Origin: Octopus vulgaris
Taxonomy: Eukaryota
NCBI GenBank assembly: GCA_951406725.2
Contig: OX597824.1
Coordinates: 70,556,001-70,620,000, forward strand
Reading direction: 5' to 3'
Length of the DNA stretch: 64,000 nucleotides
Positions within the stretch are counted from its first letter, which is position 1, and the number at the start of each line of letters is the position of its first letter. Under the pieces are notes generated by a model that was not told where the DNA came from, made no database searches, and saw only the letters and a list, made by a program, of their open reading frames with translations. Below are positions 1-64,000 of the stretch, one piece after another. A program made the position numbers and the translations under genes.

Positions 1-205
1 GCCTGTCATGTATATGTGTGTGTGTGTGTATCTATGTGTATGTGCTTTGTGTTCACCCCTCCCCCCACTGCTTGACAATAGAATAAGTGCTAGACTTGAA
101 AAATATAAGTACTGGGGTCAATTTGCTCAGCTGAAACTCTTCAAGTTGGCACCCCAGCATGGCCACAGTCAAATGACTGAAACGTATAAAAGATTAAAAA
201 AATAA
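1..205 (+). mobile_element. 3' part of major tRNA-derived SINE (family A)
   Basis: Matches the 3' half of other copies (cttgacaa...gaataagtactggggtc...ccagcatggccacagtcaaatgactgaaac). Confidence 0.8.
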
Positions 206-1293
206 GGTATCTTTGTTCATGTGTCTGGTTGATGAAGGCTGTCTTGGGGTTAAACATGATCTACAACCTGATCACATCCAAACAGTAATGGAGCTTCTAT
301 GCAATTGGTGGACCTACTAAAAATAATAGCCAAGTCCCTTTCTAATCACATGCTAATTTAACATCTTAAAAATAAGGGGAGAACACTTGGATAATGTAAC
401 ACTCTTGTAGCCTCCAAAAAATATCAAACATGGGATGGATAGTGATAGAACAGAATGGATTTTGATAATAGGTGTAATGGGTCAGTGGTGAGCTGAACCT
501 AAGCAAGTATATGTAAAACTGAGCTAATGAGAAAGCTTCTATGCTGTGTTCAACCAGTTAGGAATAGCAGCTATAGCCCCCTTAGCCATTTTGAGATCAC
601 CCTGCCAGGGACTGTCTCTGGTTTTATGACACAAACTTGAGGTTTTAAAGTGGTCTAAGTTAAAATTTTCCGTCAGAATTTCGTGTTAATTTATATTCCA
701 AACATCTACTTAATAATGGTTTCAAATTTTGGCACAAGGTCAGCAACTTTAAGGGAGGCAATTAAGTCTATTACATTGACCCAGTGCTCAACTAGTACTT
801 ATTTTATAAAACCTAAAAGAATGAAAGGCAGAGTCGACCTTAGTGGAATTTGAACTCAGAATGTAAAGACATGTGAAATGCAACTAAACGTTTTGTACAA
901 CTTGCTAATGATTCTGCCAGTTTGCCACCTTACATCTGCTTAATAATGACAGTTATTTTACTAAATTCTTCAGTATTTTCTAAATTATTTGAAACAAACC
1001 CAATTCATTTTGACAGAAATCTGGTAATGAAAGAATTAAATCATGTGAATAGGCATCTGGCTTAATGGTTAGGGCTGATAGACTCCTGATCATTAGCTCG
1101 TGTGTGTGATTCCCGGGTGAAATCGTATATTATATCCTTGAGCGAGACATTTTGGTTGAAATGAGTACTATTTGATAGGTAGTACAACCCTGTCTTTTCC
1201 CATCACCCTAGCTGCTACATCCTCAGTGTTATGCTGAGTCAAATGTGTGAGGGCTAAGAGAGTGTCTACGTTAGCTTGTGGCTACAAGCTAAT

Positions 1294-1649
1294 GGGTGCT
1301 GAAAAGTTCCTGGCTTTAAGGGTATCGTGAAAGGCCTGGCTGGAGGCCCAACCTTCTGTGTTCTTTTACAGGACTTAGAAAATCTGAATGACTGCTTCAG
1401 TTAGTGTGTGAATCTGAGAAAGGAATATACTCTCTTTACTCTTTTACTTGTTTCAGTTATCTGACTATGGCCATGCTGGAGCACTGCCTTTAGTTGAGCA
1501 AATCGACCCCGGGACTTATTCTTTGTAAGCCTAGTACTTATTCTATCAGTCTCTTTTGCCAAACCACTAAGTTACGGGGACGCAAACACCAGCATCGGTT
1601 GTCAAGCGATGTTGGGGGGACAAACACAGACACACAAACATATACATAC

Positions 1650-1710
<61 letters not shown>

Positions 1711-1956
1711 CACAATGGACTTCTTTCAGTTTCCGTCTACCAAATCCACTCACGAGGCTTTGGTTTGCCTGAGGCTATAGCAGAAAACACTTGCCCAAGG
1801 AGCCACACAGTGAGAATGAACCCAGAACCATGTGGTTAGTTAGCAAGCTACTTACTACACAGCCACTCCTGCGCCTATGTTGAATAAAATCATAATTAAC
1901 TGATCCTCCTGTATTTTTTTTTTTTTAACCCAAAGCCAGGAACTTTTCAGAACCCC
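1294..1956. mobile_element. Tc1/mariner-derived MITE with a SINE inserted
   Basis: TIRs gggtgctgaaaagttcctggcttt and aaagccaggaacttttcagaaccc. The interior resembles a mariner transposase C-terminus (CVNLRKE|YVE*) split by the SINE. Confidence 0.75.
1430..1878 (-). mobile_element. Full-length family A SINE (tRNA head, CORE-like segment, internal (TA)n/(CA)n)
   Basis: Minus-strand head ggcgcaggagtggctgtgtagtaag...gggttcattc, then ccttgggcaagtgt. About 20 further copies occur in the window. Confidence 0.9.
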
Positions 1957-3189
1957 ATCATATGCAGCTAAAGCATGGTACATACCCTCTAAAAATACTC
2001 ACTTATCACTTACAACTGTTTAATATTGGGTACTGGTTAATGGGGGGCTAGTTTAAATAGGAAGGGCATCCAGCCGTAGAAACACTGCCAGATCAGACTG
2101 GGCCTGGCGCAGCCTTCTGGCTTCCCAGACCCCAGTTTAACCGTCCAACCCATGCTAGCATGGAAAACAGACGTTAAACGATGATGATGTTGATATATGA
2201 AAAATAGATGGAAAGCATTAACAAGAATACCTTTGATTGTAGTTCTTGCTGGAGTGGGGTCGACTTGTGTGACAGGCCTGAATAACGTTAGACTACATAG
2301 GAAATATATTCTGTGGATTTGTATTGTGAAGAACCTATCCCAGTTAGTATGAAACGATTAAAAATTGGCAAACAAGGAAGTAGTGTAATGAGACTGATAA
2401 TTAGTTTCTTAGAAAATATATCTAATGTTTTAGACTAGAAAGAAATAAAAATTTATTTGTCAGATAAAATAGCAAATTTTTTCTTTGAAATTGGTGCAAT
2501 CAATGCAGTTATCTGCTTGTGTGTGTGTGTGTATGTATGTATATATATATACATAACATACAAAGTGGTGTCACTTGGTTTAAAGACAAGTACACTGATA
2601 ATTAAACGTTAATTATTTCCGTCAATTTAATCACTTATGATTCAAACAATTTAACAGTGGGAAGACAAATATCCTTTTTAATTCTTATGAATGACGTACG
2701 TAAATTAAATGTAAGAATTTCAATGAGCATAATGCAATTACTGATAGTTTTAATAAAGCCACAAAAATGAATTTAGATTTATTGTAAAAAAAAAAAAGAA
2801 GTGATCTTAATTTTAAGAGTTGGTCTTACACTTCATCTAAGACAAACTATTTACTATTTCGTTATAAACTCCTAAGACCTGCTGTGATAGATGTCGTCTG
2901 AGACACAACCGAGGCTTGTCCAACAGTAGACCCTGAAATGGACTTTTAAAGCCATGATTACTCTTGTTAAATATTCAGTAGCTGTTGAGCACCTTGTGAT
3001 GGGCAGCCATGTAAAACTACTTCTGAAAAGCTGGACTTATAACTTCATGATTTGTCAATGAAAACTGAGGAAAACAACCACTATTTTGAATGATCTTTGG
3101 CAAAAAGAGCACAAATAAATTGGTGTCACTAACATCAAAAAATTGACTACTGCAGTTTGGGTGTGTGGTGTATGTTGTGCATGCATGTG

Positions 3190-3346
3190 TGTATTCTCTC
3201 TGTTTATTTTCTCTCATTCCTTTCTGTTGAAGAGCGTAGGCTCGAAATGTAAAAGACTTTCTTACTTTCCTGAGTGTCAAACTAATATACCTGCTTGTTG
3301 TTCATACACATCTCTTCGTCTTTTGTTTTTCTGTAAATTTCAACTA
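3190..3346 (+). mobile_element. (TA)n-adjacent Penelope-type terminal fragment with a degenerate hammerhead motif
   Basis: cttt-CTGTTGA-A-GAGC-gtag-GCTC-GAAA-TG-TA-aaag at 3220-3255. Homologous to 52030-52190 (minus strand). Confidence 0.6.
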
Positions 3347-3362
3347 TATATATATATATATA

Positions 3363-3745
3363 CTAGCAGTATCGCCCGGCGTTGCTCAGGTTTGTAAGGG
3401 AAATAACTATAAAGCATTTTTAGAGAGTTATAGCCAAAAAATAGCAAAAAAATGGGGAAAAAATGATGGTAAATTTTTTTGAGAGTTAAAAAAGGTGGAG
3501 TTGCGTCCCCTAGACGGTCTGTGGTTTGGGTTTCTGATTCTCGACCCCATGTCGAATTTATCGATTTTTTTCAGAACTGGGGGAACTTTTCAAAATTTTC
3601 GCTGCGTTAGTTTTGAATTATGACATTGGGCTATGTGTGTGTCAAGTTTCATCAGAATCGGTTGAAAGCCGTGGTCAGAGTGAGGGTACGAGAAAACAGA
3701 CACACAGAAAACGCACAGACAAACTGCCGTTTATATAGAGAGAGA
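3363..3745 (-). mobile_element. Non-autonomous Helitron
   Basis: On the minus strand it begins A|TC and ends with a GC-rich hairpin (cctgagcaacgccggg) about 8 nt before CTAG|T. No TSD; inserted in (TA)n. Confidence 0.75.
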
Positions 3746-3894
3746 TATATATATAATACAAATAAGAAAATGGAAAAACAATTTAGTTGGTTCATCAGCT
3801 TTCGGATATTAGAATGTTGACTTATTTATTCATTTAACAAAAATGAGAACCTTAATAGCATACATGTATGCTATTAAGGTTCTCATTTTATATA

Positions 3895-4265
3895 TCAGGC
3901 ATGGCTGTGTAGTGAGAAGTTTGCTTCCCAACCACATGGTTCTAGGTTCAGTCCCACTACGTGCCACCTTGGGCAAGTGTCTTCTCTTATAGCCTCGAGA
4001 CAACCAAATCCTTGTGAGTGGATTTGGTAGATGGAAACTAAAAGAATTCCGCCATACATAGATGTATTTGTGTGTGTGTGGCTCTTCACGTCTGTGTTTG
4101 TCCTCCACCACTACTGGACAACCAGTGTTGGTTTGTTTACATCCCCGTAATGTAGCAGTTTGGCAAAAGAGACCAATAGAATAAGTACTGGGTTGGGTTG
4201 ATTCATTCAACTAAAAACATTCTTCAAGGCAGTGCCCCAGAATGACCGCAGTCTAATGACTGAAT
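3895..4265 (+). mobile_element. Family A SINE
   Basis: ggcatggctgtgtagtgagaag...ggttcagtcccac...caccttgggcaagtgtc...ctaatgactgaa. Confidence 0.85.
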
Positions 4266-4476
4266 CAAATATTATATAGTCCTCTATACCACTTCACTTA
4301 TATAATGTCACATCTTTTATATAATGTCACATCTGTAATGTCACATAATGTACCATCTTCCCTCTTAGTCCTGTCTCTCTCCTCTAGTGCAAGATAGCTT
4401 TTTCTGCCCCTCCATTATATTTCAACTTCAGATCACATGGCACAAAGCTGCTTACCTCAGTACAGCTCTCCTATTT

Positions 4477-4667
4477 TACACTTTTACTTGTTTGTCATTT
4501 TGACTGTGACCATGCTGGAGCACTGCCTTTTAATAGTCTGTAAGCCTGGTATTTATTCTATCGGTCTCTTTTGCCGAACTGCTAAGTTATGGGCAACGTA
4601 AACACACCAAGATCAGTTGTCAAGCAATAGTGGAAGGACAAACACGGACATAAACACACTAATATAA

Positions 4668-4703
<36 letters not shown>

Positions 4704-4875
4704 GTATGTATATAGGACAGGCTTCTTTCAGTTTCTGTCTACCAGATCCACTCACAAGGCTTTGGTTGGCCCGAGGCTATAGTAGAAGACACTTAACCAA
4801 GTTTCCATGCAGTGGAACTGATCTCGGAACCATGTGGTTGGTAAGCAAGCTTCTTACCACACAACCACTCCTGTA
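4477..4875 (-). mobile_element. Family A SINE
   Basis: Reverse-complement match to the family consensus seen in this window. Confidence 0.85.
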
Positions 4876-5943
4876 CCTTGGCGATCTTTCTGGTTCCACA
4901 CACACACACACACAAACAAAAAACATGGTGCTCTTTTGAACTAAGTAGTTGGTGTTAGAAAGGGCATCAAGCCATAGAAACCATGCCAAAGCAGACAGTT
5001 TGGCTCAGTCCTCTGGCTTGCTTCTCTTGCTCTTGCCAAACTGTCCAACCCATGCCAGTACGAACAGAGGATGTTAAATGACAATGATACATGCATGTCT
5101 CTGCTTGCATATGTTGCATGCATGTGTGTGTGTGTGTATATGTACACGTGTGTATGAATGTGCGTGTATGTATGTACACATGTGTATGAATGTGTGTGGG
5201 CTTAGTTATGGGTTGTAGGGTAGGTAGGAAGATATCAAGGTAGATGGTTGGGAAGAATGGATTGATAAACAGTCTTTGTTTTCCATTGTTTAAAAAAAAA
5301 AACATTTGAAAAAATATATAAAAGACAATGGAAATGGCCAAGCTAAATGTGTGTGTGTGTTTGTAATAAATATATATATATATATATTTATATATATGTG
5401 TGTGTGTGTGTGTATGTATAATTTTCAAATTTTGTATATTTTTTTAGTTTTGTTTTATTTACAATGTGTCTCCCTCAGTTTTTCATTTTCTTTTCCTCTG
5501 CCCCCCCCCTCCACTGAATCTCCTCCTCTTGATGCCTCAATCACCATGTCCCTTCTCCCTCCTCCCCTCCCCCACAGTTCTTTGTTCTTTTCCTGTCATC
5601 TATGACAGTGGATTGGTGTCAGTGCCTTTTTAAAATATATTTTTTTTTATTGAACACACACACACAATATATATGTGTGTATGTATGTGTGTGTGTATAT
5701 ATACATACATACATACAAACATGTATTTCTGTGTGTGAATATGTGAATATATGAAGTTGTGTGTGTATATATATGTAAATACCTGTTTGTGTGTGTGTGT
5801 ATGTATATATATATATATATGTATAAATATATGGATATATGTATGTGTATATCTTTAAATATGTGCATGTATGTATATGTGTGTGCACATACACATGTAC
5901 ATGTATGCATTTGTGTATGCTATGTATATATTTATGTCTATCC

Positions 5944-5993
<50 letters not shown>

Positions 5994-6229
5994 TTGTTTC
6001 TGTGAAGCCAAAACAATGCGAGTCAATGGTTTGTACTTTTATATTATAGATTTAGACACCCCCACCCCACCACGCAACTCTTCAGGAAAAAGACATTGAA
6101 GATTTGGTGTTGCAAGTTAGCTTTTCTATAGAGCATGTGCACATGCGTTTATATGGAAGGTGGAAGCTTAGCTTTGCATGTGCAAGATAGCATTTCTGTA
6201 ATAACCAATCAGCTTCATGCAGCACAGTA

Positions 6230-6800
6230 CTGTTTATAAAGGATTTGGTATTGCTAATGATGATGGCATCTTTATTCTGAGGTTTCCCTGTGTTTCATTC
6301 TCTAATGTCAATGGAAAGCTGGATGTCATGGGCATGGCATTTCTGCAGGTGTTCTTTTTCGATGGAAGAAGCATCACCATTAGAAGTGTTGTTTAACATA
6401 GATGTACACCTGTCTGATAGTACTTAATTTAGGATTCCTTGCATTTACTACATGTAGTTTTATACATCATGTAGGACCAAAGACATGTGTTTTCATTGTT
6501 GATCAGGCAAACTGAACAATGTGCATATGACATTGCTATATGTTGGTCTATTTTTAGTTAGTGACCTCCTTGGAGAGGGTCCAGAGTGTGCCAACTATAT
6601 ATCTAATCCTTCCCTATGGTAGACAGCAGCAACTGTTTTCTGATTATAGTGGAGCTCTTTAAAAAAAATATATATTCACTGGATATATTTGGGTTTTCTT
6701 AAGTAGTGTAATTTCATCCTGGAATTTGGTGAAAATCTGGATTGCCAGTTTTGATAAAGACTTTTCAGGATTGCATGGTACTGGTCTTTTTGACTCTTGC
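6230..6800 (-). pseudogene. Penelope-like element GIY-YIG endonuclease relic
   Basis: Minus-strand frameshifted translation CLWSYMMYKTTCSKCKES*I/STIRQVYIYVKQH ... NLRIKDAIIISNTKSFINS resembles the PLE pattern VVYKITC..C...YIGST.R.L..R..EH ... EA..I....P.IN. Confidence 0.6.
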
Positions 6801-6914
6801 TTTGCTACATTTATTTCATATTCTGTGAATCACATTTTTCTTTTTTATGTAGATCATCATGGCTCTGATTGTTAGGGATAAATTGTAATGCACAAATAGC
6901 CCCCTACATGCCAC

Positions 6915-7748
6915 ATGTGTAGCTACTAGAAGAAGAATAGCCTGGGCAAAGTTCAGAGAGCTCCTACCTCTGCTGGTGACAAAGGGCCTCTTGCTCAGAG
7001 TAAAAGGTAGACTGTATGATGCACGTCTACAAACAACCATGCTACATGGCAGTGTAACATGGGCCATGACTGCTGAGGACATGCGTAAGCTTGCAAGGAA
7101 CAAAGCCAGTATATGTCACTGGATGTGTAATGTCAGTGTGCATACTTGACAGAGTGTAAGTGCCTTGAGAGAAAAGTTGGACCTAAGAAGCATCAGATGT
7201 GGTGTGCAAGAGAGATGACTGCGCTAGTATGGTCATGTGGTGTGAATGGATGAGGATAGCTGTGTGAAAAAGTGTCACACCCTAGCAGTTGAGGAACCTG
7301 TGGAAGAGGTAAACCCAGGAAGACCTGGGTTCAGGTGGTGAAGCATGACCTTTGAACATTAGGCCTCACCGAGGCAATGACTAGTGACCGAGACCTTTGG
7401 AAATATATTGTACTTGAGAAGACCCGGCAAGCCAAGTGAGACCATAACCCATGGCCTATGCCAGTGGTGTAACCAGCCCATTTATGCGTACCTTTCCTTC
7501 ATAGGACACTAAACTCTGCTTGTGAAGACCTGTTGAGACAAGTGAAATCAAAATTAAATTTGATGACAGCACCGCATGACTAGCATCTGTGCTAGTGGAG
7601 TGCTAAGAGCACCATCTGAGCGTGATCATTGCCAGGGCTGCTGACTGGCCCCCGTACCGGTGGCACGTAAAACGCATCATTTGAGCGTGATTGTTACCAG
7701 CGTCGCCTTACTAGCACTTGTTCCGGTGGCATGTGAAAAACAACATCT
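6915..7748 (+). mobile_element. RTE-clade LINE 3' fragment (degraded ORF end plus 3' UTR)
   Basis: Translates RRIAWAKFRELLPLLVTKGLLLRVKGRLYDA...LREKLDLRSIRCGVQER...EKTRQAK*. Near-identical to 30325-30900. Confidence 0.9.
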
Positions 7749-8499
7749 ATCAACAGTGTTGATAGGTGAGTGGGTGGCCTATATCAGATGTTATACTTTG
7801 AAGACTTCCACACCCTAACAAAGGATGAAGACTTTTCAACCACATTGATATAACAAACAAGACACAGTACATTACATCAAAAACTAACAAGGGGTCAGTC
7901 AGTGTGGTGAAAAACATCCTAGTTCTAACTGCTTGAAAAAGAGGAGGAGAAAGGAGGTGTGTAAAGGATAAGAATACTAGTGAAAAAACCAAAAGAATTG
8001 TTGGTTTAGTAATTAAGTTACTCGAGACAGACCTAGTTTTACAGACACTCCTCTGTAATATTTGCTATCAGAAATGCAGTGAATTTAAATCAACAATGCT
8101 ATTTATCACAAATTGTGTTATAAAGAAAATAAGTAACTTGAATGAGAACCACTGACAGGATGGAAGAACAAGATTTTACTTCTTTTTGTACTGTCCTGTC
8201 TGAAACTACCTCTGGTTCTGCAATGAAAACTGCTCCTTTTTAAGTGATCCAATGTAAAACCTTTCACCAGAATTTCCTGTTAATTTAAGTTCCAAACACT
8301 GGTATAATAATCCTTTCTACTGTAGGTAGGCACAAGGTCAGCAATTTTGGGGGAAGGCAGTAGTTGATTAACTCAATCTCAATACTTGATTGATACTTAC
8401 TTAATTGTCCCTAAAAGAATGAAAGACAAAGTCGACCTCAGCAGAATTTGATCTTAGAATGTCTGACGTGCTAATAGCTCTTCTTGCTTGCCACCTTGC

Positions 8500-8831
8500 G
8501 GAGACCCCCTTCGGTCATGACTGACCATGGGATTGCACGCAGGAAGTTACTCTCCGAGGCACAAGTCTGGGCAAGGTCGTTTATGGAAGACCAGCAATCG
8601 CCCATACATACTGGCCTTCCCTCTCCATGCCACCAGTGTTATCCAAGGGAAAGGCAAAGCCAATACAGCTTGGCACCTGTGACATCGCAACTCATTTCTA
8701 CAGCTGAGTGAACTGGAGCAACGTGAAATAAAGTGTCTTGTTCAATAACACAACACGCAGCCCGGACTGAGATTGACACACAACCTCACGATCATAAGCT
8801 CGATGTCTAACCACTGAGCCATGTGCCTTCA
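8500..8831 (-). mobile_element. tRNA-derived SINE (family C)
   Basis: Minus-strand head gaaggcacatggctcagtggttaga; body ends ...gtcatgaccgaagggggtctc. Other copies at 47740, 51132 and 60225. Confidence 0.85.
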
Positions 8832-9305
8832 TACTTAAACACACCTTAAACACTAGCATAATAATGATTTCAAATTTTGGCACATGGCTAGAACTTTCAG
8901 GGAAGGGACTAGGTCGATTACATTGACCTCATTACTCAACTGGTACTTATTTTATTGACTCCGAAAACATGAAAGGCAAAGTCAACCGCGTCAGAATTTG
9001 AACTCAGAATGAAAAGACAAATGCCGCTAAGTTTTTTGCTCAGCATAGTAACAAATCTGCCGGTTCATCATTTTAAATACTAACATAATAACGACAATTC
9101 TTTTGATAAGTTCTTCATTGTTTTCAGAATTAATCAAAATAAAAGCAGTGTCTTTCAACAGAAATTTACTATAATAATACTCTTGTGTTTTTCTCTGTCG
9201 CAACATATGAATGAAGAAGGAAGGGGTGATAGATGAATGAGGAAAGAAGGGATGATGGCAAAGTGGTAGTGGGATGATGGAAATACTATGGTGAAACAAA
9301 AATAC

Positions 9306-9526
9306 AAAAATCAAACAGCATTTCAACTCTGTGTGAGTATATGTGTGTGTGTATATGTAAAAGGGAGGTATGTGAATGTTTGTGTGTGTGTGTGTGTGTG
9401 CAATGGAAGTGGGATGGTGAACATTCAACACTGAAAAAAAAAATCAAACCGCTTTTCAACTCTGTGTGAGTATACGTGTGTGTTTGTGTGTGTACAAGGG
9501 AAGTATGTGAATGTTTGTATGTGTGA
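9306..9526. repeat. Diverged tandem duplication (period ~133 bp)
   Basis: aaaatcaaac.gc.tttcaactctgtgtgagtata...aaggga.gtatgtgaatgtttgt occurs twice. Confidence 0.8.
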
Positions 9527-9899
9527 TTATTATGTACCTTATTTTGTTCCTTATTTATATATAAAATATTACAATTAGCTGTCGTTTTTGACGACACGGG
9601 GGCCAACCAGTATAGTAATATAAAAGTTAAACTATGAAGATGTTAGCACAAAATTTGAGACAGGAAAGAGAAGTGGGTCTTTGGACAGCATGAGACAGTT
9701 ATGTTGGCTCATGTCCTGTCACACAACTTATTGCTTGGTTTTCTTTTTTTCTTCTTTGTCTTGAATTGGTGCTTATAATATTTAGTATCACTTATGTTGT
9801 AAATCTATTTCTTCTATATGCAAGTAAATTCTGCTTGGTACGACACTAGATGCAACCAAAGTGGACTTTGCCAGAGCACATTAACTTGTGCCTTTCTGA

Positions 9900-10603
9900 G
9901 GCAGAAGTTCTGAGTTCAGATTCCACCGAGGTTGACTTTGCCTTTCATCCTTTCAGAGTTGATAAATTAAGTACCAATGAAACACTGGGGTCGATGTAAT
10001 CGACTAACTCCTGCCTCCAAAATTTCAGGCATTGTGCCTATAGTAGAAAGGTTTATTATTATTATTATTATTATTATTCATCTGTCCTTATGTTTTGAGT
10101 TCAAATTCCGCTGTGGTTTACTTTGCCTTTCATCCTTTCAGGGTCGATAAATTAAGTAGCAGTGGAGCACTAAGGTCGATGTAATCAACTACCCCCTACT
10201 CCAAATTTCAGGCCTTGTGCCTTTAATAGAAAGGGTCACCATTATTATTATCAAAAAGGCAGTGTGCTGGCAGAATCGTTAGCACACTGGGTGAAATGCT
10301 TAGCTGTATTTCACCCATCGCTACATTCTGAGTTCAAGTTCAACTGAGGTTGACTTTGCCTTTCATGCTTTCAGGACCAATAAAATAAGTACCAGTTGAG
10401 CACTGGGATTGATGTAATCGATTATCCTCCTCTCCCAAAATTGCTGCCCTTGTGGCAAAATTTGAAACCATTTAAGGCGGCAAGTTGGCAGAATCGGTTG
10501 CATGTCGGGCAAAATGCTTAGCGGCATTTTGTCTGTCCTTCAGTGTAATTAGCTTACCAACTCCCCCTCCCCAAATGCCGACCTTGTGCCAAAATTTGAA
10601 ATC

Positions 10604-10634
<31 letters not shown>

Positions 10635-11020
10635 AAGCAGTGTGCTGGCAGAATTCTTAGTATGTTCGGCAAAATGCTTTGTGGCATTTCTTCCTGCTTT
10701 TATGTTTTAAGTTTACATATCAGCAAGGTCGACTCTTTCTTTCATCATTTCGGGGTTGATAAAATAAGTACCAGTTAAGTGCTGGGGGGGTCAATGTAAT
10801 TGATTCCCTCCTTCCCCCACAAAAACTACTAGCCCTGTGCCAAAACTGTTCTGCGCTCAAATCCTGCTGAAGTCAACCTTGCCTTTCCTCCTTTCAGGGT
10901 CATTGAAATAAGTACCAGTTGAATACTGGGGGAGGGGTGTGTGTCAATGTAATTGATTAGCACCCTACCTCCACCCAAAAATTTCAGGCCTTGTGCCTAT
11001 AGTAGAATGGATTATTATTT
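9900..11020 (+). mobile_element. Head-to-tail cluster of about 6 family B SINEs (Nin-domain-like)
   Basis: Repeated gagttcaaattccgccgaggtcgactttgcctttcatcctttcggggtcgataaattaagtacc-type units with (TTA)n tails. Confidence 0.85.
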
Positions 11021-11943
11021 ATTTCTCCCTGTGTCTCATTTCTTACTTCCAATTCTAACATGTGGTCGATGTATGCCTTATAGAAAAAGAATTTCAGGTG
11101 GGAGGTTGTGGAGTAGAAGAGCGGAACAGCCAAAACTAGAATTGAATTCTTTCTTTTCAACATATTCTTTTGATGTGTGTGTGTGTGCATGTGTTTGTGT
11201 GTTTGTTTTTATCCCTAAAGGATTCCAAAGATACCATTTCGCTTTTTTTTCTTCTTTTTCTCTTTCTCTATCTCTGACTCTTTTGTTGTTTGTTTTTGTT
11301 AAAATTCTTTATATTCACAGAATTCAAAATGCCAGAAATGTCAGTTTTGGAAATATATGTGCGTGTATGCCTCTCGGTCCTTTAGAAAGACAAAGAAAAA
11401 TGCGAAAATATAATAAAAACAACTTATGATTTTCCATTGTATGATCTTGTCTCTGTATGCGTATACGCATACACATGTGAATATACATTATAAGAGGATG
11501 TGTAGCTTTGATTATAGCTCTTTCTCTGTGTGTGTGTGTGTGTGTGTGTATGTGTGTATAGACATACACATTCACATACATAAGAGTATGTATCTGAGTA
11601 TTGCTACATCTCTTTCTTCCTCTTTCTTTCTCTCTCCCTCTCTATGCTTCTCTCGCTCTATCTGTATGTGTGTGTGTTTTATATATTTGGCAGTAATATG
11701 GCAAAACTAGTAAAGCATTCGACTCTATGTCTTGAGTTCAAATCATTCCTTCAGCTGTAATTCACTTTCTGTTGCTGTGGTGATGGTATTGGTGGTGGTG
11801 GTAGTGGTGGTGACAGAGGAGGCAGTCCTGGTTCAATAAAACGAGTACCAATAATTTTCATGGGATCAGACCTGCCAGTTGTGAGAAAGTTTAGCCCTGT
11901 GATAAAACTAAAGAATCTCAAGCCAGTGAGGAAGCCTTTACAT

Positions 11944-12262
11944 CAGGGCTGGCTAACCTGAGCCCCACGGGTTGCATGCGACCCACAGACTTTTATCTTT
12001 TCACCTGCTTGATATTTTCTCGACAAGCATTTAAAACCTTTTATAAAAAAATGAAAGATTGTAGTGAAAAGTAAAAAAAAGAAAGATACTACTGTTATTG
12101 CAATGATAATATTTCATGCTGAATCTATGATCATTCATTCATTATTGTAATAATAGCATGAGAAAGCAAAATGCTTTAAATTCTATTAGTATACAAGCAG
12201 CCCTCAAAAAAACTTTCTGTGATTAAGGTGGTCTACAGTGTAATTCGAGTTGGCCAGGCCTA
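11944..12262. mobile_element. hAT-superfamily MITE
   Basis: TIRs cagggctggctaac and gttggccaggccta. Perfect 8-bp TSD ctttacat (11936-11943, 12263-12270). Confidence 0.9.
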
Positions 12263-12444
12263 CTTTACATGATCAATCAGTCTGCTAGAAATAGCAGCCA
12301 GTTTCACCTAAAATCATATTATTTTCAGCAATATTTTTTTTCGTATTCTAGCATGGGTTGTATTACAGTTGGTAATAAATAAGCATCAATGTGAGGAGAT
12401 ATAGTGATTGATTCCCACATACATACATACACATGCATATGTAT

Positions 12445-12857
12445 TCTCTTTTTTTACTCTTTTACTTGTTTCAGTCATTTGACTTTGGCCATGCTGGAGC
12501 ACCGCTTTTAGTCGAGCAAATCGACACCAGGACTTATTCTTTGTAAGCCTATTCTATTCTTTTCATTCTATCTATCTCTTTTGCCGAATCACCAAGTTAC
12601 AGAGATGGAAACACACCAACATCAGTTGTCAAGCGATGTTGGGGGGACAAACACAGATACACAAACATATACTCACACACATACATATATACGATGGGCT
12701 TCTTTCAGTTTCCGTCTACCAAATCCATTCACAAGGCTTTGGTCGGCCTGAGGCTATAGTAGAAGACACTTGCCCAAGGTGCTACGCAGTTGGACTGAAC
12801 CCGGAACCATGCAGTTTGTAAGCAAGCTACTTACCACACAGCCACTCCTATGCCTAT
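12445..12857 (-). mobile_element. Family A SINE
   Basis: Full-length reverse-complement copy. Confidence 0.9.
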
Positions 12858-13130
12858 TATATATGAGTGAAGGCACATCGCTTAGTGGTTAGGGTATTTG
12901 GTTCACAATCATATGGTTGTGAGTTCAATTCCTGGTGGTGCATTGTGTCCTTCAGCAAGACACTTTATTTTACGTTACTCCTGCCCTCTTGGCTGGCAAA
13001 GATGAGCTGTACCTCTAATTCAAAGAGCCAGTCTTTTCACATTGTCATATTGAATCTTCCCTAAGAACTACATTAAGGGGTACACGTGTCTGTGGACTGC
13101 TCTGCCACTGACACATCAATTTCACAGGCT

Positions 13131-13260
13131 AGTGCTTTTACGTGGCCCCACATAGGCACTTTTACATGACACTACACTGGTGCTTTTACGTGGCGCTGCA
13201 TGGACACTTTTATGTGGCACCACATTGGCGCTTTTACATGGTACCACCACAAGTGCTTTG
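13131..13260. repeat. 24-bp minisatellite (about 5 units)
   Basis: Units of the form gtgcttttacgtggc.ccacatag. The core resembles the gtgcttttacgtgccac motif in the RTE 3' UTR. Confidence 0.75.
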
Positions 13261-13425
13261 AACCACTTATCTGCTAGTTTAGATAGTCGACTTACCACAG
13301 TCATGCTGCTGTTTTTGTGGTTGAATAATAATAAAAAGGGAATGCCTATTTTAGCTTTTATTATTTTTTTTTGTAAGATATCCAGTTAATCAAATAAATA
13401 TTTATAGCTAGATGGTTATGAAATA

Positions 13426-13475
13426 AAATTTGGTTAAGTGCCTTTGGAGTAAATTTGGTTAAGTGCCTTTGGAGT
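13426..13475. repeat. Perfect 25-bp tandem duplication
   Basis: aaatttggttaagtgcctttggagt twice. Confidence 0.95.
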
Positions 13476-13552
13476 TTAAGTGTAACTGCTAAGTGGATAA
13501 AGTACAGAACTGTCTATGTAATGGTCTTCAGTTGAAATTCAGTAGAGATAGA

Positions 13553-14230
13553 CATAGGCATGGGTGTGTGGTAAGATGCTTGCTTCTCAACCAGATGGTC
13601 CTGGGTTCAGTCCCACTGCACAGCACCTTGAGCAAATGTGGAGGCACATGGCCTAGTGGTTAGAGCAGTGAACTCGCGGTCGAGGGATCGCGGGTTCGAA
13701 TCTCAGACCAGACGATATGTGTGTTTATGAGCGAAACACCTAAGCTCCACGCGACTCCGGCAGAAGGTAATGGCGAAACTTCTGCTGACTCTTCCGCCTC
13801 AACTTTCTCTCACTCTTTCCTCCTGCATCTTGCAGCTCACCTGTGACGGACTGGCGTCCCGTCCAGGTGGGGAACCTATATGCCAAGAAACCTGGAAACC
13901 GGCCCTTATGAGCCAGGCATGGCTCGAGAAGGAACAAACAACAACCTTGGGCAAATATCTTCTACTATATCCTTAAGCTGACCGAAGTCTTGTGAGTGGA
14001 TTTGGTAGATGGAAACTGGAAGAAGCCCATTCTGTGTGTATTTGTCCCCCTGTCATCACTTGACAACCACTACTGGTGTGTTTATGTCCCCCATAACTTG
14101 ACAGTTTGGCAAAAGAGACTATGCTTACAAAGAGTAAGACTTGGTGTTGATTTCTTCAGCTAAAATCCTTTAAGGCGGTGCTCCAGCATGGCCACAGTCA
14201 AATGGCTGAAACAAATAAAAGAATAAAAGA
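13553..14230 (+). mobile_element. Family A SINE interrupted by a younger SINE
   Basis: The consensus resumes after 13956. Confidence 0.8.
13638..13943 (+). mobile_element. tRNA-derived SINE (family D, with a V-domain-like segment)
   Basis: A box tggcctagtgg, B box ggttcgaatct, internal cctgtgacggactggcgtcccgtccagg, (ACA)n tail. 13-bp TSD acctt.agcaaat/gggcaaat (13625-13637, 13944-13956). Confidence 0.85.
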
Positions 14231-15047
14231 CCTAAAGAAAGAATATTTTATTGCATTTTGGACAGTTACTTATGGTCTCTGTGTTGAACCATTTACATTA
14301 TCTAAGATTGTATAATTTTTAGAAATTGGCATCATTTGTTAGGTCTTCTGAAATGGAAGTGAAAGACAGTTATCCTATCCAGGAATGTTTCTCTCTAATC
14401 TGCCTAACATCATTAAATGAGAACAGTGGAGTACTAGATCTTGTACCAGTTTCATTCATCAGGCTGCAGCTATGCAGGGGTACCACCTTCAACTTCTGGT
14501 TGAATGAATCCACCCCAATACTTACTTTTTTAGCCTGGTACTTATTCTGTCAGTCTCTTTTACTGAACCACTAAGTTGAAAAAATGATACAACCTCAGTC
14601 GATTTTCAAATCTTATTGGATTCTTATAAGAGGATCTGCATCAGTTTGACCAATCCCAGAGCAACGAGCAGCTAATCTGTTTATATTCTCAACAATTTCA
14701 GTTGCTACAGAGAACTCGAATTTCTAATTTGCATACCATAAGTGCTGACACTTTATTTTAAATACCAGAGGCCTGTCAATGGAGGTCTTAGTCCACACAG
14801 TATCAAGATATAGTATAATACATGTAACCTTACATAGTACCTTTATAAAACAGAGCTAATTTAGCTGTTTCTCATCATCATAATTTAACATCCATTTTCC
14901 ATGCTGGCATGGGTTGGACAGTTTGACTGAAAACTGGTAAGCTGGGGAATTGCACCAGGTTCCAATCTGATTTAGCATAGTTTCTACAGCTGGATGCCCT
15001 TCCTAATGCCAACCACTCCGAGAGTGTAGATTGAAAAAATGATGAAC

Positions 15048-15092
15048 AACCTTAATCGGTTTTCGAATCTTATTGAATTCTCTTCAGAGGCT
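15048..15092 (-). ncRNA. Minimal type I hammerhead ribozyme (intact core)
   Basis: Minus strand: agcct-CUGAAGA-gaatt(caataa)gattc-GAAA-a(ccga)u-UA|aggtt. Stems I, II and III all pair. A core-mutated paralog lies at 14591-14635. Confidence 0.7.
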
Positions 15093-16513
15093 TCTACATC
15101 AGTTTGACCAATCTCAACAAGTGATGGTTTGTTTATGTCCCTGTGATTTAGTGATTCATTAAAATAAGCTGATGGAATATATGTCACACTTAGAAAAAAT
15201 AACTAAGCCATAGGGTCAATCTGTTTGACTAAACCTTCCATGGTTGCAGTTGAATGACTGATGAAACAAGAAAAGATAGAGGGATATACACATTAGACAA
15301 TGTAGTTTTCTGATGTACAATTTAGACAGGGTGGTCACAGCAGTAATGACTTTGATCAAGTATCTGGTTGATTGATCATGGCTGGTCATGCTAAACCACC
15401 ACCACCACTACCATCACCCTTTATATAGCACATATAAAGGGTGGCTTTGTGTGTATGTGTGTGTGTGTTTGTAGAAGTGTGGAACCACTGACAGATTTTA
15501 GCCCAGCATCACCAGTGGGGTCTCCTCCCCCACCAGAACCGCCACCACCTGCCACCCACCACCCGCCACCACCTAACAATCCCCTGATCTGACTCCGCTC
15601 TCCTCAAGCAAGCTGTGACTCCTTTGTGTTATTTTGCCTTAGTTAACACCTTTTGTTCTCTGGGTTTTGTGTGTTTCAGTTTTGCATTGTTTTGTTAAGG
15701 GTCTCTCAACCATTAAACATCCAGTCTGTGATTGTGTGTGTGTGTATGTGTGTGTGTGTGTGTGAGAAGTGTTGGTTGCAGTGGAGGAGGAGGAGGACTC
15801 GGTCTTCTCTTTCTCTTTACTAGTCTTCATTTAACTGTTTGATTGTGGTCACATGAGACTCACCAGTTAACCACAGACCCCCTCCCCCCATTCTCTCTCC
15901 CTTCCCACCACAGTTAACACATGCACCTCTCGCATGCACCTCCCCATGCACACACACACACACACACACACTCTACTATACTGTCAAATAAAATTCACTG
16001 AAGTACTTGGTGGTGGTGGTGGTGGTGGTAGTGATAGGGGTGATGTTTATAGTGACGGATTTCCTATTATTTCTATTGTTGGTCCTTTTTGTATTGTTTT
16101 TAAGTCAAAAAAAAAAGAAATTCAGTTTCTATCTACTTTGGAAGTCTATTAAAACTGTATGCAGACACTCACTCACAGACACACTCACACGCTCTCACGC
16201 TCACACACTCTTACATACATGTGCATATGCACACTTATTTGCATACACAGGTGCAAAGACTTAGTTGCAAGCACATACACATTCAGATACAGCTTGCATT
16301 ACACACACACACACAGACACACACACAAAAAAAAGAACTTACGCAACTGAATGTAAACATGCACAAGCTAAACATGCATGCACAAGCTAAACATGCATGC
16401 ACACACATGGGCTCACACACACACACATACATGCACACATGCACGCACACAGACATCACACTCACATAGGCACACACCCCCATAGACGTGCACACACACA
16501 CATCACTCACGTA

Positions 16514-16558
<45 letters not shown>

Positions 16559-17446
16559 ATAGGCACACACACACACACTCATAGGCATACACATACACAC
16601 ACTCATAGGCACACACACATTTACACTCACATAAACAACATACAACTGCAGGTACAAGGGAACACTCTCTCACATACAGGGACAACTTCAGGTAGATGCA
16701 CATATAGACACATACACACTTGTATAATGCACGTGCATCTATGCATCCACACACATGCATGCACGCACAACTGCCAGTACTTGTTCTTTCTCACACAGAT
16801 ACAACTTCAAGCATGCACACATTCATATGACTGCAACTAAACACACACACACACGCAAAATTTTCTGCCATCTGCACACAGATACACAAAAGAATAAAGA
16901 CTGACTAAACAAATGAATGATGTGAATATTTGTGGAGATTAGAAGGAAAGAAAAAAAAACAGCAAAGAAAAATGATTTGTCTAATGAGAAACTTTGTGAT
17001 TGCGTGTGTGGTGCATATATATAGTGTGGTGCGTATATAGTGTGTATGAATGTGTGCATGGTGCATATATATAGTGTGTGTATTGTGTCTATGAACATAG
17101 TGTGTGCTTATCATGAATGTAGAAAGAAAAGGGTATTTGTGGTGTTTGTATAGTGCATATGCTTTTATGTAATACATAAGTGCAGTGTGTGTGTGGATGC
17201 ATGCATCAAAGTTGGTGCACATGTTTTGGGCATTGTGTTTGCATCCATGTGCATTTGTGTGTATGCATGGGGGGAGGTAAGAGCATGTGTTAGCAGTGTG
17301 TGTGTGTGTTTTAGTGTGTTTCTCACTATATTTCCTGATAGACAATACATTAATTATTGATCCAGTGGGGTGGCTTCAAGTGAAATAGCAACCAAATCTC
17401 CCTCAAATCACTCCATACCATTTCAAAAAAGGAAAGACATATTGAT

Positions 17447-17498
<52 letters not shown>

Positions 17499-17510
17499 CA
17501 TTTTTTTATC

Positions 17511-18033
17511 TGGTGGATCCGAGCGAAAGGACTAGAGACAAACACTTATCCCTCTGGCCAATCGCTCATCAACTTTTTTTCAAGTACCATTTGAAAAGGA
17601 AGGTGAGAATGGAAAGGCAAGTTTTGTCTCATGAAAGTTTCAAAAAAAGGTGGGTGAATGTAGCAAAGATGGTGCGTGCAAATGACGAAACCACTTTGAG
17701 CATGATCCTGTAAATCGTAAAAGAGAGAGAGAGAGAGCACTTTGCTCTCATGTGTTTATTTCCTCCCTGCCTGAGGTTACCGTGGTCTTTTCTATAGGCT
17801 TTTCTTTCCACGGATGAACCTAATCTTGTTTGTTACTTTTGAAAACAAAAAAGATTTTTCTTTCTGTGATACACGATTCCTTTTGATCGTTTTTTTTTTC
17901 TTCCGATCCCTTTTGATCGAAATTTTACATTTATTTCTTTTTTTTCTTCTTTTTCTTTTTCCATCTCTGAAAAGAAAAGCTCTACATTTGTAATTGTCCC
18001 CTCTGTGTCCAGCCCTGTGTGACCAATAAAGAA
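17511..18033 (+). mobile_element. L1/Tx1-like LINE 3' end
   Basis: WWIRAKGLETNTYPSGQSLINFF/KYHLKRKVRMERQVLS...KRWVNVAKM...*, then a 3' UTR ending ccaataaagaaa. Homologous to 58520-59030 (minus strand). Confidence 0.7.
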
Positions 18034-18079
18034 AGTTATCTTTTATTTGTTTGTCATTTACACTGCGGCCATTCTTGGT

Positions 18080-18691
18080 CACTGCCTTGAAGAATTTTGG
18101 TCAAATGCATCAACCCCAGCACTTGTTTGTTTTTCTTTTTAAGCCTGGTGCTTATTCTGTCTATCTCTTTTGCTGAACTGCTAAATTACAGGGATGTATA
18201 TACACCAACACCATTGGTCAAGTGGTGGTGACACGCACACACACATACATACATACATACATACACATATTTACACACACACATACACATATACTATGGG
18301 CTGCTTTCAGTTTCCATCTATCAAATTCACTTGCAAGGATTTGGTTGGCCTGAGGCTATAGATGAAGACACTGACCAAGGTGCCATGCACTAAAACTGAA
18401 CCCAGAACCATCTGGTCAGGAAGCAAACTTCTTACCACACAGCCACGGTTGTGTCATATACATACCAATATTTACAAAGGAAAGGTTGACAGTAACTTTA
18501 AAGTTTTGCTACTGTTGGTTCCATCAAATTGTATCCAACAAATGAAACTTTGAAGTTGCTGCCAGCCTTTTCTTTGTAAGAATAAATGCGTTTCACGGAG
18601 ATGTACTTGCATAGCAAGTGACTTGATCTGAGATCGGGGACATAAATACACCAGCATCGGTTGTCAAGCAATGCTAGGGGGACAAACACAG

Positions 18692-18740
<49 letters not shown>

Positions 18741-18902
18741 CATATACACGACAGGCTTCTTTCAGTTTCCGTCTACCAAATCCACTCACAAGGCTTTGGT
18801 CGGCCTAAGGCTATAGTAGAAGACACTTGCCCAAGGTGCCACACAGTGGGACTGAACCCGGAACCATGTGGTTGGTAAACAAGCTACTTACCACACAGCC
18901 AC
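18080..18902 (-). mobile_element. Two family A SINE copies (18080-18450 and 18637-18902)
   Basis: Reverse-complement matches to the family consensus. Confidence 0.8.
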
Positions 18903-18981
18903 ACATATATATATATGTATATTTAGCGGCATACATACACTTTGCTCTCTTTTATATATATATATGCACCACACACACACA

Positions 18982-19027
<46 letters not shown>

Positions 19028-19648
19028 AAAAGATAATGTAGTCATGGCTGGATCAGAATAGCACAGAAGCTAAACTAAAACTCATTAAGATACCAAAACC
19101 AAACAATGAAGTAGATATTAACATATTTAAATGACTTGGATCACAAAGTTGTAGTTAATTAAAACTATCTTGATTCCCTCCATTGTGTTAGTGAGCACTT
19201 TACTGTCTGCTCTTCACACAGCTGGTGACTCTGAGCATTATTTTCCTCTCGCTCACTCTTTCAATCCAAAATTAAGCTAACAAGATACTAATTCTGAAAT
19301 TTAGTGTCTGATGTCATTATCTTTCTCTCTTCCTTCCATTCACTCTCTCTCTCTATCTCTCTCTCTCTCCCCACACTAATCTTATTCTGTACCCCCACAC
19401 ACCCCCACCGGCTGAGCCTCTCTTTTTTCTTTTTTTTCTTTTTTTTTTTAATTCCTTTATAATTTCTAAAGAAAGGAAAAAAAATTTTGAAAAGTCATTG
19501 AAGATCATAAATAAAATGTACAGCAGTGATAATAATAATGAGCCAAATATACTCGTACACACAGATGTGTGTGTATAAGTTTGCATAAATATACATACAT
19601 ACAGAAAATAAACATCTGTGAGTATATACATCTCTCTCTCTATCTCCC

Positions 19649-19729
<81 letters not shown>

Positions 19730-19925
19730 CCATACATGTGCACACACTCGTACACAATCTCGTACAAAGGTAGTTCATTAAATATGGACCCATCTGTTGG
19801 GTTTTTTGATGTCTTTTCACCTTTTTCTTTCATCTTTTATTATATATTTTCATGTTGTTCTTGTTTTGTTTATGCTTTATCAACCATTTGTTCATTATTT
19901 TAACAATTGTGTGTCTATGTGTGTG

Positions 19926-19959
<34 letters not shown>

Positions 19960-20082
19960 CACACATACATTCATACACATAGTAGTTGAATTAGGAGACA
20001 TACAAGCACACAAGTCTTTATATGTATGTGTATATGTGTGTGTATATGTACATGTGTTTGTGTGTGTGTGTGTATATATATA

Positions 20083-20119
<37 letters not shown>

Positions 20120-20496
20120 GTGTGTGTATAGACATGATAATGTAGGATTTTGCTCTGTTTATTTTTTCTCTTTATCTTTTCCTTTTTCGCCTATTTTTTA
20201 AAAATTTAGCCAGATTGCAATTATTATGATGGTTTGATGGTTGTAATATAAGGATTTTGCTTAATGTCTTCCTCGTGAACCGATGCTGCTGCTGTTCTTG
20301 TTTAGTTATGCTCCTTTTTGTTCTGAGTTCCACTGTGGCTGAGGTCAACTTTGGATATCATCCTTCCTGGTTCATAAACTAAGTAACTGTGAGTGGGTGT
20401 ACCAATTAAGTCATCAACAAGATTTCTTTCCCAGAAATCTACAGTCTTGTGCCAATGATATTATTATCATTATTGTTGTTATTATTATCATTATTA

Positions 20497-21002
20497 AGGC
20501 GTTGAGCTGGCAGAGTCATTAGCATGCTGGACGAAATGCTTACTGGTATTTTGCCCGTCACTACATTCTGAGTTCAAATCCTGCTGAGGTCGACTTTGCC
20601 TTTCATCCTTTCGGGGGTCGATAAAATGCGTACCAGTTAATCACTGGGGTCAATGTAATTGACTCATCCCCTCCCCCAAAACTGCTGCCCTTCTGACAAA
20701 ATTTGAAACCTTTTTTTATTTAAATTTTGTCAGTCTTGTTTAGAGATAAAACCCTCACAACAGCACACACACTCATACACATTCTTTGTTTCGTCCTGTA
20801 CTGTCCATAGTATTTTTCTTAATGTAAACCTACATTGAACAAAATGCTTAGCAGCATTTCATCCGTCCTTACATTCTGAGTTCAAACCTATGCCTTTCAT
20901 CCTTTCAGGGTTCATAAAACAAGTAGCAGTTGAACACTGGGGTCAGTGTAATTGATTCACCTTCTCCCCTAAAATTGCTTTCCTTATGGCAAAATTTGAA
21001 AC

Positions 21003-21005
<3 letters not shown>
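20497..21005 (+). mobile_element. Two family B SINE copies
   Basis: aaggcgttgagctggcagagtc...gagttcaaatcc...aaatttgaaacc. Confidence 0.8.
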
Positions 21006-21042
<37 letters not shown>

Positions 21043-21389
21043 GAGTGAGAGAGCAAATCATACCATCAAAGCAACACTGGGATAAAATATACAAAGCCCA
21101 GTATACCCATCATGACTACCCGTCTAATAAGGGTACACCAGGTACATGCATCACAATCATATGTGCGCAACATGGTGATCTCATATGTGCCAAAATTTGA
21201 AACCAGTATTTTATATTTATTAGTTCCAAACCCCAACTTAATAATGAGAAAGTTATTTTATTAACCCTTTTGAGACACGGTGTTTTGGTATGTGTAGCCA
21301 AAAAGAGCAAAATTTTTTTTATGTTGCGATTGAAATTGATGGGTGCATGTAGAAAAGAAAAAGATAAAATGACTAAAACTACTGTAATT

Positions 21390-21612
21390 ACTCTTTGCTC
21401 TTTTTATTCTTTTATTTGTCATTTAACTGCAGCCATGCTGGAGCACCACCTTTAGTCAAATAAAGCGATCCTAGATCTTATTTTTTGTAAGCCTAGTACT
21501 TATTCTATTGGTCTCTTTTGCTGAACCGCTAAGTTACGGGAACGTAGGCACACCAGCATCGGTTGTCAAGTGATGGTGGGAGGATAAACACAGACACACA
21601 AACACATATATA

Positions 21613-21664
<52 letters not shown>

Positions 21665-21666
21665 AT

Positions 21667-21701
<35 letters not shown>

Positions 21702-21885
21702 TATATACGACGACCTTCTTTCAGTTTCTGTCTACCAAACCCACTCACAAGGCTTTGGTCAGCCTGAGGCTGTAACAGAAGACACTTGCCCAAGGTGTCA
21801 CACAGTGGGACTGAACCTGGAACCATGCAGTGCCATGCAGTGGCTGGTAAGCAAGCTACTTACCACACAGCCACTCCTGCACCTA
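21390..21885 (-). mobile_element. Family A SINE inside a TTAA-type MITE (about 21261-22054)
   Basis: SINE consensus. The host begins ttaacccttttgagac and ends ccaagagggttaa. Confidence 0.75.
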
Positions 21886-22889
21886 TAAGTATGTAAAACT
21901 ATATATTTATATAATGTGTTTTATATCATATCTACTGAAAGATGGTCTCTGATGGGCTATTGCACTTCAAAACTTTTGTTTCATCAGGCCGATGGATTGG
22001 TCTCAAAGTCCTTTCAGCTTGTGTCATTTGGGCCAGGTGTTCCAAGAGGGTTAAATTCTTCATTATTGTAAAAATTAATTGAAACAAAGGCAGCATGTGT
22101 TAATAGAAATATGGTAACAAAAGTGTTAAATCAGTTCCTATGAGACAATCCCATCACCCCCTTCTCACTATCACCAAATGTGTGACCTTTGAGCTTATTA
22201 CAGAAATCTAGCCTTAGTTAAGACACCTGACTTATGTATCTGGCTCAGAATACTTGTTTATGTAAACATAGACCTTCCAGTCCTTGACTTGTGCCTTATT
22301 TTATAGACCCACCTGGGAGTTTTTTCTTTTTGTTATTTTTTTTGTTTTTTTGTTGACATTGATAATGCCAACACTAAACCTGATGATGACAGCAAAGGAC
22401 TAAATAAGTGATGACAGTTCAAGTCTTACTATTTAACTTTAACATTGTGTTTCCTCTTCCTCCTCCTCTCTTTCTCTTTATATATTTTCTCATGGAACTA
22501 CTTTCACAAGTCAAAAACTTAAAACTAAAAATTCGAACATTAAAGTGAGTGTGTGTGTGTGTGCTTGCATGTGTATGTACATGTATGTAATATATATCAT
22601 CATTCTATGCTGGTGTAGAAGACAGATGTTAAGTGATGATGATGACAGGAGCTGGTAAGCCAGAGGAATGCACCAAGTTCCACTGTCTACTTTGGCATGG
22701 CTTTTACGGCTGGATGCTCTTCCTTAACGCCAACCACTTTACAGAGTGCACTGAATACATTTTACGTGGCACCAGCACCAACAAATTCTGCTTTGGCATG
22801 GTTTAACAGCTGGATGCTCTCCCTAACTTCAAGTCTGGGAGGAAGGGGTGGTGCACAAGACCTTTTCCTAGCCCTTCAAGACTGGCAAG

Positions 22890-23357
22890 ATTGATGCCAG
22901 TAGTGTCACTCTTGACCATTTCTAAGTCAACCTGTACTAAAGATGTGAGCAGGGAAGGAATTCCAGAGGGATGTTATTTTAAGGAAGGAAGGAAGGATTG
23001 TGTGTAGTGATCAGTGTAAAGTCTTGTAGGTGAGGGTGTTAAACAGCAGCAAGGATGGTCGGAGGAGAGACTAGTGAATTGTGAGCACCTGCATGGAGAT
23101 GGCATGAACCCAAGCAAGCTATAAAGAACAAAGGCTGTTCTTAGCAGCAATAGAAAAGGCAGCAATAAGAGAGCTGCTTGTGGGCCAGGGTACTGGAGTG
23201 TATGCTTGTGAGTGACTTATGCTATTCAGTTGGGTGGTCTAGGTGGCCTTTTTTCTCTGGATGTGGTAGGTGTCTGAGTGTGTGTACAGCAAGAACATCA
23301 TTCCAGATGTGAGATCAATGCTCCATTGTGGGTCTTATCTGAGCTTTGCAGTGTGTC
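22890..23357 (-). pseudogene. CR1/Jockey-group LINE ORF2 C-terminal relic
   Basis: Minus-strand translation KAQIRPTMEH*SHIW ... IQRK ... YTQSF ... LWNS.P matches the CR1-group RT tail pattern. Confidence 0.7.
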
Positions 23358-23378
23358 AAAAAATTGTTGGGTTTAGAG

Positions 23379-23632
23379 CAGTGGTTCTTAACCTGGTGGC
23401 AGGAGGTGGGGGGCATGGATGGTGCGGGAGAAAGTAATTTATTTCATGTATTTGAGGTATTGCATTGCAGCTATATTGCTGTATTGTAGAGTCATGTATT
23501 GCAGTTGCTAATGATATCATGCCTGTATGTGCTTCATCCCTGCTCTGTGACTCCCATGGCGCTTTGCGTTCCAAGACCATTACAGAATTTATTATAGGGT
23601 TTGCAGTAATGTCCTGGAGAGTCTTGGTGGGT

Positions 23633-23666
<34 letters not shown>

Positions 23667-23944
23667 GTTTAGCGTCCGCTTTCCATGCTAGTATGGGTTG
23701 GACGGTTCAACTGGGGTTTGGGAAGCCAGAAGGCTGCACCAGGCCCAGTCTGATCTGGCAATGTTTCTACGGCTGGATGCCCTTCCTAATGCCAACCACT
23801 CCGTGAGTGTAGTGGGTGCTTTTTACGTGCCACTGGCACAGGTGCCAGACGAGGCTGGCAAACGGCCACGATCGGATGGTGCTTTTTACGTGCCACCGGC
23901 ATGGGGGCCAGGCGAGGCCAATGAAAAAAAGTTAAGAACCACTT
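23379..23944. mobile_element. hAT MITE containing an RTE 3'-end insertion (about 23636-23920)
   Basis: TIRs cagtggttcttaac and gttaagaaccact. 8-bp TSD gtttagag/gtctagag. Confidence 0.85.
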
Positions 23945-24915
23945 GTCTAGAGGTTAAATTTTGTTCTGGTCTTTAACAGAAGGGCAAGTTACTAAGATGT
24001 AATCATAGCTATTCTGAACCCTTTTGTTAATTTATTGCTTTGGAAATACACTGCGTTTGTTTCAATTAATTTTGAAAATAATGAAGTATTACATAAAATA
24101 ATAACTTGGTTTATTATTAAGTTGGTGTTTTGCACATAAATGAACATGGAATTTTGATGGAAAGTTTTAATTTATTTTAACCCTTTAGTTACCATGCTTC
24201 TGTTGAAACACTACCTTTGCTTTGATTAAGTTTGAAAATTAACTATTATGAATTTAGTAAAAAATAACTCATAATTAAGCTGGTGTTTGAAGTATAAATT
24301 AACATGGAATTTTGACAGAAGGTTTTAATTTATCACTTTAAAGCGAGGAAGTTTAAATCATTTGGAATCATGAAGGGCTGTCTCAGGTGGGCTAGTATCA
24401 AAAGGGCCAGTGATGTGCTTTTGCTAATAGAGATCCTCACTAAAGTTGGATCTATTGTTGTTACACCTCACTCACCTGTCTCCCTCACTGCAGTTAATCC
24501 CACATAGTTTGAGTCAAATGAGTTGTCCAGTTTGATCAACAGATCTATTCTTTGCAGACAACCTTAAGATAGGATCAACTAGTGTGAGTCCTTTTGAATA
24601 ATAGATTACATAACCTATCAGATGGTTTTCCTGCATGGCTTCCATCTTCTCATTTATATGGTTTGGGTCAAATCAGTGCAGTGCTAGTAGAATAAGAAGA
24701 TATTTGACTTGATCAGGGTACTGCTTGCTGGAATTGAACCCAAATTTGAAAATGAACCGTGTGATGTGAGAGTGAATAACCATAACCCTCTTAGGACACC
24801 CAGGCCAATTGATCAGCCCCAATGATACAAGCTGAAAGGACTTTGAGGCAGATCTATTGCCCCAATGAAAGAAATGTTTTGAAGTGTAATAGTCAATCAG
24901 AGATCATCTTTCAGT

Positions 24916-25162
24916 CGCTCTAATGTAAAATTAATGGTTGTTGCCACCTCAATGTGGTTGTTCCATATGGAACAATGTTATGACTCTTTTTAACCTCAAG
25001 AGGGCACCTCCTCCAGCTGATTGACTACAGAATATCTATGTCCATTCTATTGCAAACAATGGAGCAAACAGCTCCCATCCAGCAGTGAAAGGACCAGTAG
25101 ACCAGAACTGTTTCAGAACCCTTCCTCAGTACTGATTACTGAGGTGGTAACAACCATTACTT
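24916..25162 (-). mobile_element. Hammerhead-bearing insert with inverted ends (Penelope- or retrozyme-like)
   Basis: 7-bp TSD tttcagt (24909-24915, 25163-25169). 20-bp inverted repeat at 24932-24951 and 25140-25159 (19/20 match). It interrupts a MITE that is continuous at about 28220. Confidence 0.75.
25095..25134 (-). ncRNA. Minimal type I hammerhead ribozyme (intact core, GUC site)
   Basis: Minus strand: cagua-CUGAGGA-ag(gguu)cu-GAAA-c(aguucug)g-UC|uacug. Perfect 5-bp stem I. Confidence 0.75.
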
Positions 25163-25503
25163 TTTCAGTAGAGACCAATAGAATAAGCAAAAGAGACCAA
25201 TAGAATAAGTCCTGGGGTCGATTTGTTCGACTAAAGGCAGTGCTCCAGCATGGCCCCAGTCAAATGACTGAAACAAGTAAAAGATAGTTTTACATAGTAA
25301 TTTAGTAGTTTTAGGTACTTTATCTTTCGTTTTGTACATGCACCCATCAGTTTCAATCTCTACAGAAAAAAGATTTTGGTCTTTTTTGGCTACACATAAC
25401 AAAATACAGTGTATCTGAAAAGGGTCAACCACTCAGCTATGTGATACATGTGCATGTGTGAGCACATACACATGTGAACACCTTGTAATTCCATCCATAT
25501 TAT

Positions 25504-25730
25504 TTAACCCTTTAGCATACAGATTTCTGTCAAATGTAATACTTATTTATCCACGTTGCCTTGAATTAATCATGAATTATCACAAAGCTTCCAGATTTCG
25601 ATAATGTGATTGTAGATTTCTGGGATGACATTGTAGGGTAGGTGTGAGAAGCTGGATCTGGCCAGTTTGAAACTAAAACAACTAGAATACTTGGACCTTT
25701 ATATGGCCAGTATAACTGCTAAAGTGTTAA
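25504..25730. mobile_element. piggyBac-type (TTAA) MITE
   Basis: TTAA-ccctttagca ... tgctaaagtg-TTAA. Other copies at 28389-28981 and 33494-33721. Confidence 0.8.
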
Positions 25731-25914
25731 ATTTTAGTGTGTATGTGTTTTCTATTCTTTCAAATTGTATTGTGAAATACCCTGATCCAATTTGCTATTA
25801 AAACGTAATACCCCTTCCTTTCTATCATGTGACCCCTCTCTAGATAATATTTTCTGGTATATTTCTGGTGGAATTAGGTGACAATAATAATGTGTGCCAG
25901 TTACTCTCTCTCTC

Positions 25915-26325
25915 TCTCGTTTACTTGTTTCAGTCATTTGACTGCGGCCATGCTGGAGTACCACCTTTAGTCGAGCAAATCGACCCCCAGACTTATTCTT
26001 TGGAAGCCTAGTACTTATTCTATCGGTCTGTTTTGCCGAACTGCTAAGTTATGGGGATGTAAGCACACCAGCATCGGTTGTCAAGTGATGTTGGGGGGAC
26101 AAACACAGACACACAAACATATACACACACATACATATATTAAATATATACATATATACGACAGGCTTCTTTCAGTTTCTGTCTACCAAATCCACTCACA
26201 AGGCTTTGGTCGACCTGAGGCTATAGTAGAAGACACTTGCCCAAGCTTCCACGCAGTGGGACTGAACCTGGAACCATGTGGTTCGTAAGCAAGCTACTTA
26301 CCACAAAGCCACTCCTGCACCTATG
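25915..26325 (-). mobile_element. Family A SINE
   Basis: Full-length reverse-complement copy. Confidence 0.9.
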
Positions 26326-26777
26326 TTGTCTATCTTTTATTATCATTGTTATGAGTTATCATAGGTAAAAGGCCTGGATTTTGTGGGGAAGGGGACAATC
26401 GATCACAGTACTCAACTGGTACTTAATTTATCACCCCCTCCCCCGAAAGGATGAAAGGCAAAGTTGACTTTGGTAGAATTTGAACACAGAATGTAGCAGC
26501 AGACAAAATACTGCTAAGCATTTCTCGCCCTGTATGCTAATGATTCTGCTTGCTAAATGTTTGTGTCTCTACCCCCCCCCCCCCTCTCTATACACACACA
26601 CACACACACTCTTCCCAGTTTCTGAAAGCTTTTTTAGGTCTTACTGTGACAGATGAAAGTTGAATGGTTGACCCCAGACGACCCAGAAAAGGTGGCCTTC
26701 TAAACACCTGAGTGTCATTGACCTACTCTGAGAGAAAAAGTTTGTGTGTGTGCGTGTGTGTGTGCTGAATGATTCAC

Positions 26778-26810
<33 letters not shown>

Positions 26811-27485
26811 CTTTTAACCTTTCTCTCCTTCATCCCTCTCTCTCTCTTCCCTCTTTTACCTATCTTCCTCCTCTCTTTCTCTCTCTACTAGTTCTTTCCA
26901 TTCCAAGTTCCTGGTATTTTGTGAGGGAGAGTGGAATACACCTGTGCTGTCACCTCTCTTGTGGATAGTTGTGTTTATTTTCTCCCACCCCACATCACTG
27001 TCTTCTGTTGCCAGCTACAGGGCCAAGTCTTGGGTCGGGGTTGGAGTGGGGATGACATTTAGGATAGCATCCTCCCCCTCTCTTTCCTACTAATTCCCTC
27101 CTACCATCCTGAGACCTTATAATGGCCACACACTCCCTAGCAGGTACTACCCTTCTCTTCTAAGAGAATTAAAAAGACCCACACACACATGCCAACATAC
27201 ATGCCCACACAAACACATATACTTGCGCACACACGCATACATGCCCACATATATGTATACATACATGCCCACACCCACATATGTGCCAACACACACATAC
27301 ACACACTCACACCTAGTTTATGTAACTATTACTTAGGAAGGATGAAATATTTTCTCTGTGGTGAGGAGCATCTTTCTACATCACGGGTGAGGAAACTTTT
27401 TAGTGTAGTGGACAAAAGTTTCCAAAGGAAAAGGTCTGTGGGAAAATCACAAGTTCTAACTCTTATATTTGTGTAATTTTGTATA

Positions 27486-27583
27486 TGTCTATGTATAATT
27501 TGATATACACTAATAAAGATAAGTTTAAGACATTTGTCTATGTATAATTTGATATACACTAATAAAGATAAGTTTAAGACATT
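27486..27583. repeat. Perfect 49-bp tandem duplication
   Basis: tgtctatgtataatttgatatacactaataaagataagtttaagacatt twice. Confidence 0.95.
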
Positions 27584-28134
27584 TTAATTAATGTGTAACA
27601 TCTTCATTAACACTGTCACTGAATTTAGGACGTTTATATTTTGTGGTATTCTATATTTTTCGGCTAGAATGTAGTTAGGTCTCAAGAGGGTGGTACAAAC
27701 CTAGCAATATGTGTTATATAGTGAATACAAAATTTCCATTCAAATGGCAATTACCAGACCATTTCCTTCTGTTTGAGTCTAACCATTTTAAGTTGTAGTG
27801 GAAACAAGACCTATGTTGCAAACAGGCATATGAATATTGTATAAATTTTATAATTGAAAAATTTACTATATTTTGTACAAACAAGTATACCAGCCTGCAG
27901 GCGCCGCTGCGTCCGCGGGTGGGAGTTTCTCCACTCCTGATCTATATTGAACTTAGCAACAAAATATATACACACCATTATGAACCACCCCACTTCCAAC
28001 TGCTGACACATCAAACCTAAAAAGAAGGGGCTCAGCAACAGTGATAAACCAATTCAGTCAGTATTTAGATCCTTTATACTAACTAGAATACTGGACTTCA
28101 TTATGGCCTGGTGGTTTCTTGACTGTTTGTTTCC

Positions 28135-28981
28135 TTAACCCTCTTGGGGCACTTCAAGCTGAAAGGACTTTGAGGCTGTGAAACAAACGTTTTGAAGTGT
28201 AATAGCCAATCAAAGATCGTCTTTCAGTAGATATAATATATAACTATATATTTGAAATACTAATAAGGTAGTCTTAAGTACTCTATCCTTTGTTTTCTAC
28301 CTGCACCCATCAATTTCAATCACATCAGAAAAAACATGTTGCGTCTTTATTGGCAACACATACCACCAAAACACTGCGTCTCAAAAGGTTAACACTTTAG
28401 CATTCAGATAACTCTGTCAGATGTAATGCTTATTATTATTCACATTGTTTTCAGTTAATCATGCATTATCTAATAACTTTGAGATTTTGATAAAATGATG
28501 CTTTTGGATGAGGACAGCTGTATAAAAAAAGTGCCAATCTCTAAATGTAGAGGGCACCTGTGGATGAGGTGGTGAAGCAAGATCTTCGAACATTGGGCCT
28601 CACAGAGGTGATAAGTGACCAAGACTTTTGGCAATATACTGTGTTTGAAAAACTCGTTAAGCCAAGTGAAATCGTAGTTGTGGCCGATGCCGATGTCACA
28701 TAACTGGTACCATGCCACCCATTACACTCTTGGAGTGGTTGGCATTAGGAAGGGCATCCAGCTATAGAAACCATGCCAAATCAGATTGAAACCTCTATAG
28801 TCAAACTGTCTAACCCATGTCAGCATGAAAAGTAGATGCTAAATGATGGTGATGATGATGATTGTTTATTTTTAGAATGACATTGTTGGGTAGATGTGAA
28901 AGGCCAGATCCAGTCAGTATGAACATAAAACAAGTGGAATATTTGAGCTGGATATGGCCGGTTTAAATACTAAAGAGTTAA
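28135..28981. mobile_element. Two abutting TTAA MITEs sharing one TTAA; the second carries an RTE fragment
   Basis: TTAA at 28135, 28389 and 28978. RTE ORF end and (GAT)n tail at about 28497-28860. Confidence 0.75.
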
Positions 28982-30324
28982 TTATTTAGTCAGTTAATAT
29001 GAGAGATGACCTTATCCAGTTGTTGGCCCTATAGTGTTTGTGTGGTGAGCAAGATTGAGCCTCCTCAGGTGGATGTGAATTAGTGGCAGGTGAGGAGGGT
29101 AGACATGGGGCTGTAATAGTGGAGTTGGAATGGCTGAGAGGGGTGGCTACCAACAGTATTGCTGGTGGGGATGGGGACAGTCTACCCTGGGTGACACTTT
29201 TATGAGGGAGACACTTTTGGGTCTGCTGTATAAACCTGTTTAGGCTTGGGGGCCCAGAATTGAAGGAATGGTAGAAAAGGGCTCCTTCCAAATGGATGAT
29301 ACATTCACTAGCCTCTTCCCTGGTGGCCACAGTGACGATAGTCAAAGGTTGCTTTATCACTGTTGTTGTTGGACCCTTATCAAGCGGATCACTGATAATC
29401 TTCCCATCACCATCCCAGATTTTATTTCATATTTATTCATTCTTGTGGTCATTGTGTATTAAGGACTAGAATATGGGATGTGTTTTTCCTTTCATAAACA
29501 GCGAAAGGTGTATTTGAAGGAGGTTAGGCTGTTATTTCTAGCAAGCTAAGCAATCATGTGGAGAAGTTTCTTAGTTAACTTGTGGTGGTAGCAATGGTTG
29601 TTGTTGTCTGTTTAGCTTCAGGTCAATCCTGATTGAGCAAACCTATGGAATTAGGGTAGCTTCAGGCATTGGGTATCTATCTGTCATAAGATATCTATAT
29701 ATTCTTCAATGCTAATTTTAAATATTTCCTTTGAAGATAGTGGAATGAGGAGATTAACAAGAATTTGACTGCTGTTTCTAACAGGTCAAACGACCATGTA
29801 GAAGTGCCTCTTGTTGGTGAGTTGTGGTATTGGTTATGGTAGTGGGTGGGGTTTGAGTGGGGAGTGGGTGGTGGAGGAGCAAAATCATGACTGTTTTTGT
29901 GATAGTTGCTTTGATGGTGATGATTGGTAGCAGGGTTGGGGTGCCAAGGGTGATGGTGGTGAAGTTATTGATGAATATTATTATCATTATTATTATTATT
30001 ATTAGTAGTAGTAGTAGTAGTAACAACTGTTATGTCAGTGTTATGATTGTCCAGTAACTTAACTGTGATGGCCAATTGTCAAATACGGGGTTGGCTTGTA
30101 AACATTTTGGTTTTGACATCTGTTTGTAGTTGTAGGTGTCAATAGTTGTTGTGGTTGTAGTACCAGTGTGTTAGTTAACTTATAAAATACAAGTGGTGGT
30201 GGCCTACAGGTGAGAGGGGTGACAGTGCTAAATTTGTTTGTTGACCACAAACACTCAGAGGGGAGGGGAGTTTGCTGCATAGTGGTGGTGGTTGTTGTTG
30301 TTCTGGTCCCTCGGTCAGCTTCAA

Positions 30325-31198
30325 TCTCAAGTACCTTGAGAGAAAAGTTGAACCTAAGAAGCATCAGATGTGGTGTGCAAGAGAGACGACTGCGCTGGTA
30401 TGGTTATGTGGTGAGAATGGATGAGGATAGCTGTGTGAAAAAGTGCCACACCCTAGCGGTTGAGGGAACCTGTGGAAGAGGTAGATCCAGGAAGACCTGG
30501 GATGAGGTGGTGAAATATATCCTTCGAACATTAGGCCTCACCGAGGCAATGACTAGTGACTGGGACCTTTGGAAATATGCTGTGTGTGAGAAGACCCGGC
30601 AAGCCAAGTGAAACCATAACCCATGGCCTATGCCAGGGGTGTAACCAGCCCACTTATGCATACCTTTCCTTCATTGGACATTAAACTCTGCTTGCGAAGA
30701 CCTGTTGAAGCAAGTGAAATCGAAATCGAAATCAAATTCGATGACTGGCATCTGTGCTAGTGGAGCGCTAAGAACACCATGTGAGCATGATCGTTGCAAG
30801 AGCAGCTGACTGGCTTCCATGCCAGTGGCACATAAAAAGTACCATTTGAGCATGATCGTTACCAGTGTCGCCTTACTGGCACTTGTGCCAGTGGCATGTG
30901 AAAAAACATTCGAGCAAGGTCGTTGCCAGTGCTGCTGGACTGGTTCCTGTGCAGGTGGCATGTAAAAAACACCATTTGAGCGTGGCTGTTGCCAGTACCA
31001 CCTGACTGGCCCTTGTGCTGGTGGCACGTAAAAGCACCCACTACACTCTTGGAGTGGTTGGCATTAGGAAGGGCATCCAGCTGTAGAAACTCTGCCAGAT
31101 CAGATTGGAGCCTGGTGCAGCCATCTGGTTCACCAATCCTCAGTCAAATCGTCCAACCCATGCCAGCATGAAAAGCAGACGTTAAACGATGATGATGA
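30325..31198 (+). mobile_element. RTE-clade LINE 3' end with (GAT)n tail
   Basis: STLREKLNLRSIRCGVQERRLRWYGYVVRMDEDSCVKKC...GRGRSRKTWDEVV...EKTRQAK*, then a repeat-containing UTR and taaacgatgatgatg. Confidence 0.92.
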
Positions 31199-31279
31199 TA
31201 TATATTCATATACATACATTTATATACACATACATACATATACATATATATATATATACACACACATATATATACACAC

Positions 31280-31337
<58 letters not shown>

Positions 31338-31890
31338 TCATTTATATATGCAAACAATTAATATACATGTGTGTGTTTACGCACAGAATCTGTAATATGT
31401 GAAAGATTATGCTGGAATATTTGATATGGCAGCTTGGTTGCAATCACCTGTCAGTTCTTCAGACTTCACAAATGGTGTTGTTGTTGCTCATAAACTTCAT
31501 GCATCTTATAATGGACACCAACACCCACTGGTTTCTATGCATGTATTCTCATATACATGCAGCATGGATGGTTGGATGTGTGTGTGTGTGTGTGTGTATA
31601 TATGTATACTTACCCCCCACCACCACCACTCACACAGTGTCTTTCCTTCAGCTCTACACCATCCCTGCCCCTACCTTCTTCTATTGTCAAGAAAGGAGTT
31701 CTACACATGTTTTGTATTATATGTGTCTGTGTGCACATGCTTACTGTTTGTGTGTGTTAATACAAATATATTTTCATTTAGAAACTTGAATTTATGTAAC
31801 TAGGTATACATACATTTGCACAGTGCACACACACATCTATCTTTCCATATATCTACCTATATTTTTTCTATGTCTACCTGTGTATGTCAA

Positions 31891-31941
<51 letters not shown>

Positions 31942-32156
31942 CTACCTTTACATCTTTCTGTATACACTCCTATTTCTTTCTGTACCTACTTCTACTTCTG
32001 CCTTTCATATCTTTATCTATCTGTCTGTTTGTCTGTCTTTACAATAAGCATATTTATACATAGATGCGTGCATGTATGAATATATAGCTTTATATTTCCA
32101 TACACAGCCGTACATGCGCACACCCGTGTATGTATGTATGTATGTATGTATGTATG

Positions 32157-32204
<48 letters not shown>

Positions 32205-32818
32205 TGTATATATTTAGATATATGTATATAACCCACACGCATACACACACCGATTGTGTATATAATTCATGTCTTTCTAAATACATGTATATATTGGGGG
32301 TGTGCTGCTTAAAGCTTTGAGGGCTTAAATGGAATTGTGTAACTAGCAGAATAACCAAAGTTGAAAGGAAGTAATTCTATAGAAGAGTGCTTCCATTTGA
32401 CTGATAGTTGATGTATATCATTACTTTCTCATCTTTAAGAAGATGATGAAATGGTAAATAAACAGACTCCCAACCAGACCAACAGATTGTCAGTAGGAGG
32501 GATATGGAAATATGAATGGTTCTGAAAATGTGTGTGTCTACATGAATTGTGTGTGTATGTGTGTGTGTGTATCTGTGTGTGAATGCATAGATATATACAA
32601 GAGGGTTTTTGTGTGTGTGTGTATGTGTGTGTGAATGCATAGATATATACAAGAGTGTGTTTGTGTGGGGGTGTGTAGGTTTGTGTATATGTTTGTGTGA
32701 GAGAATCATATGTATACTAATGCATTCATTTGAAGATGAACTTCCATACATAAACGTTTCTAAATGCCAATCCATTTAAACATAAATATATTATAAATAT
32801 ATACACCCACCTTCATTT

Positions 32819-32851
<33 letters not shown>

Positions 32852-33493
32852 GTACAAGAGTGTGTGTGTTTGTATATACACGCATATGCACATATGTGTG
32901 TCAAAACAATGATATTTGTTAGGCAGCTGAAGATGGGCTGTATTTGTTTTTAATTTTTCTGTGTGTTGTTGTACTCTGAAGCATTTATATCGTGTGTTCT
33001 CATGGTTCTAATTTGTTGTTCATTGAAATTCTAGTTCTCATAGGGTTAAACTTGTTTAGGGATTCCTTGGTTTCTTGGTTTATGGTGGTTTTTGTTGCAT
33101 AATATTATACAATATGTTGATAGTGCATGACTGTCCTTCATTGAGATTAGACTTCTGGTAAAGGTTATTCTTTTAAGGAGCTTTGTTGTTTATGGAGGTT
33201 TTGTTTGTATGTGTGTGTATATATATATACATACATACACACATAGAGTATACAGAGAATGTGTGTTTCAGTCAGTTGCTTATATAGATTCATGCTAACA
33301 AATGCCTACACAGTTATGATCATTCATGCGTACAAAATTATTTCCATGCAGACTTTACACATGCACGAGACATTTACAATGACGTATCAATGAACCAATA
33401 AGGAAGCCTCTGTATGGTCCCTCGATCTGCTAGAAACAACAGCCAAATCTTCCTTTGAATTACATCCTACTTTTCTACGAAAGGAGACTTTGA

Positions 33494-33721
33494 TTAACCG
33501 TTTAGTATTCAGAGTATTCTGTCAAATGTAAAACTTATTAATTCATATTGTTTTGAACTAGTCAAGTATTATCTTGTTGCTTTGAGAATTTGCTGATGTG
33601 ATTGTTTATTTTTAGAATGACATTATAGGGTAGATGGAAGAGGCCAGATCTGGTCAGTTTGAATTTAAAACATGGAGAATAATTTGTCTGGATATGGGTG
33701 ATTTAAATGCTAAAGAGTTAA
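33494..33721. mobile_element. piggyBac-type (TTAA) MITE
   Basis: Same family as 25504-25730, flanked by TTAA. Confidence 0.8.
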
Positions 33722-33904
33722 TGTGATTTTAGATTCCCTAAGCTGGTCATGATTGGAATGCTTTCGGTTATAGCTCTGCTTGATTGCAGCTGACCTTGGG
33801 CTAAAAAGTACAGTAAAGCATATAACTGTGCACCAGCATTTACATATCTACTTAGCTCTCACAGTTTTAAATGCACACACACATAAATTCTCTAATCTCC
33901 TACA

Positions 33905-34194
33905 CAGGGACTAAATGGCCCATACAACTATAAGATGTCAATAGTAAAATCACTCTTTAGGAGAGTATTTATAGTCTCATCCACAAACAATGCACTAGAG
34001 AAAGAAATAGATAGAATTCAACAAACATTAATTAACAATGGATTCTCTCGTAGACTTGTGGACCTAGCTCTAAAGGAATTCGAGCAGAAAACAATACTAC
34101 AAATACATCAGAGGGTATGCATAATAGAAATATACAAACCACACATGAAATCTTCTACATGAATCAAACACACAAAATCTATTTTGAACAGATG

Positions 34195-34235
<41 letters not shown>

Positions 34236-35030
34236 AATTAATAAATAAATAAAACAGATGCATATATACATACATATATGTACGTACCTACCTCTACATG
34301 TATATATATATGCATATATGGGTACAGGACACCAAAAAAACGTTGAACACAATGAGAAACGAAAACATAAACACAAAACCAAGGAAATGGACATTTTTCT
34401 TAAACAACGAAAAAATAGAGTACAGGACATACAAAACAAGGAAAATTCCCCTTCTTCAGTCGCCTTTGTTTCATCTACTCCACGTTTCGAAGGTCAAGGC
34501 GATACATGACTTTAATGAAACAATCCTTCCCGCGAAAATCAAATTAAATAAAATTTGAGATTTTTTTGCGGATGGGTAAAAATGGTAACATAAACAGGAC
34601 AGTAACGACAGTACAAAATATAAACAGTAAAAGACAGGGCAAGAAAATCTTTTGTAAAATATAACACAAATTGCATCTTTACTTCAAAAACACTGAGACC
34701 AAAAAAACGTCCTTATCAATAACACATACAAACTTGTGAGCCCCAAAACAAACTGCTTATGACCAAATTGATCTGTGAGTTTGGCTGTGAAACTGAAAGT
34801 TGCAAACTTCAGGACACTAGCTGTTACATTGGGCAAATCATCATAACATTGTCACATAGGCTTACCATGCATTTGCAACATGGAGCTATTGCACAACATT
34901 ACACTTCACACCACAAAATTAAATTAGACAGGAAAATATGTACTTTGTGAAATTCCATTGAGATATAGAAGATTAATTCTGGAAACCATACTCATATTGC
35001 AATACAGTGCCAAAATTATCTCATGCAAAC
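33905..35030 (+). pseudogene. Penelope-like element ORF relic (RT C-terminus plus GIY-YIG), split by an insertion at about 34195-34650
   Basis: YKMSIVKSLFRRVFIVSSTNNALEKEIDRIQQTLINNGF (PLE RT thumb) and LICEFGC...C...YIGQIIITLSHRLTMHLQHGAI (GIY-YIG). Confidence 0.85.
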
Positions 35031-37624
35031 ACTTGCATCAAAAAATTAGCAGATGGCTACTGACATAATAAATAAAAAAACCCAAAAAAACTAACGGTCA
35101 AAATTTGACTAACAAACAAATTAATATGTGACGGCTAGTGCATGATGTTAACAGTCAAAAAAATATAAACTTTGATGAGAAAATGATGTATTATGATATG
35201 TATATGTGTATATATGTGTGGATTTATTAACTTCCCTGATAGGTGCTGGCATGATTGTGTGATTAAGAAGCTTGCTTTTCAGCTACATGGTCTCAGGTTC
35301 AATCCACCTACATGGCACCTTGGTCGGATGTCTTCTACTATAACGCCAGGCTGACCAAAACCTTGTGAGTGGATTTTCTAGACGGAAACTGAAAGAAGCC
35401 CATCATGTGTGTGTGTGTGTAGGTATGTACATGTGTGTATATACATGTTTGTGTGTATCTGTATATGTGTGTATCTGTACATGTGTGTATATACTTATAT
35501 AGATGTGTATATATACGTGTGTATAGATATATAGATATGTGTTTCTGTCTTTTTTTGATACCATGTGATAGTTGTAAATGAGTATCACTGTCATACAAGC
35601 AGTGACTTTCATTTCGAACCTTCAGAGGAAATGTTATCCTACTTGGAAACAGGTAAGGGCTGGTGATAAGAAAGGTATCCAGCCATGCAAACATGAAACA
35701 GTGGCTGTTAAAACGATGATGATGGTAACTGATTAGGAGCATCATAACAGAATTATAAAGCACCCAGACCAATAGATTAGCATTTGCCCACTAAATCCCT
35801 GGGACTTCTTGGACGCTGCCCACTGTGCCACGGCTTAAGACAATACTGTGTTTGAGTGTAATTCTGTGAGTGTGTGATGGGATTGGTATTTTTCGAGCGT
35901 GTGTATGGGTGTGTACGGTGTAGATTTTTATTATATTTGCATAAGTATATACACATTTATATACCCATGTACTTAAATGTACCTGTGCATGTATGTATAT
36001 GCTATGTTTTGAAGTGTATGAGTTTATATATACATGTTATGTACATGAATGCATTCATGCACATGCATGCATATTAATAATTTGTTATATATATATATAT
36101 ATTATATATCACTCACAAATATGTTTATACTGTATATTTTTACACACAAATAGAGAAAATGTATAAGCACTTGTGTATATGTATATATATTTGTGTGTAT
36201 ATAAGTATACACTCATACATACACATTTCTTGAGAAACAAATTACGTACATATATGTAAACATTCATTCACATACGCATTCATGCACATGCTTACTTATA
36301 CACATATACACATATTCATACATACCTGTACAGATGTACATACATAGACTTATGTGCACATTTATGTACACACACACACACGCTCGTATACATATATGCT
36401 CATACATTTATACACACATGCACTCACACACACACAATAATTAAATAGCTGAGGCAAATCTCAACTCCTACTCTTAACAAACTAGCAATCAACATTTTCT
36501 TATAAAAACCAATCTATTATTGTAGGTGCTGTTTTTGCTCTTGTTGTTGTTGTCTTCATCATTTTCTTCATCTTCCACAGTTTTTTTTTTGGTGGGGGGG
36601 GGTGTGTGTTTTTTTGTTTCCTTGTAATTTCATCTCTCTTTTGTCTTTCACCCTCCTTTCTTCGTTTTTCCTTTTCCTTTCTTCTCCTTAACTTTCATCT
36701 TTTGAAATTCTCTGTGTTTCTTCGATTTGTCTTTTGTTTACGAAAACCGAAAGACAAGAAGAAACCCTTCCAAAACATAGCAAAAATGATAATGCAAAAC
36801 AAAAAACAGAGCAAAAAAATAAACAAAACAAAACATAACAAAACACAGTTGTTGCCTTCTTAGATGTTTGCAAGTTTGAGGTGGGGGAGTTGGCGGTGGG
36901 TGAAGGTAGTAATAAAAGGTACAGGGGTAGTGGTGGTGAGGACAAGGGCTGGTTTTATTGTTAACTTTGCATGTATGTATATATATATATATATGTATGT
37001 GTGTATATATATATATATATATATGTAATGTGTGCTGTTTAGATCAAATTGAGGATTTTAGTTGTGTTTTTTTTTTTCTGGGGGGTTTTTCTTTCAATTT
37101 CTTTTGCTGGGTGGTTTAGGGGTCGATGTGTGTGTGGAGGGGGAGGTAGGGAAATGATGGTTTCAATTTGTTAATGTTTTTATTTATTTATTTTTTTTAT
37201 TTTTTTAACACACTAACTTCTTCCATTAACACCACAATTAAGTTGACTACCTTGGAAATTTCTAAGACATGCATCGATTTCATGGATACAAAACATGCAT
37301 GTATATATATATATACATATATATATATATGTGTGTGTGTGTGTAAACATACATGTATTATACACACACACACATACAGATGCATGCATGTATATTGTGC
37401 TCATTTATATGAGTGATACACAGGCATATACACAAGAACAGACACATACACACATTGTGTATATGTATACATACAGACACATGTGAGTGTGTGTGTGTAC
37501 ATTCACTCCTCACCCCTAAGACGGATCTCATTAACTTCTTTGTAAACGCTGCTGTATAACAAGAAATGTTTCTGCAATATTTTCAATATATTATCATCAT
37601 TGCTGTTATTACTATTTTATTGTT

Positions 37625-37674
<50 letters not shown>

Positions 37675-38269
37675 CGGTATTAATATTATCGGCATTATTG
37701 TTATTTTAATGCTTTTATTTTTAACATGATTGCTTCTTCTTCTTCTGCTGGTTGTGTTCTTGTTTATATTGTTGCTGTTGTTGTTGTTCTAATCGAGGTA
37801 ATGTTAGGGAAGAAAATACATGTCCATACATTAAGATTCTTTAGATGACAAGGATGAAAAGCTGTTTATTTTTCTCCGCCGCCACTGGTCAATACCACTT
37901 AATTTATTGACTCAAATATACCGGGGTGTGTGGGAGGGAGGAGGAGGGTTTGGGTTAGGTTTTTTTTTGTTGTTATTAGTTTTTTTAATCTTTTTTTATT
38001 CCTTTCAATTGTCTGGAATTGCTCTACCTGCCACCTTCCTCCCTTCGTTCTGTTTATAAGTGTGTGTGTTTATGTTATATGCACATGTATTTGTGTGTGT
38101 GTGTGTGTGTGTGTTTTATCTTGTTTCAGTCATTAGACTGTGGCCATACTGGGGCACAGCCTTGAATTTTCAGTCAACTGAATACATATATATGTAGATG
38201 TATACATATGTAGATACACTTGTGTGTATATGTATGTGCATGTGTGTGCATGTATATATGTTTTTTTGT

Positions 38270-39128
38270 TTCTATTCATTTCAGTCATTTTACTGCGGCC
38301 ATGCTGGAGCATCACCTCTAGTCTGACAAATTTACCCCAGGACTTATTCTATGTAAGCCCAGTACTTATTCTGTTGGTCTCTATAGCTGAACCACTAAGT
38401 TACAGGGGCATAAACACACCAACATTGGTTGTCAAGCAATAGTGGGGGAACAAACACAGATACATATACATACACACACGCACACACACACATAGGATAG
38501 GCTTCTTTCAGTTTCCGTCTACCAAATGCACTCACAAGGCTTTGGTTGGCCCAAAGCTATAGCAGAAGCTTCTTGCCCAAGGTGCCACGCAGTGGGACTG
38601 AACCCAGAACCATGTGGTTGGGAAGCAAGCTTCTTACCACATAGCCACTCCTGCACCTATATATATATGTGTGTGTGTGTATGCATGTGTATCTATATTT
38701 GTGTATGTGTGTGTGTATATGTATATATATATACACACACACACATGTGCAGGGGTAGCTGTGTGGTAAGTAGCTCGCTTACTAACCACATGGTTCCGGG
38801 TTCAGTCCCATTGCATAGCACCTTGGGCAAGTGTCTTCTACTATAGCCTAGGGCTGACCAAAGCCTTGTGAGTGGATTTGGTAGACGGAAACTGAAAGAA
38901 CTCCGTCATATATATGTATATATATATATATGTGTGTGTATTTGTCCCCCCCCCCCAACATCGCTTGACAACTGATGCTGGTGTGTTTACGTCCCTGTAA
39001 TATAGCGGTTCGGCAAAAGAGACCAATAGAACAAGTACTAGGCTTACAAAGAATGTCCTGGGGTCGATTTTCTCAACTAAAGGTGGTGCTCCAGCATGGC
39101 CACACTCAAATGACTGAAACAAGTAAAA

Positions 39129-39130
<2 letters not shown>
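38270..39130. mobile_element. Head-to-head inverted pair of family A SINEs
   Basis: Minus copy 38270-38660 and plus copy 38748-39130, separated by about 90 bp of microsatellite. Confidence 0.9.
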
Positions 39131-39171
<41 letters not shown>

Positions 39172-39552
39172 TTGAAAAATTAATTCATTGAACAATGATA
39201 ATCTACCACTACAACCATCTTATGAGAGACAGACAGACAGTTTTAAAATAAGTACTGGGGCCGATTCATTGAACTAAAATTCTCAAGATAGTGCCCCAGC
39301 ATGGCCACAACCTAATGACTGAAACAAATAAAAAACAAAAGAAACCATGAGAAATGTTTCACTACCTTTTTTCTGGCACTTTACATTCTGACTTCAAAGC
39401 CCATCAAGGTTGGCCTTACCATCCTTCCTTTTGGGGTCACTAAGATGAAGTACTAGTCAAGTACTGGGGTTATATAATCTCCTTATCCCTTCCTTCAGAA
39501 TTGCCAAAATTTTCCCAAAACTAGAATTATTATTATTATTATTATTATTATT

Positions 39553-40098
39553 GAGTGAGAGAGCAGTGCATGCCATCAAAATGACACTGGGGTAAAATAT
39601 TCAAAGTCCAATATACCTATCATGACTACCCATATGATAAGGGTACACCAGGCACATGCATCACAACCATATGTGCGCGACATGGTGATCTCATATCAAG
39701 ATAAACAGCACATGACCTTGCAGGTGGGGCCCAGTTAGAATTTTCTTCAGGTTGAGTAGCCCATCCCGCTCAAAAGGTCCCTGAATAAGGGTTGTTTAAG
39801 GATGTTGAATGAAACACGCATGTTTCCAAAAATGAATTATTCAAACCCCAAAGAATCCCTCTCAACACATGGCTGTGATGCTCCCTCACTACTTCTGCTT
39901 GTGATCAGAGATGCACATATCATCAGCCACTAAGGGACATGCTCAACTGGTTAAGGTCAAACAACTAACAAGCATATCTGTGGTATTGATCAGAATATTT
40001 GCTGTAGCCCATCTTTTATGCCAAGACAAAACAATGTACATGATAGCACTTCCAATCAGTTAAGATCAGAAGCCATGAGAGCCGCTGCCTGGTACTGC
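39553..40098 (-). mobile_element. (TAA)n-embedded retroelement 3' region
   Basis: Flanked on both sides by (TTA)n. A truncated copy at 21043-21186 has the same end at (TTA)n. Confidence 0.7.
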
Positions 40099-40199
40099 TA
40101 TTATTATTATTATTATTACTATTATTTAAGATGTTTCACAGTATCCAATATCATGATGTTGTAGATAGAAGATATTGTGTCTACTGGTGGTTTGTCCTG

Positions 40200-40960
40200 T
40201 CTGTCAAGTCACAGCAAGGAACTCACAGTTCCAAGTAATGCCAATTTTTGCAATACACCTAAATCGTAGAGTATTTCTAAAGTTTCCAGATCTTTCTTCA
40301 GGTTAGATGGTATTGACCTGACAACAGGGACAACCGTAATAATAATAATAATGAAATTATTGTATACAGTGCTCAGGTGCACCACAACTTGTCAGAAAGT
40401 GCATATAAAGCATATGCAGTAATGTACAAATGTCTGGAAAGTGAACAGTGTATGAGTCAGATACATGCTTGCGTGTGTATGGAGGGGAGAAAATCAGGTG
40501 TAGTGTTGGCGAATCTCAGGAAACATGGAAGTTTTGAAGGATGCACTGCTCCGACAACTAACAATTGATGCCGGCAGTTTATTCCATACTTCAGCAACTC
40601 TTAGCGTGAAAAAAATGTTTCCAAAAGTCATGGGAGCTGTAAATATGTCCACGGGTGTTAGACGGGTGGAGTTTGGAAAGGTACTTAGAGTTATTGTTTG
40701 TAAGATGGTTAATAATTTTATGGGTGTCTGCCAAGTCAGCTGGCAGACGTTGGAGTTTCAATATGTCCATGGCCAAGGAAGTAAGGTGTTCAGAATATGG
40801 CAAATGCCTGATGGAGGGTATTCTTTTGGTTGCACGTCGCTGAACGGCTTCCAGACGATTAATATCCTGGGCATAATGTTTGACTCTTGTAGTTGCCACA
40901 TCTTGGTGATTTCAATTCTCAAGTCTCCATATTTATCTGTTTTTCCTCTTTCTTTCATGA
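40200..40960 (-). pseudogene. R4/Dong-clade LINE restriction-like endonuclease relic, interrupted by CR1
   Basis: KTDKYGDLRIEITKMWQLQESNI|TVVPVV...LQKLALLGT. Confidence 0.75.
40340..40874 (-). mobile_element. CR1-clade LINE 3' fragment with (ATT)n tail
   Basis: QDINRLEAVQRRATKRIPSIRHLPYSEHL...DLADTHKII...SNTRGH is the canonical CR1 C-terminus. Confidence 0.9.
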
Positions 40961-41459
40961 TAATAATAATAATTATTATTATTATTAATTGTTTCATTTT
41001 ATTTATTCTTATAGACTGGTACTTCCATTCAAAAACACCCTGAAGTGATCACAGGTAATGAGCTCTTTATTTTTTCTCCTCTCTTTTCTTTCATTTCATT
41101 ATACCTTTTTTTTATGGATTTTTACTATTTCTTATTGCATTGGTGCCCCAGCATGGTCACAGCTTAATGGCTAAAATGTGCAGAAGAGATTGTGCTGTTT
41201 TGTTTTTGTTCAAACATTAGGAAGATGCAATGGCAACGCCCACAACCTTTTCATACCTTCCAAAGCAGATGCCATTTATATCCTGTTTGAACGTCTGTCT
41301 TAAGACAACATCAATTGGAAATATGTTTGCAAAGAGGAGGTTCCAGAAGGTTGATATTCCTGGAGAGGAACAATTGTTGAAAGCAATTAGTGTGAGGACC
41401 AAGCAAAGAGACAAAGTATGGGTTGATGAGAAGAGACATGTGTTCTGGATAATCTAGGG

Positions 41460-42325
41460 CAGAGGTTTTCAACTATTGGGCTGCACGGAAAGGAAAAAAA
41501 TTTAAAATTTTGTTTTTATTTCATTGACAGTCTGCAGTGTGTTTTTGAATTCATCATCATCATTATCATTTAACATCTACTTACCATGTTGGCATGGGTT
41601 AAATGGTTTGACTGGAATTGGTAAGCTGGAGGGCTGCACCAACTTCCAGTCTAATTTGGCATGGTATCTATAGCTGGATGCCCTTCCTAATGCCAACCAT
41701 TCCAAGAGTTTAATGGGGCCGTTCAAGAATTTGGACCTGGAGATATCCATTTCCAGCAATTTCGAGGTCCACTTCCCAGTGGTATTGGGCATCAACGAAG
41801 AGCCCTCGACTACAACAAGACGACCAAAGTTTTTTTTTTCCCAAGGTCTGGGGTCTCCTGCCCCTAAGCCCTAGACCATCACCTAATCACCCTTCCCCGT
41901 CTTGTTGCTTAACAACAACAACAGTGTAATGGGTGCTTTTTTATGTGCCACTGTCACGGGTGCTTTTATGTGCCACTGGCACAAGTGCCAGTTATGTGAC
42001 ACCAGCATCAGCCAAGGTTATGATTTTACTTGGCTTGATGAGTCTTCTCAAGCATGGCATATCACCAAAGGTCTGTCACTTGTCATCACTTTCATGAGGC
42101 CCACCATTTGAAGATCATGCTTCACTGCCTCGTCCCATGTTTTCCTGGGTCTACCTCTTCCACAGGTTCCATGCAATATATATGTGATGTATATGTATTA
42201 TATATGTTAAAATTAAATTAAATATTATGTACTTTATTGTGTTTTATGTATTCGATCGCCCTGTCTGCAGAAATATTGTCTTGCATGAAACTGGCCTGTG
42301 GTATAAAAATGGTTGAGAATCACTT
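41460..42325. mobile_element. hAT-type MITE with nested RTE pieces, inserted in a CR1-like relic (about 41260-42480, minus strand)
   Basis: Ends cagaggttttcaac and gttgagaatcact; imperfect TSD atctaggg/gtcttggg. The flank translates SLFYCYYNGHCSS. Confidence 0.6.
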
Positions 42326-42752
42326 GTCTTGGGGGAAGGTTGTATGCAACAATCTGAGAGGAACAGTGGCCATTATAGTAACAATAGAATAGGCTGCAAA
42401 AGAGAGAGAGAGAGAGGAAGAGCATGCATCTGAGGGCCAGAAATTGTAGTGATCTCACATAGAGCCTTTTCTTTTTCAGTTTTCACTCCAAAGTTTTCTT
42501 TGTGTTTCTGTTCCTCTATCATAGTTTAACCACTCATCAACTTGGCACAAAATTACCTCCCACAATAATACTCCCCATCTTAGTTGAGGAGTCTTGTCTT
42601 GCAAACTTTCTATGGCTGGATGCGCTTCCCATCCTTACCTGTTTCTAAGCAGGGTGATAATTTCCCTATGGCCAGATGGCCAGATATGTTTATGAAAAAT
42701 ATTGGAAATGGATGCTATTCATTTACAACAGTCACACAATCACAAGACAAAG

Positions 42753-42794
<42 letters not shown>

Positions 42795-42885
42795 CTCTCT
42801 CCCCCTCTCTCTCTCTCTCTCTTTCTTTCTCTCACACACACACACACAGAGTTTCTCTCTACCAAATCCACTCAAGAATTCTAAC

Positions 42886-42931
42886 AAAACTGTCTGACGA
42901 ACGGGAACATGAAGCTCCGAGTAACAGTTTT
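42886..42931 (+). ncRNA. Degenerate minimal hammerhead ribozyme
   Basis: aaaactgt-CUGACGA-acg(ggaa)cau-GAAG-c(uccga)g-UA|acagtttt. Perfect 8-bp stem I, but GAAA has become GAAG. Confidence 0.6.
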
Positions 42932-45094
42932 TGTGATTACTCTACCTCTGGTATTTGAGTACTCTTTCTTCCACCTTGTTTCACATTTATGTGCTTACTA
43001 CGGTATATGTATGGCTATAGATAGATAGATAGATAGATAGATAGACACACACAAATATGACAAGCTTCTTTCAGTTTCTGTCTATCAAATCCACTCACAA
43101 GGCTTTTGTCAGCCTGGAGGTATAGCAGAAGACACTTGCCCAAGGTGCCATGCAGTAGGACTGAACCCAAAAGCATATGTTTGGGAAGCAGACTTTTCAA
43201 CCACACATGCATACCTGTGCTTTATTTATAAAGGGGCTACTACATAATCATTCATATATGATGAACATATTTGGGTGTTTTGTATCCAGATTTTTAGAAT
43301 AGCATGGTGTTGGGGAGGAAATCGCAAAGAGGGGGTAATGCACGTGGGTTAGGGCGGATGGGGGTGTTGTTTTTCTTTTTTATGTTATTGTAGTTTTGAA
43401 TTTTTATTTTATTTATGAATTTTTGTGATTGAAACTCTTCCCATATGCAAGCGTTCAGCCCTGTAGTATATATGGCACCTGCCGTCAGCCAAACAGACTG
43501 TGGTAAGCAGATGGTTCAAGGAGAGGGAGAGAGAGAGAGAGAGAAAACAACCTGTGTGTTGCAATTTTTGAATTCAAGATTGCGTAAGTGAGTGGACTTG
43601 ACTTTCTGTATGTGTTTGTGTATGTGTGCTTGCTTTTATATATGAAATCTTTATGCCTTTATATGTAAGTATGCACATAAATATACCAGTGTGTGTGTAT
43701 GTATATATATATATACACACACACACCCAAACACGCATACTTTCTACATATATAGATACATTCTACATTCACATACCAATTCATTATATATGTATAATAC
43801 ATAGATGTATATAATATGAAATTTCTCCCCTAATATAATTGAATATCCATTCTATGGAACATAAAAATAATTGAAAAATATATATATATTATTATTATTA
43901 TTATTATCATTATTATTATTATTACTATTACTTTATTGTATTATATTTTATCTTAAAATGAGGGGCTGGAGATTGTGGGTGGCGGTAGGGGGCGGGGAGC
44001 AAAAGGCAATTTTGTAATTTTTGCTTCGGCATATACAGTTTTGGTTTATACATAGGAGGAAGGAAACAGTGGCTGGGGGTCGGCTGTTGGGGATAAGGGA
44101 GAGGTGGGAGCACAGAGAAAGAGTGAACTCGAGAGAGGGAGAGAGAAAGAGAGAGATGGGTGTGGAGAGATTGAGGTGAGGTGCAAAGAAATGGGAGAAG
44201 AATTTAATGGATGAAAATGAATGGAGAGTTGTTAAATAAATAAAAACTTTGTTAGTTGACTATTCTTAAAAACATATATACACTTACATATGTATGTGTG
44301 TGTATATAAAATAATTTTTAGTTTGGGAACATTTTTTACAAAAGTATACCTTATATACTTGTGAATAATATATATGTGTGTGTGTATGTTTGTGTGTGTG
44401 TGTGTGTGAATAATATATATGTATATATATGTGTGTGTATGTCTATATGTTAGGCATATGTATATGCATTTTGTATATTCATATATATGTGTGTGTGTGT
44501 GTGTGTATAATTATAATTTACATTTGGAGTATTGTTTACAAATTTATTATGGTGAAAATGTACGTGTGTGTGTGTGTATATATATATATCTATATAGTGA
44601 GTGTGTGTGTATGTATACACACATTTGCAAGTGCACACACACACACACACACACACGTACATATGATAAAATATTAATGTTTAATGTTTGGCTGTCTTGG
44701 ATTTTAAAACTTAAAAGACAAAAAAAAAAAAGGGGAAAGAACGTAAAAGATATAACAAAAAAAGAAATAAACAGATTATGCAGCTTAAAAGCCATTAAGA
44801 CAAAGCAATTATATATATAAAAATATTTTATTGGATGCGTTCAAATAATTTTTGACATTTCATGAGTTTTTATCTTCAAGAAATTTCAAATCTCAGTAAA
44901 TAAATAATTAAGGAAAAAACAAAAGCAAAAGCAAACAAATTTGAATTAAATATATAAAATATAATATATATATATATCCATATCTATACATATATGTGTG
45001 TATGTATAAATGTGTTTATGTAAATGTATGTATATGCATATATTATACCCATACACATAAATGGCATCAACAATAACGAGAAATGAAACTAAAG

Positions 45095-45144
<50 letters not shown>

Positions 45145-45679
45145 ATGTGCACACACACATACACACACATATATATATATACATATATTTGCTTGCTTAT
45201 ATACACACACACTCTCTATGTGCATATATAGAAACAAACAGATAAAAATGTAGGAAACTCGTTGATCAATAATTTTTAATCAATGAAATTATATTTCATA
45301 TTGCAATAAAATTTGATTCTGATAGAGCTATGTGTTGTGGGGGGTGGGCAGGCAGGTGGGGGGTGGGGTGAGGTTATCAGCAGTTGTAATGGTGTGGTGG
45401 TTATGGATGTGGTTCGTTATGGTGGGACAGATTTCTTCATCATCATCATCATCATGACAATCTGTTACTGTTGGCCATCTTTGCCGCCGCCGCCGCCATC
45501 ACCACCATTCCCAAAATAATGGGACAATCATCATCGTCGTCTTTGTTTCTGTTGACACCTGAACCAGCACCTATGCTGCCATGACCACCACCACCACAAC
45601 CACTACTAGTGTTACCCTCTAACCGTCACCACTGCCTCTACCAATGCCATGATCACCTCAAGCAAAACTTTAACATACA

Positions 45680-45715
<36 letters not shown>

Positions 45716-45882
45716 ATGTGTGTGTTCAAGCATATTCTTTTCTCTGTGTGCACATATTCTTTTCTCTGTGTGCACATATACACTGGCAAATACACACAGA
45801 TAAACACACACATGGCAGAGACTAGTAAGCCTTGTATAAAGTAGATTGTATATGCATGTGTGTATATATGTATTTCTGTGTG

Positions 45883-45926
<44 letters not shown>

Positions 45927-46914
45927 GTGTGTGTATGCGTTTGTGTTTGTTGGTGTATTGTATTTATGCACGTAATCTGTGTGTACAGATATGCACACAC
46001 ACACACACATACACACACACACACACATATAAAATGCTGTACCTGTTTGTTTTTGTGTTTATCTACCTGACAACCTGTATCAGCTTATTTATATATCTTT
46101 GTACCTTAGTAGTTTGGGAAATAGGAACCAAACAAAGGTCCAAACTTTAAAATAGGTCCTGGGGTCAGAGTCAGTGGCAGTTTGAATGACTAGACCCTTC
46201 AAGACACTACTCCAGCTTGGCTCTGGCACTTTTGTTGGTTATAACAACGAGGGTTCCAGTTGATCTTATCAACAGAACAGCCTGCTTGTGAAATCAACAT
46301 GCATGTGGCTGAGCACTCCACAGGCATGTGTATACTTAACATAGTTCTCAGGGAGATTCATGACAAGGCTGGCCCTTTGAAATACTGGCCCTACTCATTA
46401 AATGCTAGCTGAATGAACTGGAGCAGCGTGGAATAAAGTGTCTTCTTCAAGGACACAACACGTCACCAGGAATTGAACTCCTGACCTTGTGATCATGAGC
46501 TGAATACCCTATCCACTAAGCCATGTGCCTTCACTCTCCAGCATGACCAAGGTCTAATAACTGAAATCAGTAAGGAATCAAAGAATACATGCAATAATGT
46601 TCTAATATTCTGGCAGTGTTGAAGAATGACTGAGGGGGTTTGGTTTGCTACAGGTATTGCAGAATGGCTCTCAGAATGTTGCAGACTGCATCTCAAGGTA
46701 GGATGTTACTTAGTCCTGGTGCTATTGCCACTGGTTTTGCAAGCATTTATACCATTGCGTGTCATCTGCATATACCAACAGACTTTTCCCATAGCTCAAA
46801 AGGGATGTCTCAAAAGTTCTAGCTCCTGCAACAAAAGCACAACAGCCAGTATGTATAGAAGAGATGAGAGAAGACACCTTTGATAGACTGAGCATGCAGT
46901 GTGAAAGGGGTCTG

Positions 46915-47128
46915 TGAGGTGGCTGAAACGTTAGCGCGCCGGGCGAAATGCTTAGCGGTATTTCGTCTGCCACTACGTTCTGAGTTCAAATTCCGCCGAG
47001 GTCGACTTTGCCTTTCATCCTTCCAGGGTCGATTAAATAAGTACCAGTTACGCACTGGGGTCGATAAATCGACTTAATCCGTTTGTCCTTTCTGTGTTTA
47101 GCCCCTTGTGGGTAGTAAAGAAATAGGC
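46915..47128 (+). mobile_element. Young family B SINE (CpGs retained)
   Basis: gttagcgcgccgggcgaaatgcttagcgg...gagttcaaattccgccgaggtcgac. Confidence 0.85.
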
Positions 47129-47739
47129 TGTTTACTTTGCCCACCAAGCAAGCGCCACTATGTTGCTGCGATCCAGCCTCTGAAAACGGGTCTGAAACCA
47201 AGTGCTTTTAGGACTACTGCCAACTATCAAAGGTTGACCCTATCAAAGGAGTATCTAGCACCTGGAATATCATCAAGTATTCACCACTCTCTACCAGTTG
47301 GGTAATGCAGCAATATAAAGAGATCGTGTAGTGGTGGGTAAGATCAATGATGTTCTTGGGGAAACTCTGGGCATCAATGAGAACTAACTAGCTGGTTTGT
47401 TTTTGAGGACTTTCAGGTCAGGGTCTACCATAGATAACTTCCCAAAATCCCTGGCTTGACATTACCTCTGAGGGGGCACTACTGGGTCAAGACAACTTCC
47501 AAAGGAATGTAAGTGCTGCTAGGCAGGATTACCGAAGGTGCATAAAGAGTGCTAAAACTGAACTGCATGCACTCATGCTGTGTTCAAGCATTTTTGATTT
47601 GTCAAGTTATAGTGAACGGTTGTTGTCATGTGTAGAATGAATTAGCTGTTGGTTGAGCTAATCATGAGGATTGCTCCATTACCCTCTCTTAATAAGGAAG
47701 GGAGGCAGTGTTCCTTTGTCTAGTGACTTTGGTAAAAAT

Positions 47740-48756
47740 CACGTGGCTCAGTGATTAGAGTGTCAGGCTCACAATCATGAGGTAGTGAGTTCAATTCCTG
47801 GAGTGTTGTGTTCTTGAGCAAGACACTTTATTTCACATTGCTCCAGTTCACCCGGCTGTAGAAATGAGTTGCAGTGTCACTGGTGCCAAGCTGTATTGGC
47901 CTTTGCCTTTCTCATGGATAGCATTGGTGGTATGGAGAAGGAAAGCTGGTATGCATGGGCAATTGCTAGTCTTCCGTAAACAACCTTGCCCAGACTTGTT
48001 ACTTGTTCCTGAGAGGGGGAACTTTCTAGGTGCATCGTATGGTCATCCATGCTGAGGTCAACTTTGCCTTTCAGCCTTTCATGGTTGATAAATTGAGTAC
48101 CAGTGAAGCACTGGGGCCAATGTAATCAACTAAACCCCTCCCCACAAATTTCAGGCCTTGTGCCTATAGTAGAAAGGACTATTATTATTATTATTATTAT
48201 TAAAGGTACCGAGCTGGCAGAATCGTTAGCATGCCAGGCAAAATGCTTAGTGGCATTTCATCCGTCTTTACATTCTGAGTTCAAATCCCGCTGAGGTTAA
48301 CTTTGCCTTTTATCTTTTCGGGGTCGATAAATTAAGTACCAGTAAAGTACTGGAGTTGATGTGAGCGACCATCACTCTCCCTCAATTCCAGGCCAAGTTG
48401 ACAGAATCGTTAGAACGCTGGGCAAAATTAGTTCAGATTCCACTGAGACTGACTTTGCCTTACATCCTTTTGGGGGTCAATAAATTAAGCACCAGTGAAA
48501 CACTAGGGTCGATGTAATTAAATAGTCCCCTCCCCCAAAATTTCTGGCCCTGTGCCTATAGTAGGAAGGATTGTTATATTATTGCTGAGTATTGTTAATG
48601 GGTCAGACAATATTCTTAGTGGCATTTTTGCTGGCTCCTTACATTCTGAGTTCAAAACCTGCTTTCATCTTTTCAGGGTCGAGTGCTGAAGTTGATTTAA
48701 TTAACTTGCCTGCTTTTTTCAAAATTGCTAGCCTTGTGCCAAAATCAATATTATTA

Positions 48757-48760
<4 letters not shown>
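47740..48760 (+). mobile_element. Family C SINE followed by a tandem cluster of family B SINEs
   Basis: Matches to family consensus; (TTA)n tails. Confidence 0.8.
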
Positions 48761-48796
<36 letters not shown>

Positions 48797-49029
48797 CTTC
48801 TTTCAAGTTTGTTTCCATTTCTTGCTGAGTGTCTTCCTGATACCTAGGGTAAAGAAACTCACTGTATACATTGGTAGGCCATTAAAATAAACACGCCAGA
48901 TTTGTTTATTTACAAAGTCATATGGTAGAAAAAAAGGGGAAGAAAGAAAGTAAGCAAGAAAAAGGAAAGATGAAAAATATCGAAAAAAAGAAAACAAAGA
49001 AAATTAAGAAGAAAAAAAAGGAAAGAAAA

Positions 49030-49500
49030 TTCACAGCGACAATGCTCTTCTCAGTACTTGTGACGTATCCGTTGAAACAATCTTTTGCACTTCTTGCATG
49101 GATGGTAAGCCAGGGATCATCCTCAAAAAATTTTCAGTCCCATTTTTGGTCATTCCAAGTGCTCCTGTAACTGTCTTGAGATGCCACATTTGTTTCAGTT
49201 TCAATCAGCAAATCTTCATATTTTCTGAGCTTATCAATTTTTTTTGCTGAGATGTTATGATCACCAGGTATGCTCATGTCAATCAGTAAACAGATTTTAT
49301 TGTTTTCACCTTTCTCAACAATATCTAGTTTATTAGCTTTGATGGTCCAGTCTGTATGTGCTGGTAACTCCCAAAGAAATTTTACATTTTCTCCCTCAGT
49401 TACAACAACCTCAGGGTGGTGCTTGTACCAATTGTCAGCAGTTTTGATTTTATAATGCCGACATATTATCCAGTGTAGATATTGGCCAACTCTGACTTGT
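49030..49500 (-). pseudogene. R4/Dong-clade LINE C-terminal relic
   Basis: RVGQYLHWIICRHYKIKTADNWYKHHPE...NKLDIV...CLLIDMSIPGDHNISAKKIDKLRKYEDLLIE..MWHLKTV.GALG (restriction-like endonuclease). Starts next to (TTA)n. Confidence 0.85.
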
Positions 49501-49501
49501 C

Positions 49502-49546
<45 letters not shown>

Positions 49547-50244
49547 CGTCAGTAGTAGTAAAATTAAGGTTAGTGTACTCTCACCCCCCCATAAAAAAAC
49601 ACAAGATAATGTATCTTTGTGTGTGTATATGTCTGTATGTGAACATATGTGTATGTGTGTTTGTAATGAATTTTTAGAGCTTACTCAGAAATATATTAAT
49701 ATTCTTCATATTTCTCTAGAGAATTACAGAGCAGTTCCACAGTAATAATTGTTTTCTGACAGATTGATACAAGACCCTGCCACTTGCTGTTATCAGTAAA
49801 ATCACATTGGCTCTTTGGACTTTAATTCTTTGTCTTCCACATTGTTACATTGTTCTGTTGTCATTGCCAATTTACATTTCATCTCCAAGTGCTGCCTTAT
49901 GCACCCACCACCACTGCCACCACCACCACCACCACCGGCTGTCCAGATAATGGAACATCATCGGTTAGGGTGTAATGGGTATTGTCACTGTTGTTGTTGT
50001 TTAGGCCTAGTTCAACTCTGATCTGAGTACTACATGATGAAAGTTATTCTGGTTGGCACCATGTTGGTCATGTATTAATCAGAGTGGTGTCCTCATCTTT
50101 GGTTGTTGTTTCCACTACATTTCAGCTGTGTATTAATTTATCAACTCGTGTGACTTTGGGGTTATGGTATTCAGCTCATGATCACAAGATCATGAGTTCA
50201 CTTCCCAGCAATGTTCTTTGTCCTTGAGGAAGACATTTTATTCC

Positions 50245-50410
50245 AGCTGTGTGGTAAGTAACTTGCTTACCAACCACATGGTTCCGGGTTCAGTCCCACT
50301 GCGTGGCACCTTGGGCAAGTGTCTTCTACAATAGCCTCAGGCTGACCAAAGCCTTGTGAGTGGATTTGGTAGACGGAAACCGAAAGAAGCTCGTTGTATA
50401 TATGTATGTG

Positions 50411-50445
<35 letters not shown>

Positions 50446-50670
50446 ATGTGAGTGTATATGTTTGTGTGTGTGTGTGTTTGTCCTCCCAACATTGCTTGAC
50501 AACTGATGTTGGTGTGTTTACGTCCCCGTAACTTAGCAGTTCGGCAAAAGAGACTGATAGAATAATTACTAGGCTTACAAAGAATAAGTCCTGGGGTTTA
50601 TTTGCTTGACTAAAGGTGGTGCTCCAGCATGGCCACAGTCAAATGACTGAACCAAGTAAAAGAGTAAAAT
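50245..50670 (+). mobile_element. Family A SINE nested in a family C-like SINE
   Basis: Consensus match. The host head is at about 50150 and its body resumes at about 50675. Confidence 0.8.
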
Positions 50671-50946
50671 GAATCCACTCAGCTGACAAAAATGGGTAGT
50701 ACCTCTGTATTTCAAAATGCCAGCCTTGTCACTCTGTGTCACACTGAACCTCCCGGAGAACTATGTTAAGGGTACACATGTCTGTGGAGTACTCAGCCAT
50801 ATGCACGTTAATTTCAGAAGCAGGCTGTTCCAGTGATCAGATCAACAGGAACCCTTGTTGTAAGTGGCAGAGTGCCACAACAGAGCAAACATAAGAATAT
50901 CAGTGGAGCTTTGTAAGCCTTAAAAATTCACTCTGACATTGTCTAT

Positions 50947-51790
50947 GGGCATGTCATAGTGGATAAAGGTGCTGGTTAATGCTGTGCAGTCACCTAGATG
51001 TTCTGAGTTCAATCGCAGGCAAGGCATTAAGGTGAATCGCATGATATTTGAAGAAAGCTGGAGCATACACAGCTGAAATATAGTGAAAGCAGCAACAAAA
51101 ATGAGGACACCAGTCCAATACATAATATAATGAGACCCCCTTTGGTCATGACACAGACCATGGGATTGCACCTAGAAAGTTACCCTCCCAGGCACAAGTC
51201 TGGGCAAGGTTGTTTATGGAAGACCAGCAGTCGCCCATGCATACTGGTCTCCCTTCTCCACATCACCAGTGTTATCCAAACGAAAGGCAAAGGCCGGTTC
51301 AGCTTGGCGCCTGTGACGTCACAACTCATTTCTACAGCTGAGTGAACTGGAGCAACGCGAAATAAAGTGTCTTGCTCAAGAACACAACATGCAGCCTGGT
51401 CCGGGATTCGAGCTCACAACCTCATGATCATAAGATCAATACTCTAACTACTGAGCCATGCGCCTTCACACATAATATAATAATATATATATAAAAAAAA
51501 AAATTCCTCATCTCAGAAATGTAGAATCATTTATCCAGTCAGTACAAAGCCGACGTAAGACACCACCTAGAGGCATAGCATAGTAGGTAAAAGTGTTGGA
51601 ATGTTGTACGTTTAGCTAGAGATTCTGAGTTCAATCCCAGGCAAATCACTAAGGTGAATCACAAGATATGTGAAGAAGGCTGGAGTGTATGCAGCTGAAA
51701 CACAGTGAAAGCACCAGCCAAGATAAAAGCTCCACTCTAATTATACATCCTATAAATTCCTCATCTAAGAAATATAGAATCATATGATCC
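50947..51790 (+). mobile_element. Tandem dimer of a tRNA-headed unit (~270 bp) with a hammerhead-like motif
   Basis: Each unit has an A-box-like head, a B box (gagttcaatc), then TGAAGA-A-RGCTG..CAGCT-GAAA, and ends aaattcctcatct.agaaat.tagaatcat. Confidence 0.65.
51132..51469 (-). mobile_element. Family C SINE, full length
   Basis: 12-bp TSD acataatataat (51120-51131, 51470-51481). Confidence 0.92.
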
Positions 51791-53413
51791 TTGTCTTTAA
51801 CCCTTTAGTGTTAACCAGCCATATCTGGCCCAGATGTTTGTGTAGACATAAGCTCACTCCTTCCATCAGATCGACATTACCTGTACAGGTGCCACATGTC
51901 AGACGACAAAATGATCACAGAGCAACATGAAATGAAGTGCTTTGCTCAAAAGCACAATGCAACACCCGGTCTGGGAATCGAACCCATGATCTCGCAATTG
52001 TGAGTGCAACACCTTAACCACTGAGCCAGATCAAATATACAAATAATAAAATTAACAGACAACAAGAGGCTGTGCATAAGGAATGTATTAGTTTGACAGT
52101 CACAAAAAAGAGAGAGTTTTTAACATTTCTCTTCGTCAGAAAGGAGAAATGGAAAAGTCCAAAGAAGGAAGAGAAATCGCCAACTGCACATGTGTATGTA
52201 CCCACACACGCACGCACACATGCGCGCACACACACACATGTGTGTATGTCTGTGTTTGTCCCCCACCACCACTTGACAACCAGTGTTGGCATGTTTACAT
52301 CCCCATAACTTAGCAGTTCAGCAAAAGTGACTGATAGAGTAAGAACCAGGCTTACAGAAAAAAAAAGGAGGAAAATAAACACTGGGGTCAATTCATTCAA
52401 CTAAAGATATTCAAGGTGGTGCCCCGGCATGGCCACAATCTAATGATAGGTAAAAGATGAAAGGCAAATATGTTGAACATCAGCAGGCTTGGGAATTTTA
52501 GAGGTTTACATTACTGGAAAGGAAGAAAGGAAGAGTTAATTGTAGTCTCTATCCTGCTTCTACTCCCACCTCTTTCACTACATCTTGGTGCACACTTATT
52601 AGATTTTGGCCATGCTGGGGCATCACCTTACAGTTTTAGTTGCATGAATCAACCCCAGCACTTGCTTTTTGCCCTTTTTTAGAGCATGGTGCTATTCTAT
52701 TGGTTCTCATTTGCCAAACTGCTAAATTATGAGGATGTAAACACACAAACACCAATTGTCGAGTGGTGCTAGGGGCCAAACACACACACACATGCATGCA
52801 TGTACACGCATACACACAGTGGGTTTCTTTCAGTTTCCATCTACCAAATCCCACTTACAAGGCTTTTGTTGGCCCGAAACTACCGTCAAAAACACTAGCC
52901 GAAGGTGCCATGCAGCTGGACTGAACCTGGAACTATGTGGTTGTGAAGCAAACATCTTACTTACACAGCCACCACATTACCCCCACTCCCACCTCTCAGG
53001 TGGCAAAGACTACCTTGGCAAGATCTGAATTCTGAACACGGGTGCAAAAGTTTTCAAATGCTGTAAATTATCTAAGCTGGTGCACTCTACCATTTTTTGC
53101 CGCTCCACCGACTTAGCATATCTGATGACCCCCCCCCACCACCACCACCACCATTCCACACCTCTTCATAAGAATAATGACAGCCATGAATATAATAATG
53201 TAATGATAAGGATGCTGATGATGAGGGCAATGGTGGGAATGGTGGTAATGGTGGTGGTGATGATGATATAGTAATTTAAAGGTCCCTGAAGTTGAAATCA
53301 CAAAATCACGCTCCGTTTGGCCTCTTTGTTACACTCATTGAAAATGCTTACCCTTTATCTACAGGTCTGCAGTTGGTTCATATTTCAATATAGGAGTGTA
53401 TGTGTGTGTGTGT

Positions 53414-53439
<26 letters not shown>

Positions 53440-53448
<9 letters not shown>

Positions 53449-53482
53449 GTAGCTATGTATACACATATACAGATACTACACA

Positions 53483-53519
<37 letters not shown>

Positions 53520-53564
53520 TAATATGTAGTTATATATACACATATATATGCAGATGCTACACAT

Positions 53565-53606
<42 letters not shown>

Positions 53607-53783
53607 GTAGTTATATATACACATATATATGCAGATGCTACACATGGTATATATATATATATATATACATATATAATGTAGTTATATATACACATATATA
53701 TGCAGATGCTACACATGGTATATATATATATATATATACATATATAATGTAGTTATATATACACATATATATGCAGATGCTAC

Positions 53784-53815
<32 letters not shown>

Positions 53816-53925
53816 TATATATACACATATATATATGCAGATACACACAGTATATATATCTATATATATATGTAGTTATATATATACACATATATATATA
53901 TTCAAATGCTACACACAGTATCTAT
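53440..53925. repeat. Minisatellite with variable internal (TA)n
   Basis: About 6-7 units of ataatgtagttatatatacacatatatatgcagatgctacacatgg(TA)n. Confidence 0.9.
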
Positions 53926-53930
53926 GAATA

Positions 53931-53984
<54 letters not shown>

Positions 53985-55183
53985 TAATTATCCAATTAGA
54001 TAGAACAAAGGGAATAGTTAGATGAAAGACTGAACAGTCAAATTACTACTGTTACCACTACAACCTACTAGCAGCACTTAAATTATTGATCAAAGGCTAG
54101 CTTAAAAACTAAATTCTGGCGACAACATGTTAATTAACATTTGCATAATTTCTGTTTTAAATTTTAATTATTGTTATTATTATCATTTTATTTTATTTTT
54201 ATTTATTTATTATTTTTTTGATGAGCTAGTATTTGTTGAAATTTGTTAATTTCTGCTGCATGTGTTGTAAAGTTTTGTGTAATTATAAATTAAAAATTTT
54301 TTTTTTATTTAAATGTGTGTGTGTGTGTGTGTGTGCATGCATGTTTATGTAGGTGTGATGTACATGTGTTTATATATGTGTATTTATATGCATGCATGTG
54401 TGTGTGTGTGTACAGATATGTATGAATATATATGCATATATTTATGCATGTATATGCAGATATGTATGTGTGTATCTATGTGTATGCATATGTGTGCATG
54501 CATATATGTATGTGTATATGTGCATGCATATATGTGTGTCTATGTGCATGCATATATGTATGTGTGTATATGAGTATGCATTTATGTGTGTATATACATG
54601 TATGTATGCGTGTGTACATATATATATATATATACACACATGTGAGCATATATGTGTGTATATATGCATATATGTATATGAATGTTTGCTTTTATGTTGA
54701 GCTACATATTAAAACAATTTAGCATTAAGCTGAAGGATAACTCACTACTTTTTAGTAGAGTACATATTCATTAACTTTGCCATGGGAAAGATTGACAGTG
54801 ACTTCAAAGTTCCATCTCACTCACCTTCATGTATATTTGTGTATCATCATCATATATATATGTGTGTATGTGTAGCATCAGTGTTTTTATACACATGTTT
54901 TCCTTATTTGCATAACTTGGACAAGTCTTCTTCAATACAATGTTTACCCACTTGTAGCTCTCCATCTCCTTAACAAGGCCCGGCCTCATTAGAACAGCTT
55001 TCTCCGCATTAATAGCCATGTCTTCTTCTGTCTTCCTTTTCTGCAAGTTAGCCCTGCTTCAATTACTTAGCCCTTTTGTCATTCTCTTTCCTCGTTATAA
55101 GTCTCTACTTGTACGGTTTTCTCTCTTGCACACTACACATGATGCCCCATTGTACCCTACATATTAGTTCCCTGTACTTTATT

Positions 55184-55607
55184 AGGATCTTTTCAGTTTG
55201 AACGGCAATTTTTTCTAGCGGTGTCATATGAAATTGTCACCCATAATTATGACCCTAGAATCGATCTATTGCATTTCAATCTCTTTTAGGGTTAGGGTTA
55301 GGGTTAGAAGTGGGGGAAGGGTATCTTTTTTTCTTCACAAATGTAAATAAACCCAATCTGTTTCTCAAATGAGGGACATATTCATATGGCACAGAATGCT
55401 TTTTAACTCAATAGACGTCACTGATTGGTTGAAATAGCAGAAATTGAAGAAAAAAAGCAACAAATATCTTATAAGCTATAGAATTTTCTCAATAAAGCCA
55501 AGAGAAAAAGATGTTTTATAAACACATTCTACCAGTATACAAAGTTTAAAATTTTTTAGTTACCTAGAAATTATGTTAAAAACTGCTGTTCAAACCGAAA
55601 AGATCCC
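55184..55607. mobile_element. MITE with 28-bp TIRs and internal (TTAGGG)3
   Basis: TIRs ggatcttttcagtttgaacggcaatttt and aaaactgctgttcaaaccgaaaagatcc. Telomeric repeats at 55286-55307. Confidence 0.85.
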
Positions 55608-55791
55608 TATATTATGCTCTGTTGGTCTTGCACTCTAATGTTACACATCCTGAAGAGCATATTTGTATTATTTTTCTTTTTCCAGCTTTTAGCTATCCTC
55701 TGCATTACATCACAACATTGCTACCATGCAATCAGCATACAAGTTTGCCTTTCCTGCATTTAGAGAGAGAACACCTTTGTTGTTAGCAGGT

Positions 55792-56025
55792 TTAACCCTT
55801 TTGATACCAACCTACATGAAACTGCCCCTAATGCTATGATAACAAACTCCCTGTTTTAAAAAGATTTTTTAATTAGAACCTTCCATCAAAATTGCTCGTT
55901 ATTTTATGTTCCAAACACCAGCAGCTTAATAAAGACAAAGTTATTTTAATAAATTCCTCATTGTTTTCAAAATAAATTGAAACAAAGTCTGTATTTTAAC
56001 AGAATTATAGTAACACAAGGGTTAA
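55792..56025. mobile_element. TTAA MITE interrupting an RTE fragment
   Basis: TTAA-cccttttgatac ... gtaacacaaggg-TTAA, with RTE coding remnant on both flanks (minus strand). Confidence 0.75.
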
Positions 56026-56184
56026 TAGCTATCCCTGAACTTTTCCGCATTCTCTTTCTTCCTTTGGCTTCTGTGCATTGAAAACACTAACCTCTGCTGC
56101 TAATTTAGGTCACCTAGGTAACATAAGCTGTCAACTATTTTGTAGAAAGCCCTCTGCATATTTGAAAGAATTCATTCCATGAAT

Positions 56185-56515
56185 GGCACAGGCGTGGCGC
56201 TGTGTGGTTCGGGAGGTTGCTTTCCAACCACATAGTTTCAGGTTCAGTCCCACTGCATGCCACCATGGGCAAATGTCTTCTGCTATAGCCATAGACCAAC
56301 CAAAAGCTTTGTGAGTGGAATTAGTTGATGGAAACTGAAAGAAGCCTATCATATAGGCATGGCTGTGTAGTAAGAAGCTTGCTTCCCAACCACATGGTTC
56401 CAGGTTCACTCCCTCACTGTGTGGCATCTTGGGGAAATGTCTTCTACTAAAGCCTCAGGCCAACCAAAGCCTTGTGAGTGGATTTGGTAGATGGAATCTG
56501 AAAGAAACTCCTGGC
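56185..56515 (+). mobile_element. Two tandem 5' halves of family A SINE
   Basis: Heads at about 56188 and 56353. Confidence 0.8.
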
Positions 56516-56549
<34 letters not shown>

Positions 56550-57330
56550 TCATCATCGTTTAACGTCCGTTTTCCATGCTAGCATGGGTTGGACGGTTCG
56601 ACCGGGGTCTAGGAAGCTAGAAGGGTGCACCAGGCTCCAGTCTGATCTGGCAGTGTTTCTACAGCTGGATGCCCTTCCTAACGCCAACCACTCCGTGAGT
56701 GTAGTGAGTATATATATATATATATAAGTCCTGGGGTTGATTTCTTTGACTAAAACTTTTCAAGGTGGTGGTCCAGCATGGCTGCAGTCAACTGAAACAA
56801 GTAAAAGAATGCATGCATACATGCAGGGTTGGGTGTGAACATTTTTTGACATCGTGTGATAATTGTAAACGATCATCTCAGTTATTCGTCTCCAATATTT
56901 CAAGAGAGCAGGTTTGGTCATTCGGAATTAACAAGTGGACATTAAAAGTGACAACAACGATTCTTTTATTGCAGTTTAGTATACTTTGCCTCTCCTACGT
57001 ACAAAGCCTTTCTCCTCTCTGTCAGCATACCTGTGAGTGAGTGAGCTGTATCTCTTATTCTCTCATAGTTTACTTTTGGGACACAGCACAGAGTCCCTAT
57101 GAACTCCTTTTCGTGTATTGGAGCCAATGATTCTGCCAGTTTGCCACCTTAATAAACTTTTTGCTAGGGGCCAAAGTTCAGTCTTGAGGTAAGGAGAGAA
57201 TGTAATCAATTTGAACAATTATAATTAACCTCAGTATTTGGCTGGTACTAATTCATATAACACACACACACATGCACATGTATACATGTATGTACATATG
57301 TGTGTGTATTTATGTATATGTGTGTGCACA

Positions 57331-57372
<42 letters not shown>

Positions 57373-57941
57373 GGTGTGTGGTTAGGAAGCTTGCTTCCTA
57401 GCTACATGGTTTCGGGTTCAGTCCCAGCGCGTGGCACTTTGGGCAAGTGTCTTCTGCTATAGCCCCAGGCCAACCGAAACTTTGTGATTGAATTTGGTAG
57501 GCAGAAGTTACTGCCATGTGTGTATATGTGTGTGTAGGTGCTTGTGCCTCACCAAGAGAGAGAGAGAGAGGGAATATATATATATATATATATGTTTGTA
57601 TATATATAAAGTAAAGTGAGAGAAAGCACAAGATATTAAAGTTTTTCTCTCTAATTCCTGACCGGTGGCACATCAAGTCTTAGACTACCATCCAAAAGTT
57701 AGAATCCCTCATTCTTTCACACATTCTCTCATTCTTGCCAACATCCTTGAATCCTTTCTCTCCTTCCCTTCTCTCTCCCTCTCCATTTTGTTATTTCACA
57801 CTCTTTCTCTCTTTCTTTCAAGTCTTTCAAACCTCCACACACAGTTTCCCTTCCACTAAAAACAACATCCTTGAGGAATTGAAGTCATTGTTGAAATGTT
57901 GGTTTTCTTTCTTCATCTGTTTATCTCTATCTCTCTCTCTT

Positions 57942-57989
<48 letters not shown>

Positions 57990-58519
57990 CCTCTCTCTCA
58001 GTTGTTATTTCAAATTTGTAGATTAACAAAATAAAGAAAATTTAACAACAGTCACAAAAAAATAAACTAAAACAAGCATAAGACTAAGACACTAAAATCA
58101 AAATTGTTTATATTATTATCATTATTATTATGAACTTAGAAATTATTTTATTTATGCAGTTAAAAAATTATTTTTTTTATATTTATGTATTATGAAGTTA
58201 GAAATCATTGTTTTTGTTGTTATTTTTAAAAGTAAAGGCCATTTTTAAATTTGTGCTCATAGAAAATGGTTAGATGCAGCAATAAGATCAAAGGGTGAAC
58301 TTCAATTGCTTGTTGAATGAGTCTCTTCAAGCACAAGAATGGTAAAGTAAAGAAGAAAAGGGAAAAAATAGAAAGAAATAAAATGCACACACACACACAC
58401 ATGTACAAGCAAACACACTCACTCACTCACACATACATGTGCATGCACAAACAAAAGACAAGATTTTGCAAAACAACCAACCAACCAACCAAAGAACTAA
58501 ATAATAATAACAATAATGA

Positions 58520-60000
58520 TGATGATGATGATGATGATAGATTTCTTTTATTGGCCACAAGGGCAATGAACGTTGGAATGTTACAGAGGCAGGTTATGTT
58601 TGAAACTGGATGAATGGAATGGAAAGGAAGAGGAAAATTTAGAGGAAATTTGCATTAACACTACAGAAGTGTATGCTACAGTTTCCAGAGAGGACTTCAC
58701 GTGGAGCAAATCTAGGAACCCCACAGACCCAAGGCTACTTTTTCTGTTGTAGTTCTGTTTACAAATACTGCTGAGAGGAGCCCTATTCTCTGGGGTCTTA
58801 CTTGCTATTATCACTCATCTTTCATCGAATTTACTAGAGGGCAGCATCTCCCTCTCCACCCTCTTTGAAAAAGTCAATGAGGGTTTTTGCTCTAGAGGAA
58901 AATGTGTATCTTCAGTCTTTCCTGTAGCATCCACTATACATCTTTCACTATTGTAACTAAACAGAGGAAAACTATCTACTCTTCTCTGCTTAAAAAAAAG
59001 CAACAGGGTGATTTTTACGATAGGCTTGACCAAGCTCTCTTTGAAAAAGCCAATGAGTACATTTTCCTCTGTAGCCAAGCCCTCATTGACTTTTCCAATG
59101 AGGGCTTGGCCATAAAGAAAAGCATCATTCAGTTTCTTTAGTAACCTCCAACATAGAACAACTTTTGTCATTAGCCCTAGGCTGGTGAAACTGCTCTCTT
59201 TTCTCAGCTAAAGAAAAGCAACAGGACAATTCTGTGATGGGCTTGGCTAATAACTAGGTCTGTTCTACATGCAGCGAAAGCTGTTCAACAAAATTCCAGA
59301 AATCAGTAATGCCTGATGATTGAATGAGTACATCTGTAATCATTTTTGTTCTCCGCACACATCTTAGACAAGCTACATTGTCTGGAGAGTTTATTTCAAA
59401 TTAGTGCCACCACCACCACCACCACCACCACCACCTTTTGGTTTAGTACAACCTGACCAATGGTTTCTGGAAGTTGTCCAATATCACTCAAACCAAAAGT
59501 TCTTTGGAACAGATTAGCTGATTGATTATTTTCCATTGATTCCCAGGCCTTCCCCTAGAACATTGTTGCTTTTCTCCATCACTAGTCCTTCATAGAATCC
59601 TCTCACAAGAGTTCCACTGGCCACCTCAAAATAACCATCATTGTTTCTCCCCATCACTGAAGAGAGTGACATTCCCAAGAACTCTTTTAGATGACTGCCA
59701 AAATTTATCTACCTTGTCCTCTCAGGTCATAAAGGGCCGTAATATGAAGGCAATGCTGTTCATATTTAGAGTCACTAACTTATTGTCTGGGCCCAGTCCA
59801 AGCCTTATCAACAATGCTATCATTCTGCCACTATATTCTGGCACACTACATGATGCATATATCTTATAATCCAAAATATGCATAAATGTGCTTGTATTTC
59901 AGAAATCCTGGTGTCTCTGATGGCTACCATAGCTGTGTCTAGTTATCCAAAATCATTCGACCAGTGACCCACTTCCAAGATTCGTGCAATTATACACTCT
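58520..60000 (-). pseudogene. Internally deleted L1/Tx1-like LINE ORF2 relic
   Basis: Minus strand: APE-like start CIIARIL...LDTAMVAIRDTRIS, a zinc-finger-like CLRC...DFWNFVEQL, a C-terminus like 17511-17713, then aataaa and an (ATC)n tail. Confidence 0.7.
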
Positions 60001-60186
60001 GTTCTATGTATGGCTATGTCTGTTGGAGAATGGGAAAAAGGAGAGATTAGTCATATTGTGGCTTGCTAGCCACTTTTTTCCATCTTCTAAGTGTTTTTAT
60101 CCAATCTTCTAAGCTATTTTCACAGATATTATGCATTCAAGAATTCCTTTATTTCCTGTAGAATACCAAACTCACTTCTAAGTTTG

Positions 60187-60221
<35 letters not shown>

Positions 60222-60224
60222 GGG

Positions 60225-60540
60225 TAGAGACCCGTTTCAGTCATGAATGACCATGGGATTGCTCCTAGAAAGTTACCCTCCCAGGCACAAGTCTGGGCAG
60301 AGTTGTTTATGGAAGACCAGCAGACGTCCATATATATGAGCCTCCCCTCTTCATGCCACTGATGTTATAAGGGAAAGGCAAAGGCTGATATAGCTTGGCA
60401 TCAGTGACATCGCAGCTCATTTCTGCAGCTGAGTGAACTGGAGCAATGGGAAATAGAGTGTCTTGCTCAAGACCACAGCACACAGCTCTGTCCGAGAATG
60501 GAATTCACCACCTCACGATTGTGAGTCCAACACTAGAACC
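60225..60540 (-). mobile_element. Family C SINE
   Basis: Consensus match. Confidence 0.8.
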
Positions 60541-60708
60541 GCATCAATGAGTGGACAGCCAAAAGCAAAAGGCATTTAACACATTTAGCAGGAGTCACTA
60601 TGTATTTATTGAGTTCCTTTCCTCTTGTTAATCAAACATTCTTTTATACGCATATATATATATATGAATAAAAAAATGGAGTTAACGCAGGTGTAATCAA
60701 ATATTTTT

Positions 60709-60794
60709 ACTTTCGACACATGTTTCGAAAATTCCACTGATACTATTCAAAAGAATAAATGGTATAAACAATGCAATCTTCTCCTCAGGAAAGT
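60709..60794 (-). ncRNA. Type I hammerhead ribozyme (intact core, long stem II, GUC site)
   Basis: Minus strand: acuuuc-CUGAGGA-gaagauugca..35 nt..uggaauuuuc-GAAA-c(augu)g-UC|gaaagu. Perfect 6-bp stem I; 9 of 10 positions pair in stem II. Confidence 0.8.
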
Positions 60795-60816
60795 GGAAAA
60801 AACAAATTTTTGCTGA

Positions 60817-60867
<51 letters not shown>

Positions 60868-60991
60868 TTCAGCAAAAATTTAGATTCAAATGAATATGGT
60901 ACTTAATTTAGATGTACCAGAATACTGTATGGTGTTATCCATATAAATCCGTGGGGTGATTATTATCAAAATAAGCAACAAGAATGACTCC

Positions 60992-61045
<54 letters not shown>

Positions 61046-61447
61046 CACACACAAAGCTCTGTTTACTTTCCTTGATCATCATTATCATCTTTCCTGTTGT
61101 TGTTGTTGTTGTTGTTGTTGTTATCATTTTACAAACCTCTTCCCCTCCTCTTCCTCGGGAGGGTTTTTTTAGTCAAGAATATTTTAAGTACCTTCTGTCG
61201 GCAGAGTTAGACTGGCACACTCAAATAAGGTAGTCAAAGATTGTTTATTTATATCATTACTCCCCAGCTCCTTTCTCTCTCTCTCTCCCACACACGGATC
61301 CCTTGTTCTCTGATTCTCATCTCTCTGGGTTTTCACTCTCCTGTATATCTGTGTTTATCTGTCTGCTCTTTCTTACTCTTCTTTATCCTTCTCATTCTGC
61401 TTATCTTTGTGTGTGTGTATGTATGGATATATAGTTATTTTTCAATG

Positions 61448-61485
<38 letters not shown>

Positions 61486-62495
61486 GTGTGTGTGTATATC
61501 TATGTACTGTGTGGGTGCATTGCGTTCCGTTAGTATTGATGCTGTTATGTACTTCAGTGTACATATATAAGTACAAATCTCTTTCTCTTTCTCTCTCCAT
61601 CTCTCTCTCTCTCTCTCCTTCCCCAGCTCCTTCCTGCTTCTTCTGAAGAAGTGCTGTATGCATTGTTAGGTGGAAAACGTTACACCATTGATTAAGCAGA
61701 CATCAAATGAGAACGACAAACACTTTTAATTTTGTGGTGTTGGTGGTGGTGGTCGTGGTGGGGGAGGAGCTGGAGCTGGTGCTGGTGAAAGTGCAATAGA
61801 GACAGCAGTCGTCGAAATAGATGTGGGGAGAGGGAGAGAGAGAGAGAGAGATGGCGAGTGAGTGGAGAGAGAGAGAGATGGTGGTGGTGGTGGTGCTGGT
61901 TGGGGGGGAATTTTGGTTCTTTGATGGAAAAGATGATTCTGAAGAATCAAAATAAATTTAATAAAATAAAATAAATAAATAAAAAAACCCTGAGAGGGGT
62001 GGTGGTGGTGGGGGGGAGCAGGTGAGTGAGGTGGGAAAGAACCGCAAAAACTCAGCAAAAAAAAAACCAAAAACAAACAAAAAATAACCAGAATAACAGA
62101 AGAATAAATGATGGAAGAATCAGAAACAAAATGAAATGAACAGTTTCAATTGTTGTTGCTGTTGTTGTTGTTGTTGAAGTTTGTTTTGTTGTTATTTTTC
62201 CTTGTTGTTCAAGATTTCTCTCTCTCTCTCTCCTTTCTGTTTTCTGCCAGTGTTGTTGTTGTTGTTGTTGTTGACTTTGCTTGTTTTTTTTTTTTTTTCT
62301 TGTTTGCTTATTATTTGTAATGTAATCTGTCTTATCCCCTGCACACATATTCACATACATACATATATACACTCTCTCTATATATACATAAAGTGTGTGT
62401 GTATGTATATATATATATATATACATATATCTATATATATACATACATACATACATACATACATATATGTAGATATGCACATACACAAATATAGA

Positions 62496-62542
<47 letters not shown>

Positions 62543-62769
62543 TATGTATATATATATGTGTGTGTGTATGGGGTGGGGGACTTATATGCATCTGCACACA
62601 TGTATATACATTCATGTACATAGATACATACATAATTTTCCTGATACCTCCATGCCTCAACAATATCGTTCCCCACATCTACATCCCCATATTTTTCTTT
62701 CCTTTTCTTATCTTTTTTTTTATATTTTGATGAACAAACTGCACTTGAAGCTAAGTAGTAAAGGTTACA

Positions 62770-62801
<32 letters not shown>

Positions 62802-62914
62802 TACACTTATAATGTGTGTTTGTATATCAAAACTAGAAGTATTTTGTATGTTAGTCTTGTGCAAGCAATTCTGTTTTGTGCTTGAGTGTTTGTATATACA
62901 TATGTTTACACACA

Positions 62915-62956
<42 letters not shown>

Positions 62957-63467
62957 GCTGATGCACATGAGTAAGTGTGTGTGTGTGTGCATGTGCAAAT
63001 ATGTATATATATATATACATATGTATAATCTTTCTATCATAAATGTACAGAAATAGATTTGTGTGTGTGTATGTATAGATGTCTGTGGATGTGTGTGTGT
63101 GTATATATAGATGTCTGGATGTGTGTGTGTGAGTTGTCTGGATTTGTGTGTGTGTCTTTATAGATGTCTGGTTGTGTGCATATGTGTGTGTGTGTATGTA
63201 TATGTATATATATATATATACATACACACACACACATCTGTGTGTATGTATGACAACATACATACATAATACATACATACTTAAATGTGTATGTTGTGTG
63301 TTTGAGATTACTGAAATCTTAAAAAAAAATGTGTATGTTTACACACACTCACACACACACACTCCCACAAATAGACTCTTAATCAGCTATGCTGTTTCTT
63401 TCCTTGCCTGTAAGAAGAAGAAAAGTGATGATGTTGGGCCAACAATGTCTTGGAGCCGACCTCGTCA

Positions 63468-63490
63468 GTTGCCATAGCAACTATAAACAA
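63468..63490 (+). promoter_or_regulatory. RFX X-box abutting a TATA/forkhead motif
   Basis: GTTGCCATAGCAAC (63468-63481) followed directly by TATAAACAA, in a non-repetitive island. Confidence 0.5.
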
Positions 63491-64000
63491 CAGCGCAATG
63501 CCTAGAAAGTTCCTTTCATCTTGTTTCCAAACAGAAAAGCAATTTAAAATGATTTAAAGAAAACTTGAAAACCTCTTGATAATAATTGTCGATATCTTTT
63601 TTTTTTCCTCCCTCATCTTTTATTTATTTATTCATTTAGTTTTGTAAATTTTATATTTTAACATTTTTTTTCTTTTTTGAATTTTTTTTTGTGGTATTTT
63701 TAATTTTAAGACTCTTCTTCATTTTTCGCTCTCACCTCTTCTGCTCCCACTACCATCACCACCACCACCACCACCACTAGCCATTGTCATCGTCGTTATC
63801 ATCGTCATCATCACAATCACCACCGCTACCACCAGCCACATCGTTTCTGCTTCAAACTTCTCAATGGTATTGTGGTTATAATCATCGTTTTCCTTTCCTA
63901 ATTGTCTGCATTTATTTAATTTTGTAAAAGAAACCGAAAAATTTTGTTTTTGTTTATAGTGTTTTTTTAACTTTTATTTTGAAAAGTGCTTTTTGCTTTG

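What the first reader, a model, noticed from the sequence alone, without database searches (positions are those of the whole stretch)
24909..25169. TSD-flanked ~250 bp mobile insert with inverted ends and an intact GUC hammerhead
Seen: a 7-bp TSD (tttcagt), a 19/20 inverted repeat near both ends, and a complete minus-strand hammerhead starting 5 nt inside the right repeat. The empty site (ctttcagtaga) is visible in a sister MITE at about 28221. Established: Penelope insertions often carry an inverted terminal segment and a hammerhead. Inference: this is a discrete non-autonomous, self-cleaving element that looks like a MITE but probably moves via RNA. It is the best-delimited candidate new element in the window.
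Basis: partly seen in the sequence, partly recalled or inferred. Interest (0 to 1): 0.75.

Follow-up and report, generated by a model that had tools for sequence, protein, structure and literature searches.

The report
Decayed hammerhead retrozyme copy, Penelope-type insertion
This is an aged copy of a repeated, roughly 350-base non-coding element whose family carries a predicted self-cutting (hammerhead) RNA motif and was likely pasted in by Penelope-type retrotransposon enzymes; this copy's motif is damaged, and the element belongs to a known kind.

Summary
The 7-bp direct repeat, inverted ends and hammerhead core are at the stated places, but three parts of the reading change. (1) It is not a discrete 250-bp element. 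It is a truncated, 82.5%-identical copy of a dispersed family with a circularly closed 353-nt unit and no ORF seen. (2) The inverted end is not a TIR. Of 73 loci, 24 are head-to-head pairs with short arms of 33-256 nt. Of 112 3' ends, 75 fall in two zones about 60 nt apart, often into (TA)n: the Penelope 'tail' footprint. (3) The hammerhead is not intact: the core is complete, but stem II lost 5 nt and stem III 1 nt. The TSD is ambiguous because the same 10 nt are also element sequence. A younger sister family keeps stem I through five double changes and forms a nine-hammerhead tandem array. Verdict: a decayed member of the non-LTR retrozyme / non-autonomous Penelope class. No partner enzyme was identified and no cleavage tested. 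The scan noted similar elements before on other DNA.

The parts
24783..24915 (+). Left part of the host repeat (about 300-bp dispersed repeat with TTAACCC...GGGTTAA ends; piggyBac-type MITE label is recalled)
   Evidence: aligns with 25 host copies up to the insertion point; GGTTAA-like 3' end in 17 of 25, TAACCC 5' end in 6 of 25
24909..24915 (+). Left 7-bp direct repeat (host sequence)
24918..25134 (-). Main arm of the insertion: unit positions 96-312 of the 353-nt family unit, 82.5% identical to the family consensus
25093..25136 (-). Minimal type I hammerhead: core intact, stem I 7 bp, stem II eroded by a 5-nt deletion, stem III by a 1-nt deletion; predicted cut 25100/25099
25140..25173 (+). 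Short inverted arm: unit positions 280-312, 97% identical to the consensus, joined head-to-head to the main arm
25163..25172 (+). TTTCAGTAGA: right direct repeat plus 3 nt; identical both to the host empty site and to the family unit, so TSD versus element sequence cannot be told
25172..25287 (+). Later or separate insertion of a very abundant SINE-like repeat (label recalled), with about 25 bp of host repeat missing here
   Evidence: I1; summed contig depth 5e5-1e7 in run X3 against about 8 in the unique flank
25288..25427 (+). Right part of the host repeat
   Evidence: (D3)

Best explanation
The stretch is an old, truncated copy of a non-coding 353-nt repeat unit that carries a minimal type I hammerhead motif and was likely inserted by the reverse transcriptase and GIY-YIG endonuclease of an autonomous Penelope-like element acting in trans. 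Shown: the family, its closed unit, two preferred 3' ends about 60 nt apart, head-to-head arms of variable length, (TA)n landing sites, and compensatory changes in the hammerhead between two sister families. Inferred: the template was an uncleaved longer-than-unit or circular RNA; the enzyme cut both target strands and copied the RNA from each end, giving two arms; in this copy the short arm may have been primed by 10 nt of complementarity between target and RNA, which would make the 7-bp TSD real. Predicted: this copy's ribozyme no longer cuts.
For: Family of at least 73 distinct loci, 70-90% (median 84%) identical to a 353-nt consensus; 19 loci longer than one unit, running across the unit junction. 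3' ends: 35 at unit 293-307 and 40 at 350-366, 75 of 112 segments against 9% if uniform; 5' ends 10 of 112. In the 25 loci fetched after the zones were set, 19 of 41 (counted). 24 of 73 loci are head-to-head pairs, 12 of them with one end in each zone; 38 of 75 zone ends are followed by (TA)3+ against 10% of random flank positions. This matches the described PLE layout: partial tandems, inverted 5'-truncated copy, tail at one end only, microsatellite bias (PMC8557442), and two RT start sites bounding the tail (PMC11167929). Sister family, 357 nt, 60% identical and colinear: 36 of 41 ends in two zones, 14 of 27 loci inverted, five of six stem I pairs changed on both sides while pairing is kept, tandem array of nine hammerhead units 352 nt apart, 98.6-99.7% alike. 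The genome holds young RT + GIY-YIG ORFs of 781 aa. 59 segments span the hammerhead uncut, as expected if unprocessed RNA is the template.
Against: No autonomous partner found: neither unit resembles the DNA of 30 GIY-YIG loci (30 fetched of 150 scored of 6136 candidates), and only 1 of 73 family loci has a PLE-protein match, about 860 bp away. No two-hammerhead array of this family itself: longest copy 1.57 units, exact dimer pattern 0 matches (weak test for an old family). The tail is about 60 nt (about 50 in the sister family), longer than the 30-40 bp described. Both ends of the window copy map to unit 312, outside the two usual zones, and its site is not a (TA)n run. In vitro a PLE started RT without homology to the target, against the homology-priming step. 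5' ends are not enriched at the cleavage site (3 of 112 against 3.5 expected). The first two family searches used queries ending near the end zones, which inflates the 75 of 112.
Confidence: 0.85

Rival explanations
1. The copies are 5'-truncated pseudo-LTRs of an extinct autonomous Penelope-like element rather than a self-standing non-autonomous unit.
For: Truncated PLEs leave many lone minimal hammerheads (PMC4209133); end structure would be the same; no multimer of this family was found.
Against: Upstream of the hammerhead the copies return to the unit's own tail instead of an ORF end: 19 of 73 loci exceed one unit; no shared non-family upstream sequence among the segments of 48 loci; the colinear sister family forms pure non-coding tandem arrays.
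Confidence: 0.08
2. A DNA transposon-type MITE with terminal inverted repeats and a 7-bp TSD that happens to contain a hammerhead-like string.
For: Inverted ends and a 7-bp direct repeat at this locus.
Against: 49 of 73 loci have no adjacent inverted arm and the arms present vary from 33 to 256 nt; no fixed TSD in 48 loci; 5' ends scattered, 3' ends fixed.
Confidence: 0.02
3. The main arm is a PLE-type insertion but the short inverted arm and the apparent TSD arose afterwards or during repair by a template switch or fold-back, and the right tttcagt is element sequence (no TSD).
For: Both arms end at the same unit position 312 and the right repeat matches the family consensus over 33 of 34 nt; the SINE-like insertion removed the host sequence that would decide it.
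Against: Head-to-head arms are common in both families; a 10-nt match of target to an end zone occurs at 8 of 63,690 window positions (post hoc), so identity of target and element at the junction needs explaining either way; five T at the junction fit element TT plus host TTT (weak).
Confidence: 0.05

Closest known systems
Animal non-LTR retrozymes (Cervera & de la Pena 2020, PMC7229834, passages read; Li, Clavereau & Pollet 2026, bioRxiv 10.64898/2026.07.22.740005, parts 1-3 of 5 read)
   Same: Non-coding unit of about 350 nt, type I hammerhead once per unit, dispersed monomer-sized copies, co-occurrence with PLEs; the sister family has tandem arrays with a hammerhead in each unit.
   Different: For the window's own family no array with two ribozymes was found; the ribozyme is of the minimal, palindromic-stem-III kind; no transcript or circle shown; those papers do not sample cephalopods in the parts read.
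Penelope-like element pLTRs with minimal hammerheads (PMC4209133, parts 1-2 of 4 read; PMC8557442, passages read)
   Same: Minimal type I hammerhead with palindromic helix III and an extra base after A9; partial tandems, inverted 5'-truncated arm, tail at one end, microsatellite targets.
   Different: No ORF and no linked RT/EN; tail about 60 nt instead of 30-40; an extra base also sits before G12 (A-U, A.A or C.A flanking stem II).
PAc Poseidon element in vitro (Frangieh et al. 2024, PMC11167929, parts 1-2 of 4 read)
   Same: Two RT start sites that define the tail, cutting and extension of both target strands, AT-rich targets, uncleaved RNA as template.
   Different: PAc is autonomous and starts RT without target homology; the window copy has a 10-nt target-element identity at one junction.
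Non-autonomous Chlamys PLEs such as MRC1 (PMC8557442, passage read)
   Same: Non-autonomous PLE with pLTRs and head-to-tail copies.
   Different: Those share 3' sequence with a known autonomous family; none was found here.

Membership tests
Non-LTR retrozyme | Non-coding unit of a few hundred nt with a type I hammerhead | tested here: met
   353-nt unit, core intact in 23 of 59 hammerhead-spanning segments; no ORF of 120 aa over the locus
Non-LTR retrozyme | Head-to-tail organisation of the unit | tested here: met
   19 of 73 loci longer than one unit, up to 1.57 units
Non-LTR retrozyme | At least two consecutive units each with a complete hammerhead (criterion for an active element in Li et al. 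2026) | tested here: inconclusive
   Not found for the window's family (low sensitivity); met by the 60%-identical sister family, nine units; not met by the window copy itself
Non-LTR retrozyme | Self-cleavage and circular RNA | not testable with these tools
   Only assembled contigs were available; no assay possible
Penelope-like (non-autonomous) | Two preferred 3' ends giving an optional tail, often at one end only | tested here: met
   75 of 112 ends in two zones; 12 of 24 inverted pairs with one end in each; sister family 36 of 41 and 13 of 14
Penelope-like (non-autonomous) | Inverted 5'-truncated copy adjacent to the main copy, variable length | tested here: met
   24 of 73 loci, short arm 33-256 nt
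Penelope-like (non-autonomous) | Microsatellite / AT-rich insertion bias | tested here: met
   38 of 75 zone ends followed by (TA)3+ against 10% of random flank
Penelope-like (non-autonomous) | Sequence shared with the pLTR of an autonomous PLE | tested here: inconclusive
   No match in 30 GIY-YIG loci, a small sample dominated by one family
Penelope-like (autonomous) | RT plus GIY-YIG ORF | tested here: not met
   No ORF at the locus; tblastn of a PLE protein finds nothing near it
MITE (DNA transposon derivative) | Fixed TIRs and fixed-length TSD in all copies | tested here: not met
Hammerhead ribozyme, minimal type I | Conserved core with three helices kept by covariation | tested here: met
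   At family level: stem I pairs A-U,U-A,G-C,A-U,C-G,C-G (14 copies) versus G-C,C-G,A-U,C-G,A-U,C-G (8 copies); own-copy pairing 0.80/0.79, cross-family 0.50/0.33. The window copy keeps the core but only 2-bp stems II and III

The most novel reading that the evidence does not exclude
Octopus-type retrozymes are a lineage of ORF-less PLE parasites whose genomic copies record the PLE reaction directly: one uncleaved multimeric or circular RNA is copied from both ends of a double-strand cut, starting at a different one of two fixed sites on each side, and a conserved 50-nt hairpin region behind the hammerhead is the enzyme's handle. The window copy would then be a rare case in which 10 nt of target-RNA complementarity shifted the start site, showing that PLE enzymes can also use homology-assisted (twin-priming-like) initiation.
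Probability: 0.3. Interest if true: 0.55.

Novelty: new member of a known kind. Interest (0 to 1): 0.3.

Why it matters
The locus itself is an inert fossil. The family matters modestly: the link between animal retrozymes and Penelope enzymes has rested on shared ribozymes, co-occurrence and pLTR similarity, and the insertion footprints counted here (two start sites, tail on one arm, TA targets) are an independent kind of support. The near-identical nine-unit array of the sister family is a better object for cleavage, circle and PLE-template tests than the window copy. It also shows how PLE derivatives get misfiled as MITEs from a single copy.

Tried and rejected
Rfam, gathering threshold over the window and E<=10 over 24800-25300: no hammerhead family. 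Folding the hammerhead region alone: z 0.37, -1.38, 0.60, the minimum-energy folds are not the hammerhead; the whole insert folds at z -5.6, but the long closing helix is simply the inverted arms. Exact 33-nt hammerhead pattern: 2 matches in the genome, so no young expansion with that exact motif. Dimer pattern for the window's family: 0 matches. Search for an autonomous partner through PF01541 loci: no DNA similarity; the 315-bp gap in L025 shows no open frame and looks like another repeat. Sequencing runs: no RNA holder listed. Contigs of four runs guessed to be RNA gave only short pieces on a family copy and no joint that goes back; contigs cannot show expression or its absence. Contigs of organisms D and E showed no listed piece across the element junctions, so the TSD question stayed open. 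Enrichment of 5' ends at the cleavage site: none. Lunse et al. (PMC5785218) is not held; I know it only from a reference list. One search used coordinates covering only part of the intended L016 copy; the missing half was searched. Duplicated loci dropped before counting: 17 of 90 for the window's family and 3 of 30 for the sister family. Repbase and Dfam were not available and no supplements were read, so both families may already be catalogued under another name.

Full report
Observation. The sequence shows tttcagt at 24909-24915 and 25163-25169, a 19/20 inverted repeat that extends to 34 nt at 88%, and on the minus strand the core of a type I hammerhead with the predicted cut between 25100 and 25099. 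Rfam does not detect it. Contigs of two other runs reproduce the left junction and, in one run, the element body without differences. The genome is 2.8 Gb in 227 contigs; I take it for an octopus from recalled repeat motifs and from earlier notes of this scan, not from a test.

The family. The insert has 41 matches in the genome from 40 of 149 candidates scored, at 72-82% identity apart from itself; a second query gave 897 candidates. Three searches fetched 90 loci, 73 distinct. Their consensus is a 353-nt unit whose end runs into its own start. 19 of 73 loci are longer than one unit, the longest 1.57 units; identity to the consensus is 70-90%, median 84%. The window copy consists of unit 96-312 on the minus strand (82.5%) and unit 280-312 on the plus strand (97%). 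No shared non-family sequence lies upstream of the segments of 48 loci, and a PLE protein matches only 1 of 73 loci, about 860 bp from the element.

Ends. Read in the hammerhead sense, 75 of 112 segments end in two zones (unit 293-307: 35; 350-366: 40), against 9% expected if uniform; only 10 of 112 begin there. The zones were set on the first 48 loci, whose queries ended near them. The 25 later loci, found with a query across the unit junction, give 19 of 41 (counted). 24 of 73 loci are head-to-head pairs with short arms of 33-256 nt, and 12 of the 24 have one end in each zone. 38 of 75 zone ends are followed by (TA)3 or more, against 10% of random flank positions. No fixed TSD appears in 48 loci. 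PLE insertions are described with partial tandems, an inverted 5'-truncated copy, a 30-40-bp tail at one end only and microsatellite bias (PMC8557442, passages). In vitro a PLE protein cut and extended both target strands, started at two internal sites that bound the tail, and used uncleaved RNA (PMC11167929, parts 1-2). The family fits this except that its tail is about 60 nt.

The ribozyme. At family level it has stem I of 6-7 bp, the core, stem II GGGU/ACCC with a flanking pair or mismatch, and a palindromic stem III; 23 of 59 hammerhead-spanning segments keep all core bases, the window copy among them. The window copy has lost 5 nt of stem II and 1 nt of stem III; its active fold scores -0.8 kcal/mol against -13.6 and -14.0 for a good copy and the consensus (secondary-structure energies only). 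A single minimal PLE hammerhead showed no cleavage in vitro and dimers only little (PMC4209133, parts 1-2). In the 2026 preprint 1 of 9 frog dimers cleaved. So this copy is predicted inactive.

A sister family. Contigs from runs guessed to be RNA matched only a 40-nt part of a family copy and ran on into other sequence. That sequence has 845 exact matches in the genome and belongs to a 357-nt unit, colinear with the first at 60% identity. In 27 distinct loci of 30 fetched, 36 of 41 segments end in two zones about 50 nt apart, 14 loci are head-to-head pairs and 13 of these have one end in each zone (the search motif lies near one zone). Between the families five of six stem I pairs are changed on both sides and stem III stays palindromic or nearly so with other letters (14 and 8 copies), which indicates selection on the fold in the lineage. 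The sister family has head-to-tail arrays (26 pattern matches); one holds nine hammerheads 352 nt apart, neighbours 98.6-99.7% identical. This meets the published definition of a non-LTR retrozyme (bioRxiv 10.64898/2026.07.22.740005). The same test found no array of the window's own, older family.

The TSD. The host is a dispersed repeat whose empty site reads ...CTTTCAGTAGATATAA... (25 copies aligned; exact 10-mer in 12 of 25). The same 10 nt are unit 302-311 of the element, and a SINE-like insertion removed about 25 bp of host behind them. The right repeat can therefore be host or element. A 10-nt match to an end zone occurs at 8 of 63,690 window positions (post hoc), so I favour, as inference, priming of the short arm by target-RNA pairing, as in L1 twin priming (recalled). 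That would put the arm's true start in the usual zone and make the 7-bp TSD real. Against it, the PLE studied in vitro started without homology and most family ends show none.

Partner. The genome has many GIY-YIG matches and a young RT + EN family with 781-aa frames, but neither unit resembles 30 such loci at the DNA level. The partner is unidentified; mobilisation by a PLE enzyme is inferred from the footprint.

Novelty. Animal non-LTR retrozymes and their PLE origin are in print (PMC7229834, passages; the 2026 preprint; review PMC6765202, passages). Five searches listed no paper on cephalopod retrozymes; Repbase, Dfam and supplements were not seen. A sequence look-up in this scan's notes found nothing, but word look-ups list several similar octopus elements on other DNA, one with a 356-nt unit in this genome. 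My reading was formed before those look-ups; they are unchecked notes and add no evidence. Verdict: a real but decayed copy, new member of a known kind, interest 0.3.

Noticed in passing
L148-L189; array at G000:C2:14086537-14089369, another at C25:8521218-8522640: Younger sister family (357-nt unit, 84-98% to its consensus, 845 exact matches of a 25-nt motif) with the same architecture and true tandem arrays; all nine hammerheads of the C2 array read CCGAUGA (U4 to C).
   Followed up: yes
family unit 191-243; window about 24985-25035, minus strand: The best-conserved stretch between the two families (75-84% over about 50 nt) is a hairpin-rich region 60 nt behind the hammerhead; candidate protein-binding site.
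   Followed up: partly
L145:1485-1827: One copy starts exactly at the hammerhead cut (unit 135) and ends at unit 127-134, like a cut-to-cut monomer; single case, 3' end ambiguous.
   Followed up: partly
L008, L012, L016, L023, L058-L065 and others: A subfamily (20 of 59 hammerhead segments) has C at core position 4 (17 of 20) and an A.A mismatch flanking stem II.
   Followed up: partly
L094, L097, L099, L106, L110, L113: Young RT + GIY-YIG PLE family (open frames up to 781 aa); its 3' region holds a hammerhead-like motif with U3-A8 in place of C3-G8, about 70 nt before (TA)n.
   Followed up: partly
G000:C23:42842846-42843712: A 50-nt tandem array made of the hammerhead part of the sister unit only.
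   Followed up: no
L185:2050-2500: The C2 array is followed by sequence that looks like a decayed helicase gene of Helitron type (recalled motif, not tested).
   Followed up: no
window 24783-25427 and 28137-28392: Host repeat has TTAA-flanked short CCCT...AGGG ends, like a piggyBac-type MITE (label recalled).
   Followed up: partly
window 49134-49580 and 30186-30611: Short open frames that look like decayed LINE-type ORF ends (recalled motifs).
   Followed up: no
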